59,091 nt of DNA. It comes from a virus. Its lineage: Duplodnaviria; Caudoviricetes. The stretch covers positions 1-59,091 of the IMG/VR virus record IMGVR_UViG_3300035673_000004. One strand, given 5' to 3'. The position numbers and the translations under genes were made by a program. Below the pieces are notes generated by a model. It searched no databases. It worked only from the letters and a program-made list of their open reading frames with translations, and was not told the origin of the DNA. Every line of letters begins with the position of its first letter. The first letter of the stretch is position 1. Shown here in pieces: positions 1 through 59,091 of this stretch.

Positions 1-382
<382 letters not shown>

Positions 383-386
<4 letters not shown>

Positions 387-679
387 CGGCCTCGCGAGCA
401 CTTCTAACAGTGCTTGCGACCGTCGCTCTATCATTTGCGTGGCCGATTGCGGTCGGCCACGCAGCCTGTCCGGAACGGCCGGCCTGCACGGGATGCGGCT
501 GCAAAGGTGGTCCCGGATATCGTGATGGTCCGGGCGGGCAATGCGTAGGCTTCGCCGAACTCGACAAGGTCTGCGGAAACCCGCCGACACGTTGCATCTT
601 CGAAAATTCCCCGGGGACAGGCGCAAATCGCGAATGCGCTTTGGCGTTGCGTCGACACTCAAAAAAGAGTCCCGATTGA
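383..679 (+). CDS. Small secreted Cys-rich protein
   Basis: Signal-peptide-like N-terminus ending GHA; [13 protein letters not shown] motif; GTG start overlaps tuf stop (GTGA). Confidence 0.7.
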
Positions 680-842
680 TCTTCGACCAATCGCGATGCG
701 GTACGCTGGTTCACCACACCAATAAGTTGCAGTACCGCGCAACAATGGCCGCGAAACAATTAAAGATAGACAAACCTTTCCCTGCTACTTTATTTCTGCA
801 CTCGGGCTGAGTGAAGAATAACGGACGCTGGGGGAACTTCAC

Positions 843-1457
843 GTGGGGACAATCTTGGGGAGGGCACGGCTTGCCGTGCTTGTGGGCGCGCTCGCATTGA
901 CGGGCTGCGTGACAACAACTGAAAATTCGCTGTCGAAAAACGATATTACAGCTATGAAGCTGACCGGCGTCACCGTCAGCTACGCGCCGGACGCCAGTAT
1001 CCAGTGGGACGACGGCATCCGCGCCTACGCCGCGTCGAAGGGGATCGTCGATGACGTGGCCTCCGCGACCAATACGCCCGAAGGCAAGGCCTACGTCCAG
1101 AACATGCTGGCGTCGCGTGTCAAGAGCGGGGTGGAGCGGCAGATGGCCGGACACCTCAACGGCACACGGCCAGTGCGGCTCGATATCGTGGTCCAGAGCT
1201 TTACCATCTCATCGGCGGTGCAGCGAATTGTGGTCGGCGGCGGCCATGGCATGGTCGGGGACGCCAACCTCGTCGATGTGAGAACCGGGGCTGTCATTAT
1301 CGCCTATCCCCGGCTAACGGCGTTCTTGTTTGCGGGGCAGGGAATTCTGGGAACCGCGGTCGAGGCGGCGATGACGGACGGCGGACAGACCACGCTCGGC
1401 CGCATTGTCGATGAGTATGGCAGAAGCTATCGCGAATGGCTGCTGCGCAGAGCATAG
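843..1457 (+). CDS. Hypothetical lipoprotein
   Basis: Hydrophobic leader with lipobox LTGC; GGGGA RBS upstream. Confidence 0.8.
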   Translation: MGTILGRARLAVLVGALALTGCVTTTENSLSKNDITAMKLTGVTVSYAPDASIQWDDGIRAYAASKGIVDDVASATNTPEGKAYVQNMLASRVKSGVERQMAGHLNGTRPVRLDIVVQSFTISSAVQRIVVGGGHGMVGDANLVDVRTGAVIIAYPRLTAFLFAGQGILGTAVEAAMTDGGQTTLGRIVDEYGRSYREWLLRRA

Positions 1458-1570
1458 CCACGAGGCGTCGGCGCCGCAGGCTGCGGCCGAATTCGCCCGG
1501 CTTCGCCCTTGCTTTCCGGGCCCGCCCTATGCTTGAAACGGCGCGGATCGGTGGCGACGCAGGTCCGTAC

Positions 1571-1646
1571 AGGAGTGTAGCTCAATTGGTAGAGCACCGG
1601 TCTCCAAAACCGGGGGTCGCAGGTTCGAGCCCTGCCACTCCTGCCA
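1571..1646 (+). tRNA. trnW: tRNA-Trp (CCA); probable prophage integration site (attL)
   Basis: 76 nt AGGAGTG...CACTCCT-G-CCA acceptor stem, D-arm GCTCAATTGGTAGAGC, anticodon loop CTCCAAA, T-loop GGTTCGAGCCC. Confidence 0.98.
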
Positions 1647-1659
1647 TCGCCTCTACATC

Positions 1660-2805
1660 CTATTGATTTGACGTTGATATTTTCGGTGCGGCAATGGGGG
1701 TGCGGCAATCGTCGTTCCCATTCTGATCCAGGTTGATCAGCGCCATGCCTTCGCCGGCCATCCGCTTTCGGTCCGCAGCGTCAGTGTACACCTTCGCCTG
1801 GCTGATCGTCGACCAATCGAACATCGCCATGAGCTGGGAAGCCGTCGCGCCATTCTCGGCCGCCAACGTCGCGCCTGCCTTTTTCAGGCCATGCGCGGAA
1901 CACTGCTCGAGCCCGGCTTCGTCGCATCGATCGCGGAACCAGTTGCCGAACCCGGCCGGAGTGAAGGGCTTGCCTTGTTTTGTCTCGAGGAACGTCATGG
2001 AGCCGCATGGGCTTGAGGCGATGATATCCGCCAGCACGGGCAGGAACGGTTTCTGCGACACGTCCCGGCGCCGGTAGAGCGTCTTTTTCGGGACATAGCG
2101 CAGCCACCCGCCGCGGACGTGCTGCTTGCCGAATGTCACCATATCCTGCCGGCGAGCGCCGGAGAACAGCAGGAGCCCTAACGCCAGCCGCGCTCTGGTT
2201 CCGTGCCCATGATGCTGGAGGAACTGCTGCACGTCCGCCACGGTCCAAGTATAGAAGCCGCCGCCCTTGATCTTTGTGACGGTTCGTACATCCCGCGCCG
2301 GGTTGCTCGAGAGGTGGTCGTGGTCGACGCCCCAGCCGCACAGCGCGGAGAGATGCTTCCGTCGATTCGCGGCCGCGCCGGGTTGCCCGGCCTTCAATTC
2401 GACCAGCCGGCGGATTTTCTGCGCTGTCACATATTTCAGCGGACAGTTGCCCATTGGGTCTGAATCGTCGTCCGCCCGCGGCTCTCGAAAGCACTCCTCG
2501 AGGCAGTTGCGCCGCGCTCGCTGGCTTTCCTTGGCCAGTTTCGGGAATTCCTTCGAGGTGAAGTATTTGGCGCCCAGCCAGCCAAGCGAGCCTTTGGGGT
2601 GAGCCGTCAGAACGGCGGGGCTGTTTGATGGCGCCCGGCTGTCCAAGCGCTCGAGAGCTTCGCTGTACGCCTTGGCGAACGCCGCGGTCCCTTCGTCGGC
2701 TTTGATCCTGACCCGTCGCCCATGCCGGCGAACGTAGACCCTGGCATTGCCGTGGCGATCCGTGTCGCGCTCGAGATAGGGCAGGCTGGTTTCCATGTTC
2801 GTCAC
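1660..2805 (-). CDS. int: Phage tyrosine integrase
   Basis: LLFSGARRQD (catalytic R), PKKT, SAHGLKKAG, FDW and VYT (catalytic Y); GTG start overlaps the upstream stop, GGAGG RBS. Confidence 0.93.
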   Translation of the reverse strand: MTNMETSLPYLERDTDRHGNARVYVRRHGRRVRIKADEGTAAFAKAYSEALERLDSRAPSNSPAVLTAHPKGSLGWLGAKYFTSKEFPKLAKESQRARRNCLEECFREPRADDDSDPMGNCPLKYVTAQKIRRLVELKAGQPGAAANRRKHLSALCGWGVDHDHLSSNPARDVRTVTKIKGGGFYTWTVADVQQFLQHHGHGTRARLALGLLLFSGARRQDMVTFGKQHVRGGWLRYVPKKTLYRRRDVSQKPFLPVLADIIASSPCGSMTFLETKQGKPFTPAGFGNWFRDRCDEAGLEQCSAHGLKKAGATLAAENGATASQLMAMFDWSTISQAKVYTDAADRKRMAGEGMALINLDQNGNDDCRTPIAAPKISTSNQ

Positions 2806-2999
2806 GCCCGCTGATCCTCCCATTTGGAGGCGGGCTCATTCTGCCCGTCCTGCGGGATCATGGAAGCGGAATCTATCGGCTTATCCCCCACGATCAGGGT
2901 GCCGTCCGTCTTTACCCCAATCACGAAGCGGCCAGCTCGCTCAATGCCTTTGATGGCTCGAGCGAGAGAAGCTTCGGTGAAAGAGAGCGCGCGCGTCAT
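2802..2999 (-). CDS. Putative excisionase / recombination directionality factor
   Basis: 65 aa, directly upstream of and coupled to int; function inferred from position. Confidence 0.6.
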   Translation of the reverse strand: MTRALSFTEASLARAIKGIERAGRFVIGVKTDGTLIVGDKPIDSASMIPQDGQNEPASKWEDQRA

Positions 3000-3072
3000 T
3001 TCCGGGATGCTCTGAGCTGGTTATGTGGCGGGGGAGGACGCGGTAAGTGCGCCGCTGAGATAGTGCAATCGA

Positions 3073-3291
3073 TCAATTTCCTTTCCTCCCAATCGAAAGG
3101 CCTCTTTGATCATTTGTGCTTCGGAAAAGGCGCGTGATTTTATCATCCACGATGTAGACGCAGGCCACTATTCGGTCTGCGGCGGCAATTCTTAGACATG
3201 GATGCTTGTCGCCGTCATAGTGATATGGGCCGGTAACCTCTACTTCCACTGGAAGGAGTCTTTCAATCTGATCCATCTCGCTCACAGCCAT
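3073..3291 (-). CDS. Phage hypothetical protein
   Basis: TGATG coupling with upstream gene. Confidence 0.55.
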   Translation of the reverse strand: MAVSEMDQIERLLPVEVEVTGPYHYDGDKHPCLRIAAADRIVACVYIVDDKITRLFRSTNDQRGLSIGRKGN

Positions 3292-3650
3292 CAGCGCTTC
3301 TCCGGGTCGTTCGGTTTCCCACCATCAATGACATTCAGGACAGGTGCGACGCTGCCGAGGGCGCCCATCTTGACCTTGTGCGGATTGATCGGACTGCAGT
3401 GCTCGCCGTGCGAGGAATATCCCGCCGCAACTGACATCGCATCTGCGAGTATGCCGATCCAGCGGTTAAATTCTTCGACCGATACAGGCTCATCCAGGCC
3501 GAAGCGTCGATCAACATAGACAGCGATCCTGCCGTCACTCGTTGGCGTCACGGTGACGTAGGGCACCTTGTATCCGTTGATAGTCACGAAATGCTCGGGC
3601 AGAAATGGCCCGACGATCTCCGGGTAAAATGGGCCGCGTTCTTCAGTCAT
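3291..3650 (-). CDS. Phage hypothetical protein
   Basis: ATG 3650 with AAGGAG RBS; operon packing. Confidence 0.7.
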   Translation of the reverse strand: MTEERGPFYPEIVGPFLPEHFVTINGYKVPYVTVTPTSDGRIAVYVDRRFGLDEPVSVEEFNRWIGILADAMSVAAGYSSHGEHCSPINPHKVKMGALGSVAPVLNVIDGGKPNDPEKR

Positions 3651-3651
3651 C

Positions 3652-3825
3652 CTACCGCTCCTTCCGCTGTACGTGAGGGGAAATTGCACGGAAGCCCGGT
3701 TGATTAGGATTGCTCACGGGGCCGACGTAGTTACATGCATCGCAGACCAGCGAATCTGTGAATGGTTTTCTGGCGCGTTCAACAGTGACGTTCGAACTCA
3801 AGCATCTAGGGCAGCATATTTTCAC
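3652..3825 (-). CDS. Small zinc-ribbon protein (57 aa, not in ORF track)
   Basis: Hand translation MKICCPRCLSS...VCDACNY, two CxxC pairs; GTGA coupling. Confidence 0.6.
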   Translation of the reverse strand: MKICCPRCLSSNVTVERARKPFTDSLVCDACNYVGPVSNPNQPGFRAISPHVQRKER

Positions 3826-4148
3826 TTCGCCGCTCCCGTCTCACTGGATAGGGGAGAGGCGGATGGCGCTCGAATCTGCTTTATTGTTATCTTCCAGTCG
3901 CCAGCGTCAGCGCCTTCGAGGGTGACATCTGACAACGTCATCTTCAACGTTCCGGCGTTGCTATCATGCGCTTGCTTTATAAGTTGTGAGCAGGCCATGA
4001 ACGATAGGCCGACGACAAGGCGAGACTTTTCTGTCCACGTCTTGTTTGCCCAATCGTCAATCCCGGAAACGAATTGCTTGAACAACTTTCCGGCTTCGGT
4101 GTCCGACAGCGCTAGCAATTCAGAGCGATGAAATTCTAGTTCGGCCAT
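3822..4148 (-). CDS. Phage hypothetical protein
   Basis: GAGGGG RBS; operon packing. Confidence 0.7.
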   Translation of the reverse strand: MAELEFHRSELLALSDTEAGKLFKQFVSGIDDWANKTWTEKSRLVVGLSFMACSQLIKQAHDSNAGTLKMTLSDVTLEGADAGDWKITIKQIRAPSASPLSSETGAAK

Positions 4149-4152
4149 CCCC

Positions 4153-4353
4153 TCAATCCTCCTTCAGGCGAGAAGCAAGGGCAGCGCGGCCGGCATCCGT
4201 TATTTTGTGCGACACCAAACCAGTCTTTTCGAGCAATCCCATGTCGCGCAACTTTTCGATGGGCCGGCGCCGTTGCATATAAGCGTCAACGCGCCCGTGC
4301 GTGGCGGCTCTTTCCAAAATTCGACGCTGCGCCTCGCTCAGCCCCTTGCTCAC
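4153..4353 (-). CDS. Small winged-helix-like protein
   Basis: LSEAQRRIL...LRDMGLLE...ITDAGRAAL pattern. Confidence 0.7.
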   Translation of the reverse strand: MSKGLSEAQRRILERAATHGRVDAYMQRRRPIEKLRDMGLLEKTGLVSHKITDAGRAALASRLKED

Positions 4354-4579
4354 GGTTTGGCTCCGGCTTTTGGCTCAGCCGCGTATAACGGCTCGCTGAT
4401 GGTGTCTGCCGGCGGCGACGATGCGCGGATCGTCCAGTGCTTTATATGTCTCCATCGCCAGCGGACGGCTGCGGGTTTGCTATCGACGACGATGTATCCC
4501 TCTTTCACCACGGCGTCCATTGTTCAGTCCGGCAATTCGCAAGCCAATCGGAAATGACAATCGTTGAAGGGCGCTTCAC
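4350..4579 (-). pseudogene. Possibly frameshifted small phage gene
   Basis: Coupled GTG start at 4579 stops after 24 codons; a second frame (MDAVVKEG..., from 4520) ends coupled to the next gene. Confidence 0.35.
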
Positions 4580-5922
4580 GGTCTCGCTCCCTGTGCGAGG
4601 GAGCGGATTAGTCCGTCAAAGGCGGCGTGTTTCGTGTCTTGGTTACAAAGGAAATTCGCATCAAGCCCATTGAACCATTCGGTTGCCGCCTCAATCACAG
4701 CACCGCGTGCCGAGACCGCCGCCCGCATTTTTGCCGCTCTCGTAAAGCCTCGAATGAATGCTGCCCGCAGAGAGGATTGCTGGTTTCCAAAAGTCAGATC
4801 GACCGCGTCGGGATCAACAGTCGGATACAACTTCACGCCTTCAACAAACGCGATCGCATCAAGTGTCGCGCCGGGATGATCTGGCCACGCCTCCGAGACC
4901 GTCGCATCCGGCGCGGGGGAGCAAACACCGCGCGCGTATTCGAGTGCCGCCTTCCAACCTTGACGCGCCGCGTAGGTCCTATTATCCAAAAATAAATAGT
5001 GCAGCGGATGCTCGCGCATATCATAGCAGTTCTTGGCGGCCCATTCTTCAAATTTCAATTGCTCACCTTTGCAGGACTCCAGCGTCTCCCGCGTCACCCC
5101 GACTGCGGCACTCGATTGAACGGGGAGGGAGAGGATGGCGTCGGCAAATTCGCGAATGTCTTGGCGTGCTGCGGTCGGAATCAGTTGCAGCGCCGGATCG
5201 CTTTGTTTCAGCCACGCCCCCAGATGAGCCTCGGCAAGTTTGATAGTCGCCTCACGGTCCCTGACTGGCGGGGCAGCGGAGACCGGGGCTGAGCGCAGGG
5301 CAAGCACAGCGAATCTTAAGTCGTCGCATATCTCTTTCCCCAAGAGATAGCCGATGCTTCGTGTATATCCATCAATCCTGTCCGCCAGCGCGCTCCGCAC
5401 ATCGTCTGGCTCTGCCGCTGCGGGGGAGGAGGTGAGGGTGGAAAGCACGCATGACGGGTTGTGCCGTTCGTTGTATTTAAACGGCTCCTCCCATTCCGCG
5501 TTGCACAGAATACAATGGCCACCATTTGGAACATGACCGCCACCGTAGGCAAGTCTCACCCCCTGCTTGATGGCGAGCCTGCGTAGCGCAGCAATCAGCG
5601 TACCATCGGGTGGCGGCACGGGCGCGGAGAGGGCTTTATCGGCGATTTCATAAACTTGCCGACAGGCGCGGTATGGACCCATTTGAGCATCGCCAGAAAT
5701 TTCCGCATAGTTGGCAGCCTTGCGCTTGATCCATTGCAGCGCGTCCCGCATCGCATCTGGCGCGGGCTTCTGTGGTGCGCTCTCGAAATACTTTGCGACC
5801 ATTGTTTTGATTTCATAAAGGCACGTCGTATCGCAGGCCGGTCGCCATTCGCGGTGTCTGTCTGGAAATGTGCTCGTTTGCGCGATCTTCAAAATCTCGC
5901 GGAGCAGATCGTCGGTTGTCAT
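4576..5922 (-). CDS. Mosaic multi-domain phage hypothetical protein
   Basis: 448 aa from ATG 5922 (ATGA coupling); short domains separated by Pro/Ala-rich linkers. Confidence 0.75.
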   Translation of the reverse strand: MTTDDLLREILKIAQTSTFPDRHREWRPACDTTCLYEIKTMVAKYFESAPQKPAPDAMRDALQWIKRKAANYAEISGDAQMGPYRACRQVYEIADKALSAPVPPPDGTLIAALRRLAIKQGVRLAYGGGHVPNGGHCILCNAEWEEPFKYNERHNPSCVLSTLTSSPAAAEPDDVRSALADRIDGYTRSIGYLLGKEICDDLRFAVLALRSAPVSAAPPVRDREATIKLAEAHLGAWLKQSDPALQLIPTAARQDIREFADAILSLPVQSSAAVGVTRETLESCKGEQLKFEEWAAKNCYDMREHPLHYLFLDNRTYAARQGWKAALEYARGVCSPAPDATVSEAWPDHPGATLDAIAFVEGVKLYPTVDPDAVDLTFGNQQSSLRAAFIRGFTRAAKMRAAVSARGAVIEAATEWFNGLDANFLCNQDTKHAAFDGLIRSLAQGARP

Positions 5923-6035
5923 TGTTGGCGGCCTTTGTGATAATCGTAAATTATTTTGTTGATCTGCCGACGCTCCCACAAAGCGATTAGAAGCGCAGCA
6001 AATCCGAAAGCTAAAAGACCGAATACCCAAGCCAT
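5919..6035 (-). CDS. Small single-pass membrane protein (38 aa)
   Basis: MAWVFGLLAFGFAALLIALWERR...; AAGGAG RBS; coupled to next gene. Confidence 0.6.
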   Translation of the reverse strand: MAWVFGLLAFGFAALLIALWERRQINKIIYDYHKGRQQ

Positions 6036-6098
6036 CTCAATCTCCTTTGCATTTGATGGTGCGAAAAGAGTGCTGGCTGCGGCTCAGCTTATGACTGG

Positions 6099-6533
6099 TC
6101 ATGGGCGGATATCCAGAGTTGCACGGGCGCGGAGGATGGCAGAGCACATGTTCAACGGTAGAGGACGGTTGCCTTCCGCTTTCCATTCGTTGTTGGGGTC
6201 AATCGCGAGCGGCCCGCGTCTCCAGTCCCAAATTCTGCAGCGTGTAAATCGAAGCTCAGGCGAACTCGCAGGCACTGCAGATTCGCAAAGCTCAATACTC
6301 ATCCAATCGAGTCGCAGTGTCATCGCAACGTCGAGTGAGGCGGTGTAGAGTGGCGGCGGATCATATGCGCAATGGTCGTTCGGGTCCTGCCGATGCCATA
6401 CTTCATCGTCACCGAAGGTTGTCCACATATCCTCCTCGCGCTGCTCTAGCGCCTTGAAGATCAGGCCATCGGTCTCCCTGCACGGCCCCGTCAGCTTCTC
6501 ACACTGTTCTGCTAGCTCGATAAGGGTTGTCAT
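6099..6533 (-). CDS. Phage hypothetical protein
   Basis: TGPCRETDGLI...YTASLDVAMTL; ATGA coupling. Confidence 0.75.
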   Translation of the reverse strand: MTTLIELAEQCEKLTGPCRETDGLIFKALEQREEDMWTTFGDDEVWHRQDPNDHCAYDPPPLYTASLDVAMTLRLDWMSIELCESAVPASSPELRFTRCRIWDWRRGPLAIDPNNEWKAEGNRPLPLNMCSAILRARATLDIRP

Positions 6534-6709
6534 GCAGGAGCCCCCGCGCGCGAATATTTATTTGTGCCATGCGGCGTCATGATCTCCGGCGCGTGCTGAG
6601 AAACTACTTGTTGAACTCTCTGCATTGAAATTTTTAGCCTGCGACCCGCAGTCCGCAGATTTCGGCACCGCCGATAGACCGCAACTATCTGTTGCTGACG
6701 TTTCGTCAT
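6530..6709 (-). CDS. Small HTH-like protein (59 aa, not in ORF track)
   Basis: Hand translation ...NLRTAGRRLKISMQRVQQVV...; ATGA overlaps at both ends. Confidence 0.6.
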   Translation of the reverse strand: MTKRQQQIVAVYRRCRNLRTAGRRLKISMQRVQQVVSQHAPEIMTPHGTNKYSRAGAPA

Positions 6710-7080
6710 GTCCGGCGTTCCACAGTACCGTCCATGCGTTTGCGGAAGCCGGAGCCGCGAGAGCCTGGCATTGGACGGCCTTTACGCAGCGATATACCGA
6801 CGCCCTTCGCTGTCTTGCGATAGACCGCAGACTTAAGCGCCACATCAACGGCTGTTTTGGTTTTGTCGCAGGCCTCGTGTATCGGCCCTAGGTTGGTTTC
6901 GCGGTTCTCGCCTCCGTTGATGAGTGCGGTTCTATGATCGCAAATCCATCGCTTGTTCGATATCTTGTTCGTGCATTCCTGACATCTCCGGTCAAATCGC
7001 AAGAGTACGCGCAACCGAACGTGCGGCGGGACCGCAGTATCGTCAGTTTTGCCAATCCACTCTTCGACGCTGCGGGCCAT
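6706..7080 (-). CDS. HNH endonuclease
   Basis: CQEC...CDHRTALINGGENRETNL...HEACDKTKT. Confidence 0.85.
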   Translation of the reverse strand: MARSVEEWIGKTDDTAVPPHVRLRVLLRFDRRCQECTNKISNKRWICDHRTALINGGENRETNLGPIHEACDKTKTAVDVALKSAVYRKTAKGVGISLRKGRPMPGSRGSGFRKRMDGTVERRT

Positions 7081-7328
7081 CAGGCCCTCCGCAGAATATT
7101 GAGCGATGCGGCTTGTTCGTCGATGGCGCGACGCCATGCCTGCGTTGGAACGCCCTTACTTTCACGCAAGGCTTTGGCGGCAATCTCACCGGCCGTGTCG
7201 CCATGATCCTTGAGGCTCTTTCGCAGCGCGTCGTGGCTATACCGTTCAAACGCCAGATTCGCGCGAAGGTCGCGGATTTCTTCAAGGGCTTTCGAGAATT
7301 CGTCCCGGTTGATCAAAACGACCTCCAC
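7080..7328 (-). CDS. Phage hypothetical protein
   Basis: Coupled ORF in leftward operon. Confidence 0.55.
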   Translation of the reverse strand: MEVVLINRDEFSKALEEIRDLRANLAFERYSHDALRKSLKDHGDTAGEIAAKALRESKGVPTQAWRRAIDEQAASLNILRRA

Positions 7329-7474
7329 GCGCGGCGGGAGGCGGCATCAGCTACGGCTGTCTTGCGATCCTCCCACCAGCGGATAATGCGCAGCACCGCC
7401 ACGAGAACGATCCCCGCAACAATAAAGCCGCTGAAGGCCGGATATGCGAACAGGATGCTGTGAACGGTCTCCAT
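7313..7474 (-). CDS. Small membrane protein
   Basis: One TM segment; TGATG coupling. Confidence 0.55.
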   Translation of the reverse strand: METVHSILFAYPAFSGFIVAGIVLVAVLRIIRWWEDRKTAVADAASRRAWRSF

Positions 7475-7713
7475 CACCGGCACGCCTTTTTCGACATCGC
7501 CGCAGCCACGCAAGCAGTAAGTCTGTCGTAATCATCTCCGAACGCCATGGTTCGGTCGTATGCCGTGAACGCATCGACGTGGGCGTGACGCAGAGATGTG
7601 TAGAAATTGTCCATCGCCTCGCGCCTGTGCTGCGACCGCGTCTCGCAATAAAGCGTGCGGCCGCCTGAGGCTTGAGGAGTCACGCTGCGGAATGGGATGA
7701 CTTCTGCGGTCAT
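7474..7713 (-). CDS. Phage hypothetical protein
   Basis: MTAEVIPF start; coupled. Confidence 0.6.
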   Translation of the reverse strand: MTAEVIPFRSVTPQASGGRTLYCETRSQHRREAMDNFYTSLRHAHVDAFTAYDRTMAFGDDYDRLTACVAAAMSKKACR

Positions 7714-8225
7714 GCGAAATAATTCCTCGGCGCGACGGGTTTGCGGCTAAAGCGGGTCCGGAATCGGCGCGGCCTGTTCTCTTCCGCTAGAGCTTGCCTC
7801 ACGCCGCTGATGCGCGCCTGAATGAGCTTCCATGCCGCGCGCTCTTCGTCGGTCCACTTCACCGCTTTCGTCAGGCCCGGAATGTTCGCCTGCGCCATGT
7901 GCCGGTCGATTGCAATCCAGGCCTTCATGGTCGTGAGAATGAAGCGATCACCTTCGCGTTGGACAATCTTGATTTGTGATTTTGGAATGCAGACGGCCTT
8001 CGAATCGTCACCATCGCACGACGCCCAAATTGACCGGGGTGTTTCACGACTCGGGACCGTCACCAGGGCGAGAACGATTGTCTCGTATCGCCGCCGGCCG
8101 TAGAAGGTTACAGGCGTGTGTTGGGCTGCAACGATGTCAGCCGCAACCGCATCAACGGCGTCCCGCCTCACGTCGAGATCGGCGCGAAACTCTTCGTCTG
8201 ACATGCGGGCGCGGGCTGCGGTCAT
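7710..8225 (-). CDS. Phage hypothetical protein
   Basis: ATG 8225, ATGA coupling. Confidence 0.65.
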   Translation of the reverse strand: MTAARARMSDEEFRADLDVRRDAVDAVAADIVAAQHTPVTFYGRRRYETIVLALVTVPSRETPRSIWASCDGDDSKAVCIPKSQIKIVQREGDRFILTTMKAWIAIDRHMAQANIPGLTKAVKWTDEERAAWKLIQARISGVRQALAEENRPRRFRTRFSRKPVAPRNYFA

Positions 8226-8602
8226 GCTGCACCGGCCTTGGCGGGTCCGAATGCGCCGCAGAATCCAAGTTCCGGCTGCGCAGGTTTGGTTTCTCGCGAC
8301 CAAATGTTCCAAGCGTAGGCCGCGTGACCTTCTTCAGGCTCGTCTACGCCAGACGATTTGATGGTCCAGCCCTCGCCAACGGGACCGGAGGGCTGTGCGA
8401 GTTCTCTTTCCTCAACAACAGCGGCAACTTTCTTACTAAAGACCCGCCACGCCATGCATGCGGATGCGATGCACATTGATGCAGGCTCGCCGTTTGGCTT
8501 CAGATTGGCTCCAGCGGCAAGTAACGTCTCGCCGTCATTCCAGACTATCGCGCGGGATAGCGGACACCACTTCGTTTTCGCCTCGGCTTCGGTGTACATC
8601 AT
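8222..8602 (-). CDS. Phage hypothetical protein (Cys-motif family)
   Basis: KTKWCP...CIASACMAWR...GFCG. Confidence 0.75.
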   Translation of the reverse strand: MMYTEAEAKTKWCPLSRAIVWNDGETLLAAGANLKPNGEPASMCIASACMAWRVFSKKVAAVVEERELAQPSGPVGEGWTIKSSGVDEPEEGHAAYAWNIWSRETKPAQPELGFCGAFGPAKAGAA

Positions 8603-8997
8603 GCCGACTCCCGCGCTTTGCGTTCTAGCTCGCGGTAATGCTCGGCTTCCGCCTCAGCCTCTTCGGCGCGCAAGCGGTTGACATGCTCTTGGTCAGTCCA
8701 AACGACCTTCCCAATTCCGCCATCTATAATCCGCGCGCCTCGCGGGTCGTCGTTGTTCTGTAGATTAGGAACGGTCCACCAAAACGGTCCGCGCAATTCC
8801 ATTTTGGCGACGGTGATTTGCCAAACCTTTGAGCACCCTTCGCCGTTATGCGGGTTGCGGCCGGGCTTCCAGTGGAGTCGCTTTGTGGCCTCAATGAAAG
8901 TGGCTACGTCGGATTCCGATACGAGGAACGATGTCGGCGGCGACTTCACCCAACACAGCGTCACCTTGCGGACTGTGGACAAAGGAAAATCCATCAC
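8599..8997 (-). CDS. Phage hypothetical protein
   Basis: Coupled ORF. Confidence 0.65.
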   Translation of the reverse strand: MMDFPLSTVRKVTLCWVKSPPTSFLVSESDVATFIEATKRLHWKPGRNPHNGEGCSKVWQITVAKMELRGPFWWTVPNLQNNDDPRGARIIDGGIGKVVWTDQEHVNRLRAEEAEAEAEHYRELERKARESA

Positions 8998-9203
8998 GCC
9001 ACCCTCTCGCTCGGGCCGAACGTAAACTCCCGCTCAACAACTTCCCCGTTGCATGTGCGGATGTGAATCGACGCGAGTCCGGGACGTTGCGTGACGATGT
9101 ACTCGACCGCTTCCTCTAACGTGTCGCGCGTGACGGTTTGCGATCCCGTGGTTTTTGCGCCAAGGCGATCAGGGTATTCGAAGGTGAGGGCGAAGCGGGG
9201 CAT
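8994..9203 (-). CDS. Phage hypothetical protein
   Basis: Coupled ORF. Confidence 0.6.
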   Translation of the reverse strand: MPRFALTFEYPDRLGAKTTGSQTVTRDTLEEAVEYIVTQRPGLASIHIRTCNGEVVEREFTFGPSERVA

Positions 9204-9565
9204 CAGATTTGCGCCTCCGCATAATATTTCACGAAACGCCGAAAGATGTATTCGAGCGCTTCGTCATCGTAAGCGCCGTCGAGTCCCTTTTTCATGATGG
9301 CAAGAAACGTGATTGCTGGCGGTGGTGAATCCTTGATCGCAACATGGTCAATGAGACGAAGCTTGCGGATTTTCTTAATTGCAGTCGCAAGTGCCGCGTC
9401 GTCAACCTTCGGCGCTTGCTGCATGAACTGCATCAGCTTTTGAGCGGCCCACTGCACTGGCACGTCTTGGCGAAGCTCTTCATCGCTTTCGATATGCGAA
9501 ATGTCGGTATCGCCAAGCGCCGCATCTAGCGCAGAGTGAATGGCAAGCAGGTCGGCATTCATCAC
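9203..9565 (-). CDS. Phage hypothetical protein
   Basis: GAGGAGG RBS; coupled. Confidence 0.7.
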   Translation of the reverse strand: MMNADLLAIHSALDAALGDTDISHIESDEELRQDVPVQWAAQKLMQFMQQAPKVDDAALATAIKKIRKLRLIDHVAIKDSPPPAITFLAIMKKGLDGAYDDEALEYIFRRFVKYYAEAQI

Positions 9566-9903
9566 TCGACCTCCTCAGCCAACCCGAGCGCTTCATTGAC
9601 TTGTTCGCGCGTCAGATTTGCTTCAATCGGGAGGTCGTCGCATTTCTTGCTGCAAACATCGCAAAGCAAAAGATCAGCTTGGATGGTGACCGAATACGAT
9701 AGGCTAAACCGGTCAACGGTAGTCTTGCCGCGGACTGCCCACACATAGCCGGGGCTCAGTCCGTTGCGGACTTCCTCGCGAACGAGTGACTCGAAGTCGG
9801 GGAATTCTTTGTTGTTCAGGTCGCGCCCGATATCGACTTCGATCCCAAACCTCTTGCCGCAACCTTCGCATTGACAGAGCGCATCGATCCTGACGACGGG
9901 CAT
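9562..9903 (-). CDS. Zinc-finger phage protein
   Basis: CEGC...CDVC; coupled. Confidence 0.7.
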   Translation of the reverse strand: MPVVRIDALCQCEGCGKRFGIEVDIGRDLNNKEFPDFESLVREEVRNGLSPGYVWAVRGKTTVDRFSLSYSVTIQADLLLCDVCSKKCDDLPIEANLTREQVNEALGLAEEVE

Positions 9904-10247
9904 CACGGCACCGCCTTTTCGGCAGGCGCAGGTTCGTCGCTGTAAGTGCTGCCAAGCCACACCGTGACCCATCTCGCATTGCCGCGGTGGCTGTATTCCT
10001 TGCAGAGCGACGTGAAGCGCTCATCCGACTTGAGGGCGGATAGTTTACTCAGCGTCTCTTTTTTCGAGACGGCGAAATAATCCCAATCGTGGTTGGGTCC
10101 GGCGAACGGCACTGCGACATAAATACGCTTCGCAAGTTTTACGAACGCCAACGCGTCGGCTGCGGTCGTGCCGTGCTTCGTCTCGGCCTTGAAATCCTGC
10201 AGGGGCGACGGCGTATAGTTGTTGGGCGCGGCTTGCATCAACATCAC
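9903..10247 (-). CDS. Phage hypothetical protein
   Basis: GGGGAG RBS; coupled. Confidence 0.6.
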   Translation of the reverse strand: MMLMQAAPNNYTPSPLQDFKAETKHGTTAADALAFVKLAKRIYVAVPFAGPNHDWDYFAVSKKETLSKLSALKSDERFTSLCKEYSHRGNARWVTVWLGSTYSDEPAPAEKAVP

Positions 10248-10447
10248 AAAAACTCCCCAGCCCGCGCCACCACTTCAAGCGCATAGTCAGAAGTCGTTCG
10301 GCCTTTGCAAAAAGCGATGTATGCGCAGGCGAAATCCTCGGCGCTGGCAAATTGGCGGTCGCTCGCCAACTCGACGCGTTCGCAGAATTCCGCCCATGCG
10401 GAATCTCGCTTAGCTTCGCGCACGCTGGATTCGTGAAGGTGGGGCAT
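10244..10447 (-). CDS. Phage hypothetical protein
   Basis: ATG 10447 with GAGG RBS. Confidence 0.55.
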   Translation of the reverse strand: MPHLHESSVREAKRDSAWAEFCERVELASDRQFASAEDFACAYIAFCKGRTTSDYALEVVARAGEFL

Positions 10448-10461
10448 GGTTATGCGGCCTC

Positions 10462-11433
10462 TTACTTCGAGGCCCAAGCAGGCGTCGGAAGCAGACACTT
10501 TTTGCCCTTCATCTCCTCTTGCAGGCGCCGTTGAAAGATTGATTTCAGCCGTGAGTAACAAGGGCTGCGGTCTCGATCCGAAAGATTGCGCCCAGGCAGC
10601 CACGATAAATAGTCGCTATCGGCGGAAACCGACATCAGGGCTTTTTTGAACTCGGCTACGGTCAGGACGGCGTAGCGCTTAGTGCCACTACGATCCCGAT
10701 CGATTACGAGGCGATTCCACATCCACATGCAGACCGCCAAATTAAGGTTTCCCCACAGGCGGTGATATTCGGAGTCGCGACCCCATGCGGCGTTAGCCGT
10801 CGCCAAAAATAAAATGAGGTTCTGTTGCGATCCCTGATCGATCGATTTTGCAAGCGCAGATGCCGAACCGCCACCTCCCGCAGTTGGAGTTTCGCCGGAG
10901 GCGGCGTTCCAGGAACGCAAGAGCGCGGACATGCTAACGATCGGGCTCGATTTGCCTCGCCGTATTTGGTCGTATCCAACGAACTCACAACTCTTGCGAA
11001 TGGCGATCAAGGCTGGCGTAGAACTTTCAAGCCCGCGCAGAATGTCGTCTGGCCTCATTCGGACCAAACTGGAATTTAGTCGCACGAACTCATCTGCCAT
11101 TTCCGACATGCTGCCGAAGGAGCACACCCGGACATCTGCAATCACTTCGGCTAAGCCTGAAAGCTTGAACGCTTCGACGCGATGCTGACCGTCCACAATG
11201 TAAAGGTTCTGGTCGCTATTGAGTCCACCGAGCGTGATTACGCCTTCGATGCTTTTGGAAAGTTTCATCTGCTCGGTTACGGCGCGAACCTTTTCGTTCA
11301 CGCGCAACGGGCGCTGGAACGGAGGGACGCGCCATTGATTGACCATGCCCTGATCGAGAATCAGCGTATCCATTTTGCTCTGCTGGGCCTTTGGAGCCTC
11401 ACGAGCGCCGTTGATCGAGATGACTTTACCCAT
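10462..11433 (-). CDS. ParB/Srx-fold DGQHR-domain protein
   Basis: VPPFQRP...GVITLG...YIVDGQHRVEAF...F.RLN. Confidence 0.8.
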   Translation of the reverse strand: MGKVISINGAREAPKAQQSKMDTLILDQGMVNQWRVPPFQRPLRVNEKVRAVTEQMKLSKSIEGVITLGGLNSDQNLYIVDGQHRVEAFKLSGLAEVIADVRVCSFGSMSEMADEFVRLNSSLVRMRPDDILRGLESSTPALIAIRKSCEFVGYDQIRRGKSSPIVSMSALLRSWNAASGETPTAGGGGSASALAKSIDQGSQQNLILFLATANAAWGRDSEYHRLWGNLNLAVCMWMWNRLVIDRDRSGTKRYAVLTVAEFKKALMSVSADSDYLSWLPGRNLSDRDRSPCYSRLKSIFQRRLQEEMKGKKCLLPTPAWASK

Positions 11434-12109
11434 TCATTTTCTCCGTTACGGTTCTGAAGAATTCTTCTCGCGCGCTTTCGCAGGCGCTTTCCCAAACGCC
11501 TAGCAGCGCCCGCAAATCACGATCATGCTGTGTTTCTTTGGGGGCGACGAAACGCGGACCTCGCGTGCGCTTCTTGTGCTTCGGCGCCTTAAGAATGGTG
11601 CGGCGGACTTTCGCTTTCGTCGGCTCTTCGCCACACTTGAGAATCGCGTCGAGCGCTTGCCGTACAATGCCGGGCGTTTCAGCTTCAGCATCGCGGATGA
11701 GGCGAGCTTCGTGAATATCTTTGCTCGTAAGCCCGATCTCTTTAACGGTCGCTGGCGAAATCGAATTCTCTTCTGGAATTCGTTTTTTTGCACCGGCCGT
11801 CGCTCCAACGACTTCGCCACGCGCTTGTGCGGCATCATATTCGTCAGCGAGCCGGCGCTTTGCGCCCGCTTCAATGTCAAGGGCGTCGGCCTGGACGCGA
11901 TACGCGGTCCTGATCAGGTCGTCCGCTGCATCCTTCGCTTTGCTAAAGCGCGCCGCCTTCTTTGCGGCGTCATAGGCGACAGACGCCATGTCGCGGGCTT
12001 CGAGAATTTCCGCAGCGGTACGGGCGCCGGCAAGGGCGCTTGAAGCGCGATCAATAAGCGCGGTCAGGGCAACCCCTGTTCCGCTCTGCGTTGCTAAAGC
12101 TGATCCCAA
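11426..12109 (-). CDS. First gene of leftward operon; helical protein with HTH-like segment
   Basis: TTG start with GGGGAG RBS; AKRRLADEYDAAQARGEV...TVKEIGLTSKDIHEAR. Confidence 0.7.
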   Translation of the reverse strand: MGSALATQSGTGVALTALIDRASSALAGARTAAEILEARDMASVAYDAAKKAARFSKAKDAADDLIRTAYRVQADALDIEAGAKRRLADEYDAAQARGEVVGATAGAKKRIPEENSISPATVKEIGLTSKDIHEARLIRDAEAETPGIVRQALDAILKCGEEPTKAKVRRTILKAPKHKKRTRGPRFVAPKETQHDRDLRALLGVWESACESAREEFFRTVTEKMNG

Positions 12110-12176
12110 CGTCGCTTCTCCCCAAAATCACCACCCCCTGTCTCAGTCGGGGTATTGGGATGGTGTGTGGGAAGTA

Positions 12177-12219
12177 GCTATACCCGAATGCGGGTACCCG
12201 TGTCAATTGAATTCGGGTA
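12177..12219 (-). promoter_or_regulatory. PL promoter with OL operator
   Basis: Minus-strand TTGACA (12206-12201)-N18-TATAGC; operator TACCCGAATGCGGGTA at 12181-12196 plus a half site CGGGTA ending 12219. Confidence 0.75.
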
Positions 12220-12312
12220 AAAAGTTTGGGCGCGTGTTAAACTGCTCTGCGGGGTCGCACGGTGCGGCCCGCAGGAGTTCCCCGTGGTTGTCCCGACGTG
12301 TAAGGTCAACCC

Positions 12313-13182
12313 ATGGCGAGCCCGGTTCCGACTGATTTGGAAGACAGCGAGGACCGGATGATCATTCGGCTTGATCCAGGCGGGCCGATCGATTTGGAGG
12401 GCTTAGGGGCCAGTTTTGCGGCGCTGGCGCGGTATTACGGGCGCCACTACCACGGTCCCGCAACAGAGCCGGACGCCGCGCCCCGATTGTTTATTTCGAG
12501 ATTGGAAAACGGCAGCATTGTAGCCGAGATCGTGCCCTACATCGTCATGATGGGGCACGCCGTCCCGTTCATGCAACAGGCGATGGTGATCGCGGACTTT
12601 ACGAAGCGTATAGCAAAGGTGATTCGAGCCTACTCGGGCGAGGGCGATCCCGATGTTGGAAAGCCGTCACGCGACGATGCTCAAGATATCCGAGAGTTCA
12701 TCCGGCCATTGACCGGACGCCGAGGCGCCGGATTACAAATCTCGCACGCGCGCTATGAGCACAGAGATGGCAAGAAAGAAACGGTCATTGAATATAGTTT
12801 CGAAGAAACCGAACTCAATCGGGCAGCGCTGACGATCGATGCAGAGTTGGCCACGCCGATGCTTCTTCCGCCCGTTAACAAAAGTCCCGCAGTGAAGCCA
12901 TTTTCTGAGGTGATGTTGTTTTTCCAGCAAGCGAGTCGGGCTGCTGGAAAATCGGAAGGCCGCACTGCCGATAAGGCCATAGTGCCAGCCGTTTCTGCAA
13001 AACCCTTGCCAGTATATTTTCAAAAAGACGCGGACCTAAAAGACCAGATGGTTCGCGGCCAAACGAATCCGCTGACTGATACCACGTTCGTTGTAGACGT
13101 TGACGTTCAGATGGTTGACGGCGAGCCCAAGGGTTATCTGGTCACGCAGGTTCATCGCGTGATCCCCGGCGATGAGGCGTGA
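12313..13182 (+). CDS. Immunity-region accessory protein of unknown function
   Basis: 289 aa ORF between OL and the cI operon, oriented opposite to its neighbours. Confidence 0.8.
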   Translation: MASPVPTDLEDSEDRMIIRLDPGGPIDLEGLGASFAALARYYGRHYHGPATEPDAAPRLFISRLENGSIVAEIVPYIVMMGHAVPFMQQAMVIADFTKRIAKVIRAYSGEGDPDVGKPSRDDAQDIREFIRPLTGRRGAGLQISHARYEHRDGKKETVIEYSFEETELNRAALTIDAELATPMLLPPVNKSPAVKPFSEVMLFFQQASRAAGKSEGRTADKAIVPAVSAKPLPVYFQKDADLKDQMVRGQTNPLTDTTFVVDVDVQMVDGEPKGYLVTQVHRVIPGDEA

Positions 13183-13184
13183 GG

Positions 13185-13682
13185 CTAGGTGCCGGGCTTG
13201 GCTAAAAATTTGCGGCACTCGTCATATGCTTTTGTGAATTCAGAAAAAATGTCGTCGCGACTGATCTCGGTGCGGTGAGGCCAATCGGTGTACGTGAATT
13301 GGATCAACTTATCCGCCTTCAGAGCAGCGAGCGCCGCCGCGTCGAGCGGTAGTTGATAGCGCGCCTCCCCAGAATAGCGCTTGCCGTCGATCATGAAATA
13401 GAATTTTGAGCCAGGGTAGGTATCCTCAGCGATGCTGACATTGACTGACCCGGATTTCTGTACGCTGAATTTTAAATAGCTGGAGGTTTGCATGTAGAAA
13501 TGAACGCGGGCCTTAGCTACAGCGTCCTCGTGTCGCTTTGTTAAGTGCTCACTCGTTGACTGCGCGATCACGCAATCCTTTGTGCCCTTTGCCGGCGAAC
13601 TCCTCGGTCGCGCATCTGCAACAGCGTAAGCTTGCGTTGACCATAGCAATAAAAGTCCAATAACCGCAGTAGTAACTTTCAT
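13185..13682 (-). CDS. Secreted/periplasmic protein downstream of cI
   Basis: MKVTTAVIGLLLLWSTQAYA signal peptide; GGAGG RBS in cI 3' end. Confidence 0.8.
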   Translation of the reverse strand: MKVTTAVIGLLLLWSTQAYAVADARPRSSPAKGTKDCVIAQSTSEHLTKRHEDAVAKARVHFYMQTSSYLKFSVQKSGSVNVSIAEDTYPGSKFYFMIDGKRYSGEARYQLPLDAAALAALKADKLIQFTYTDWPHRTEISRDDIFSEFTKAYDECRKFLAKPGT

Positions 13683-13686
13683 CTCG

Positions 13687-14355
13687 CTACCTCCTCGAAT
13701 ATTTACCCAACACTCGATGCGCCCATTGCCATTCCCTGCGCAGCAAAGTGAAATCTTTCTTTGCACCATCGGGCGGGTTGTGCTGAGAAACCAGCCATTG
13801 CTCGGCTGTCTGCCGGCGCAATTCTTTGATCTGGGCGCGCGCAGAGCCTTCGCGCTCGGCATAGAAAACGTGCACTTCGCCGGGCTGCGGCGGGAGTAGG
13901 GGGTTCACGATCGCCGTCTCGCCGTGCCTAAACTCCGGAAACATTGATGTCCCGGTGATGATCAGGCCGTAGGATTCGCGGACCGTCTCGACGATGCCCG
14001 GTCGCGGGGCGAATTCTATTGGATCCGTGGTGATGATGATCTGGCCGGGCCCGCCTTCGGCTGAGGCATGCACGGGCCAATCGTTGCGGCCGAGCAGTTT
14101 GGCACCTGGGATGAGTGTGCCGGGCGCTGGCGGCGCTATTCCGGCCAAATCCGGGTCCAGTTCATCCATCGGCAGGTCGAGCAGCCGCGCGATGGCCGGC
14201 AACACCGATGGCATGCGCTTAAAGTCGCCGTTTTCGATCCGGCCAATGGTGGATTGTCCGCCGCCAACGGTTTCGGCGACTTCCTCTTGCGAGAGCCCCT
14301 TGAGCTCGCGCGCATTCCGAATCCGAATGCCAACCTCTTTCGCGTCCATTCCCAT
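13687..14355 (-). CDS. cI: CI-like repressor (XRE HTH + S24 autopeptidase)
   Basis: IRNARELKGLSQEEVAETVGGGQSTIGRIENG; GTSMFP (catalytic Ser) and QIKEL (catalytic Lys); start 14355 or 14349. Confidence 0.92.
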   Translation of the reverse strand: MGMDAKEVGIRIRNARELKGLSQEEVAETVGGGQSTIGRIENGDFKRMPSVLPAIARLLDLPMDELDPDLAGIAPPAPGTLIPGAKLLGRNDWPVHASAEGGPGQIIITTDPIEFAPRPGIVETVRESYGLIITGTSMFPEFRHGETAIVNPLLPPQPGEVHVFYAEREGSARAQIKELRRQTAEQWLVSQHNPPDGAKKDFTLLRREWQWAHRVLGKYSRR

Positions 14356-14359
14356 TCTG

Positions 14360-14429
14360 TACCCGATTATGGGTACGAAAGGGTTATCCCTTTGCGGGTA
14401 TTGACGGGTACCCGAAATTGGGTTATGTG
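14360..14429. promoter_or_regulatory. OR region: three 16-bp operators and PR
   Basis: TACCCGATTATGGGTA (14360-75), TATCCCTTTGCGGGTA (14385-400), TACCCGAAATTGGGTT (14409-24); TTGACG at 14401. Confidence 0.8.
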
Positions 14430-14437
14430 CTATTTCC

Positions 14438-14692
14438 ATGGACGCTCCCGCCAAACTTAATCCGCACGTCAAAGCAGCGATCGATGCCTGTGGCGGGAAG
14501 CAGGCACTCCTTGCGGAAAAGCTCGGCTGCGCTCAGCAGACCGTAAGCAAGCTGCTCCTCGGCGAAATAGAGATTGACCCGACGTGGGCTGTCCGCCTTT
14601 CCCGCGCGGCTCCTGGTGCCGTGTCCGCTTTAGATGCCTGTCCAGACTTGGCTGGCGCGGTTCCGGCGCATGCAGAGCAGGGCGCAGCATGA
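14438..14692 (+). CDS. cro: Cro-like repressor
   Basis: Divergent from cI; AIDACGGKQALLAEKLGCAQQTVSKLL...CPDL. Confidence 0.85.
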   Translation: MDAPAKLNPHVKAAIDACGGKQALLAEKLGCAQQTVSKLLLGEIEIDPTWAVRLSRAAPGAVSALDACPDLAGAVPAHAEQGAA

Positions 14693-15693
14693 ATCTGGCA
14701 TCCGCCCCTAGCACAATGCCCCGGCCCCGTGGCCGCCCGCCCGGATTGTTTAAGGGTCCGGACGCTCGTAGCCATGCGATGCGAGCGATGTACCTCGACG
14801 GTAAAACGCTCACGGTAATCGGCCGGAAATACAAGATATCCCGCGAGCGCGTCCGCCAAATTCTCACAAAGCACTATGGGATTCGCGCGCCCGATGGAGG
14901 CATGAGCCTGTCCGTCAAGCGCTGGCGCGACGTGCTCGACGCGCAACACAACGCGCGATCGTTCAAACTGTGGGGATGCAGCTACGCTGAATACAAGCGT
15001 ATTTTGAAGCATCCGGGCAAGCCAACACGGGCTTACTGGAACCAGCGACGGAACGAAAAAGAACGCGGTATCGGCTGGGATTTCAATCTCTGGCAATGGT
15101 GGAAAGTCTGGGAACAGTCTGGGCATTGGGACGAGCGGGGGAGAGGCGGCGGCTATTGCATGTGTCGCTTGAACGATACCGGTCCCTATTCGGTCGATAA
15201 CGTCTACATCGCGACCGGCATCGAAAATATGAGGGACTATTGGGTTAACCGGCACGGTGCCTCGCAAGGATTGGCTGACGGATTTATCGAGCGCGTCGAA
15301 AGTTGTCTGAGAAACAGGGGAATGACTGCCAGCGGATTGGGCCGCGCCGCTTTGAATGATCCTCATTTCGTTGAAAAACTTCGCGCCGGTAGCATACCTG
15401 GCCCCCAAACAATTGCGCGAGTCGAACAATTCGTCGCGTCCATGCAGAATGTTCCTGTACGGCAACGAAGACCGCAGCATCCGCTGGAGGTTTGGCGTAA
15501 TTCGCTCAATTTGACGCAACCCAGCGCAGCGCGGCACCTCGGAGTTTCGCTGAATACTCTTTCTGGCTGGGAGTGCGGCCACCATGTTCCTAACCGTAAA
15601 CATTTAACATCCATCTCGGAAAAAACCGGCGTCACCCTTGCGTGCCGACCTCAGCCCACCCCCGAACCAGCACTAGATCGGGCGGCGTCATGA
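14689..15693 (+). CDS. Multi-domain DNA-binding protein (AT-hook, sigma70-r4-like HTH, His-Me-finger-like domain, two further HTHs)
   Basis: PRPRGRPP; GKTLTVIGRKYKISRERVRQIL; YCMCRLNDTGPYSVDNV...EN; GMTASGLGRAALNDPHFV; LTQPSAARHLGVSLNTLSGWECG. Confidence 0.75.
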   Translation: MNLASAPSTMPRPRGRPPGLFKGPDARSHAMRAMYLDGKTLTVIGRKYKISRERVRQILTKHYGIRAPDGGMSLSVKRWRDVLDAQHNARSFKLWGCSYAEYKRILKHPGKPTRAYWNQRRNEKERGIGWDFNLWQWWKVWEQSGHWDERGRGGGYCMCRLNDTGPYSVDNVYIATGIENMRDYWVNRHGASQGLADGFIERVESCLRNRGMTASGLGRAALNDPHFVEKLRAGSIPGPQTIARVEQFVASMQNVPVRQRRPQHPLEVWRNSLNLTQPSAARHLGVSLNTLSGWECGHHVPNRKHLTSISEKTGVTLACRPQPTPEPALDRAAS

Positions 15694-15729
15694 ACCGCGC
15701 CCTCAATTCCGCTTCCGATTGCGCGATCA

Positions 15730-15969
15730 TCAGTTCGCGGACTTTCGCTTCTCACGAAGTCGCGCAGCCAACTCCAGCATGTCTTGCGCAAGCAACTCGC
15801 ATTGCTCGGCGGCAATTCCGAATCGATGAAGTTGTCGGTTTCTTTCCGTCTTTGGCGGCTCAACTGCCGGAAGCACTACGGGGAGAATCTTAATGTTCAA
15901 TATGCCGTACCCGGCTGGCGTCGTTTGTGTTTCCCATTCGATGATGGGGAAAATCGTTATGTCCGTCAT
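15730..15969 (-). CDS. Small antisense protein, weakly BssS-like
   Basis: GGAG RBS, ATG 15969; ITIFPIIEWET...GILNIKIL...FGIAAEQCELLAQDMLELA. Confidence 0.55.
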   Translation of the reverse strand: MTDITIFPIIEWETQTTPAGYGILNIKILPVVLPAVEPPKTERNRQLHRFGIAAEQCELLAQDMLELAARLREKRKSAN

Positions 15970-16098
15970 TTCCAGCTCCGGTTTGCTATGCGCTTCCCGA
16001 CCGATAGTCGAACGCAAATCCGAAATCAGCTTCACCCATGGCGCTGATCCGTCATCCGATCAATTCGATAATCGGCATTTAAAAGTCGGAGCGTCAGC

Positions 16099-17166
16099 AT
16101 GATCGGCGCAACCGCACTGCACACCCGCGCCGCCTGCGACAATTGCGGTGAGATGCCCGCTACTCGCGAAGGACCGGGCGGAACCGTTTTGTGCGATGGA
16201 TGCGGTGCCGCGAGGCCCGCCAACGACGACGCGCAGCGAGCATCCTGTACGCCCCCGCTGTGTGCGCGCTGCCAAAGCGATCCGGCGTTTTTCCGCCTCA
16301 GGGGTGGAGATTTGTGCTCGGCGTGCTTCGCCATTTCGAATTCAGTTGCGTCCACGCCCCAGGGCGCGAATGCGACGATCGATACGGGACCGCTCCCCGC
16401 GGCTGCCCCTCTCGTGTCGGTCGTCGCGACTCCTTCAAAACCCCGGGAAGCGCTGGCCTGGTTGCTGGCGCCGCTCGGAAGATCTTCCGACATCATAAAA
16501 GGAGATCGCCCTTGCCTTACGTCATCAGGCGCGGCGGATACGGCCCGAAAACTTATTGGGCCGGATTTAAGAACGCCGACGGCGTCAACCCGCCTCCTAG
16601 CAAGCCCCGGCTCCGATGGTCCAAACTCGAAACCGAGGCTATCAGCTTCCATACCATCGGCGGCGCCGATGCGGTCAAGCGCGGACTGCGCATGTGGCGG
16701 TTGTCGCCCCGCGCCGTTGCTACAGACCTTTCGTGAATCGGGAGTAGGTCCTGATGCTGCCAACCCCAGGCAATGCCACCTACGGGGGGTGACGGGCGGA
16801 GAGAGTGCCGCACCTAATTCATCTTGCCGACCTGGGGACAACGTCGCGCGACCTGACGCCCATGGTGTACGAGTCGGCCTGAGCGGTGTGCCGGCGCAAG
16901 AAAACACGCTCGTTGAATCCGACTCTGCGTCAGTCAACCAGTTTCCCCCTGACGCATCAAGCAAACTGGCGCCCTTAAGGCAGGACGCCGTTTTTTCTTC
17001 CGCCGATCCTGGCGCGTGCGGTTTCGATTTGGAAACTGACGCCTTGGTGTCGGGACTTGAAGCCGGCTGGATTCTTGAGCGCAGGAATTCGCAGACGTTG
17101 CGCGTCGTCGCAGCCAGCGACACGGCTTCGGCCGAAAATTCCAAATCTGAAACCCGAGGGGCATAG
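16099..17166 (+). CDS. Double zinc-finger protein; only the N-terminal ~135 aa look coding
   Basis: CDNC/CDGC and CARC/CSAC; distal part is low-complexity and overlaps a better ORF. Confidence 0.45.
   Translation: MIGATALHTRAACDNCGEMPATREGPGGTVLCDGCGAARPANDDAQRASCTPPLCARCQSDPAFFRLRGGDLCSACFAISNSVASTPQGANATIDTGPLPAAAPLVSVVATPSKPREALAWLLAPLGRSSDIIKGDRPCLTSSGAADTARKLIGPDLRTPTASTRLLASPGSDGPNSKPRLSASIPSAAPMRSSADCACGGCRPAPLLQTFRESGVGPDAANPRQCHLRGVTGGESAAPNSSCRPGDNVARPDAHGVRVGLSGVPAQENTLVESDSASVNQFPPDASSKLAPLRQDAVFSSADPGACGFDLETDALVSGLEAGWILERRNSQTLRVVAASDTASAENSKSETRGA
16512..16736 (+). CDS. Phage hypothetical protein (74 aa)
   Basis: AAAAGGAG RBS then TTG; MPYVIRRGGYGPKTYWAGF... Confidence 0.55.
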   Translation: MPYVIRRGGYGPKTYWAGFKNADGVNPPPSKPRLRWSKLETEAISFHTIGGADAVKRGLRMWRLSPRAVATDLS

Positions 17167-17169
17167 GTC

Positions 17170-17739
17170 ATGACGCGAATGTCAGGGACGATGGACTCAA
17201 TTGCAAATCTGTCCGGGCACAACTTGGGGCCATCGTGGCCTCAAAACGGGGCCATCAACGCCGCTATCGTCGCGAAAATAAAAGACATTTATCCGCAAGA
17301 CACGATCAAGACGCTGCAAGCGTGGCTGCGCATGACGTGGAAGACCGCCAAGAATCGCATCCTTGGCGAGCGGGAATTTTCGCTCGACGAAGTCGGCGAA
17401 TTGCTCGGCTCGGACCATGGCTTCAAGGTCCTGACCGCGATCATGGAAGCCGCGGCGCAGCGGCCGGGATATCGCGTCCCGGACTGGTGGGCTGTTTGCG
17501 AACCGCTCATGGACCTTGCCGACGCCGAACGGCTTTGCGAAGCTGTACGCCGCCGAACCGACAAAGCGATCCGGAAACGCGAGGATGTGGTTGATGCGCT
17601 CGAAACTGAAATCCGGCGTACCCAGACCTTGGCTATTCTCGGTCCGGGACCGGCTCGGGCGCGCTCTGATGCGCTTCACTCCATCGCTGGCAATAAGGGT
17701 CGCATGGTGGCTGCCCCGTCCAAGGGACGGCACCGATGA
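17170..17739 (+). CDS. CII-position phage regulatory protein
   Basis: HTH-like TIKTLQAWLRMTWKTAKNRILGEREFS; position after cro. Confidence 0.6.
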   Translation: MTRMSGTMDSIANLSGHNLGPSWPQNGAINAAIVAKIKDIYPQDTIKTLQAWLRMTWKTAKNRILGEREFSLDEVGELLGSDHGFKVLTAIMEAAAQRPGYRVPDWWAVCEPLMDLADAERLCEAVRRRTDKAIRKREDVVDALETEIRRTQTLAILGPGPARARSDALHSIAGNKGRMVAAPSKGRHR

Positions 17740-18254
17740 CGGAAGCCCTCAAGACTGAAATTCCGCGCTGTACCGCTTCGGGCGAGATGCCCGTCAACCC
17801 AAACGACGCGCCGACGCCAACTAGCGTAACGCGCCCGGACGGGCAGAAGGCGGACCACTGGGTTATGTGCCCGACAGAAATTATTCAGGCTGGGTTCAAG
17901 CGTCCAATTCGATTGAAGTACCGGCATGTAGGCCTCGCTGGACCGAAGTATCCGTTGAGCGATTTGACGCCGGAGCAAAAGAGGCTTTGGGGTGACGATT
18001 GTGGTGTTATCAAGTTTGAGGCCTATCCTGCAGGCAGTCACGGAAACGGACGGGTTTGGTTGCAGGCCGATCTCGACAGGATCGACAAGGGCTGCGGCAC
18101 CGTCACCTCAATGCCGCGCCCGATCGCCGAGACCTACGCCGCAAACCCCGGCTACTACGGCAGCACGTTCTGTTGCGGCTGCGGAAAATATCTGCCGGTC
18201 GGCGCCAAGGGCGAATTCGTTTGGGACGGCACCAATGATCGGGTCGGCACATGA
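17736..18254 (+). CDS. Phage hypothetical protein (Zn-binding)
   Basis: GCGTVTSM...IAETYA.NP.YYGSTFCCGC...EFVW. Confidence 0.75.
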   Translation: MTEALKTEIPRCTASGEMPVNPNDAPTPTSVTRPDGQKADHWVMCPTEIIQAGFKRPIRLKYRHVGLAGPKYPLSDLTPEQKRLWGDDCGVIKFEAYPAGSHGNGRVWLQADLDRIDKGCGTVTSMPRPIAETYAANPGYYGSTFCCGCGKYLPVGAKGEFVWDGTNDRVGT

Positions 18255-18505
18255 GCCTGCACCTGGCGAAGCCAGAACACGAAGTCGCCTATCAAGACAT
18301 GTGTCAGCTCGTCAACAAGCATGCGAGCAAACTCACTGCGCTTGAGCTTCTAGCGGTCGGCGCGAACATGCTCGGCAAACTGGTCGCGCTTCAAGATCAG
18401 CGAACCGTTACACCAAAACACGCGATGGAAGTAGTCGCGCAAAATATCGAGCACGGCAACAAGCAAGTTCTAGATCAGCTTTCGCGCACCAAAGGCGTGG
18501 GCTGA
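18251..18505 (+). CDS. Phage hypothetical protein
   Basis: ATGA-coupled ORF. Confidence 0.7.
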   Translation: MSLHLAKPEHEVAYQDMCQLVNKHASKLTALELLAVGANMLGKLVALQDQRTVTPKHAMEVVAQNIEHGNKQVLDQLSRTKGVG

Positions 18506-18617
18506 AATCCAAAGCGCGTTTCGTAACCGCGTCTCGTTTCGTAAATCCACCCCCGCATCACACGCACGATATCCCATCGTTTGCGTTGGGGGAGTTCAAA
18601 CCACAAGGGCAGGGACC

Positions 18618-19190
18618 ATGCATAGTTCTGCAATTCATGACCCGTATGCTGGCGTGACCGCTGCGCAAATATCAGCGAACGCAGCTCACAACAAGCGCCG
18701 CGCGGCTATAGCGGCAAGGGCGGTCTCTGAAGGCTTCCCGCGCGCTCTATCCTTTACCATTCCAAACGCACCGTTCGGCGTTCCGAAAATCAGGCCATAC
18801 ACGGTAACGGCACCGAAGCCGGTATTCATTTATCGGATGTGGTTCGATGATCTTGTCGACGACGCGATGAGGGCGATCAGGCCAAGTCGCGCGATCCAGG
18901 TCAAAGATATCCAGGCCGTTTGCGCTGGTCATTATCGCGTCAAGCGCGCTGATATTACGGGGCCGCGCAGAACCGCAAATATGGTGCGTCCGCGACAGGT
19001 CGCGATGTGTTTATCGAAAACAATGATCGGAAAGTCGTTACCGGAGATCGGTCGATTGTTCGGAGGCCGTGACCACACCACTGCGCTGCATGCCGTCCGG
19101 AAGATCAGCGCGCTTGCTGAGCGCGACCCGGCCCTTGCAGCCGAGATTGATAAAATCAAAGCCTCGATTGCCGAGAGGGTCAGAACATGA
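18618..19190 (+). CDS. Protein with DnaA domain IV (Bac_DnaA_C) HTH
   Basis: RRTANMVRPRQVAMCLSK...SLPEIGRLFGGRDHTTALHAVRKI; no AAA+ domain. Confidence 0.9.
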   Translation: MHSSAIHDPYAGVTAAQISANAAHNKRRAAIAARAVSEGFPRALSFTIPNAPFGVPKIRPYTVTAPKPVFIYRMWFDDLVDDAMRAIRPSRAIQVKDIQAVCAGHYRVKRADITGPRRTANMVRPRQVAMCLSKTMIGKSLPEIGRLFGGRDHTTALHAVRKISALAERDPALAAEIDKIKASIAERVRT

Positions 19191-19432
19191 AAGGCACGCG
19201 GCTCACATTCGAGCAGAAGCGCCACCTTCTGCATGTCTATTTGACGCAAGGGTTCACGGCGGCGTCTCCGATCGCGATTCGATACGGCATCTCGCCGAAG
19301 TCGGTTTCGAAATACGCAAAGGCCGCTGGACACAAAGGCAAGCGCGGGCGCGAGATCGGCGTTCATCGCGGCGGCGGGCACAACGATCCGAGGTGGGCGA
19401 AGGCGATTGAAAGAGGCGCGGTGGCCGCATGA
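19187..19432 (+). CDS. Small HTH protein
   Basis: IAIRYGISPKSVSKYAK. Confidence 0.6.
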   Translation: MKGTRLTFEQKRHLLHVYLTQGFTAASPIAIRYGISPKSVSKYAKAAGHKGKRGREIGVHRGGGHNDPRWAKAIERGAVAA

Positions 19433-19854
19433 AGAATCGCTGGACCGAAGAAAAAATCGCACTGCTTCGCGCGCTCGCTCCTACTGGAATGTTCGCGGCT
19501 GACATCGGGATTGAGCTTGGTTTCACGCAGGCTGGCGTTATCAACGTCGCGGCGCGGAATGGAATCGCAATCATCAAATACTCGCCAGCAGAACAGGCGA
19601 GATACGATGAGAGCGCCAGAGTGCAGGCGGCCAGGCGCGCAGCACGCAAGAAGACGCGAAACAAAGAGGCGAAAATCGCGCACCGGAAACAGGCGTTCTG
19701 TCAACCCGAATCGCCAGAGCCGGCCCTTTCGCGTTCCGGACTGACGCTGCCAGAACTTCGCAAGCTGCACCCAATCAAAATCGAAATGACCAAAGGTGAG
19801 CTGCGGGCGTTTCTCGCGCAAGCCGTCCGTAACACTGCGGGGGCCTCACTCTGA
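19429..19854 (+). CDS. Protein with GcrA-like N-terminal domain
   Basis: WTEEKIALLRAL...GMFAADIGIELGFTQAGVINVAARNGI. Confidence 0.65.
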   Translation: MKNRWTEEKIALLRALAPTGMFAADIGIELGFTQAGVINVAARNGIAIIKYSPAEQARYDESARVQAARRAARKKTRNKEAKIAHRKQAFCQPESPEPALSRSGLTLPELRKLHPIKIEMTKGELRAFLAQAVRNTAGASL

Positions 19855-19892
19855 TGCACTCCACTACCTCACTCTTGGACTGGATTTAGTTG

Positions 19893-21134
19893 ATGGCTGG
19901 AAAGTCCAATATCGAATGGACGGGACACACCTGGAATCCGATCGCGGGTTGCAGCGTGAAGTCAACTGGTTGCAAGCACTGCTACGCGATGCCGATGGCG
20001 GCAAGGCTGGAGGCGATGGGGCAGGCGCTCTATGCGGGGCTAACGACGTCGTCTAAGGCAGGTCCAGTGTTCAACGGGACCGTGCGACGAGCCGCTGAGC
20101 ATGTTTTGCTCGCGCCCCTCAAGCGCAAAGTGCCGACGGTCTATTTCGTCAACTCAATGTCCGATCTTTTCCATGAGAATGTACCGGACGAATGGATTGA
20201 TCGCATCTTCGCCGTCATGGCGCTGTGCCCGCAGCATACGTTCCAGGTGCTAACGAAACGCGCGGCGCGGATGCGGGATTATATGACCAAGCCGCACGCG
20301 CCCGGCAGATTTATAACGATTGCCGATGACGGATCGCGTAGCGATACGCCGAGCGCACAAGTTAGAGCGCACTCGGCCATGTGCGACATCATGCCGAAAG
20401 CGCCAGCCCGCGCACTTAATGAAGCTTGCGCTTGGCAAGACACGCATTACCCGGGCGGCGATGGCTTCATGCGCCAGTGGCCCCTTCCCAACGTTTGGCT
20501 CGGCGTCTCGACCGAGCGCCAGCAGGAAGCCGACGAGCGGATTCGCCCTCTACTGGATACGCCGGCGGCCGTGCGCTTCATTTCGGCCGAGCCGCTACTT
20601 GGACCGATCGATCTAAGTCATCTTTGCATATTGCCACAGAAATCGGGAAGCGTCCGCGCTGGCATCCACATCAACGCCTTGCAAGGCAGGTACTGCGAAA
20701 GCGGCGTCGCCTATACGGGTGATTGGGATATCAACGGCCCGTCGCCGCCGGTTAGCGAGCGCAGGAAACTCGATTGGGTGATCGTTGGAGGCGAGAGCGG
20801 TCCTGATGCGCGCCCGATGCATCCGGATTGGGCGCGGTCTCTGCGCGATCAGTGCGACGCTGCTGGCGTCAAGCATTTCTTCAAGCAATGGGGACGATGG
20901 TCTCCGACGCATCCGGATTATCCAGAGGTCGTCCCGCATGCCGTAGCGAATGATGGCACGGTCTATTTCTCGCCAGACATCGCGTATCCCGATGGCCCGC
21001 GATACGGCGAGGCAGTGCGCGCGGGGCACGACAAAGCGCACCTGACATCAATGTATCCGATCGGCAAGGCTAAGGCGGGACGGCTGCTCGATGGCATCGA
21101 GCATAACGGCTTTCCTGAATTGGTGCGGGCATGA
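19893..21134 (+). CDS. DUF5131 / phage Gp37-Gp68 family protein
   Basis: SNIEWT..TWNPIAGCSVKSTGCKHCYA; FVNSMSDLFH; ISAEPLLG; WVIVGGESG; FFKQWG. Confidence 0.93.
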   Translation: MAGKSNIEWTGHTWNPIAGCSVKSTGCKHCYAMPMAARLEAMGQALYAGLTTSSKAGPVFNGTVRRAAEHVLLAPLKRKVPTVYFVNSMSDLFHENVPDEWIDRIFAVMALCPQHTFQVLTKRAARMRDYMTKPHAPGRFITIADDGSRSDTPSAQVRAHSAMCDIMPKAPARALNEACAWQDTHYPGGDGFMRQWPLPNVWLGVSTERQQEADERIRPLLDTPAAVRFISAEPLLGPIDLSHLCILPQKSGSVRAGIHINALQGRYCESGVAYTGDWDINGPSPPVSERRKLDWVIVGGESGPDARPMHPDWARSLRDQCDAAGVKHFFKQWGRWSPTHPDYPEVVPHAVANDGTVYFSPDIAYPDGPRYGEAVRAGHDKAHLTSMYPIGKAKAGRLLDGIEHNGFPELVRA

Positions 21135-21520
21135 GCACCGCAGACAAAGAGTACATCAAGCGCTACGCGAAGCGCGGCTCGTTTGAAATGGCGATGGATA
21201 AACCTCCCCGCTATGAATCGACGGCTTGCTATCTCGTGGGAGCAATTGCGCTGGTCCGCGAAGATCGCGAGTGGAAGCTTTCGCACGTCGGAACTGGCAT
21301 GGGTATGCCCGGCGTATTCGGGCGAACTCTTATCGAAGGTGTCCGCGTTGCTCGGTCCATCGACTCTTGCATTCCTTGGGCTGAGATAACCCGCACAAAA
21401 ACTGTTGGTGTCGTCGGGGGTCTTACTAAAGAACGAAAGCAAGCCATTCATGCGATGGCGCTCAGCTTCCGTCACATCTCGGAGCGTGCTTCTGCGATTC
21501 ATAGATCGGTGCCCGCATGA
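21131..21520 (+). CDS. Phage hypothetical protein
   Basis: Coupled ORF. Confidence 0.6.
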   Translation: MSTADKEYIKRYAKRGSFEMAMDKPPRYESTACYLVGAIALVREDREWKLSHVGTGMGMPGVFGRTLIEGVRVARSIDSCIPWAEITRTKTVGVVGGLTKERKQAIHAMALSFRHISERASAIHRSVPA

Positions 21521-21810
21521 GCACCCCCAACCATCGCAGTACGTCATCCGGCCGCCACGCAATGAACGATCTGGAATGGAAAGCGTCGCGAGAGTTTAGC
21601 CTTACGCCGGGCGAGGCGCGGACTTTCCTTCTCCTGAAGGAGTCCGAAAACTATTGCCCAAGTCGCCTTATCCACGCCGACTCCAATACTCGAAAGGTTT
21701 TGATTTCCAATCTTCGGCGGAAGCTTGAGCGCCGTTTCGATATCCAGAATATCCGAGGCCGTGGCTATTTAATGGAAGCCAGAATCGAAGCGTCGGGAGG
21801 CGGCGGGTGA
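21517..21810 (+). CDS. Stand-alone OmpR/PhoB-type winged-helix DNA-binding domain
   Basis: LTPGEARTFLLL...KVLISNLRRKL...IQNIRGRGYLM; no receiver domain. Confidence 0.75.
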   Translation: MSTPNHRSTSSGRHAMNDLEWKASREFSLTPGEARTFLLLKESENYCPSRLIHADSNTRKVLISNLRRKLERRFDIQNIRGRGYLMEARIEASGGGG

Positions 21811-23516
21811 GCGGTGACTTCCGAACCACGTTTCTTGACGGTCGCGTTACGATGCTTCTCGGCGACGTGCGAGCAATGCTCAAGACTTTGCCGGACGATC
21901 ATTTTGATTGTGTGGTGACGAGTCCGCCTTATTGGGGTTTGAGAAATTACGGAACCGGAAAATGGGAAGGCGGCAATCCCGATTGTGAGCATAAGCGCGT
22001 CGGGACTGAGCGCACGCCTTGGGCTAATGGCGTCAAGGGTCCGGGCAATCCCGGTAAGAACGGCACCACCTACGCGAACTTGACAAAGGTTGTCGGCGGG
22101 CACTGCGCAAACTGCGAGGCCATCTATTGCGATTCACAAATCGGCATGGAGACGACGCTCGCTGAACACATAGCGGTTATGGTCGATGTATTTCGGGAGG
22201 TTCGTCGGACGCTTAAGCCTACAGGCGTTTGCTGGATCAATTACGGCGACTGCTACGCCACGGCTCCGAATGGTCGCAGCGCGGCCGATACAAAAGCGAC
22301 CGGCAATGATGACCGCACGTTCCGCGACAAGCCGTTTTCAACGGTTGGCCCAATCTTCGTTCCTGATTACGAGGCGGGTGACCGCCGGGGCGCGTCAGGG
22401 AACAAGGGTCCCGCGGGGCAGGCGAGTCAGAACGGACGTGTTGCCTCGGGCGGTTATCTCAAAGCCAAAGACCTTTGCATGGTTCCGGAGCGGTTGTTTA
22501 TCGCGCTCCAGGATGACGGGTGGTGGATTCGCTCTAAGCTGCCATGGGTCAAGCGCAACGGGATGCCTGAGTCGATTACTGACCGGCCAGCGAATTCGCT
22601 TGAGCAAATTGCCATGCTCACGAAGTCCGAACGCTACTGGTACGACGCGGGCTCAATCCGCAAAGCCGCATCGCCGTCGACGAACTCACGAGTTGCACAG
22701 AATGTTGCCGCGCAAGTCGGTTCAACCCGCGCAAGTGGAGGCAAAAAAACTAACGGGACAATGAAAGCCGTTATCCGCAAGCCTGGGGTTGGGCCGAAGT
22801 CGGTAGAGGATGGCAGGAATATCAAGGCCAACCATTCGTTTCATGGGAGCACGAACGAGGTGCTTCATGATCGAAACTTCCGAAATACTGATCTTTTCTT
22901 TTCGTCAATCGGAATTCCGCACGGGCTTATCTCTGACGCTGACGGCACGCCGTTGGCGATCGACGCCAACCCCCAAGGATTCAGCGAGGCCCATTTCGCC
23001 ACGTTCCCGATTGCACTGATCGAGCCGCTGATAAAGGCCGGAACGTCGGAATCTGGTAATTGTCCGTACTGCGGCTCGCCCTGGTCTCGTGTATCCGAGC
23101 GGGAGCAAGTCAGCCTTCGTCCGAAGAGCGATTCCATCAGGGGCCACTCGCCATCACACTCGCGAATGATCGGTAGTAATCCGCAGCGCGGGTCGGTTGC
23201 TTGTAATGTCGTAACGCTTGGCTTCGCACCGTCGTGCGATTGCCCAGAACACGAACCAGAACCCGCGCGCGTTCTAGATCCTTTCGGCGGAGCGGGGACC
23301 ACGGCTCTTGTTTCGGCAACGCTCGGCCGCGAATGCACGCTGATCGAACTCAACCCCGAATACGCGACTCTCGCCCGCGCTCGCATCGAGGCCGCCTTCA
23401 TGGGTAAGGAAGAGGGCTCGCGTCACATGGTCAAGCAACTCGGCAAAGACAAATTGCCGTTTGAGCCCGGCTCGCTCTTCGCTGATCTCGACTCATCCGC
23501 CGAGGCCGCAGAATGA
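21807..23516 (+). CDS. Beta-class N4/N6 DNA methyltransferase with insertions
   Basis: VTSPPYWG; HFATFP; VLDPFGGAGTT; IELNPEY. Confidence 0.93.
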   Translation: MSGDFRTTFLDGRVTMLLGDVRAMLKTLPDDHFDCVVTSPPYWGLRNYGTGKWEGGNPDCEHKRVGTERTPWANGVKGPGNPGKNGTTYANLTKVVGGHCANCEAIYCDSQIGMETTLAEHIAVMVDVFREVRRTLKPTGVCWINYGDCYATAPNGRSAADTKATGNDDRTFRDKPFSTVGPIFVPDYEAGDRRGASGNKGPAGQASQNGRVASGGYLKAKDLCMVPERLFIALQDDGWWIRSKLPWVKRNGMPESITDRPANSLEQIAMLTKSERYWYDAGSIRKAASPSTNSRVAQNVAAQVGSTRASGGKKTNGTMKAVIRKPGVGPKSVEDGRNIKANHSFHGSTNEVLHDRNFRNTDLFFSSIGIPHGLISDADGTPLAIDANPQGFSEAHFATFPIALIEPLIKAGTSESGNCPYCGSPWSRVSEREQVSLRPKSDSIRGHSPSHSRMIGSNPQRGSVACNVVTLGFAPSCDCPEHEPEPARVLDPFGGAGTTALVSATLGRECTLIELNPEYATLARARIEAAFMGKEEGSRHMVKQLGKDKLPFEPGSLFADLDSSAEAAE

Positions 23517-24274
23517 CGATGGGATCGCATCAAACGTCGATCGGGAAGAACGACTCGCGGTTCACGCCGCGTTATGTGTTCGAACCGCTTGGGCCGTTCC
23601 CGACCGATGCAGCGACGGGCAAAATCCGTCCGTGGAACATCGGGACCGAACGCAACATCACGGTAGAGCAAGACACACTAACGATGGACTGGCGCGAGTT
23701 CGGCCGCACCTGGTTGAACCCGCCGTTCAATCGTTTCGGCGTTGGATTGTTTGTGCGCAAGATGTGCGAGCACAACCACGGCACTCTGCTTTTACACGTC
23801 CGCACGGAAACTGAATGGTTCAAGCCGATTTGGGATAGCGCGTCTGCGCTCTTCTTCCTCTCAGGCCGTGTGATCTTCTGCAATGAAGATGGAACGCCGT
23901 GCAAGATTGAGAACCCGAACGCGAAGCACTTCGGAAAGTCGGCAAACAGCGGAGCGCCCGTCGTTCTGTGCGCCTTTGGTGAATTTGATTCTGATGTACT
24001 TGCGGCTCAGTCGCGCGACTTCGGCGAATTCGTACCGCGGATTTTCCAGCGCGGCGTTCTCGTCATGCCGCTGCCGGATGATCAAAGCTGGCGCGTGACG
24101 ATCAACGAATGGCTACAGCGTCAGAGCGGGCCGGTTCGCGTCTCCGATCTGTACCGGGTGTTTCAGGGACATCCTAAAGCGAAGTGCTCGCCCTACTGGC
24201 GGGAACAAATCCGCAAGGTGCTGCAGCTCGGAGCAGGCAAAAGCATCGGCCACGATCAATGGGTGGCGGCGTGA
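23513..24274 (+). CDS. Phage Dam-like N6-adenine methyltransferase with C-terminal extension
   Basis: FTPRYVFEPLGPFPTD; WLNPPF; RTETEWF; GRVIF. Confidence 0.85.
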   Translation: MTMGSHQTSIGKNDSRFTPRYVFEPLGPFPTDAATGKIRPWNIGTERNITVEQDTLTMDWREFGRTWLNPPFNRFGVGLFVRKMCEHNHGTLLLHVRTETEWFKPIWDSASALFFLSGRVIFCNEDGTPCKIENPNAKHFGKSANSGAPVVLCAFGEFDSDVLAAQSRDFGEFVPRIFQRGVLVMPLPDDQSWRVTINEWLQRQSGPVRVSDLYRVFQGHPKAKCSPYWREQIRKVLQLGAGKSIGHDQWVAA

Positions 24275-24302
24275 AAATTCACCAAAACAATTTCGGGAGT
24301 CG

Positions 24303-25133
24303 ATGATGCAACTTCGTGACATCGGAACCAAGAGCGACTTCTACAAGATCGACCCGCGCAAACTCCAGGTCGATCCCGGATACAACATTCGCGACCTCGA
24401 AACGCCGGACGCGAAAGCGAAGCTGCTCGATCTTGCGCGCTCGATCGCCAGCGAAGGTGTGAAGCAGCCGCTCGTTGTCCGCCTTAAGGGCGATGATGTT
24501 TTCGTGGTGGCCGGGCATCGGCGCCGCGCCGCGACGTTGATCGCTATCGATGAACTCGGGGCGGAGATCGCCGCCATCCCGTGCATCGCAGAGCCGAAAG
24601 GCACAAGCGAAGCGGATCGTTGCGCCGACCTGATTACGTCGAATTCGGGTGAGCCGTTGACGCCGCTGGAAATCGCCGCGGTCGTGAAGCGCCTCACCGG
24701 ATTCGGATGGGAGCCGGAGAACATCGCAAAGCGTCTCGGCTGGGCTTCGAAGCAGACGGTTGAAAATTACCTGACGTTGCTCTCCGCACCGCAAGACGTG
24801 CAGGACATGGTGCGCAAGGGCGAGTTGTCAGCGACAACCGCGCTCATGGGAGTGCGCCAGCATGGCGCTGAAGTAAGCGAAGTCATCGCCAAAGCAAAAC
24901 GCCAGGCCAACAGCGAAGGCAAATCCCGCGTCACCACGGCTCACGTAAAAGCATCGACGGGGGAATTCCAGGCGAGCGCCGGCAATATCAAAGTGATGAT
25001 CGGCGCATTGGAGCTGATCGCGAAAGACGGTGACGGCGATGCCGCAGAAATCGCACGCGATGCGCTGGAGAAAATCGGAGTCCTGAAGAAACCGAACGGC
25101 GCGGCGGCCGGTCACAGGGTGGTGGCGGAATAG
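24303..25133 (+). CDS. ParB/Srx-like protein with HTH
   Basis: GYNIR...LARSIASEGVKQPLVV...VVAGHRRRAA...LTPLE...IAKRLG. Confidence 0.88.
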   Translation: MMQLRDIGTKSDFYKIDPRKLQVDPGYNIRDLETPDAKAKLLDLARSIASEGVKQPLVVRLKGDDVFVVAGHRRRAATLIAIDELGAEIAAIPCIAEPKGTSEADRCADLITSNSGEPLTPLEIAAVVKRLTGFGWEPENIAKRLGWASKQTVENYLTLLSAPQDVQDMVRKGELSATTALMGVRQHGAEVSEVIAKAKRQANSEGKSRVTTAHVKASTGEFQASAGNIKVMIGALELIAKDGDGDAAEIARDALEKIGVLKKPNGAAAGHRVVAE

Positions 25134-25439
25134 ATGCGAACACCCCTTCCGAATCGGCGGATGCACGAGACGGTCCGTTTCGAGCATTGGGGCTTGCCCT
25201 ACATTGCGGGGATCGGCCGCGCGCACAACGCCGCGCCGATTTCGGAAGTGTTCATCAACTGCGGCAAGACGGGAATGCAGGCGGAAACTCTAGCCCGCGA
25301 TTCGGCGGTGCTTCTTAGTCTGGCGCTACAGTATGGCGTGCCGTTAGCGACAATCGCGCATGCGTTGACGCGGAACGCTGACGGTTCGCCATCAGGCCCG
25401 ATCGGCGCGCTCTGCGATCTCATGGGAGCGTCATCGTGA
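25134..25439 (+). CDS. Stand-alone TSCPD-like domain (class II RNR C-terminal fragment family)
   Basis: RTPLPNRR...EVFIN..K......ARDSAVLLSLALQYGVPL. Confidence 0.7.
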   Translation: MRTPLPNRRMHETVRFEHWGLPYIAGIGRAHNAAPISEVFINCGKTGMQAETLARDSAVLLSLALQYGVPLATIAHALTRNADGSPSGPIGALCDLMGASS

Positions 25440-25648
25440 GCGAAGCTGTCAACCATCCCGCGCACTACAACGCGCACCCGTCAGGCGTCGAGTGCATCAC
25501 CGTCACGGAGCATATGAACTTCAATCTCGGCAATGCTGTGAAGTACATCTGGCGCGTCGGGCTGAAGTCCGAAGACCCGGTCGTCGATCTAGAAAAGGCC
25601 CGCTGGTACATCGATCGCGAAATCTCGCGACTGCGAGGCACGCCATGA
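25436..25648 (+). CDS. DUF3310 family protein
   Basis: VNHPAHY...ECI...FNLGNAVKYIWR.G.K....DLEKARWYIDRE. Confidence 0.92.
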   Translation: MSEAVNHPAHYNAHPSGVECITVTEHMNFNLGNAVKYIWRVGLKSEDPVVDLEKARWYIDREISRLRGTP

Positions 25649-26013
25649 AGTTTCAACAGCGCGTTCTCGAATGGGCTATGGCCTGCTTTTCCATGGAAGT
25701 ATGCCGGGACCGCCAAGAGCGAAATCACCGCTTCCTGGAAGAGTCGCTGGAGTTGGTTCAAGCGCTCGGCTGCACCTGTAGCGAGGCTCACCAGCTCGTG
25801 GATTACGTCTTCGGCAGGCCCGTAGGCGAGCCCGCGCAAGAGCTCGGTGGCGTCATGGTCACCGTCGCCGCACTGTGCTTCCCAAATGACCTGGACATGG
25901 AGGCGGCGGGAGAAAGGGAACTGGCCCGTTGCTGGACCAAGATTGAGGCCATCCGGACCAAACAGGCCGCGAAGCCAAAGCATTCGCCTTTACCGGAGGC
26001 AAAATCCGCATGA
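25645..26013 (+). CDS. MazG-like nucleotide pyrophosphohydrolase fold protein
   Basis: RFLEESLELVQ...QELGGV; ATG 25645 coupled. Confidence 0.65.
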   Translation: MKFQQRVLEWAMACFSMEVCRDRQERNHRFLEESLELVQALGCTCSEAHQLVDYVFGRPVGEPAQELGGVMVTVAALCFPNDLDMEAAGERELARCWTKIEAIRTKQAAKPKHSPLPEAKSA

Positions 26014-26240
26014 CCGGAGTAACCGCAAAAATCGCAGCGCGCCGGGAACGGGCGCAGGAAGCCAAAGACCGCGCGGCCGTCGAGTCCGTCAGGCTCGGGC
26101 CCGAGTCGCTCGCGCCTGCAGTTCCTGACGCCGAAGTAATCGAGATAGCGCGGGCTGCGGCTGTTTTGGGGCATGAGACAAACGACGCGTTTTACACACG
26201 CGAAACAAACGACGCGTTTGGTAATTCCGATGGGCTATGA
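26010..26240 (+). CDS. Phage hypothetical protein
   Basis: GGAGG RBS, ATGA coupling. Confidence 0.55.
   Translation: MTGVTAKIAARRERAQEAKDRAAVESVRLGPESLAPAVPDAEVIEIARAAAVLGHETNDAFYTRETNDAFGNSDGL
26178..26219. repeat. 15-bp direct repeat ACAAACGACGCGTTT x2, 27-bp period
   Basis: Copies at 26178-26192 and 26205-26219. Confidence 0.85.
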
Positions 26241-26442
26241 AAGCTACACCACGGCCCGTCGCCAAGGGACGCGCGCTGGCGTGGCTCCCGGCTCCGTGCG
26301 GCTGTGCGTCACCATCAAGGAAGACGTGTTCCTGGCCCTGCGGGAGCGGGCTGTAGCGAGCACTCACACGCTGTCGGGCGAAGCGGCTGACATTCTGACG
26401 CGCGAACTCATTTCGGCCGGAGAGGACACTCATGGCTTATGA
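26230..26442 (+). CDS. Ribbon-helix-helix-like protein
   Basis: VRLCVTIKEDVFLALRERA....TLSGEAADIL. Confidence 0.6.
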   Translation: MGYESYTTARRQGTRAGVAPGSVRLCVTIKEDVFLALRERAVASTHTLSGEAADILTRELISAGEDTHGL

Positions 26443-26644
26443 ATTTCCCCTTTATCTTATGACCGAAGACGGCAAATCCAAATTCATGCCGCTTCGCCAA
26501 GCTGGAGCGCTGGCGGACTCGATGTTTAGTCGCGTCGAAATTGGGAAACTTGTTCTAGAGTCCGACTTTTCGGTGCGAAAAATAACCGACAGAGAGCATA
26601 GCCAGATAGTCGAAATCGCGGATCGACACAGCGATAGCAAATGA
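26432..26644 (+). CDS. Phage hypothetical protein
   Basis: GAGGA RBS. Confidence 0.65.
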   Translation: MAYEFPLYLMTEDGKSKFMPLRQAGALADSMFSRVEIGKLVLESDFSVRKITDREHSQIVEIADRHSDSK

Positions 26645-27198
26645 ACACGATCACCAAACCCGCCACCGAATCCAACATGCGCGACATCAAGGCTGAAATC
26701 GCGACGCTGATTGCGGACTTTTCCCCGCCGTCGTCACGCGTCGAGACCGTCGCCGGAACTTTGATGATCGACGAAGACGAAGCCCGAGAATTTAATTGCA
26801 CGGGGACGGCGGTTGGCGCGGAAGCGGGAGGGTGTGGGGTCGTGATCGAACTGAATTGGAAATATCGCGAGACGCAAGACAGTGAATTCGCAGACGCGAA
26901 GCACAAGTGTTTTTCGATTCAAGTACAGGATTGCGACGGCGATATGTCGCGCTGGCACATCAAGCGCGGCGATCAATACGTTGCGGTTGGCGAGGAACGC
27001 AGCGTTGGCGAGATTTACCATATGAACCACGCCATTGCGACGGCGATCATGGTGCTAGGCTATTTGGTCAAGGCCGTCGATCTGAATGACTTTGTAAAAA
27101 ACGACCTACCGCGCATTGAGGATGGAACGCATCCATTTTGCTTCGACACCCGAAAGCGCCACACTCCGCAACGGGCGGGAGGGTTAAATGAGGACTAG
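26641..27198 (+). CDS. Phage hypothetical protein
   Basis: Coupled ORF. Confidence 0.7.
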   Translation: MNTITKPATESNMRDIKAEIATLIADFSPPSSRVETVAGTLMIDEDEAREFNCTGTAVGAEAGGCGVVIELNWKYRETQDSEFADAKHKCFSIQVQDCDGDMSRWHIKRGDQYVAVGEERSVGEIYHMNHAIATAIMVLGYLVKAVDLNDFVKNDLPRIEDGTHPFCFDTRKRHTPQRAGGLNED

Positions 27199-27547
27199 GG
27201 CCGGACGAATAGAGCGCCTCTCGCCAGAGCCAACTAACTATGTTGGGCTTGTGGATGCCGAGCATTTGCGCTGGCACATTTGGAGCATCTATTGCCGTGA
27301 TCGGTGCCTTTCGCACGATCAGATCGGGCGGGAGTTCGGCCTTTCCACCGATTTCGTTGGGATGGTGTTGAAAGGCTCGCGCGAGCCGTCGCAAGCATTT
27401 CTGGATGCCTTTGGCTTCGAAAGGGTCACACTCTACAGACTGAAATCTGTCACTTGGCGCAACTGCTTCTTTTATGGCGCAGGCCGCTGCGACATCACGC
27501 CAGCGGACCAGCGCTGCCAAGGCTGCCCTTGCGACGAGGAGGCTTGA
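27188..27547 (+). CDS. XRE-like HTH protein
   Basis: SHDQIGREFGLSTDFVGMVLKGSREP. Confidence 0.65.
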   Translation: MRTRAGRIERLSPEPTNYVGLVDAEHLRWHIWSIYCRDRCLSHDQIGREFGLSTDFVGMVLKGSREPSQAFLDAFGFERVTLYRLKSVTWRNCFFYGAGRCDITPADQRCQGCPCDEEA

Positions 27548-27550
27548 GCC

Positions 27551-28267
27551 ATGAACGGCGAACCGTACGGCTGCACTCATAAAGTTGAGCCCGGGAAGGA
27601 ATGTCTGGAATGCCGACAAAGATTAGTCGACCGGCTTGAACGTGTTTCTGTCGAGCGCGATCAACTCTTAGCCGCGCTGAAGAATGCGTCGCGATCTGTA
27701 CTGGTCAAGCGCCCTGTAGCATTCCGCATCCAGCGAGCCGATGCCGACACAGCCGGCCAAACGCTAGGTGAAAATGATTGGCGCTATTTCTCCAAGGAGG
27801 AGGACGCGGTCAACGCTTCCGATGCTTTGGGGACCGAATACCAATGTCTCTACGTCCGCGACGGAACAGCCGTCACTGTAGAGTTAGAAGAACTGCGAGA
27901 CGCAATCATCATTACCCTCAAAAACTCCGCTCCGGGGCTTTCCGAAACAACGCGCAGCGCCATTCTCACCAGCATTTTCATAAAACTCAGGCATCGAAAT
28001 GCAGAGGGTGCGCAATCGGCTGTTTTGCCCTTTGGTTCGCCGAGAGATGAAGAGGCTGCAAACCTCGCCGCGTTCATATGGGCCGCCGGTGCCGATCATG
28101 AAACGTGCAGCTTCGTTGCTAATCAGTTGGTCAAGAAGGGACTGCGGCTCGTTCCTGATCGCGCGACAGAGGCGATGTGGCAGGCCGGAAAGAGTGCCGA
28201 CATTCACCCCAGCGATAGCTACAGCGCCGTTTACTTAGCGATGATCGAAGCGGCTCCGAGGGCGTGA
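27551..28267 (+). CDS. Mosaic phage hypothetical protein
   Basis: GGAGG RBS; ATEAM...YLAMIEAAP C-terminal module. Confidence 0.7.
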   Translation: MNGEPYGCTHKVEPGKECLECRQRLVDRLERVSVERDQLLAALKNASRSVLVKRPVAFRIQRADADTAGQTLGENDWRYFSKEEDAVNASDALGTEYQCLYVRDGTAVTVELEELRDAIIITLKNSAPGLSETTRSAILTSIFIKLRHRNAEGAQSAVLPFGSPRDEEAANLAAFIWAAGADHETCSFVANQLVKKGLRLVPDRATEAMWQAGKSADIHPSDSYSAVYLAMIEAAPRA

Positions 28268-28479
28268 CGATGAGCACAACAGGATGTTGCCGAGGACTCT
28301 CTTCGCAAGCATGTGCTGCGCGTCCGTATGGTTGCTCTGATAGACCAGGCAGAACCGAAAACATCCGCCGCGCGGAACGCAAAGAGAAGGAAGCACGCGA
28401 CCTACTGCGCGAGGCCGCGTACCTGCGCGATCTAGAGAAGCGCCTAGAAGGGCTAAAGCGCGAGGGGCAATCCGCATGA
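28264..28479 (+). CDS. Phage hypothetical protein
   Basis: Coupled ORF. Confidence 0.55.
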   Translation: MTMSTTGCCRGLSSQACAARPYGCSDRPGRTENIRRAERKEKEARDLLREAAYLRDLEKRLEGLKREGQSA

Positions 28480-28522
28480 CCACCTCACCCCGCCATAGCT
28501 GGGGCGCGCGAGGTAACCTCGC

Positions 28523-28933
28523 ATGAGCCTGTGTAATTGTGCCGAGCGGCCACGTTGCGAGTTCTCTGGCGGTCCCTGCGAGCGTGCGGCTGACTGGTCG
28601 ATATTCACGCCACCCGGCCGATGGATAAAGCAATTTCCCAATGGCCGCCTGCATTTCATGTGCACGCCGTGCAAGGTTTATTATCTGGAACAACTACTAA
28701 AGCCGATGAAGGGAATTGATAGACCGGAAGGTGTAGCGCCTGAGGACTGGCGCGGCTCGATACTCGACCACATCCGACACGCGCAGATCGCGATGGTATT
28801 TGAGGATCGGAACGATAGACCGCCGCCGCTTGGGCCTTTGTCGATGCCCGGCGATGAAAAGTACGCGTCCGCGCAACTTAAGCAGTTGTACGTTCTGCGC
28901 CGACATCTCCGCGACGAAAGGCGAGCATCATGA
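28523..28933 (+). CDS. Phage hypothetical protein
   Basis: GAGG RBS; Cys pairs. Confidence 0.6.
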   Translation: MSLCNCAERPRCEFSGGPCERAADWSIFTPPGRWIKQFPNGRLHFMCTPCKVYYLEQLLKPMKGIDRPEGVAPEDWRGSILDHIRHAQIAMVFEDRNDRPPPLGPLSMPGDEKYASAQLKQLYVLRRHLRDERRAS

Positions 28934-29151
28934 CTTCGACTCGCCACTCATGGGGACCACCAACGCGATTCGGTTTCAAGACCGAACGCGCATGCAAGAA
29001 ATGCCCGATCGTAAAAGTGATGCGTCACGAAACCGATATCGCCGGTCCCGTGCATTGGACTGAATTCTGGAACGGACTCGACAAGATCGAATCCAGAAAC
29101 ACGCCCGCATGTATTTCTGTCTCCCTTGAAGATGTGCGGAGGGTGGCTTGA
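28930..29151 (+). CDS. Phage hypothetical protein
   Basis: Coupled; RHSW...CKKC. Confidence 0.65.
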   Translation: MTSTRHSWGPPTRFGFKTERACKKCPIVKVMRHETDIAGPVHWTEFWNGLDKIESRNTPACISVSLEDVRRVA

Positions 29152-29609
29152 TGGCTGGAGATTATCGTTTCGGATTTACGGGAACGCAGGATGGTATGAC
29201 CGCGGCACAAAAGGGTGCCTTGCGAATATTCCTTTGCGGCACATCTGGCGAGTTTCATCACGGCGATTGTGTCGGAGCAGATTCCGAGGCGCACGATATT
29301 GCTGATGATTGCGGCTATTGCATCATCATCCACCCACCAACAAACTATTCCAAGCGAGCCTGGCGCGAAGTGCCGCGACACTTGATGCGCCCGGAAGCGC
29401 CATATCTGGAACGAAACCGCAATATCGTCAGCAATACTATCGCCCTTATCGCAACGCCTGCCGAATATGACGAGCAACCGCGCGGCGGCACTTGGTACAC
29501 CGTCAGATACGCGCGAAAACTCGGACGCGCGATAGTGCTCATATTTCCTGACGGCACGATCAAACAAACGTCCCACGCGGTCTCCCTTGAAGTGGGGAGG
29601 GCGGCTTGA
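29151..29609 (+). CDS. SLOG-superfamily (DprA/YspA-like) nucleotide-binding protein
   Basis: FGFTGTQDG...FHHGDCVGAD...YLERNRNIV...GGTWYTVRYA. Confidence 0.75.
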   Translation: MAGDYRFGFTGTQDGMTAAQKGALRIFLCGTSGEFHHGDCVGADSEAHDIADDCGYCIIIHPPTNYSKRAWREVPRHLMRPEAPYLERNRNIVSNTIALIATPAEYDEQPRGGTWYTVRYARKLGRAIVLIFPDGTIKQTSHAVSLEVGRAA

Positions 29610-30715
29610 GTGCGCGCGCCTATTACAACGAAATTGACCCCTACGCCGCACAGTGGTTGCGAAACCTCATTGCGGCTGGGCTTATCGCGCCCGGAGACGT
29701 TGACGAGCGATCTGTCGTCGACGTTCAGCCCGACGATTTGCGCGGATACACCCAGGCCCATTTCTTCGCCGGCATCGGCGGCTGGAGCGTCGCCCTGCGA
29801 CTTGCCGGCTGGGACGATGATCGACCTGTTTGGACAGGCTCATGTCCCTGCCAGCCCTTCTCAGCCGCCGGAGCGGGCAAGGCGGCCGATGACCAACGCC
29901 ACTTGTGGCCTGCGTGGTTTCCTCTCATCCGAGAGCGGCGCCCTGCAATCGTCTTTGGAGAGCAGGTTGAGGCGGCGATTGGATGGGGCTGGTTCGATGC
30001 TGTTTGCGCTGACCTGGAGGGCGAAGGCTACGCCTGCGGGGCGGCCGTATTGCCAGCTTGCGGCGTCGGCGCGCCCCATATCAGACAGCGATTGTGGTTC
30101 GTGGCCGACTCCACTGGCGAACGATACGAACCGCACCTTGGAAGCGTGGCGAGCGCATATCATCCGGCGCGGTCGGAATCCATCCTCGGAGTTGGACAGT
30201 TTCAACGTGGCTGCGCAACTCGCGTCATGGCCGACACCAATGGCGGGGACGCCAGCGCAGAAGGGTTACAACGAGGCGGGGAACACGGACAGCGGGCGCA
30301 AGACGGTCGATCTTTGCAATTGGGTGACGCCGCAGGCGAAGGACTATCGCTGCGGACAGGCATCGAGATACACGGAAAAAACTCACGCCGCCTCATTGAA
30401 CGATCAAGTCATGCTGGCGAATTGGGCCACGCCGCGGGCGGAGGATTCGGAGAGTTCGGGGATGCGCCATTCGCGCGGGGTAGCGGATACTCTGACGGCG
30501 CAAGCATCCTTAACGGCTTCTGGCGCGACGCCGAATGGATCAACTGCACAGACGGAAAAGCCAGGCCAGTTGGACCCGGATCATTCCCGCTGGGTCATGG
30601 GATACGACGCCGAACATCTAAGTTGCGCGCCTACGGAAACGCTATCGTTCCTCAAGTCGCAGCGCAATTCATCGCAGCAACCCAAGCCATAGAGACTGAG
30701 AGGGTGGAGTCGTGA
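29606..30715 (+). CDS. C5-cytosine DNA methyltransferase, catalytic (alpha) polypeptide
   Basis: YNEID, HFFAGIGG, GSCPCQPFS, EQV, PHIRQRLWFV, YGNAIVPQVA. Confidence 0.92.
   Translation: MSARAYYNEIDPYAAQWLRNLIAAGLIAPGDVDERSVVDVQPDDLRGYTQAHFFAGIGGWSVALRLAGWDDDRPVWTGSCPCQPFSAAGAGKAADDQRHLWPAWFPLIRERRPAIVFGEQVEAAIGWGWFDAVCADLEGEGYACGAAVLPACGVGAPHIRQRLWFVADSTGERYEPHLGSVASAYHPARSESILGVGQFQRGCATRVMADTNGGDASAEGLQRGGEHGQRAQDGRSLQLGDAAGEGLSLRTGIEIHGKNSRRLIERSSHAGELGHAAGGGFGEFGDAPFARGSGYSDGASILNGFWRDAEWINCTDGKARPVGPGSFPLGHGIRRRTSKLRAYGNAIVPQVAAQFIAATQAIETERVES
29817..30692 (+). CDS. Putative beta polypeptide of the C5 methyltransferase, nested in the +1 frame
   Basis: Stop-free frame over the whole gene; four W-x-T-P repeats; GQLDPDHSRWVMGY (motif IX-like). 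Confidence 0.7.
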   Translation: MIDLFGQAHVPASPSQPPERARRPMTNATCGLRGFLSSESGALQSSLESRLRRRLDGAGSMLFALTWRAKATPAGRPYCQLAASARPISDSDCGSWPTPLANDTNRTLEAWRAHIIRRGRNPSSELDSFNVAAQLASWPTPMAGTPAQKGYNEAGNTDSGRKTVDLCNWVTPQAKDYRCGQASRYTEKTHAASLNDQVMLANWATPRAEDSESSGMRHSRGVADTLTAQASLTASGATPNGSTAQTEKPGQLDPDHSRWVMGYDAEHLSCAPTETLSFLKSQRNSSQQPKP

Positions 30716-31080
30716 ACGATAAACAATTCTCAATCGAAAGGCCGACACATTGGCCAGCCGCCGCAGATGGCAGCACGTCGCGCATCATGATCGATGTTTT
30801 CGGCTCAGGTGATTATTACATCGAGGTCCGCGGCGAACTTATAAAGTTTGAATTCGGAGAGCGCTTCGGCCCAATGCCGTTGACCAAGAAGGGCGCCGAG
30901 CGAACTTCAATCGGTCCTAATCATCAATTCTGGCGAGCGGCTTCACTCTGGAACCTTCAAGGTCGCCGCCTCGAAGGTGACAGGGCTATTTGGCACGAGC
31001 CGAAAAAGCCGGTCCTGAAGCATCTTGGCGGCCGTAATTATCAGGTCATAGAGGATGGTGAAAAGGGGCACGACTGGTGA
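30712..31080 (+). CDS. Phage hypothetical protein
   Basis: GTGA coupling, GGAG RBS. Confidence 0.7.
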   Translation: MNDKQFSIERPTHWPAAADGSTSRIMIDVFGSGDYYIEVRGELIKFEFGERFGPMPLTKKGAERTSIGPNHQFWRAASLWNLQGRRLEGDRAIWHEPKKPVLKHLGGRNYQVIEDGEKGHDW

Positions 31081-31141
31081 CACCCATCTCAATCCAACCC
31101 CCTCAGAGACGCACTAAAGGCCGGGAAGGTGGCTGTTCAAC

Positions 31142-31396
31142 ATGAGTGATGACGCCAAGAACCAAGCAACGATAGGTGGCCTCTGTGCTATGGTGCAGAC
31201 AGCGCGTTTTGCTCTGCGCGAGTGCCATTCTTTAGCATTGGCGCTAGCTTGCGATGGTTTCGATCTTGGACAGTCTGATATCACCAAGGCCGCAAGCGAG
31301 AAGATTGAAGAAATAATCCCGCTGCTATTGAAGCTTCCGCGCGAGGCGACCCTGCACATGCGGTGGTCCGCTGGATCGAAGGAAGCGCGGCAGTAA
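31142..31396 (+). CDS. Phage hypothetical protein
   Basis: TAATG coupling to initiator. Confidence 0.55.
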   Translation: MSDDAKNQATIGGLCAMVQTARFALRECHSLALALACDGFDLGQSDITKAASEKIEEIIPLLLKLPREATLHMRWSAGSKEARQ

Positions 31397-32385
31397 TGGC
31401 CAGAATCCGCAGCATCCATCCCGGTCTATTCACAGACGAGGCGTTCGCTTCGCTCTCCATGCCGGCCCGTGTGCTGCTGTTGGGCATCTGGACGGAGTCT
31501 GACGACCATGGCGTCTTTGAGTGGAAGCCGGTCACGCTTAAGATGCGGGTGATGCCAGTTGACGCCGTGAGCATTCCGGAACTCTTGGCTGAATGCGAGC
31601 GAGCAGACGTTATAAAGCGCTTCACATCGACCAAGACTTACGGAGTGGTACGGAACTTCTGCCGATATCAACGCCCAAAGAAGCCGAAATACGTCCATCC
31701 CATGCCATCCGAGTTTTACACTTACGCTGGGTTAAAGCCGGATGGTTCGTTAGTGGTTCTCCACCAGTCCCGTACCGCTGGGGAAAGTGAGCCGCAGAGG
31801 GAGGATGGAGGAGGTGAAGGGGAGGAGGAATCTGGAACTGTAGTTGAAAAAAGAGAGAGTAACACTCGCGCTGATTTGAAATTGGTTTCCGAAGAAAAAC
31901 CAATTCCGATTAACGAAAGCTATGAACCGTCTGATCGCGCTGTCGAATATGCATATTCGCTTGGGATGAAAAAAGCCGATCTCAATTCGGAATTGAGTAA
32001 ATTCATTGCGCTCAGCATGGCTTCGAAGGCCACAAGCTACAACCCGGATATGAGTTTCAAGGCATTCTGCGATCGTTGGTTGGACTTCAAGCGGCAGAAA
32101 AACCCAGATTGGAAACCAGAACCGGAGCCAGCCGTCGCCGCGCCCGCCGAAGATCGTAGCGCCTGGCCAATCGTCGTTGAAGGGACGCTCGAGCATAACT
32201 GCTGGAACATCATCAACCGCGAGCGAGGGTATCGCCCACTGTTTCTGTGCAAGCAGATCGCCAAGGACGGAACGCTCTACGAAAGGGCGGCGCGTTGTCC
32301 GACGCTCTTTCCAAAAGAGTTCAACGACTTCGGCGAACGAATCGAACTCCCTCCTGCATCTGAGGGGGAGGAAAGGGTCGCATGA
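31396..32385 (+). CDS. Phage replication initiator protein
   Basis: MARIRSIHPGLFTDE...ARVLLLGIWTESDDHG...NFCRYQRP; position at end of early operon. Confidence 0.8.
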   Translation: MARIRSIHPGLFTDEAFASLSMPARVLLLGIWTESDDHGVFEWKPVTLKMRVMPVDAVSIPELLAECERADVIKRFTSTKTYGVVRNFCRYQRPKKPKYVHPMPSEFYTYAGLKPDGSLVVLHQSRTAGESEPQREDGGGEGEEESGTVVEKRESNTRADLKLVSEEKPIPINESYEPSDRAVEYAYSLGMKKADLNSELSKFIALSMASKATSYNPDMSFKAFCDRWLDFKRQKNPDWKPEPEPAVAAPAEDRSAWPIVVEGTLEHNCWNIINRERGYRPLFLCKQIAKDGTLYERAARCPTLFPKEFNDFGERIELPPASEGEERVA

Positions 32386-32753
32386 CGAGACGATGGGCAA
32401 AGGCTGGGGTGACCCCCGAAGCGAACGGGCTGCGCATTGTTGATCGCAACACCGGAGCGGAATTCAAAAACGTGATCGAGGCTGACGGGGACGCCGGCTG
32501 GATTATCAAGGCCGTCACCGACGAAGCGGGACTTATCGTTTGTGATGGCGATGAGCTCCGAACTGAACGGCTGGAGGGTTTGAGCCTGCGGATCGACATC
32601 GATGCCAGCATGATCGGAGGCGGTGATTTTACCGGCGAGCGTAAATGGCGCGAGTGGAAACCTGACGACACAGCGGATGGGATAACCGAACTGCACAAAC
32701 TACCAACCGGCGGAAACGTTTCGCCATCAATAATCCCCTCCAGCACCGGATGA
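32382..32753 (+). CDS. Phage hypothetical protein
   Basis: Coupled ORF. Confidence 0.65.
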   Translation: MTRRWAKAGVTPEANGLRIVDRNTGAEFKNVIEADGDAGWIIKAVTDEAGLIVCDGDELRTERLEGLSLRIDIDASMIGGGDFTGERKWREWKPDDTADGITELHKLPTGGNVSPSIIPSSTG

Positions 32754-32762
32754 GGCTGCCGC

Positions 32763-33071
32763 ATGAACGAAACAGCAAACGATGGACGCCCTCGCACAGT
32801 TGAGGAGTTCGCTGCACTTCCGGAATTTGGATTCGGAGTGCGCAGGCATGAGCTAACGGAAGCTGATATAACCAACGGCTACATCGCGATCGACGACAGG
32901 CGCGTTTACGTTTCCGGTCCAAACGTCCGCGCTGTAGAAATACCCGCGGAGTCCGATCCGCCATTTGTAGCGCACATGCTCGGCGATCTTGAGATGTACT
33001 GTGACGCTGAAGGTGTGGATTGGGCGCTGACGCTACGTGCAGATGGAAAATGGTTTAAGGCGCGGATGTGA
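32763..33071 (+). CDS. Phage hypothetical protein
   Basis: GAGG RBS. Confidence 0.65.
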   Translation: MNETANDGRPRTVEEFAALPEFGFGVRRHELTEADITNGYIAIDDRRVYVSGPNVRAVEIPAESDPPFVAHMLGDLEMYCDAEGVDWALTLRADGKWFKARM

Positions 33072-33237
33072 TGGCCCTCGAAGCTGGAGCAAGAAAGGAA
33101 CACAACGGCGCGAAACGCGGTAAGGGCGCTTGGTGCCGGCGAAGGTTGACGCGAAGAAAGCGGGGCGGAAACTTCGGCGCAGGAATGCGAAGCGGGAAAT
33201 TGAATATCAGTTATCTCAGGAATGGGTGATACGATGA
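33071..33237 (+). pseudogene. Small basic protein gene, apparently frameshifted near 33138
   Basis: Coupled start MALEAGARKEHNGAKRGKGAW; continuation KVDAKKAGRKLRRRNAKRE... lies in another frame and ends in ATGA overlap with the next gene. Confidence 0.4.
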
Positions 33238-33392
33238 GCGGATACTTAATTATTGCAGCGGCAACGCTATCGTTCGCGTCGCTGTGGACACACCTATATC
33301 GATGGAACGCCAACGATGCGGGCGCGCGCCCTGGTGTCCCGTTCGCCGTTGTGGTGTTGCTCTGCGTCGCATTCCTGAAGTTACCGGCCTAG
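33234..33392 (+). CDS. Small two-TM membrane protein
   Basis: MSGYLIIAAATLSFASLW...VPFAVVVLLCVAFLKLPA. Confidence 0.5.
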   Translation: MSGYLIIAAATLSFASLWTHLYRWNANDAGARPGVPFAVVVLLCVAFLKLPA

Positions 33393-33416
33393 TTCGCAAT
33401 AGAGGGAGAGAGATTG

Positions 33417-33587
33417 ATGCAGCATAAACCTGAAGAAATGTTTTGGATGGGTAAATGCCTCACGGAGATGTCAAGGGATGAACTCCTCGCAGTCGTAGTC
33501 GCCCAACAGCGACGGCTGGAGCATCTTCTGGAATCATCAGCAGCAATGGTCGGCGCGCTAAGATGCGCCGCGCACGCCCGCCCGTAG
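33417..33587 (+). CDS. Phage hypothetical protein (56 aa)
   Basis: GAGGGAG RBS; WMGKCLTEMSRDELLAVV. Confidence 0.55.
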   Translation: MQHKPEEMFWMGKCLTEMSRDELLAVVVAQQRRLEHLLESSAAMVGALRCAAHARP

Positions 33588-33604
33588 TGCATCACAGGGG
33601 AGAG

Positions 33605-33898
33605 ATGGAAATGACGCCAGAAGAATTCAAAAACATGACGTTGAAAATGGATCGCAGCGCGTTGGCGACATTTATCCGCGAGGCTCAACTCTCCGCGCCG
33701 CCCTACATCGGCGTAACAATTCCATCTGCAGAGGACCTCCGTCACGACAGTGGTTGGGCGGAGGGACACGAAATGAGCATCGAGGACAAGACGGTGATCG
33801 CCGCAATTTTAGCGCTGGCGATACCAGCCGCGCGCAAGCGTATCGCTGAAATTGAGGAGTACCTGACCAAAGCTGGTGAGAAATTCAACGCGATCTAG
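33605..33898 (+). CDS. Phage hypothetical protein
   Basis: GGGGAG RBS; flanked by 13-bp direct repeats. Confidence 0.65.
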   Translation: MEMTPEEFKNMTLKMDRSALATFIREAQLSAPPYIGVTIPSAEDLRHDSGWAEGHEMSIEDKTVIAAILALAIPAARKRIAEIEEYLTKAGEKFNAI

Positions 33899-33966
33899 TC
33901 AGAATTCGCGGCCCGCGTATCCGGCCGCAAGCGTGCATCACAGGGTTTAATTGAAGGATACGGGAC

Positions 33967-34839
33967 GTGCCCAAGACTGAAATGGACGTTGAGAAATTAC
34001 TGACCTGGGCTTACCGGGACGAACTCTCCAAGCGCCAAACTTCCGCGGCTGAAGGGATCTGGGATCGTATCGAGGATTACGGGCAAAAGGGTGGAATCGA
34101 TCATGGGCACGGCGCCGCACAGCGTTACGCGCATTTCGGGCTACCTGATCCAGATGCGGAAGCGATTGAGCGCGCTGTAGGGCAGCTTGAGGACGTCGTG
34201 GTCGATTGGGGCCAAAGCCTGCCGTTCATTGCCGGCGAACTTGCTGGGCTCGTTTCTGTCAACGACTTCTCGCGGCGATCGGCAACCGAGCCAGGTAAGT
34301 CGACGACCGCGGAGTGGACGGGCAAGAACGGGCGCCGCGTCAAAGCGCACGACCGGCCGCGCGATATGTTGATGCTAGGAGCGCTGCGAACAAAGGCGCT
34401 GGTGACGATGCACGCAATCCAGGGGACGCGGCCAGATTGGCGAGATGAACAGCCGATGCCGTATCGGGTGCAATCTGAAACGGGCTCGCATCCCAAGATA
34501 TCCGGCACATGCGAGGGAAAGAATCGGTACTCCCTCGGCTCGTATTGTTTGTTGCAATGGGACCCGTCGCCGACATCAATCATTACGGCCCGAGCCGAAT
34601 ACGTGGCGTGGTGGGAAGGTCTGCTCATGCTGTCGGGGAAACTTAGCCTCGCAAATCACATCGCCCTGCCGCCCTCTGCGTCCGTCACGCCATGGCTGGA
34701 TGAACGGAAAGAAGATCGGGGCCGAGTAATTCCGGTGATGCCGACCGCAACCAACAACGTTGGTCTTTGGGGAACGTTACCGCTCAACCCGATACGCAGT
34801 GCATTGCTAAAGCCGTTTCGGCGGGTAGTAGCCACATGA
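33967..34839 (+). CDS. Conserved-looking phage protein at the late-regulator (Q) position
   Basis: MDVEKLLTWAYRDEL; last large gene before the late promoter/terminator; function inferred from position. Confidence 0.6.
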   Translation: MPKTEMDVEKLLTWAYRDELSKRQTSAAEGIWDRIEDYGQKGGIDHGHGAAQRYAHFGLPDPDAEAIERAVGQLEDVVVDWGQSLPFIAGELAGLVSVNDFSRRSATEPGKSTTAEWTGKNGRRVKAHDRPRDMLMLGALRTKALVTMHAIQGTRPDWRDEQPMPYRVQSETGSHPKISGTCEGKNRYSLGSYCLLQWDPSPTSIITARAEYVAWWEGLLMLSGKLSLANHIALPPSASVTPWLDERKEDRGRVIPVMPTATNNVGLWGTLPLNPIRSALLKPFRRVVAT

Positions 34840-35024
34840 TCATCGAGCGGACCTGGTTTGCTGATCTTGTAAGCGGGTTGGGCCACGAAGAGTCGCTTGC
34901 CGTCGCCAATGATATTTGGCTTTACGGCAACGCTTTTGTCGAGACTGTAGACGGCAAGAAGCGGAGATTGCCGCCATCGGAGTGGCCCGAAACAGTGCGA
35001 GCTCCAAATAATGTGAATAAGTAA
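34836..35024 (+). CDS. Phage hypothetical protein
   Basis: ATGA coupling. Confidence 0.5.
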   Translation: MIIERTWFADLVSGLGHEESLAVANDIWLYGNAFVETVDGKKRRLPPSEWPETVRAPNNVNK

Positions 35025-35051
35025 AATACCGCTTGCGCTGCGGTCGCTCTC

Positions 35052-35131
35052 TTGACATGAGTCGCATCATCCGAATTCAGGTAAAGAAAACGCCCGCCCA
35101 GCACCCCCGCTGCGGCGGGCGGCTTCGTCAT
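35052..35131 (+). promoter_or_regulatory. Candidate late promoter (-35 TTGACA) followed by GC hairpin (pR'/tR'-like)
   Basis: TTGACA 35052-57; hairpin CGCCCGCC-CAGC-loop-GCTG-C-GGCGGGCG 35091-35121; -10 not clear. Confidence 0.45.
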
Positions 35132-35144
35132 TGGGGCATCCAAT

Positions 35145-35294
35145 GTGACCGCGCAAATCATTCCCTTCCGCAAGCCCAACATACCACAGGTCAACCCGAT
35201 CATGGCTGGGATTGCAGGGTACTTCATCGTGCTCGCTATCGTTGGTCTAACCGCTATTGCGGTCGCGGATGCGTTCATGGGTGAGCGGCGCTAG
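35145..35294 (+). CDS. Small membrane protein
   Basis: GTG start; MTAQIIPFRKP...AGYFIVLAIVGLTAIAVA. Confidence 0.55.
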   Translation: MTAQIIPFRKPNIPQVNPIMAGIAGYFIVLAIVGLTAIAVADAFMGERR

Positions 35295-35510
35295 ATGCGC
35301 ATCTATGTTGACTTTGACGAGCATTCAGAGACCGGCCGCTACATCCTGGCATGTGCCCGTATCCGCGACATCAGCGTGAAGTCGCTATTGCGACGGACGT
35401 TCGTTGCAATCTCGGAAGACCAGTTGTTCGCGTCTGTCCTCGATGACGCCGATAGCATGAAGGCCCGCAATAAGGGCGAACATCGCTACAGCGAACCAAA
35501 GGCCGCGTAA
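35295..35510 (+). CDS. Phage hypothetical protein (RHH-like)
   Basis: Coupled ORF. Confidence 0.6.
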   Translation: MRIYVDFDEHSETGRYILACARIRDISVKSLLRRTFVAISEDQLFASVLDDADSMKARNKGEHRYSEPKAA

Positions 35511-35707
35511 TGGCTGACATTCTCGCATTCCCCACACCAGCACCAAAGGACGGCGGCAAGGCGCGGATACGAATTCGCCGCGAGAGATTCGGTCTAGCGG
35601 CACCAAGTCGGGATGAAGTCGGTACTACCGACCTCACGCAGCGTCACGCGGACCCGGAAGATACGGCGCCAGCGGAATACAACGCGCCTGCACACGACGG
35701 CGCATAA
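35510..35707 (+). CDS. Phage hypothetical protein
   Basis: TAATG coupling. Confidence 0.55.
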   Translation: MADILAFPTPAPKDGGKARIRIRRERFGLAAPSRDEVGTTDLTQRHADPEDTAPAEYNAPAHDGA

Positions 35708-35791
35708 CCAATACCCCGCCGCGTCACGCCTTAATCGCGTGGCCCGGACGCGGATCAAAGCGGCGGGCTCCAATCTAAATTCGAGGCAACC

Positions 35792-35971
35792 ATGAAAAGC
35801 GCACCGTTCGTTGCGGCTATTGTGTTTGCCATTATCGCAGCGGGACTGATGCTTGCTGCCGTGTACCACGGCGCGTGGTTGTGGGTTGGGATCGCGGGCT
35901 TAGCCCTTGCCGCACTGATCGTTGTGGCGCGGGTGTTGGCGATGGGGATGCTGTTGGCGGGCAAGGCGTAG
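35792..35971 (+). CDS. Small two-TM membrane protein
   Basis: GAGG RBS; 59 aa, almost entirely hydrophobic. Confidence 0.6.
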   Translation: MKSAPFVAAIVFAIIAAGLMLAAVYHGAWLWVGIAGLALAALIVVARVLAMGMLLAGKA

Positions 35972-35972
35972 G

Positions 35973-36305
35973 GTGGCGCTCCGGACATCCCGGCCACGAC
36001 TCGCCGTTCACGATACGCGAACATCAAAGCCCAGGCCAAAGCAGGCAGACGCCGAACTATTAACGCCAGAGCATAGGGCTTGGCGCCTTCAAGTGTGCAG
36101 GCGCGCGGGTTGGCGGTGCGAGTGGGTTGAGGACGGCAGGCGGTGTGAGGCGTCGGCGGCGCGGGGCGATCGGATGTTTGCGGACCACAAGGTAGAGCGG
36201 GCTGACGGTGGTCCGCTGCTTGATGTTGAGAACGGCATGTGCATGTGCGGCTCGCATCACTCAACTAAAACCAATCAAGCCCGCGCAGCGCGCGTTAACT
36301 CTTAA
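35973..36305 (+). CDS. Terminase-associated HNH endonuclease (HK97 gp74-like)
   Basis: RAGWRCE...RC...FADHKVERADGG..LDVENGMCMCGSHHSTKT; upstream of terS. Confidence 0.88.
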   Translation: MALRTSRPRLAVHDTRTSKPRPKQADAELLTPEHRAWRLQVCRRAGWRCEWVEDGRRCEASAARGDRMFADHKVERADGGPLLDVENGMCMCGSHHSTKTNQARAARVNS

Positions 36306-36313
36306 GGTTTCAG

Positions 36314-36679
36314 ATGCGAGAAGTTCCCGGCTATCCCGGCTACCTTGTTACGCCCGGTGGTGTCATCTGGTCTTTCCGGGTACTGGCCCCTTAAGGGCCA
36401 GTACCTCTTTCCGAGAGAGCATTCCGCGCAAGCTTAAGACCAGCATGCACGTGGGGTACGCAGGCTGAGAATATCGCCGATGCGATTGGACACGGCACGC
36501 ACGTTAGCGTACGACGCAGTGAGCGTGTCGGACCACGCAAGTTGCTGTCCGCCGATGTGGTCGCACTGAGGGCGGCGTCCCCCGATGAGGTTGAGTGCAT
36601 GTCGGTCGCGCTTGGCGTCACCGCGGACTATGCGCGGGCTGTGGCGCGTGGAAGGTATCGTCAGGGGATGCCGGTTTAA
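36314..36679 (+). pseudogene. Disrupted NUMOD4-HNH homing endonuclease
   Basis: N-terminus MREVPGYPGYLVTPGGVIWS (NUMOD4-like); C-terminus WGTQAENIADAIGHGT plus HTH-like tail in another frame; HNH core missing. Confidence 0.75.
36371..36413. mobile_element. 27-bp palindromic insertion with 8-bp target-site duplication
   Basis: TCTTTCCG [GGTACTGGCCCCTTAAGGGCCAGTACC] TCTTTCCG. Confidence 0.8.
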
Positions 36680-36769
36680 TTGTCTGAGGCCGCTGAGGGG
36701 GCGGAACCGCATGGGTAGCCACCGAGAGAATTTTTCCTCCTAGGGGGATTTTGGGTTAGGTGCGAACTA
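36680..36769. other. Probable cos packaging region
   Basis: Non-coding interval between HNH and terS, as in HK97-type cos phages; cut site not determined. Confidence 0.45.
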
Positions 36770-37351
36770 GTGCGAACAAGAGAAGGAAATTCTCCTAACT
36801 GGATTCAGATTGGTGAGGCATATTGCAACAAACCCGTTTCGATACGGGCTTTAGCGAAGCATCACGGCGTTTCTGATACAGCGGTTCGAAAAGAGGCCAA
36901 GAAGCGCGGTTGGACCCGCCCCGACGCCAACTCGCCACCCCGCGAACCTGAGTGCAAACCAGACCGCGAACCGACAGCGGATGGTGTTGAGACCCGCGCA
37001 AAGGTGGTCGCGTCCGCGACGGTAACGCAGCTCACGGCCCGCGGCCGGAATATCATTCTGGCCCTGATGGACGAACTGGAGTTTCTGAATCGAAACGCCT
37101 CGGTCCTGTCCGAGTTAGTTGAGGATCACTTCAACGGCGAGAAGGATGGTTCGACCAAGGCGAGGCTGCTCAAGGCGCTCGACCACGAGACGCGGACCAA
37201 GAGTTCGAATCAGTTGGCAACGGCGCTGGCGAAACTGAACGACGCGGCCCCTGGTAAGAAAGAGCAGGCCCAGGCCGCGGCGGAGACGGCGGGCCAGGGG
37301 TCGGGGTGGGGTGACGATCTCGATACGGGCATAACCGGCCGGCCGAACTGA
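36770..37351 (+). CDS. terS: Terminase small subunit
   Basis: N-terminal HTH SIRALAKHHGVSDTAVRKEAKKRGW; GKKEQAQAAA tail; coupled to terL. Confidence 0.85.
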   Translation: MRTREGNSPNWIQIGEAYCNKPVSIRALAKHHGVSDTAVRKEAKKRGWTRPDANSPPREPECKPDREPTADGVETRAKVVASATVTQLTARGRNIILALMDELEFLNRNASVLSELVEDHFNGEKDGSTKARLLKALDHETRTKSSNQLATALAKLNDAAPGKKEQAQAAAETAGQGSGWGDDLDTGITGRPN

Positions 37352-39033
37352 TGGATGCGTGGGACCTGTCCTGCCCCGATTGGGAGTCGAGGCTGCTGTC
37401 CGGCCAACCGCTGGTTCCGGAACTGCCGCTGTTCAAGGCGGAGGCAGCGAAGGCGCTGCGGGTCTTCAAGCGGCTAAAGCTGCCGGATGTCATCGGCACT
37501 CCTACAATGGCCGAAGCGTGCGGGGAATGGTTCTTCCCGATCGTGACGGCGCTGTTTGGGTCTTACGACCCCGTCAACAACGTCCGGATGATCCAGGAGA
37601 TCTTCGAACTCATCCCGAAAGGGAACAGCAAGAGTTCAAACGGCGGCGCTGTGATGGTTGCGGCAACCATCGTCAACCGCAGGCCGGAAGCGGAGTTCTT
37701 GTTTATTGCCCCGACGATCGAGATTGCGACCATCGCCTTCAAGCAGGCGAAGGGCACGATCCGGCTAGACCCTGATCTCGATAAGCTGTTTCAGATTCAA
37801 GACCACGTCCGGAAGGTGACGCATCGGCGCTCTGGCGCCACGCTGCAGATCAAGGCCGCCGATACCGACGTTATCACCGGATCGAAAGCCAGCGGCACGA
37901 TGATCGACGAGACACACGTTTTCGCGAAACGATCGAACGCAAAGGAAATATTCGTTGAGCTCCGTGGAGCGCTGACCAAGCGCCCTGACGGGTTTCTGTT
38001 CCAGACCACGACGCAATCGAAAACACCTCCGTCCGGAGTCTTCAAGTCCGAACTGGCGATGGCCCGTGCAGTGCGCGACGGCAAAATGAGATTGCCGCTT
38101 CTGCCGGTGTTGTACGAATTACCGGAGCGGATTTCGAAAGACGGCGGTTGGAAGAATCGGAAGTACTGGCCGCTGGTCAATCCGAACCTTGGCCGTTCGA
38201 CGAGCGAAACTTTTCTCGGCACCGAACTATTGAAGGCTGAAGAGGATGGGCCGGCGTCAATGGCGCTGCTTGCTTCGCAGCACTTCAACGTAGAGGTTGA
38301 CCAGGCGCTTCGCTCTGATGGATGGGCGGGTGCAACACTCTGGCCGCGCGGCGCTGAAAAGGGTTTGACACTCGCCGAAGTTCTTCGTCGCTCGGAAGTT
38401 TTGACGGTCGGGCTTGATGGAGGCGGTCTAGACGATTTGTTAGGCGTCTTCGTATTAGGCCGTGAAAAAGGAACCGATGTTTGGCTGAGCTGGGCGCACG
38501 CCTTTATCTCCCCCGAGGGTTGGGAGCGACGCAAGGCCAACCGAACTCTCTACGAAGACTTCATCAAGGATGGAGATCTGACGCTCGTTGATCGGCTGCC
38601 GGACGACGTCACGGCGGTCGTCGATATCGTCAAGCAGTGCTTGGACTCCGGCAAACTGGCGAAAGTCGGCGCCGATCCCGCCGGTATCGGGTCGATAGTC
38701 GATGCTCTCTCCCGCATCGGGGTCACGCAAGAAAACGAGTTACTCGTTGGCGTCCGACAGGGCGTCGCGCTGATGGGCCCCATTAAGACTGTCGAGCGCC
38801 GGCTCGCGGACGGATCGTTCAAGCATGGCGGCCGCCGTATGATGGCGTGGTGCGCGGGCAATGCGATCGTAGAGGCCACCGGAACCGGAATGCGTATCGC
38901 AAGAAATGCGTCGGGTTACGGGAAAGTCGATCCTCTCATGGCCGGATTCGATGCCGTCGCTGAGATGTCGTTGAACCCGGAGCCAATCCACGGGCCGTCA
39001 ATTTATGAATCGCGCCCGATGCTGATGGTCTAA
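37351..39033 (+). CDS. terL: Terminase large subunit
   Basis: IPKGNSKS (Walker A), MIDETH (Walker B), VGLDGGGLDD and KVDPLMA nuclease motifs. Confidence 0.97.
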   Translation: MDAWDLSCPDWESRLLSGQPLVPELPLFKAEAAKALRVFKRLKLPDVIGTPTMAEACGEWFFPIVTALFGSYDPVNNVRMIQEIFELIPKGNSKSSNGGAVMVAATIVNRRPEAEFLFIAPTIEIATIAFKQAKGTIRLDPDLDKLFQIQDHVRKVTHRRSGATLQIKAADTDVITGSKASGTMIDETHVFAKRSNAKEIFVELRGALTKRPDGFLFQTTTQSKTPPSGVFKSELAMARAVRDGKMRLPLLPVLYELPERISKDGGWKNRKYWPLVNPNLGRSTSETFLGTELLKAEEDGPASMALLASQHFNVEVDQALRSDGWAGATLWPRGAEKGLTLAEVLRRSEVLTVGLDGGGLDDLLGVFVLGREKGTDVWLSWAHAFISPEGWERRKANRTLYEDFIKDGDLTLVDRLPDDVTAVVDIVKQCLDSGKLAKVGADPAGIGSIVDALSRIGVTQENELLVGVRQGVALMGPIKTVERRLADGSFKHGGRRMMAWCAGNAIVEATGTGMRIARNASGYGKVDPLMAGFDAVAEMSLNPEPIHGPSIYESRPMLMV

Positions 39034-39043
39034 GGAAATTGAG

Positions 39044-40447
39044 ATGGGTCTGATCGACTTGGGCCGCCGCATTTTTGGCGGTGCGGTCGAAAAAGACTAC
39101 AACCCGGCTGACGCATCTGCGTTATGGGAAAATCTTGGTGGCGGTGGTTCCGCGACCGGGCTCCGAATTACTCAGTCGACGGCAGTCAGTGTCTCGACGG
39201 TGTATGCTTGTACCTCGATACGATCCAAGGATGTCGCGCGTTGCCAGCCGCGGCTGATGAAAGTAAATAGCGCGCGGGCCGACAAGCCTGTTACGGATCA
39301 TCCGGTCGCGAAACTGTTCGTGCGTCCGAACAAATGGCAGACGTGGACGGAATTCTGCCGGCAGATGCACGCCGCGTTTCTGCTTCGCTGTAATGCCTAT
39401 GCGGTTATTCTTCGTGATGGCCGCGGTAGGCCGATTGCGCTGATCCCTGTCAACCCGGATTACGTCACGCTCTATGAGGCGCCGGGCGGATATCTATTCT
39501 ACAACGTAACACGCCCTTCAATTTTCATGTCCGCGATTCTCGCGGGCCAGCCGTTGATGATTCCGGAAGATGATGTTTTTCATCTTCGCGATCTAGGCTT
39601 CAATATGCTTGTGGGGCTTTCTCGCATCGCTGTTGCGCGAGACTCGTTCGGTGTTGCTCTCGGCCTCGAACAGCAGGCGGCTAGATTTATGGCGAACGGT
39701 GCGCGTCCTAGCGGCGTGCTGACGACCGACAAGAAGCTGAGTGAATCAACCGCGCTTCGCCTGCGCACGCAATGGGAGCAACTTCGTTCCGGCATTCAAA
39801 ATGCCGGTCGCACTGCAATCCTTGAAGAGGGATTGAAGTGGAATGCGATGCAATTGAATTCGGTAGACCTTGAGTTCATCGCGCAGCGCGAGTTTTCGAT
39901 CGGTGACGTTGCGCGCTGGTTTGATATGCCGCTCTACAAGCTCGGTGTCAAAGGCGAGATGGCGCGCATCAAGTTCGATGACGCCGACCAGGCATACGTC
40001 AACACCACGATCATGCCGGACCTGGATGCGTGGGAACAGAAGTTCGTCCAGAAGTTCGATCTCGATAAAGAGGATTTGGTCGCAGACTTCGACGAACGAA
40101 GGCTGTTACGAGCTGCGGAAGCGACGCGGATAAATAACCAGCGCCTCAAGATCATGTCTGGCATCTCGACGCAGAACGAGTGCCGCGCCGAAAATGGCGA
40201 TCCGCCGTTGCCTGGCGGCGACGTGCTGCTGACTCCGGTCAATCTTGCTCCGGCTGGTTCGGACATGTCGGGTGCTCCCGCGGACGGAGCAGGGCGGCCG
40301 GATGACGGAACGTTGTCGGACTCCCCGAGTACGCCAGCGGCGCCGCAGAAGTCAGTGATCGCGCCTTACATCGTAAGCGAGCAAAGCGCGTTCGTTCAAA
40401 ATACGTTAGCGGCGATTCCCGAAACGACGATGCAGGAGAATGGTTGA
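39044..40447 (+). CDS. Portal protein (HK97 family)
   Basis: VYAC...RPNKWQT...GLSRI...NGARPSGVL...ILEEG...NECRA. Confidence 0.97.
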   Translation: MGLIDLGRRIFGGAVEKDYNPADASALWENLGGGGSATGLRITQSTAVSVSTVYACTSIRSKDVARCQPRLMKVNSARADKPVTDHPVAKLFVRPNKWQTWTEFCRQMHAAFLLRCNAYAVILRDGRGRPIALIPVNPDYVTLYEAPGGYLFYNVTRPSIFMSAILAGQPLMIPEDDVFHLRDLGFNMLVGLSRIAVARDSFGVALGLEQQAARFMANGARPSGVLTTDKKLSESTALRLRTQWEQLRSGIQNAGRTAILEEGLKWNAMQLNSVDLEFIAQREFSIGDVARWFDMPLYKLGVKGEMARIKFDDADQAYVNTTIMPDLDAWEQKFVQKFDLDKEDLVADFDERRLLRAAEATRINNQRLKIMSGISTQNECRAENGDPPLPGGDVLLTPVNLAPAGSDMSGAPADGAGRPDDGTLSDSPSTPAAPQKSVIAPYIVSEQSAFVQNTLAAIPETTMQENG

Positions 40448-41505
40448 TGAGGCGTCGTGCATTTCCGGGAGGCGGCCCAGAGGTCGAAGCGCGCTATCAA
40501 CGCGCTGGGCAATGGCTACTCGCCGCCGTCTATCAGGATGAAAAAGCCGCGCTCTGGTGTGCGACGAACGGCGTTCGCATGACGAAGGCCGCAGCCGAGG
40601 GTATCGGATCAAGCGGTGGGTTTCTTGTTCCGACCGATCTCGCCAATGCAATTCTGGATTTGCGCGACAGTTACGGCGCGTTCCGCCGCCGCGCTCGCAT
40701 TGTGCCGATGGCGTCGGACAACACTTCCGTTCCGCGGCGCCCTGGTGGAACGGGCGCGTTCTTCATGGGCGAGAACAATACAGCATCAACCGATGTCAGC
40801 TCCAGCGTCTCCGTCGATCAGATCAGCCTGACAGCCAAGAAAATCGGCTCACTTATCAAGTTGCCGAGCGAACTTGAAGAAGATGCGTCGGTCGATATGG
40901 TCGATTTTGTCGCCAACGAAATCGCATGGGCATTTGCCGCGCTGGAAGACGATTGCGCGTTCAACGGCACCGGGACTTCGGCCTACGGCAAGATGCGCGG
41001 TATCGGGTCCATCGTTCTTGATGGCAATCACGCCAAGGCGAAAGTCACCGCCGCTCACAATACGTTTCTCACGCTCGACTCGACGGACTTAGGCAATCTC
41101 ATGGCCGCTGTGCGGGCGTCGGCAATTCCGAACGCTGCGTGGTTCTGTTCGCAGACCTGTTTCGCGACCACGTTCTGCCGGCTTACCGGTGGCAGTGGCT
41201 ATCTCGAAACCAGAATTGTAGACGGCGTCTCTACGCCGTTCTACCAAGGCTTCCCTGTCATCCTTTCGCAGAAGATGCCACTTGTCGCAACGTCGCTAAG
41301 TGGTGCCGTCATGCTCGCCTTCGGCGATATGTACGCCGGCGGTGCGCTCGGTCAGCGCCGCGGCGTGACGTTGGCTCGCTCGGCGGATCGTTACCTTGAC
41401 CAAGATCAGATCGCGGTGCTTGGCACCGAGCGTTTCCATGCCGTTGTGCATGACCTTGGCGACAATGCGAACTCTGGCTCGCTCGCCGCTTTGGTCGGAA
41501 GTTGA
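40447..41505 (+). CDS. HK97-fold capsid protein paralogue 1 (short N-terminus)
   Basis: GGFLVP...AFFMGEN...LTAKK...FNGTGT...AFGDM...GTERF; TGATG coupling to portal. Confidence 0.9.
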   Translation: MRRRAFPGGGPEVEARYQRAGQWLLAAVYQDEKAALWCATNGVRMTKAAAEGIGSSGGFLVPTDLANAILDLRDSYGAFRRRARIVPMASDNTSVPRRPGGTGAFFMGENNTASTDVSSSVSVDQISLTAKKIGSLIKLPSELEEDASVDMVDFVANEIAWAFAALEDDCAFNGTGTSAYGKMRGIGSIVLDGNHAKAKVTAAHNTFLTLDSTDLGNLMAAVRASAIPNAAWFCSQTCFATTFCRLTGGSGYLETRIVDGVSTPFYQGFPVILSQKMPLVATSLSGAVMLAFGDMYAGGALGQRRGVTLARSADRYLDQDQIAVLGTERFHAVVHDLGDNANSGSLAALVGS

Positions 41506-41527
41506 GAATGATTATCGGGAGATGCGT

Positions 41528-42823
41528 ATGACGCGCAAGCTGTTGACGATCGATGAATTCCGCGCGGCGGCGAAAGATGGCGGTAGACCGGAAGGGACCG
41601 TCCTCCGTCTCGCCGTGGCCGAACCCGAAACAGCCGCCGACGATAGCCGCAAGGTTCGTTTCGTTTTCAGCGACGGAACGATAGACCACGCTGGCGACAG
41701 CATCGATCCGGCTGGGTGGCAGACTGCGACTTATCTTAAAAATCCGGTTGCGCTTTGGGCGCATGACAGTTCGTCGCCTCCGATCGGGCGGTCCTCCAAC
41801 GTGGGTGCGTTTGGCGGCAAGCTGATGGGCGATATCGAGTTCATGACGGCGGATATCAGTGCCTTCGCAGATTCAATTTACCGCATGGTGGCGGCGGGAT
41901 TCATCAAGGCGGTGAGCGTCGGATTTATTCCGCTCAAGTGGGTTTTCGTAAGCGATAAAGACCGGCCGTTCGGTATCGATTTCACCAAACAGGAATTGCT
42001 TGAAATTTCCGTATGTCCGGTGCCGTGCAATCCGAACGCCTTGCAGGAAGCGAAATCGCTAGGCATCGACACGGGTCCACTGCGTGAATGGGCGTCGAAA
42101 GTCTTGGATGAGGGTGGTCACATCCTAATCCCACGCAACGTTCTGGAAGAGACGTTCCGCCAAGCCAAGACGCCTCGCGCGGTGCGGCAGAAATATCTGG
42201 CGAAGTCCGAAATTGTTGCCGCATGGAAGGCTGGGGCAGCCGAAGATTTGTCGGTTATCGAATCCGACACGTGGGACGGTGCCGCCGCGGCGAAGCGGAT
42301 GCTTGATGCGGCCGGCTTTGATGGCGATGCACCGGACGCTGCGAAGGCAGCGCGCGGGTTTCTCATTCATGACGCCGCCAACCCAACGCTGCGCAGCAGC
42401 TACGCGCTGCCGTTCGCTGATATCATCGATGGCGAGTTAAAGGCCGTCAAACCCGGTATTGTCGCCGCCAAGAGTCGCATCGATCAATCTGACGCGCCCG
42501 CCGCAGTGCGCGCTGAGGCAAAGGAAATTGCCGACGAATACGACTTGAAGGAAGTCGTTGCCGTCGAAAAAATTATCGGGGTGCCGGAGGAGAAAGCCGG
42601 ACGCCGTATCAGCAGCGCCAACGAGGCGAAGCTGAAGGCTGCAATGGACCATCACGCGTCCGCAACTCAATGCATCAAGGATGTGCTCGACAGCAACGCC
42701 GCTGCCGAAGATCCGGATGGCGATAATGACGATCCCGCTGACGTTCCGGAAGTTGTAGTACTTTCCGCGATCGAGCAGCGCATCGCCGAAGCGAAAGCGC
42801 TGAGAGCTACCGTCAAAATCTAA
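41528..42823 (+). CDS. Prohead maturation protease with C-terminal extra domain
   Basis: NPVALWAHD, AVSVGF, LLEISVCPVPCNPNA. Confidence 0.93.
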   Translation: MTRKLLTIDEFRAAAKDGGRPEGTVLRLAVAEPETAADDSRKVRFVFSDGTIDHAGDSIDPAGWQTATYLKNPVALWAHDSSSPPIGRSSNVGAFGGKLMGDIEFMTADISAFADSIYRMVAAGFIKAVSVGFIPLKWVFVSDKDRPFGIDFTKQELLEISVCPVPCNPNALQEAKSLGIDTGPLREWASKVLDEGGHILIPRNVLEETFRQAKTPRAVRQKYLAKSEIVAAWKAGAAEDLSVIESDTWDGAAAAKRMLDAAGFDGDAPDAAKAARGFLIHDAANPTLRSSYALPFADIIDGELKAVKPGIVAAKSRIDQSDAPAAVRAEAKEIADEYDLKEVVAVEKIIGVPEEKAGRRISSANEAKLKAAMDHHASATQCIKDVLDSNAAAEDPDGDNDDPADVPEVVVLSAIEQRIAEAKALRATVKI

Positions 42824-42951
42824 AGCCTGAAATTTTCTAAATCGATCGACGTCATTCGCAAGACTGACGGACGCCGCGCATCGCGCCGCTGGCAACACCG
42901 CCTATTCCCCGCGCTTAGGCAGCGCACCAGCGGAAAAATGGAAACATAGCG

Positions 42952-44265
42952 ATGGCTACCAAGAAGCACGAAGTCAAACAGCATCTCGCTGCGTTGGCTG
43001 ATGAAATCGAGAAGATGGCCGGCAAGTCCGAGGATCAGGGCTTCAAACAGGACATCTACGACGCACTCAAGGAAAAGTTCGTCGAAGTCACGGCACAGCT
43101 TGGCCGCGTCGAAGAGGCCGAAACGATCGCGCGCAATCTCGCGACCGCCGTACCCGGCCAGGATCGCCTGACTCCGTTCGCGCCGCCCAGCGCGCACAAG
43201 CTTTTCAGCACGGTCAAGAATTTCCAGGACCGTGAGATCGAGGGCCGCATGGTTCGCTCCGTCGATCAGGCGTACACGGCCGGCATGTGGTTCAAGGCGA
43301 CTCTGATGGACGATCCCGTCGCCAAGGATTGGTGCCAGTCGCGCGGCGTCTCGATTGCCAAGGCGCAGGGCGAAGGTGTCGACTCTGCCGGCGGCTTTCT
43401 CGTTCCCGAAGAGTTGATGGCGAATATCATCGTGCTCCGTGAGCAGTTCGGCGTGTTCCGGCAGGAATGCCAGGTCGTACCGATGGGCTCCGATACGCTC
43501 AACTGGCCGCGCCGGACTGGCGGTCTCACTGCGTACTTCACGGGTGAAAATCAGGCTGCCACCGAGTCTCAGGCTGCTTGGGATAACATCAACCTGACCG
43601 CCAAGAAATGCGCCGTGCTCACGCGCATGTCGACCGAAATCGAGCAGGATGCCGTGGTCGCGATCGCCGACTGGTTGGTCGGCGAAATGGCCTACGCCTT
43701 CGCTTCGAAGGAAGACGATTGCGGTTTCAACGGCGACGGCACGTCGACCTACGGCGGTATGCGCGGCACCACGTTCCTCGCGACCGATGGTAGCCACACC
43801 GCGGGCAAGATCAATGGCGGCGCCTCGTTTGCCGCAACTACGCTTGCTCAGCTTACGGCGTTGATGGGCCTCCTGCCGCAATACGCCGCCGGAAGCGCCA
43901 AGTGGTATATGTCGCAGCAGGCGTTCTATTCGATCGTTGCGAATCTGCTCGCAGCCGCCGGTGGCAACAGGCTCGATATCCTGTCCGAAGGCGTGCAGAA
44001 GCGCTTGCTTGGTTTCGATGTGGTGATTGCGCAGAAGTTGCCGATCGTTATCCCGGCGACAACCAAGGCCATGCTTCACTTCGGCGACTTGAAAAAGGCG
44101 GCGATGATGGGCGAGCGCCGGGGCGTCACGATCAAGCGCTCGGATCACCGGTACTTCGAGAACGATCAGATCGGTCTGCTCGGCACCGAGCGTTTCGACG
44201 CGAACGTCCACGATATCGGCGACAACACCAGCGCCGGCCCACTCGTGACGCTGGTCGTTCCGTAA
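42952..44265 (+). CDS. Major capsid protein (HK97 fold, with delta/scaffold domain)
   Basis: N-terminal coiled coil; GGFLVPEE...AYFTGEN...LTAKK...HFGDL...GTERFD. Confidence 0.96.
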   Translation: MATKKHEVKQHLAALADEIEKMAGKSEDQGFKQDIYDALKEKFVEVTAQLGRVEEAETIARNLATAVPGQDRLTPFAPPSAHKLFSTVKNFQDREIEGRMVRSVDQAYTAGMWFKATLMDDPVAKDWCQSRGVSIAKAQGEGVDSAGGFLVPEELMANIIVLREQFGVFRQECQVVPMGSDTLNWPRRTGGLTAYFTGENQAATESQAAWDNINLTAKKCAVLTRMSTEIEQDAVVAIADWLVGEMAYAFASKEDDCGFNGDGTSTYGGMRGTTFLATDGSHTAGKINGGASFAATTLAQLTALMGLLPQYAAGSAKWYMSQQAFYSIVANLLAAAGGNRLDILSEGVQKRLLGFDVVIAQKLPIVIPATTKAMLHFGDLKKAAMMGERRGVTIKRSDHRYFENDQIGLLGTERFDANVHDIGDNTSAGPLVTLVVP

Positions 44266-44279
44266 CCTTGAGCAAATCG

Positions 44280-44307
44280 CGACCCGCTTAACGGCGGGTC
44301 GTTATTT
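44280..44307 (+). terminator. Hairpin/terminator after major capsid gene
   Basis: CGACCCGC-TTAACG-GCGGGTCG followed by TTATTT. Confidence 0.6.
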
Positions 44308-44339
44308 CCCCTTTCATCTCTTTGCCCAAGGAGGGCATC

Positions 44340-44810
44340 ATGACGGTTCCCGCAGCTAAACTTCTTCTCGATACTGTGGCTGGCACTGTCGGCGCGCTGA
44401 CCAACGGCGCCACCGGCACTTCAGCCAACATCGACACGCTTGGTTTTGACTTCGTGTCGATCGATGTGTCTGCAACCACGCAATCCGCTTCGACCCAGGC
44501 CGGCTCGCCTTCGGTCCTGAAGATTCAGGAGTGCGACACCACGGTCGTCACCTCGTTTGCCGATGTTGTCGGCTTCCGCGGCGGTTCTGCAACTGCGACC
44601 AACGTCGACTTCGTGGTCGGTATCGGCCGAACCTCGGGCGTCAACGCGTACAAGTTCAACGTCGATTGCCGCGCCCGCAAGCGGTATCTCAACGTCGTTC
44701 TGACGCCGACCACGACGCAGACGTTCTACGTCACCGCCAACGGCTTCCGCGGCGAGACCTCGCCGTCGACTGCTTCCAAGGCCGGCGTGATCTCGCTGAT
44801 CGAGGGCTAA
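44340..44810 (+). CDS. Putative head decoration protein
   Basis: Beta-rich Thr/Ser-rich protein after the capsid gene; IDTLGFD...KRYLNV; AAGGAG RBS. Confidence 0.7.
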   Translation: MTVPAAKLLLDTVAGTVGALTNGATGTSANIDTLGFDFVSIDVSATTQSASTQAGSPSVLKIQECDTTVVTSFADVVGFRGGSATATNVDFVVGIGRTSGVNAYKFNVDCRARKRYLNVVLTPTTTQTFYVTANGFRGETSPSTASKAGVISLIEG

Positions 44811-44914
44811 CGAAGTTCCACTTCTGGCCCACACCAGGAGCGAACCTCAGCGCTGAATAGACGGAGGGGGATGTGGGTCCCTCTCCGTCGCCCTTCCCAC
44901 AATGGCAAAACGAA

Positions 44915-46069
44915 ATGATCAAACTTGATCTCGGGGCCGGACAGGTTCTGCGGCCTGACTTCATTCCGATGGGCCGCGACCACGGAACGGAAATTTACCC
45001 ACTCGCGTATGCCGACGAATCCGTCGATGAAATAGTTGCCTCGCACGTTTTGGAACACTTCCCGTACCGAGCGCTTGGTGCCATTGTTGCGGATTGGGCA
45101 CGATGCCTAAAGAAGGGCGGCAAGCTCAGGATCGCCGTTCCTGACTTCGCGCTGATCGCGCAAAACTATCTCGAAGGAAAACAGCAGCCACACGAGTCGT
45201 TTATCCTCGGCGGCCAGCAGGATGGTAACGACTACCATAAGGCAATGTTCGATCGCGACCGCCTGCGCGGTCTGCTGGCCGGCGCCGGACTTGTTCTAAT
45301 CGGATCGTGGAAATCTGAAATCGCTGACTGCGCGGCGTATCCGATCTCGCTCAATCTGGAGGCCAGAAAGCCTCACGCTTCGCAACTCACTGTCTCCGGC
45401 TGCATGTCCACGCCGCGGCTCGGGTTCATGGACAATTTCTTCTCCTGCTTTGAGGCCTGTGTTCCCTGCAATGTAAAATTGCGAAAACACGGTGGCGCCT
45501 TCTGGGGCCAGTCCATGACGAAGGTTTTCGAACGGACGATCGAGCAGGACAACCCGGACCTGATCCTCACGATCGACTACGACACGGTAATGACGGCGGG
45601 GCATCTGTCCCGCATGATCCAGACGATGATGCTTTACCCGGAGATCGACGCACTGGCGCCGATTCAATCTTCTCGGCATCACACCACGACACTATTCACT
45701 GTGGCGGGCGATGACGGCAAGAATGTCGATGGGCTACCGCGCACCGCGCTCGATGCCGACACGACGCCGGTAAAGACCGCGCATTTCGGGCTGACGCTGT
45801 TGCGGACGGCTGCGCTCAAGAAGATGGCGAAGCCTTGGTTTCATGCCATTCCTTCCCCGGCGGGTGATTGGGGCGAAGGGCATGTCGATGACGATATCCA
45901 GTTCTGGCGCCAATGGGAGGCGGCAGGAAATTCGCTACACCTCGCCAACCGCGTTGCGATCGGTCACATGGAATTGCTGGTCAAGTGGCCGGACATCAAC
46001 CTGACCACGTTCCACCAGCCGGTAACTGACTATCAGATTAACGGCGTTCCGGAAGAGTGCTGGAAATGA
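44915..46069 (+). CDS. Class I SAM methyltransferase / GT-A glycosyltransferase fusion
   Basis: KLDLGAG...VDEIVASHVLEH...RCLKKGGKLRIAVPD; ILTIDYD (DxD), FGLTLL, PWF, DDIQFW, IGH. Confidence 0.85.
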   Translation: MIKLDLGAGQVLRPDFIPMGRDHGTEIYPLAYADESVDEIVASHVLEHFPYRALGAIVADWARCLKKGGKLRIAVPDFALIAQNYLEGKQQPHESFILGGQQDGNDYHKAMFDRDRLRGLLAGAGLVLIGSWKSEIADCAAYPISLNLEARKPHASQLTVSGCMSTPRLGFMDNFFSCFEACVPCNVKLRKHGGAFWGQSMTKVFERTIEQDNPDLILTIDYDTVMTAGHLSRMIQTMMLYPEIDALAPIQSSRHHTTTLFTVAGDDGKNVDGLPRTALDADTTPVKTAHFGLTLLRTAALKKMAKPWFHAIPSPAGDWGEGHVDDDIQFWRQWEAAGNSLHLANRVAIGHMELLVKWPDINLTTFHQPVTDYQINGVPEECWK

Positions 46070-46272
46070 TGCGGGCTGGGAAAGATTATATCACCAAGGG
46101 CGCTGCGCCCGACGATGATCCGCAGGATGCTCGCTCCAAGCACTTGCAGGAGCTTCTGCAGGCAGTCGGCGTGCAAGTTGGCGAACCGGTCGCGGAGCCG
46201 ATTGAAGCGGAAGAGAAGCTTGCGGCGAAGCCGACCAACCAAGACAAGCCGACGCTCAAGCTTTCGAAATAA
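46066..46272 (+). CDS. Small phage protein
   Basis: ATGA coupling. Confidence 0.55.
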   Translation: MMRAGKDYITKGAAPDDDPQDARSKHLQELLQAVGVQVGEPVAEPIEAEEKLAAKPTNQDKPTLKLSK

Positions 46273-46283
46273 AGGATCGGCGG

Positions 46284-46916
46284 ATGCAATCGATCCTTAC
46301 CGTCACGTCAGCGTCCGACAGTTATGACCTGACGACGCTTGCGAACGTCAAGGCTGAACTTGGAATTGCGGACGGCGCGAGCGATACAATTCTGAGTCTC
46401 TACATCAGCGGTTCGTCGCAAGCCGCAATGCAATACTGCAATCGGGTCTTTGCGGTCGAGGCGGTATCGGAACAATTTCTTTCAGGGCATGCATCACGCC
46501 TATTTCGTGGCGGCGTCCGACCGCTACAGCTCGCGCGCTGGCCATTGGTGTCGGTAACATCGGTCACCGAAAATTCCGTTCTGCTTGTCGAAAGTACGGA
46601 CTATCTGATCGACAAAACCAACGGGCAATTGACTCGCTTGGATAGCGTCGGGTTTCCGTGCGTGTGGTCGCCGCTTCCGCTCACGGTTGTTTATGTGGCG
46701 GGCTATGCGACGATACCGGCCGATCTTGCGGATGCGGCGATCCGGATGGTGACGAAACGCTACCGCGCCAAGGGCCGCGATCCGAACCTGAAACAGCGCA
46801 CCACGCCTGGCGTGCTTGAGCAGCAATGGTGGATTGCGACGGGTGCCGAGGCGGGGAATCTTACACCGGACATCGCGGACATCTTGGACAACTACCGCGT
46901 TCCCGTGATCGCGTGA
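46284..46916 (+). CDS. Head-tail connector (gp6-like adaptor)
   Basis: LTTLANVKAELGI...YCNR.F...V.YVAGY..IPADL..A...ILDNYR. Confidence 0.88.
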   Translation: MQSILTVTSASDSYDLTTLANVKAELGIADGASDTILSLYISGSSQAAMQYCNRVFAVEAVSEQFLSGHASRLFRGGVRPLQLARWPLVSVTSVTENSVLLVESTDYLIDKTNGQLTRLDSVGFPCVWSPLPLTVVYVAGYATIPADLADAAIRMVTKRYRAKGRDPNLKQRTTPGVLEQQWWIATGAEAGNLTPDIADILDNYRVPVIA

Positions 46917-46932
46917 CCGGAGATAATTCGCA

Positions 46933-47334
46933 ATGAACTTGCCCGGTGTCTACACCCTTGCGAACCTTTCGCCAACAACCGCGCTAACAGCGAGCGCGCA
47001 GACGGCGACGGTCAAACTTGATGGTATCACGGCCGTTACCCTGGAGGCTGCGTATCAATACGGCTCCGGGGGAGCGTCGGCGTCGGTGCTGGTCCAAACG
47101 TCTTTTGACGGTGGCACAACTTGGCGCGATATCGCGCGCTTCGACTTCACGAATGTACCGGCGACAAAGCACTGCAATCTTGAGGGGCTGCTGTCGAAAG
47201 CCGTTACCGCCTACGCCGCGCTAGCGGCAGAGGGCGTTTATGACGGCGTTCTCGGCAACTACCTCCGCGCCGTCATCACTACGGTCGGCGTGAATGCGAA
47301 CACCACACTGAGCGTCCGCGCGTCGGTGCGCTAA
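46933..47334 (+). CDS. Putative virion structural protein
   Basis: Beta-rich; VQTSFDGGTTWRDIA. Confidence 0.65.
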   Translation: MNLPGVYTLANLSPTTALTASAQTATVKLDGITAVTLEAAYQYGSGGASASVLVQTSFDGGTTWRDIARFDFTNVPATKHCNLEGLLSKAVTAYAALAAEGVYDGVLGNYLRAVITTVGVNANTTLSVRASVR

Positions 47335-47397
47335 AATGCGATGGACCGGCTACAAGCCTTCGTCCTCGTGTATCAGGCAAGAGTCGAGAGAGAGCGC

Positions 47398-47676
47398 ATG
47401 AGCGTGAAACTTCGCGGCGTAACGGCCGCTCTCGCAAAACTGCATCACGATCTTGATTTGCAGGCAGAGAAGCTGACGGATCGGATCGTGACAACGCAAG
47501 AGCGCGGGAGCGCGGTGTTTGCGCAGGCTCATAAACGATTGGACGGCGCCGCAAGCGATCTTGCGGAGGTCGACAAGCTGCTCTCTGATCTTGAGAACAC
47601 GAACGGAGGCCCTACTTTGGATGGCTCCTCGGAGTCGTCAGAGCAGCATCCGCAAGCAAGCTGGGGATCGAAATAG
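47398..47676 (+). CDS. Coiled-coil phage protein
   Basis: ORF in late operon; start 47398 or 47341. Confidence 0.6.
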   Translation: MSVKLRGVTAALAKLHHDLDLQAEKLTDRIVTTQERGSAVFAQAHKRLDGAASDLAEVDKLLSDLENTNGGPTLDGSSESSEQHPQASWGSK

Positions 47677-48051
47677 GTGTCCGACATTGCTGATCTGGAC
47701 GCCGATCTGATCGAGGCGGGCGAAGACATCAAGCTTCGCCGATCAGTCGGTACGACGAACAAGGCGAATGTAGACGTTGATATCCGCGCTGCGGTTCGGT
47801 CGCCGACAAGCGCAGAACTTCTGGCGGGCATTACGCAGGACGAGTTGTTCTGCATCTTCTCGCCATCGGAAATCAACCGCGCTCAATGGCCTGGAGGCCA
47901 GTTGCCAGGCGGCACGGAAGATCCCCGTATCCCGAGCAAGAACCGCGGCGATAGTGCTTATGTTCGCGGGCGGTGGCGTGCAGTTCAGCAGGGGCAGGGC
48001 TTCTATCCGGGTGGTGAGTTGTGCAGGATAGAGTGTAGGGTGAAGGGTTAG
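47677..48051 (+). CDS. Putative head-closure protein
   Basis: GEDIKLRR...beta-barrel pattern; position between adaptor and tail genes. Confidence 0.65.
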   Translation: MSDIADLDADLIEAGEDIKLRRSVGTTNKANVDVDIRAAVRSPTSAELLAGITQDELFCIFSPSEINRAQWPGGQLPGGTEDPRIPSKNRGDSAYVRGRWRAVQQGQGFYPGGELCRIECRVKG

Positions 48052-48245
48052 CGCTGTTTTCGTTTATGGTCGCGCAGCATGTACCTGATAGCAACAGCGG
48101 CGGGACCGCTGACCTTGGAATCGCCGGCCTCCCATTTACGAATGACGCGATCGGGTTTCGGGCCGCCAAGTTCAAGCCGCTGTCCGAGCTCCCTCTGAGT
48201 GAGGGCTAGGAGTTCTCGCGCTTCGCGAAGTTCGGTTGGTGTCAT
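48048..48245 (-). CDS. XRE-family HTH protein (antitoxin-like)
   Basis: MTPTELREARELLALTQRELGQRL...VIRKWEAG. Confidence 0.85.
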   Translation of the reverse strand: MTPTELREARELLALTQRELGQRLELGGPKPDRVIRKWEAGDSKVSGPAAVAIRYMLRDHKRKQR

Positions 48246-48963
48246 GATGTTTGGGTTTCTTTGCTGCGGAAAATTCGACGATATCACGGGAGCCTTTGAT
48301 CAGTCCGTGACGCTGTAGCGTGGGGTCTTCAACGTCGCTGGCGAGAATTGGTGCCGCTGTGAAATGGGGCTGCACTGCGTTGAACAAGCATGGATCAATA
48401 GGTGAGTGCGATAATACAGCCCACGCGCGGAGATTATCGTCCGTGACGGGTCGATCCAACATGAACCACAAGTGAGCCGAGAGAGTTTTCCATCCGTCAA
48501 GACCGGCTCCGCTCGACCATTGCGCCCAGAACGTTACGTCGTGAAATTCTGTTGGCAGTAGATAGGAAAGAAGCAAGAGTGCGTTTCCGGGTTGCTCGCC
48601 AGCATCAATCGAATCGGGGCACGGAATTTCGTCGAAGTCGAAGCAAACCCATCTCTCACCAGAGGGTGAACTTCTGAACGTCGCCTGCTTATCGCTTCCG
48701 CAGTGTTTAAGGCGCCGCACTGGGAGAGACAAATCCAAATCAGAGATGGGCTCGCCGCGGATGATAAGTTTTTGTGGCTCAGCACTGAGTGCAGTCAGAA
48801 TTTCCGCAAGGTCATAGATCGTTTCGGCGGTCTTTCGTTCAACTGTGAAGTAGCGCGCGGGCGCGGCGTGCCGCTTTCCGATCGTCCCATCCGAGCGCTG
48901 GATTAGTGTCTTGGTCGCGGGGCGGCCGTTAGCGGTTTTGAGGATGGTCAGGAGCGCTGTCAT
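48172..48963 (-). CDS. Stand-alone AEP (primase-polymerase)-like domain protein
   Basis: WVCFDFD (DxD), WSSGAG...SAHLWFMLDRP (His motif), IDPCLFNAVQPHFTAAP (third acidic residue). Confidence 0.7.
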   Translation of the reverse strand: MTALLTILKTANGRPATKTLIQRSDGTIGKRHAAPARYFTVERKTAETIYDLAEILTALSAEPQKLIIRGEPISDLDLSLPVRRLKHCGSDKQATFRSSPSGERWVCFDFDEIPCPDSIDAGEQPGNALLLLSYLLPTEFHDVTFWAQWSSGAGLDGWKTLSAHLWFMLDRPVTDDNLRAWAVLSHSPIDPCLFNAVQPHFTAAPILASDVEDPTLQRHGLIKGSRDIVEFSAAKKPKHHDTNRTSRSARTPSPHSEGARTAA

Positions 48964-48969
48964 GCCGTC

Positions 48970-48999
48970 ATTATAGGTCCAATGGACCTATAAAGTCAA
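48970..48999 (-). promoter_or_regulatory. Sigma70 promoter with palindromic operator
   Basis: TTGACT (48999-94)-N18-TATAAT (48975-70); inverted repeat TTATAGGTCCA-A-TGGACCTATAA at 48971-48993. Confidence 0.85.
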
Positions 49000-49016
49000 G
49001 CGCTTTAGGGTTGAAA

Positions 49017-49742
49017 ATGGCCATAAAAGGCGGTGTTGAGCAGTTCGATATCGCGATTAAAGGCTCAATCGAGGAAGTTAGGAAACATCTCGCGGCGGAA
49101 GCCAGGCGCCTGCATGCCGAGATCATGCAGGACCCGCCCAAACCTCTCAACTTTGTGAGGCATGTTGATGGGGTGCTGAACGCGCCCGAAGAGGCGGTGA
49201 GGGCCGATGGCGTCATTGTCTATGACTACAACCGGCTGGATGTGATTGCGAAGCGGGCGAGGCAAATTCTGTACGATATTTCCCCTGTCGGAAGCGGACG
49301 TGATCCGCATCCAGGACTCTACCGCGACAATCATCGAATGTTCATCGACGGTCACGCCGTTGAAAATCTGGATGGATGGCAACCAGGACAGGAAATCTCG
49401 ATCACGAATACGGTGATCTATTCGCAAGTGATTGAGGTTGGCGGCAAGGGCGGAAAGAAGTTCAAGATCGACGGCGGCGGTCGCGTGTATCAGCGCGCAG
49501 AACAAATCCTAAAGCGCGATCCCGACGTGGCCAATGCCGCTGATATTCAATTTACGTACCGCGCTGTGTTTGGGGTTTCGCAAGTCGACCAATCGAAACA
49601 GGGTGCAACCGGATTACAGCGAGGCGCGAAGGGAAGATTTGTGAATCGGGGTGGTATCCGACCGCACAACGTTTCGGAAGTGCGCTGGCCAACGATCACA
49701 ATAAGCCCAGCCGGTTCGTCCGCTGGACGAAGAACAAGATAA
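49017..49742 (+). CDS. Tail completion / neck protein (HK97 gp10-like)
   Basis: SPVGSG....GLYRDNH...ITNTVIYSQVIEVG. Confidence 0.7.
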   Translation: MAIKGGVEQFDIAIKGSIEEVRKHLAAEARRLHAEIMQDPPKPLNFVRHVDGVLNAPEEAVRADGVIVYDYNRLDVIAKRARQILYDISPVGSGRDPHPGLYRDNHRMFIDGHAVENLDGWQPGQEISITNTVIYSQVIEVGGKGGKKFKIDGGGRVYQRAEQILKRDPDVANAADIQFTYRAVFGVSQVDQSKQGATGLQRGAKGRFVNRGGIRPHNVSEVRWPTITISPAGSSAGRRTR

Positions 49743-49755
49743 GGGCGACCGGTAA

Positions 49756-50238
49756 ATGTCAGCAAACTATGCCGGCGCATGCGCTTCAATCCGGACTCGC
49801 TTCGAAGATAACTGGAAAACTGACGGCGTTCTGAATACGCCAGTCGACTTTGTCAACGAGTCCGGGGCACCTGCAGTTGATCCGGCTACGAACAATCCGA
49901 TTCCGTGGGTGTTCTTCGAAATAGTTCACAACGGCTCCTACATCATCGGAAGTGGAACACCCGGTCAGCAGACCATCGTCTATGACGGGTTCATAAAGGG
50001 GCACGTCTACACGCCGATCAACAGTGGTGCAGATGACGGTCTGGCAAAGGCTGTGGCAATCGGCGAGATGTTTCGCAACAAGGTTTTCTACAATGACGTA
50101 ACTCCGGGCTGCTACGTGCGTTCCGGTTACGCCAAAGACGGTCAACCGCGCATCGATGATGGCGACGTGACCGCAGACGACGGTCAGTGGTTCACGACCA
50201 CGGCAACGATACCCTTCGAGTACTGGCATCTCGGCTAA
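49756..50238 (+). CDS. Tail terminator protein
   Basis: PWVFFEI...G...VYTPINSG...IGEMFR...IPFEY; precedes tail tube. Confidence 0.75.
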   Translation: MSANYAGACASIRTRFEDNWKTDGVLNTPVDFVNESGAPAVDPATNNPIPWVFFEIVHNGSYIIGSGTPGQQTIVYDGFIKGHVYTPINSGADDGLAKAVAIGEMFRNKVFYNDVTPGCYVRSGYAKDGQPRIDDGDVTADDGQWFTTTATIPFEYWHLG

Positions 50239-50306
50239 GCCACCCTCCCCAAATTTTCTCTCGCGGCTAGGTCCGCTCTCTATCCCAACGAAAGGGGTCT
50301 CTAGTC

Positions 50307-51572
50307 ATGACGGTCTATCAGAGCAACAGCAATGGTTATTGCGCATTCAAGGTACAGAGCGCGCTCGGCAGTCAGGCGTCTGGCGGCAGTGCCGAGATTT
50401 TCCGTACCACGGGGCAGGGCGGCGGCGGAAAGTTCACCAAAGCCGCGACGGAAAGCAACGAGGTCCGGCGCGATGGCATGCGTTCAAGGGGTCGCCACGG
50501 CACCTACAAGACGCAAGGGTCGCAAGGCGGCCAGCTCGCGCTTGGTGCTTATGACACCGTGTTTCAGGCGCTCATGCGTGGCACCTACGGCAGCGCCGAC
50601 CTTGCAATTACCGAAGCGTCCGTGATCGGCGGTTCGGCCGCTGCAACCTCTATCACCACGACCACCAGCACGATCGTTGCGGCGGCCGGTTCCTGGATCA
50701 CGCAAGGTCTGCGCGTCGGCGATGTGATCCGCCTAACGGGGCAGGCGACTTCAACGACGAACAACAGCAAGGACTTGCGCATCACGGGATTGACCGCGCT
50801 CGTGATTACCGTTGCCGAAACCCTGGTGTTGAACGCCACGCCGGATACATCGTTCACTGTGACGCGCCCCGGCCGCGTGCTGATCAATCCCGCTGCTGGC
50901 TCGCTCGTGAAGCGCTATTACACATGGGAAGAGCATGAGATCGATATCGATTGTTCAGAGCTCTATACCGATGCCGTTTTCGGAAACGGCAAAGTGTCGA
51001 TGGCGACGGACGGCATCATCATGTTCGACGCCGGCTGGTGGGGTACGGGCCAGTTCGAAACCAAGACCGGTGCTAGCGCGCCATTTTTCACATCGCCAAC
51101 TGAGAACACCGCTACCGCCATGTCAGTTGTGGATGCGACCATTCGGCTGGGCACTAGTGACCTGGTTGAACTATCGTCGTTCGATCTGACCTTCGACATC
51201 GCTGCGAACGCGCCCTCTGTCTTCGGCTCTGGTGCCATCAAATACAGTCCCGACGTTTTCACCGGGCAGATGGGCATCAACATGAACCTCACCATGTTGC
51301 GCAAGGATCTGGCTTACGTGGCCAATCACATCAACGAGGATGTTCTCTCGCTGCACATCCTCGCCGTCGAGAATGAAGCGGAGCCGAAGGATTTCATTTC
51401 GTTCTACGTGCCGAACTTCACGCTCGGCGATGTTGCAAAATCGGCCCTGAGCAAGGCTGGCGGTGGCAGAACCCAGACGCTGCAGATTCCCGTGGCGTTG
51501 GTCGGTAAGGATGACACCGGCGGCGCCTTCGACGCCACGATGTTGAAAATTCAGGTCAGCAACGCGAGCTGA
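50307..51572 (+). CDS. Major tail tube protein
   Basis: ESNEVRRDG...; internal Ig-like insert GSWITQGLRVGDVIRLTG; position before chaperones. Confidence 0.85.
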   Translation: MTVYQSNSNGYCAFKVQSALGSQASGGSAEIFRTTGQGGGGKFTKAATESNEVRRDGMRSRGRHGTYKTQGSQGGQLALGAYDTVFQALMRGTYGSADLAITEASVIGGSAAATSITTTTSTIVAAAGSWITQGLRVGDVIRLTGQATSTTNNSKDLRITGLTALVITVAETLVLNATPDTSFTVTRPGRVLINPAAGSLVKRYYTWEEHEIDIDCSELYTDAVFGNGKVSMATDGIIMFDAGWWGTGQFETKTGASAPFFTSPTENTATAMSVVDATIRLGTSDLVELSSFDLTFDIAANAPSVFGSGAIKYSPDVFTGQMGINMNLTMLRKDLAYVANHINEDVLSLHILAVENEAEPKDFISFYVPNFTLGDVAKSALSKAGGGRTQTLQIPVALVGKDDTGGAFDATMLKIQVSNAS

Positions 51573-51616
51573 TCGCTCTCCGTTTCATTTTTCCAACAAC
51601 CAAGGGAATCACCACA

Positions 51617-51838
51617 ATGGCGAACAATGAACAGGCCGTGCGCGATGCGGCGGCGGCACTCAAGAAGGCGATCACTGAAGCGAAGGCTGCCGGCTATCGT
51701 ATCCACTGGCCCAGCAACGCTGACGGCCTCGATACCATCGCGATCAGCGAGACCTCTGCGGTAAAGCAACCGGAACGAGAGTCCGGCGTTGCGCTGACTC
51801 GCCCGGCCAAGTCGTTCGGCGCCGATACCGCATCCTAA
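51617..51838 (+). CDS. Small phage protein
   Basis: AAGGGA RBS. Confidence 0.6.
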   Translation: MANNEQAVRDAAAALKKAITEAKAAGYRIHWPSNADGLDTIAISETSAVKQPERESGVALTRPAKSFGADTAS

Positions 51839-51947
51839 GCGTTTCCCCCAATCCCGCGCCGAATACGCGGGACGAAGCAAGCGCGCTGGCACGGCGGGCG
51901 GCGTATCGGCGTCGCTCGCCACCCCTTTCCGATAAAGGACGAAAATT

Positions 51948-52406
51948 ATGGACTCCGATACTAAGGCAGCGATCGTTGCTGATCTCACTAACGACATTCC
52001 GCTGATGACGGCCGAACTTCATATCGTCAAACCCGGAACCGCGAAGCCAACCGGATGGGTGTGGACGATGTGCGGCCCCGCGCATCCAAAGACCATCGCG
52101 TATCAGGAAGAAAAGACGCGCGAGCGGCTGCACAAGGAATCGACGATCGAGCAGGCCCAAGTCAATCAGAAGAAATACAAGGCTGAGGAGCGAAAGGTCG
52201 TCGAAGCGAGTCTGGATGGGGTGAAGTGGCTTCTGTCTCGCGTCGAAACATGGACACCGGTCAGGATCGGCGATGAGACCATTGAGTTCTCCGATGAGTC
52301 CGCAACAAAGCTGCTGATGAAACCGGAGATGGGGCAGTACTTCAGCCAGGGTGTCGAGTTCGTCAACGCTGAGCGGTCTTTTATGCCGCCCTCCGCGACG
52401 GTTTAA
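51948..52406 (+). CDS. Tail assembly chaperone (G-like)
   Basis: AAAGGA RBS; between tail tube and tape measure. Confidence 0.8.
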   Translation: MDSDTKAAIVADLTNDIPLMTAELHIVKPGTAKPTGWVWTMCGPAHPKTIAYQEEKTRERLHKESTIEQAQVNQKKYKAEERKVVEASLDGVKWLLSRVETWTPVRIGDETIEFSDESATKLLMKPEMGQYFSQGVEFVNAERSFMPPSATV

Positions 52407-52789
52407 AGGCGCACGCGGAGCGGTATTTTGTCCTGTCTGCGCCGGCCGACAAAGACGGCAAGGTTTCGTATCGCGAGACCCTTGAAGGGATGCTTCGGAA
52501 ATCAAGGAACGCAAAGAACATAGCGTTTTACGAAGCCGAGCTCGAATGCCCGGCACTGCCGATGGCGCTGTACTATTTGTGGACGGCGTACAATCGAATC
52601 CGAAGGCGCAAGGCCGGAAGCGGATTTGGTCCATCTCCAATCGAGGGGATGGATGTCATGGCATACGAACACCGCTATCGAATTCGGTTCTTGCCATTCG
52701 AAAACGAGATCATCGACGAACTCGATGATCTCTACATGGCCGCACAAGCCAACCGCGATACGCCAGCGAAGACGGATGGGGAGGAGTGA
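52373..52789 (+). CDS. Tail assembly chaperone extension (T-like), probably reached by -1 frameshift
   Basis: -1 frame opens at 52373, overlapping the G 3' end at TCT TTT ATG; YLWTAY...GSGFGPSPI...IDELDDLY. Confidence 0.75.
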   Translation, partial: AVFYAALRDGLKAHAERYFVLSAPADKDGKVSYRETLEGMLRKSRNAKNIAFYEAELECPALPMALYYLWTAYNRIRRRKAGSGFGPSPIEGMDVMAYEHRYRIRFLPFENEIIDELDDLYMAAQANRDTPAKTDGEE

Positions 52790-53477
52790 TTACTTCGGGA
52801 GGTGGCCGTGCTTTTGATGAGTCGACGGTGCTCTAGGCAGCCATAACCTTCTTTGCGGCCAGATTTCAGGCTGCACAATTTCGTGCCGTTTAAAATCAAT
52901 GACTTAACCGGAGAAAGCACCTCCCACGTCACCATGACCAAGGACGGCTTCACGTTCTTGGCGATGGGGTTTACCGGCGCCGCAGCGGGCCTTTTCAAGG
53001 AAAAGTACATCGCGGCGTTTAACGTGATGGAAGCCGAGCTGCGGAGAAGGATGGCTGCTGAACCGGCGGGTCCGCAGTTTCAGATCCCCCAAACGCTGCC
53101 AGAAGCCCTGCGGCTGGCCGCCGATCTATCGGAAAAGGTTGAGGAGCAGAAAGCCCAGATCGAGGCCGCTAAGCCCAAGACGGTCTTCTATGACAAGTTT
53201 GTCGAGGCTGACGGCTTGTACGGCTACATGAACGGCGGGCGGGCTCTAGGGTGTCATCCTACGCTCTTTGTGCGGTGGCTGAAGCGGACCTACGTTTTCT
53301 ATGAAGGCTCGGCGTTGCTTCCTTATCTGAAGTGGAGGGCAGATGGGGTTGTTCGAGATCACGTCCGAAATTGGCGGAGACGACAAGGCCCGGCCTCGCG
53401 GGTGGATAACGCCGAAGGGGCTGGAATATCTGTCGACACGCATCCCGCCCGAGATTAAGATTCAGGCTGCAGCTTAG
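52786..53477 (+). pseudogene. Rha + KilA-C (ANT) antirepressor, disrupted
   Basis: MTKDGFTFLAMGFTG..A..FKEKYIAAFN (Rha); IPQTLPEALRLAADL...PK; C-terminus GLFEI...WITPKGLEYL is in another frame after ~53338; N-terminus truncated. Confidence 0.8.
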
Positions 53478-53539
53478 CTGCGAAACGAGTTACGGCGAGA
53501 GTTCTCCACTTTCAACCTCGCGCATCTAACGATGAACAT

Positions 53540-53603
53540 GGCAGTCAAGGCACGGCGCGTCGGGGCTTGTCGCGGTGTGGCGGTGGCGTGGCAGGCACGG
53601 CAA
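53540..53603 (+). repeat. G(G/T)Y-NN pentamer array; candidate small RNA
   Basis: GGCA GTCAA GGCAC GGCGC GTCGG GGCTT GTCGC GGTGT GGCGG T GGCGT GGCA GGCAC GGCAA. Confidence 0.7.
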
Positions 53604-53605
53604 CA

Positions 53606-53631
53606 GAGGGGCGGCGTAACTGCCGCCCCTC
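53606..53631. terminator. 10-bp GC hairpin closing the pentamer array, between convergent genes
   Basis: GAGGGGCGGC-GTAACT-GCCGCCCCTC; no U-tract. Confidence 0.65.
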
Positions 53632-53638
53632 CCGCTGG

Positions 53639-54109
53639 CTACTTACAAAAAATATCGTAATTGTCAGTCCCACGGCGAAAGATCATCGCTAGAACGTCAG
53701 CGTCGAAGCTTGTCGGGTTATTCGGCCCGGCCGAGAGAACTAGCACGTTTGCGCTTTGGCCATCGTAAACAAAAAATTGAGGCCCTGACATTCCACCAGC
53801 AGCGTTCCGAGCGTTGACTGATCCGCAGACTCCCTTTTTCCCCCCAACTGCCCTCAACTTTACGTCCGAAAACCTAGCACTCGCTGGATCGCGCAACTGC
53901 TTTAGGACGACAGCCTTTGCCTTGGAAATGAAAGCGTCCTCTCGCGATGGTGTTGGTTTTTGTGCAGGCGGCGCTGCCGCCGCGCCTAAAGGTTCATCGT
54001 AACACCTCAATCGCTCTGCGGAATCGGCGATCCCTTTGCAGTCTCGCGTTTGTGCGGAACAGAGCGACGGGGCGAGCATCAACATCAAAACTAGCGTCGG
54101 TTTAATCAT
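53639..54109 (-). CDS. Secreted accessory (moron) protein
   Basis: Signal peptide; C..IADSAERLRCYD; LRDPASARF...VCGSVNARNAAGG. Confidence 0.8.
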   Translation of the reverse strand: MIKPTLVLMLMLAPSLCSAQTRDCKGIADSAERLRCYDEPLGAAAAPPAQKPTPSREDAFISKAKAVVLKQLRDPASARFSDVKLRAVGGKKGVCGSVNARNAAGGMSGPQFFVYDGQSANVLVLSAGPNNPTSFDADVLAMIFRRGTDNYDIFCK

Positions 54110-54186
54110 CAGCATCCCCCTTTGATCATTTGTGGGGAAGCTTCGCCTGTCCAATCCGCTCCTGCAATAGCGAAAAGCCGAAATAG

Positions 54187-57100
54187 ATGCCCGTCGTCGT
54201 TACGCAATTGATCGTCGATTCCAGCGGTGCCAAAGTTGGCGTCGCCGAATTCGAAGCCGCTATGGCCAAAGCGAAAGCTGCGGCTGTGGATGGCGGAGTC
54301 GCGACCGCAACGGCGTTTGAGAAAGCGCAGCAGCGCTGGAATAATTCGCTTGCCGCGACCGATCCACTCATCAAAGCGCAGATTGCACAAGCCCAGGCGA
54401 TGGCGCGGCAACAGAATATCAATGTCGATGCTGAGAAGTTAGGTATCACCACTAGGGAAGCCGCGGCAGCGCAGCTCGACAAGGTAAGGCAAAAACACGA
54501 CGCGATTATTCAGACAGTTCGCGAGCAAACCGGACAGCTTGCGGGGAATGAAAAGGCTTGGCTCGGGCTAAAGAACGCAACGTCCGGCGTGTCTGGGCAG
54601 CTTATCGCATTGAGTGCTGGGGCTGGTCCGGTTGGCGTCTTTTTATCTGCCCTAGGGCCTTGGGGGATTGCTGCTGCGGTCGGGATCGGTGCAATATCCG
54701 CAGCCATCAATCACATGATCTCGGAAGCAAACCGGATGGGAGACGGCGCTATCGCTATGCGCACCTTCTCCGAAACCACCGGTCTATCCATCAGTCAATT
54801 AAAAACCCTTGGCAGGGCTGGCGCAGAGTTTGGTGTCGGCACCGACACCATTACTTCAAGTATCGATAAATTCACTATCAACCTGGATGAGGCCCGCACA
54901 AGCAGCGGTAAGCTTTACGATGCAGTTAGGTTGATAGATGCCGATCTTGCGAAAGAACTCGCGGCGACAACGACGACTGCGCAGGGCTGGGACGTTCTGG
55001 CGCGGGCGAGGGCCATAGCGTCCGATCAATCGAAGAACGCACTTTCAAAGGCGGCTTTTAACAAGGGTGGCCTAGAAACCGGACTTGTTCTCGATGTAAC
55101 GGCAGAGGCTGGCGGACTTGATGTTTTGGTGGCGAAACAACAAAAGCTTAACGGGCTTACTGACGAGCAGATCAAGAAGTGGGCGCTGACAAAGGTCCAG
55201 ATTGACGAGGCGCAAAAGCGCACCGCTAACTTGATGGCAAGCACTTATTCGCAAGAGGTTCTCGATAGGCAATTGCAGGCTGCCCAATTGGAGGAGCGGA
55301 TTACCCGCGCGGTGATAGCCGCTGCTTCTGGACGGAAGAAGTATTCCGATCTGCTTTCGGAATCCATCGATACAAATCCATCGACTCCGCGCGAGACTGC
55401 AACAGCAAATTTAACGGCCGCGTTTTCGACGGAACAAAGGCCGGACTTTTCCGGCTACGACGCGATGGCAAAAAAATTATGGGAGGTTGTTGACGCCGAA
55501 AAGGCGGAACAGGACCAAAAGAAGAAGACGCGCGATGCTGCGGTCAGCGCCGCCAACCTTATGAAAGAAGAGATTGGATACCTCGGGTCTGCCGCTACCG
55601 CAGACGAGCGATTGACCCTTCGACTGAAAGAGCTACTCGCCGCGCGCCTCAGTAATACCGCCTCTCAAGAGATCTACAATCGCGCAATTGCGGCCGCAAC
55701 TCTTGATACCGCCATAGCAAAGCAGAGCGCTCACAACGCCGTTTTGGGCGGTGCGGCATCCGTAACCGATATAATGGCGGACAAACTTAATACGCTCGCT
55801 AAGGCGAGACAGCAGGACTCAACGCTAACCGACGCACAGATTGCCAACTCGGCACGTCTCGCGCGCGAGCAGGCGACTGGTGTGGCCGTCGTGAACGCGC
55901 AGATCGATGCCATCAAGATTCAGGGTGGCGCCATGGGTCTAACTGCCGGCGCGGCGGCGGAATACACTATCATGGAAACACGCCGCCTAGAGAATGAACG
56001 GCTAGGCCGGAAGGATGACGACGAGTCCACGCGAGCGCTGAAGGAACGCGCCGCCGCGTTGCGTGCTGTCATTGAGGCGAGACCGGAAAGCGCCGTTACA
56101 GAATGGAAGAACTACATCTCCGTTATCGGTTCTGCCGCTACTCCGCAAGAGAGGCTGAACGCAGCAATCTCCGAACTAACCCTTAAGGCCAAGGAGGCCG
56201 GCCGAGAGGGCCCGCAACTTGCTAGAGGCATTGCGGCGCTGATAACTGACAATGTAATCGCCCTTCAGAACGCTCATAATGCAGCGCTGGGTCAGTCAGC
56301 AACCATAACGGACATCGTAACAGCGAAGACTTTAGAGCTTAAGAACGCGCAACAGCAAGGCGCCGGCATTACCGATGCACAAATAGCATCTCAAGCTAAG
56401 CTGACGGAATCTCAATTACTCGGCACATTCCAGATCGACGCGCAGACCGCCGCGGAGAAAGTGAAAACCGCAACGCTCTTTATGTCAGAGCAGGCCGCGA
56501 TTTCGTACACAATCGTTCAGACAAAAATCAACGAAGCCATCGCTGCAGGGAGACCTCTCACCGCAGACCAAGTCTCCGATTTGCAAAAATCCGCGGACGG
56601 CTTCGCGAGAGCAAAGACGCGGGGCGATCTCTATGCAGACACCCTTCAAACCTTGAAGCAGGGCTACAGCGAAGTCGGCAAAGCTGCCTTCAGTGCCGCG
56701 CTTCAGGGCAAGCTGGGTATGGACGGCCTCATTTCCACTCTGGATAACGTCGCGAAAAAACTTTCCGACAAAGCCTTTGACAATCTCACGAGTCTTGATC
56801 CGGAGAAAATGCTTGTCGGCGTGGTGCAGGCCGGCGCGTCGGCGTTGATATCTGCGTTCACTGGAGACCAAAAAGCAAAGCAGGAACTCCAGAAGGCTCA
56901 GCAGGCATGGGCTGCGATGGCGGCGCAGGTCGTGAACTTTAATCTCGCCGCGAAAGGTTTCAGTCTCGGTCCGCTCACGAACGAATTGCAGTCTCTCTAC
57001 AATACCTCGAAGCAACTGCAGGACGCGGCGTTGAAAGCCAAGGATGCCGGCGGTGCTTCCTCGGCGGCGAATTCCTTTAACAGCGCGGTTGAGCGGATAT

Positions 57101-58935
57101 GGACCGAATTCAAAACCGGCAACCAGGTCCTGACGCCGCTGCAGCAGCAGATGAAAACGGTCAACGACGAAGCGCAGGGCTTGAAGGAGACGCTATCGGA
57201 GATCGGGTTTTCGGGTCGTGCCGCAGCGATCGATGGGATTCTCAGCCAGCAGATGGCTGATCTTGTCGCGAAATTCCATGACACGTTTATCTCCGGTCTC
57301 ACGACGCGATTGAACGCGGCGAAGGGGCAGGGCTTCCTCAACGATACCGCGAATCTACTTTTGCAGCATGCGCAAGACTTGGCGAATGTGAAGGACCTCG
57401 GCAACGACCCGACGCTGCTGTCTCAGGTGTCAACGACGTTCCACGCCGAGGCGCAAAAGATCGTCGATGATGCGCAGCTTGTCGGGACGGCGTTCACAGA
57501 CTTCACAACGCAAATCCCGATACTGAAAGACGTCGTTCACGAATTCACGGCGAGCGCTGTAACCGATGCGAAAGCGCTGCAGGACGCGCAAAACAGCGCC
57601 GCGAAGGGCGTCACGGATTACCTGAATGGCCTTGTCGCAGGTCAGGGTTCGACGCAATCCCCGCTCAACACACTCGCCAGCGCACAGACGCTGTATCAGG
57701 CCAATCTCCCGCTTGCGCAGTCCGGCAACGTCGACGCGCAAAACAAGTTCGGGTCGCTTGCCGACAATTTGGAAAAGGCGGCCCGCGTCGTCTACGCAAG
57801 CGGGCAGGGCTACCAGGATATCAAAAACCAGATCATCAACCAGGGCCTCAACCTTCCCGCAGTACAGGCGACGACAGATCCTGTGACGCAAGCGGTGCGT
57901 GATGCGATTACGGCAATCCAGATCGGAAATGCTGCGATCACCGCAGGAAACTTCAGCAACGAGAATTTGAACGGCGCGCTGATCAGCGGGGTTGGCGCGA
58001 CCATCAACTCATTGAATGGTGGGATACTTCCCGCGGTGAATGCTGGTAACGCCACGGCCGTCGCCAATGCTCTAAAGTTTTATTTCGATCAGATCGACCC
58101 GACGGGAAAACTAGGTTCGATCATCACGAATACCGGGCCCCTTGGCGGCATCGCGACGAACACGGGCACGACGGCGACCAATACCGGCACGACCGCAACA
58201 AATGCGGGTACCGCCGCAACCAATACCGGCAATACAACCACCGCGATCAGCGGAGCGCAGGGGACGAACGCCATCTTGGCGCTGCTGAATTCAGCGCTCA
58301 ATCCAAATCTTGTGGATGTCCCGGTCACGGACAGTGTGGGGCATACCATCGGCACCACCACGACCTACACCTCTACGCTGGTGCACCTCAATAACCAGGC
58401 CGTAACAGCATTAAACAAAATCGTTTTCAATACTTACGCTATAGCATCGAACACGAACATCGGCCGAGACACCGCGAGCAACAAGTTGGGTGTATACGCC
58501 ATGGGCGGCTTGATCACTGGCGCTGGCACCGGCACCTCTGATTCCATCCGCGCGATGCTGTCGAACCGCGAGTTCGTCATCCAGAATGCTGCGGTTGAAA
58601 AGTTCGGCGTCGGCTTCTTCGATCAACTGAACGCCGGCATCATGCCGCGCGCCATTGGCAATGATAATCTTCGGCCCATCAATGTTGCCCCCGTCATTCG
58701 AGGCGGCGGCGGTAATGCCGATCTGATCGCGGCGATAGCGCGCCTTGAGGCGCGCTTGGATCGGATCGAAGGCAACACGGGCAGGACCGTGAACGCCGTT
58801 GTTGGCGGCTCGAACCTGGTTGCAAAGACGGTCGACAAGTCCGGCAAGGATAACGTTGAGGCGACGAAGAGCAGCGGTGTGGCTCTGCGAGCTGAGATGA
58901 GGATGCGGCGCCGCAATCAGCGGGACGCTGCGTGA
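54187..58935 (+). CDS. Tail tape measure protein
   Basis: 1582 aa, Ala/Gln-rich helical; C-terminal YAMGGLITGAGTGTSDSIRAMLSNREFVI. Confidence 0.95.
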   Translation: MPVVVTQLIVDSSGAKVGVAEFEAAMAKAKAAAVDGGVATATAFEKAQQRWNNSLAATDPLIKAQIAQAQAMARQQNINVDAEKLGITTREAAAAQLDKVRQKHDAIIQTVREQTGQLAGNEKAWLGLKNATSGVSGQLIALSAGAGPVGVFLSALGPWGIAAAVGIGAISAAINHMISEANRMGDGAIAMRTFSETTGLSISQLKTLGRAGAEFGVGTDTITSSIDKFTINLDEARTSSGKLYDAVRLIDADLAKELAATTTTAQGWDVLARARAIASDQSKNALSKAAFNKGGLETGLVLDVTAEAGGLDVLVAKQQKLNGLTDEQIKKWALTKVQIDEAQKRTANLMASTYSQEVLDRQLQAAQLEERITRAVIAAASGRKKYSDLLSESIDTNPSTPRETATANLTAAFSTEQRPDFSGYDAMAKKLWEVVDAEKAEQDQKKKTRDAAVSAANLMKEEIGYLGSAATADERLTLRLKELLAARLSNTASQEIYNRAIAAATLDTAIAKQSAHNAVLGGAASVTDIMADKLNTLAKARQQDSTLTDAQIANSARLAREQATGVAVVNAQIDAIKIQGGAMGLTAGAAAEYTIMETRRLENERLGRKDDDESTRALKERAAALRAVIEARPESAVTEWKNYISVIGSAATPQERLNAAISELTLKAKEAGREGPQLARGIAALITDNVIALQNAHNAALGQSATITDIVTAKTLELKNAQQQGAGITDAQIASQAKLTESQLLGTFQIDAQTAAEKVKTATLFMSEQAAISYTIVQTKINEAIAAGRPLTADQVSDLQKSADGFARAKTRGDLYADTLQTLKQGYSEVGKAAFSAALQGKLGMDGLISTLDNVAKKLSDKAFDNLTSLDPEKMLVGVVQAGASALISAFTGDQKAKQELQKAQQAWAAMAAQVVNFNLAAKGFSLGPLTNELQSLYNTSKQLQDAALKAKDAGGASSAANSFNSAVERIWTEFKTGNQVLTPLQQQMKTVNDEAQGLKETLSEIGFSGRAAAIDGILSQQMADLVAKFHDTFISGLTTRLNAAKGQGFLNDTANLLLQHAQDLANVKDLGNDPTLLSQVSTTFHAEAQKIVDDAQLVGTAFTDFTTQIPILKDVVHEFTASAVTDAKALQDAQNSAAKGVTDYLNGLVAGQGSTQSPLNTLASAQTLYQANLPLAQSGNVDAQNKFGSLADNLEKAARVVYASGQGYQDIKNQIINQGLNLPAVQATTDPVTQAVRDAITAIQIGNAAITAGNFSNENLNGALISGVGATINSLNGGILPAVNAGNATAVANALKFYFDQIDPTGKLGSIITNTGPLGGIATNTGTTATNTGTTATNAGTAATNTGNTTTAISGAQGTNAILALLNSALNPNLVDVPVTDSVGHTIGTTTTYTSTLVHLNNQAVTALNKIVFNTYAIASNTNIGRDTASNKLGVYAMGGLITGAGTGTSDSIRAMLSNREFVIQNAAVEKFGVGFFDQLNAGIMPRAIGNDNLRPINVAPVIRGGGGNADLIAAIARLEARLDRIEGNTGRTVNAVVGGSNLVAKTVDKSGKDNVEATKSSGVALRAEMRMRRRNQRDAA

Positions 58936-59091
58936 TGTTCAAAATCTCTGCTTCCGTGCTTGCGTCGTTGCGAGCCGGCAACTCCTCGGCTCTTACCTCT
59001 GACGACGCAAAAGAAGTCGCGCGCTACATCGATACGCTCGCGGAATTAGAGGGTGTGCCTGAATTACTTCAGGCGACGTTCGACGAAGTCA
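58935..59091 (+). CDS. Phage protein, 3' truncated by window
   Basis: TGATG coupling to tape measure; open to window end. Confidence 0.5.
   Translation, partial: MFKISASVLASLRAGNSSALTSDDAKEVARYIDTLAELEGVPELLQATFDEV

Follow-up and report, generated by a model that had tools for sequence, protein, structure and literature searches.

The window, the whole stretch of DNA analysed here (59,091 nucleotides), is a temperate siphovirus-like contig of 59 kb. Its head module has the gene order TerS, TerL, portal, cap1, S78 protease, cap2 and connector, and an integrase, a tail terminator, and tail and tape-measure genes are also encoded on the contig. The portal and the prohead protease share the head module with both capsid genes, forming a neighbourhood of the HK97 type. 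The following features were distinguished:

39044..40447, + strand: portal gene (467 aa; PF04860, 262 bits)
40447..41505 (stop included), + strand: cap1, a short HK97-fold capsid paralogue (352 aa; PF05065, phrog_10)
40447..40587, + strand: cap1 leader, residues 1-47, homologous to cap2 residues 91-137 and ending at K47-A48
41522..42823, + strand: prohead serine protease with an S78 domain (433 aa; PF04586, phrog_80 head maturation protease)
42824..42951, + strand: untranslated leader of cap2 (128 nt), containing a small hairpin (42911-42925) that is conserved
42952..44265, + strand: cap2, a full-length HK97-fold major capsid protein (437 aa; PF05065, phrog_10)
42952..43362, + strand: cap2 prodomain (delta or scaffold-like), residues 1-137, helical in the model and ending at K137-A138
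44322..44810, + strand: orf162, conserved and always 3' of cap2 (synteny; phrog_5707, function unknown)
44873..46069, + strand: methyltransferase-glycosyltransferase fusion gene (PF08241), which travels with the capsid gene

The start of cap1 was placed at the ATG at 40447 (352 aa), one codon downstream of the TTG given by the ORF lister. For the protease, the first residue was assigned to the ATG 3' of the cap1 stop; starting from the TTG of the lister (41396) would make the gene overlap with cap1. The protease has a C-terminal extension of ~240 residues beyond the S78 domain. The order portal, cap1 (352 aa), protease, cap2 (437 aa) agrees with that described in an earlier note on this DNA.

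In a BLASTP comparison, the two capsid proteins are 42% identical across 347 columns (E 8e-90), far beyond chance; the alignment is collinear and pairs cap1 residues 13-351 with cap2 residues 95-435. Both proteins belong to PF05065 (109.9 bits for cap1 and 161.3 bits for cap2; cut-off 24.2) and match phrog_10 (major head protein), which on cap2 spans residues 1-421. Seventy-five positions, found along the whole fold, are fixed in common between cap1 and cap2. The motifs from which the earlier note had deduced collinear paralogy (GGFLVP, GEN, LTAKK, EDDC.FNG.GTS.YG.MRG and DQI..LGTERF...VHD.GDN) are all present in this alignment, and the family assignments and level of identity bear out its description of two intact but diverged genes.

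An AlphaFold2 model of cap1 (pLDDT 85.3, pTM 0.82) shows a confident HK97 fold with a continuous spine helix. A Foldseek search of the PDB with this model returned 366 matches with E ≤ 0.001, including HK97 itself (2ft1, 1ohg). The best was the RcGTA capsid (6tb9, E 1.6e-15), which also ranks first among solved structures by sequence (E 9.8e-14). In the cap2 model (pLDDT 79.9) the secondary-structure elements follow one another in the same order, and there are two long N-terminal helices (residues 2-23 and 33-64) that cap1 does not have. Residues 1 to ~90 of cap2, belonging to its helical prodomain, are absent from cap1, in line with the earlier note, which described cap1 as lacking the coiled-coil scaffold: the alignment starts at cap2 residue 95 and the helices are missing from the cap1 model. 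What cap1 keeps is a 47-residue leader (helices 11-27 and 32-40 in the model, followed by a low-confidence stretch at 52-55) and a conserved K/R-A site. The two sites that had been singled out, TKAAAEG in cap1 and AKAQGEG in cap2, are aligned with each other; the dipeptide is present in 29/29 cap1 orthologues (K in 25, R in 4) and is invariant as K-A in 29/29 cap2 orthologues. This conservation suggests that cap1 is cleaved at K/R-A and cap2 at K-A, and if both are cut at K-A the mature proteins would comprise 305 and 300 residues, respectively.

To describe the distribution of the pair, a clade was delimited by a cap2 identity of 65% or more; it comprises 35 distinct loci, of which 33 were informative. 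Cap1 lies between portal and protease in 31 of the 33, and in the other two (L031 and L051) a short-leader paralogue is placed after orf162 and does not adjoin the portal; none of the loci is without a second capsid gene. A hand count limited to loci baited with cap2 only gave the same picture (28 + 2 of 30). In the nearest outgroup (L057 and L058), whose cap2 is ~48-53% identical, there is one capsid gene. The cap1 orthologues of 29 distinct loci are 57-78% identical and 347-354 aa long, and the cap2 orthologues are 66-90% identical. Public data contain at least 120 cap1 protein clusters (67-92% identity), of which 118 are 347-360 aa long and two are 341 and 363 aa, and such clusters were found in Bradyrhizobium, Afipia and Caulobacteraceae genomes. 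The search for a cultured phage relative returned none, and a homologue 71% identical to cap1 was found on a Bradyrhizobium elkanii chromosome, where it probably sits in a prophage. The survey of synteny and dN/dS suggested in the earlier note showed a pair kept in 33/33 informative relatives with purifying selection on both genes, and did not reveal the lack of conservation that the note had named as counting against its idea. That the second capsid gene is conserved and tied to the head module is strongly supported.

The cap1 ATG and the portal TGA have one base in common (TGATG), and AGGAG, a good Shine-Dalgarno (SD) site, lies 8 nt 5' of the ATG. Among 27 related loci, three have the 1-nt overlap and 16 a short gap (9-53 nt); in four the genes apparently overlap by 106-1062 nt, and in the remaining four they lie 306-3058 nt apart. 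Because the spacing varies to this extent, adjacency of portal and cap1 is the rule but strict coupling is not; the earlier claim that cap1 is coupled to the portal gene holds for the overlap in the window and for the usual adjacency, and fails as a strict relationship. The leader attributed to cap2 was confirmed as a 128-nt untranslated spacer 5' of the gene. In an alignment of 24 related leaders, the hairpin at 42911-42925 has 13 cells changed on both sides compared with a shuffled mean of 4.5, and none of 500 shuffles reached 13. The leader gave no match in Rfam, and its folding energy is unremarkable (z -0.35). The predicted SD pairing of cap1 (median -6.5 kcal/mol) is no weaker than that of cap2 (-5.6 kcal/mol), so translation signals do not mark cap1 as minor. 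Cap1 is grouped with the low-copy head proteins (portal and protease), 5' of the cap2 leader, a gene position that may itself point to a low copy number.

Both genes are under purifying selection, with a median dN/dS of ~0.26 for cap1 (300/406 pairs usable) and ~0.20 for cap2 (399/406), values that are rough because dS is near saturation. The cap1 leader also varies less at nonsynonymous than at synonymous sites across orthologues (pN 0.275 vs pS 0.587). In matched locus pairs the dN of cap1 is 1.59 times that of cap2 and is higher in 99% of 231 pairs, while dS is higher in cap1 in 95% of 217 pairs. Codon bias is stronger in cap2 (GC3 0.833 vs 0.79 in cap1; ENC 34.2 vs 38.3), in 18 of 22 loci by each of the two measures. 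The tip of the E-loop has a within-clade identity of 0.43 in cap1 and 0.82 in cap2, and the A-domains are equally conserved. This pattern would be expected if a penton subunit meets one environment and a hexon subunit several quasi-equivalent ones. The weaker codon bias and the higher dS and dN hint at cap1 as the less abundant and less constrained partner, which SD strength does not. Across 18 loci, the pairwise identities of cap1 follow those of cap2 (rho 0.64) and of the protease (0.55), but not those of the portal (0.08). The cap1-protease-cap2 block is stable, and around it portal and TerL have been exchanged freely (37-93% identity). Co-divergence with cap2 and the protease places cap1 in the shell module.

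The genes downstream of cap2 were also analysed. The product of orf162 is possibly a cement or decoration protein; a weak lead points to the Bbp16 family PF21190 (15% of one cluster, score 0.92). In the fusion gene, only PF08241 passes its curated cut-off (27.1 vs 21.2 bits), the other methyltransferase matches and PF13632 (21.2 vs 27) falling below theirs. This gene lies 3' of orf162 in related loci, and its glycosyltransferase half trails the capsid gene even in relatives that are 30-39% identical.

As regards the origin of the pair, cap2 groups in the tree with the single-capsid outgroup (SH-aLRT 96 with the full set and 92.9 with a thinned set), and duplication within the lineage was not rejected by the AU test (p 0.353). 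Short-leader capsid genes of the same clade are also present outside dual-capsid head modules. One of them adjoins a primase-helicase gene and is the sole PF05065 gene in a complete genome of 7.3 Mb, so short-leader proteins may build shells with other helpers. A more far-reaching scenario, which we consider improbable, would make these genes a mobile clade, shuttling between the head modules of phages and satellite-like islands in chromosomes, and would have them enter this lineage on two or more occasions, at two different positions. Either the phage would have domesticated a satellite capsid-redirector, or satellites would have taken their genes from the phage; the dual-capsid head would have arisen from phage-satellite conflict rather than from simple duplication.

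HK97-type heads (HK97 gp5; RcGTA capsid, 6tb9/6tba) have hexamers and pentamers made of a single protein. The window resembles these systems in the fold, the Pfam family and the portal-protease-capsid gene neighbourhood, and also in its prodomain, which an S78-type protease is predicted to remove as it does in them; they have a single capsid gene, whereas two are kept in the clade of the window. Bacteriophage T4 uses two HK97-fold paralogues, gp23 and the vertex protein gp24, the latter with a much shorter propeptide, and the prohead protease processes both of them. In this large prolate myovirus the scaffold core is separate and the genes for gp23 and gp24 adjoin each other. The paralogue pair in one genome and the shortened prodomain of cap1 parallel gp23/gp24; unlike T4, the present element is temperate, siphovirus-like and ~60 kb in size, cap1 and cap2 flank the protease, cap2 brings its own scaffold-like prodomain, and at 42% identity the paralogues lie far closer to each other.

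A second parallel is the Mycobacterium abscessus siphophage Jabs, in which, according to the preprint, the HK97-fold proteins MCPh and MCPp form the hexons and pentons, respectively (10.64898/2026.07.24.740622). They are 18% identical and are encoded by adjacent genes (594 and 257 aa). Residues 1-266 of the hexon protein are without density, which the authors read as a removed maturation domain, while the 257-residue penton protein was modelled from residue 3; the strategy is described there as unprecedented among icosahedral phages (10.64898/2026.07.24.740622). Our phage shares with Jabs the siphophage type and the use of two HK97-fold capsid proteins, the second without a long N-terminal maturation domain. 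It differs in that cap1 and cap2 are 42% identical and near-equal in mature size and that cap1 keeps a 47-residue leader. The Jabs proteins have no sequence relationship to the window, and their location in the particle is proven, whereas that of cap1 is a prediction. The satellite SaPIbov5 encodes Ccm, a homologue of the helper's HK97-fold capsid protein that co-assembles with it and takes the pentamer positions (PMC8569155). Like Ccm, cap1 is a homologue of an HK97-fold capsid protein (42% identical to cap2), but Ccm is satellite-encoded and works to the helper's detriment through a change in head shape, whereas cap1 lies in the phage's own head module in every relative. A satellite-encoded redirector of the Ccm type was considered for cap1 and rejected: the contig carries integrase, terminase, head, connector and tail genes.

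By analogy with T4 gp24 and Jabs MCPp, cap1 may serve as a minor subunit of the shell, probably as penton protein; we favour this reading tentatively, at a little under an even chance. Cap1 would be a functional second shell subunit of the head. Cap2, its long helical prodomain serving as a built-in scaffold, would be the abundant protein and form the hexamers. Cap1, with the same predicted fold and near-equal mature size, appears to have lost the distal 90 prodomain residues, and for this reason would most likely be unable to build a shell alone and would co-assemble with cap2. Its best-fitting position would be at the eleven pentameric corners, corresponding to about 55 copies. Both proteins would be processed at the conserved K/R-A by the S78 protease whose gene lies between theirs. 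The presence of cap1 in the particle, its cleavage, its stoichiometry and its corner position are what we infer from these genes. Of the roles listed in the earlier note, that of a vertex subunit is favoured, indirectly, by the short prodomain, the weaker codon bias, the faster rate and the freer E-loop. One point against the penton reading is that the reduced axial domain of Jabs MCPp is not seen in cap1, the mature lengths being almost equal and the spine helix of the model continuous. The SD pairing of cap1 and the short-leader genes found outside this context also count against it.

A related but rather unlikely possibility is that cap1 is an assembly modulator that fixes head size or shape (T number, prolate vs isometric) or allows a second particle size. 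The behaviour of Ccm, which alters head shape from pentamer positions (PMC8569155), and the occurrence of same-clade short-leader genes in elements unlike full phages speak for it. Prolate and isometric siphovirus-like particles obtained from Bradyrhizobium cultures (PMC11599138) are a lead only, with no link to the present phage. Since cap1 is phage-encoded in every clade member and co-diverges with cap2, a constitutive part fits better than a switch; the two readings overlap because a penton protein also influences size. The position of cap1 directly 3' of the portal gene, with the overlap in the window and short gaps in 16/27 loci, might instead suggest that it builds or seeds a separate structure, such as the portal vertex or a procapsid nucleation complex. 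This is very improbable: the portal-proximal option is disfavoured by the lack of co-divergence of cap1 with the portal (rho 0.08, vs 0.64 with cap2), portals only 37-45% identical to that of the window adjoin cap1 genes that are 70-78% identical, and the short paralogue does not adjoin the portal in two loci. In solved tailed phages, moreover, hexamers of the major protein ring the portal, as the JBD30 study indicates (PMC11445458).

We also give little credence to cap1 as a decoy or counter-measure that absorbs a capsid-sensing host defence or disturbs shell-hijacking satellites, an option raised in the earlier note. In its favour, related short-leader capsid genes lie in surroundings that resemble islands, possibly satellites, so phages and parasites may exchange capsid homologues. 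No link to defence or satellites was found in the window, and selection on cap1 is purifying, not diversifying; the 75 positions fixed in common with cap2 and the co-divergence with cap2 and the protease also argue against a decoy, in whose favour none of the tests run spoke. That cap1 is a functionless, redundant leftover of duplication or of recombination between related prophages is scarcely credible. The general mosaicism of the region, and nothing further, favours such an origin, and the reading is effectively refuted by the conservation of cap1, which is intact at near-constant length in 29 distinct loci and at least 120 public clusters, under a dN/dS of ~0.26, and lost in 0/33 informative relatives.

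T4 is known to have a dedicated corner protein. Among siphophages, the first demonstration came from Jabs, in a 2026 preprint (10.64898/2026.07.24.740622), and the design has so far been shown in very few phages. If cap1 is the penton protein, the design would not be rare: a large clade of uncultured temperate phages from soil Alphaproteobacteria would have it as a rule. The clade would be useful for learning what makes a capsid protein pentamer-only or hexamer-only, and what role the prodomain has in each, and the specialisation may be young enough to read because the paralogues are still 42% identical. It also offers single-capsid relatives and a variant with the second gene at another site, and the probable prophage in cultured B. 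elkanii would provide a route to test these ideas.

The window is a linear 59,091-bp IMG/VR viral contig with a completeness estimate of 87%, and it looks like a temperate siphovirus. The features referred to below are as follows (minus strand marked where it applies).

1660-2823, minus strand: integrase
36770-37351: small terminase
37351-39033: large terminase
39044-40447: portal
40447-41505: cap1, the first, short capsid gene (Pfam PF05065)
41522-42823: S78 prohead protease
42952-44265: cap2, the second, full-length capsid gene (Pfam PF05065)
44322-44810: orf162, a conserved 162-residue gene (PHROGs: function unknown)
44873-46069: MT-GT, a methyltransferase-glycosyltransferase fusion in the head module
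48172-48963, minus strand, opposite to the tail genes that surround it: primase-like gene
52853-53458: Ant/Rha-like regulator gene, embedded among tail genes

Genes for a head-tail connector, a tail terminator and a tail protein are also present, and a 1,582-residue ORF without a family match occupies the tape-measure position.

The two capsid genes described in the earlier note were confirmed at the coordinates given there by Pfam, with scores well over the PF05065 cut-off for both products, and by alignment, in which they share 42% identity over 347 columns (E 8e-90) and all of the motifs that the note had listed. Both belong to the HK97 capsid family. The model of cap1 has a confident HK97 fold (pLDDT 85.3), and its best solved match, both by fold and by sequence, is the RcGTA capsid. 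Since the alignment of cap1 begins only at cap2 residue 95, cap2 extends about 90 residues further at its N terminus, a region in which the AlphaFold2 model has two long helices, at 2-23 and at 33-64. These scaffold-like helices, reported earlier as missing from cap1, indeed have no counterpart in its AlphaFold2 model. The leader of cap1 comprises 47 residues with two short helices and is homologous to cap2 91-137. The K-A site previously seen before the mature fold was found, as K/R-A, at the end of this leader, and the dipeptide is present in 29/29 cap1 and 29/29 cap2 orthologues. By analogy with HK97, it is the putative protease cut site; cleavage of both proteins there would leave mature lengths of 305 (cap1) and 300 (cap2) residues. 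The start of cap1 in orthologues is an ATG matching the one at window position 40447, which shares one base with the portal stop codon and has AGGAG 8 nt upstream.

The 128-nt spacer preceding cap2 (42824-42951) contains a small stem-loop, GCGC-TTAGGCA-GCGC, at 42911-42925. Across 24 related leaders the stem shows compensatory substitutions and the loop stays similar. The folding energy of the leader is ordinary, it matched no Rfam family, and a search for a promoter- or terminator-like site in it found none. A role of the hairpin in processing of the mRNA, or in controlling translation of the major capsid gene, is possible.

Past its S78 domain the protease continues for about 240 residues at the C terminus, a stretch that may be a scaffold or docking domain; the protease of the single-capsid outgroup is alignable over the protease domain only. 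An orf162 homologue lies 3' of cap2 in nearly all relatives whose sequence extends there, and is kept even where cap2 is only 32-53% identical. A protein atlas gave a weak lead from orf162 to the Bbp16 cement-protein family, and its product is a candidate decoration or cement protein. The glycosyltransferase half of MT-GT trails the capsid gene even at 30-39% capsid identity; this, with the location of the fusion in the head module, suggests that the virion is glycosylated.

To survey the synteny of the pair, loci were collected from IMG/VR baited with cap1, from IMG/VR baited with the cap2 alignment, and from a scan of species-representative genomes. This yielded 35 distinct loci with a cap2 at least 65% identical to that of the window, two of them too short to judge. 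In 31 of the 33 informative loci cap1 lies between portal and protease; in the remaining two (L031 and L051) a short-leader capsid paralogue sits instead after the orf162 homologue. The second capsid gene was missing from none of the 33 and is conserved throughout these relatives. Because some loci had been baited with cap1, the count was repeated by hand on the cap2-baited loci alone, where 28 plus 2 of 30 have a second capsid gene. The nearest relatives outside the dual-capsid group, L057 and L058 (cap2 53% and 48% identical), carry, in this order, portal, protease, a single capsid gene, orf162 and MT-GT, and relatives at 30-39% identity likewise have one capsid match. In some relatives the block is interrupted by insertions, with 3 kb separating portal from cap1 or about 1 kb separating cap1 from protease, located as follows in the coordinates of each locus.

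L005: 1855-5199
L009: 7041-8107
L023: 3372-4558

Public protein data contain more than 120 cap1 clusters (67-92% identity), almost all of about 350 residues, one homologue being from a Bradyrhizobium elkanii chromosome (WP_259235002.1). The species-representative genome scan gave only two loci, in metagenome-assembled genomes of an Afipia and of a Caulobacteraceae bacterium. No relative was found in the cultured-phage collection, where no record reached 60%; among the matches listed, identity was at most 29% to cap1 and at most 24% to cap2. No record there matched cap2 in two places, and 1 of 135 matched cap1 in two. Matches to a Ruminococcus phage 'hypothetical protein' proved to be ordinary single capsid genes, and the short match at locus L065 was a protease-capsid fusion of another lineage.

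Selection was assessed by the method of Nei-Gojobori, with pairs considered usable at dS below 1.5.

Selection, composition and within-clade identity of the two capsid genes
Median dN/dS (rough): cap1 0.26; cap2 0.20
Usable pairs: cap1 300/406; cap2 399/406
GC3: cap1 0.79; cap2 0.833
ENC: cap1 38.3; cap2 34.2
Identity, E-loop tip: cap1 0.43; cap2 0.82
Identity, E-loop base strands: cap1 0.59; cap2 0.93
Identity, A-domain: cap1 0.62-0.67; cap2 0.64-0.65

Both genes are clearly constrained: the dN/dS check put forward in the earlier note gave purifying selection on each, with ratios that are rough since dS is near saturation. The leader of cap1 is also constrained (pN 0.275, pS 0.587). Over the same locus pairs, non-synonymous change is 1.59 times faster in cap1 (faster in 99% of 231), and dS is higher in cap1 for 95% of 217 pairs. 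For GC3, and likewise for ENC, the difference has the same direction in 18 of 22 loci. Such rates and codon bias would be expected were cap2 expressed more highly than cap1. Across 18 loci, the pairwise identities of cap1 correlate with those of cap2 (rho 0.64) and of the protease (rho 0.55), and are uncorrelated with those of the portal (rho 0.08); portal and terminase have been swapped freely around a stable cap1-protease-cap2 block. Between the cap1 and cap2 clades, 75 fixed positions are held in common and 16 differ.

In phylogenetic trees, cap1 and cap2 (29 rows each) formed one clade apiece (support 99-100), with broadly parallel inner topologies. A second tree included three chromosomal short-leader capsid genes from genomes of the Afipia bacterium's family. 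Here cap2 joined the single-capsid outgroup (support 96), and cap1 joined the L031 paralogue and two island genes (supports 89 and 92). A single group of all dual-clade genes, with the outgroup outside, was not rejected by the AU test (p 0.353), so that duplication within the lineage, an older duplication followed by loss, and uptake from another element are all compatible with the data. The two different insertion sites suggest at least two gains or relocations of a short paralogue.

Bacterial chromosomes also carry short-leader capsid genes, 43-46% identical to cap1, that are not part of a normal head module. Among 301 sampled genomes of the Afipia bacterium's family there were four matches, and such genes were absent from 400 other genomes of the order sample. 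One complete genome, of 7.3 Mb, has such a gene of the same clade as its sole PF05065 match, with a primase-helicase gene about 2.2 kb upstream of it. Pfam and PHROGs assigned most island neighbours no function, no tRNA was found, and composition gave no clear boundary. The chromosomal gene may belong to a satellite or prophage remnant. Three viral contigs also carry an island-type short capsid gene, placed elsewhere than in the customary portal-protease-capsid order. Conserved genes of about 200-220 and about 115 residues flank it in L109 and L110; in L111 the gene after it is protease-like, and both L109 and L111 have a large terminase further downstream.

L106, 9911-10972: chromosomal gene (chromosome G200)
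L104: chromosomal gene
L107, 3339-4421: chromosomal gene
L109, 1810-3803: viral contig
L110, 8426-10650: viral contig
L111, 1-4058: viral contig

We are confident that cap1 is a functional head-module protein; that it is a mere relic is most improbable, being contradicted by its conservation. Our best reading, a tentative one, makes cap1 a minor subunit of the shell that assembles together with cap2 and most probably occupies the pentameric corners. The S78 protease would cut at the K/R-A site, and the distal prodomain, exactly the part lost in cap1, could be dispensable for a subunit that does not drive assembly. This placement is favoured by the complete and conserved capsid fold of cap1, its obligate pairing and co-divergence with cap2 and the protease, the loss of the distal prodomain, its faster evolution and lower codon bias, an E-loop relaxed as expected with one structural environment, and its position among the genes for low-copy head proteins, 5' of the cap2 leader. 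Against it, the ribosome-binding site of cap1 is not weaker than that of cap2, cap1 has no reduced axial domain, and relatives in its clade may occur as the only capsid gene.

A modulator of head size or shape, in the manner of Ccm, is an unlikely role, and one that overlaps with a place at the pentamers. A decoy against defences or satellites is improbable, having no direct support and being hard to square with purifying selection along the entire fold. It is quite improbable that cap1 is a component of the portal vertex, given the lack of co-divergence with the portal and the variant gene position in L031 and L051.

A minor subunit at the corners has precedents. In T4, gp24 has a shorter propeptide. 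A phrase search of the literature for phages with two capsid genes returned Jabs, the Ccm of SaPIbov5 and T4-related work, and nothing on this cap1/cap2 family; JBD30, SU10, Goslar and an actinobacteriophage dendrogram were false leads. In Jabs, about 266 residues are reported to be removed from the N terminus of the hexon protein, and the penton protein lacks a comparable domain (10.64898/2026.07.24.740622); the SaPIbov5 report places Ccm, a satellite protein, in the pentamers (PMC8569155). The asymmetry in Jabs, Ccm and T4 gp24 is the same as that between cap1 and cap2. By analogy, the pair would function as in the dual-protein heads of T4 and of Jabs. In contrast to those systems, however, its capsid genes flank the protease, the paralogues are closer to each other, cap1 retains a short leader with a cleavage motif, and the arrangement, which has a positional variant and an outgroup with one capsid gene, spans a whole clade of temperate alphaproteobacterial phages.
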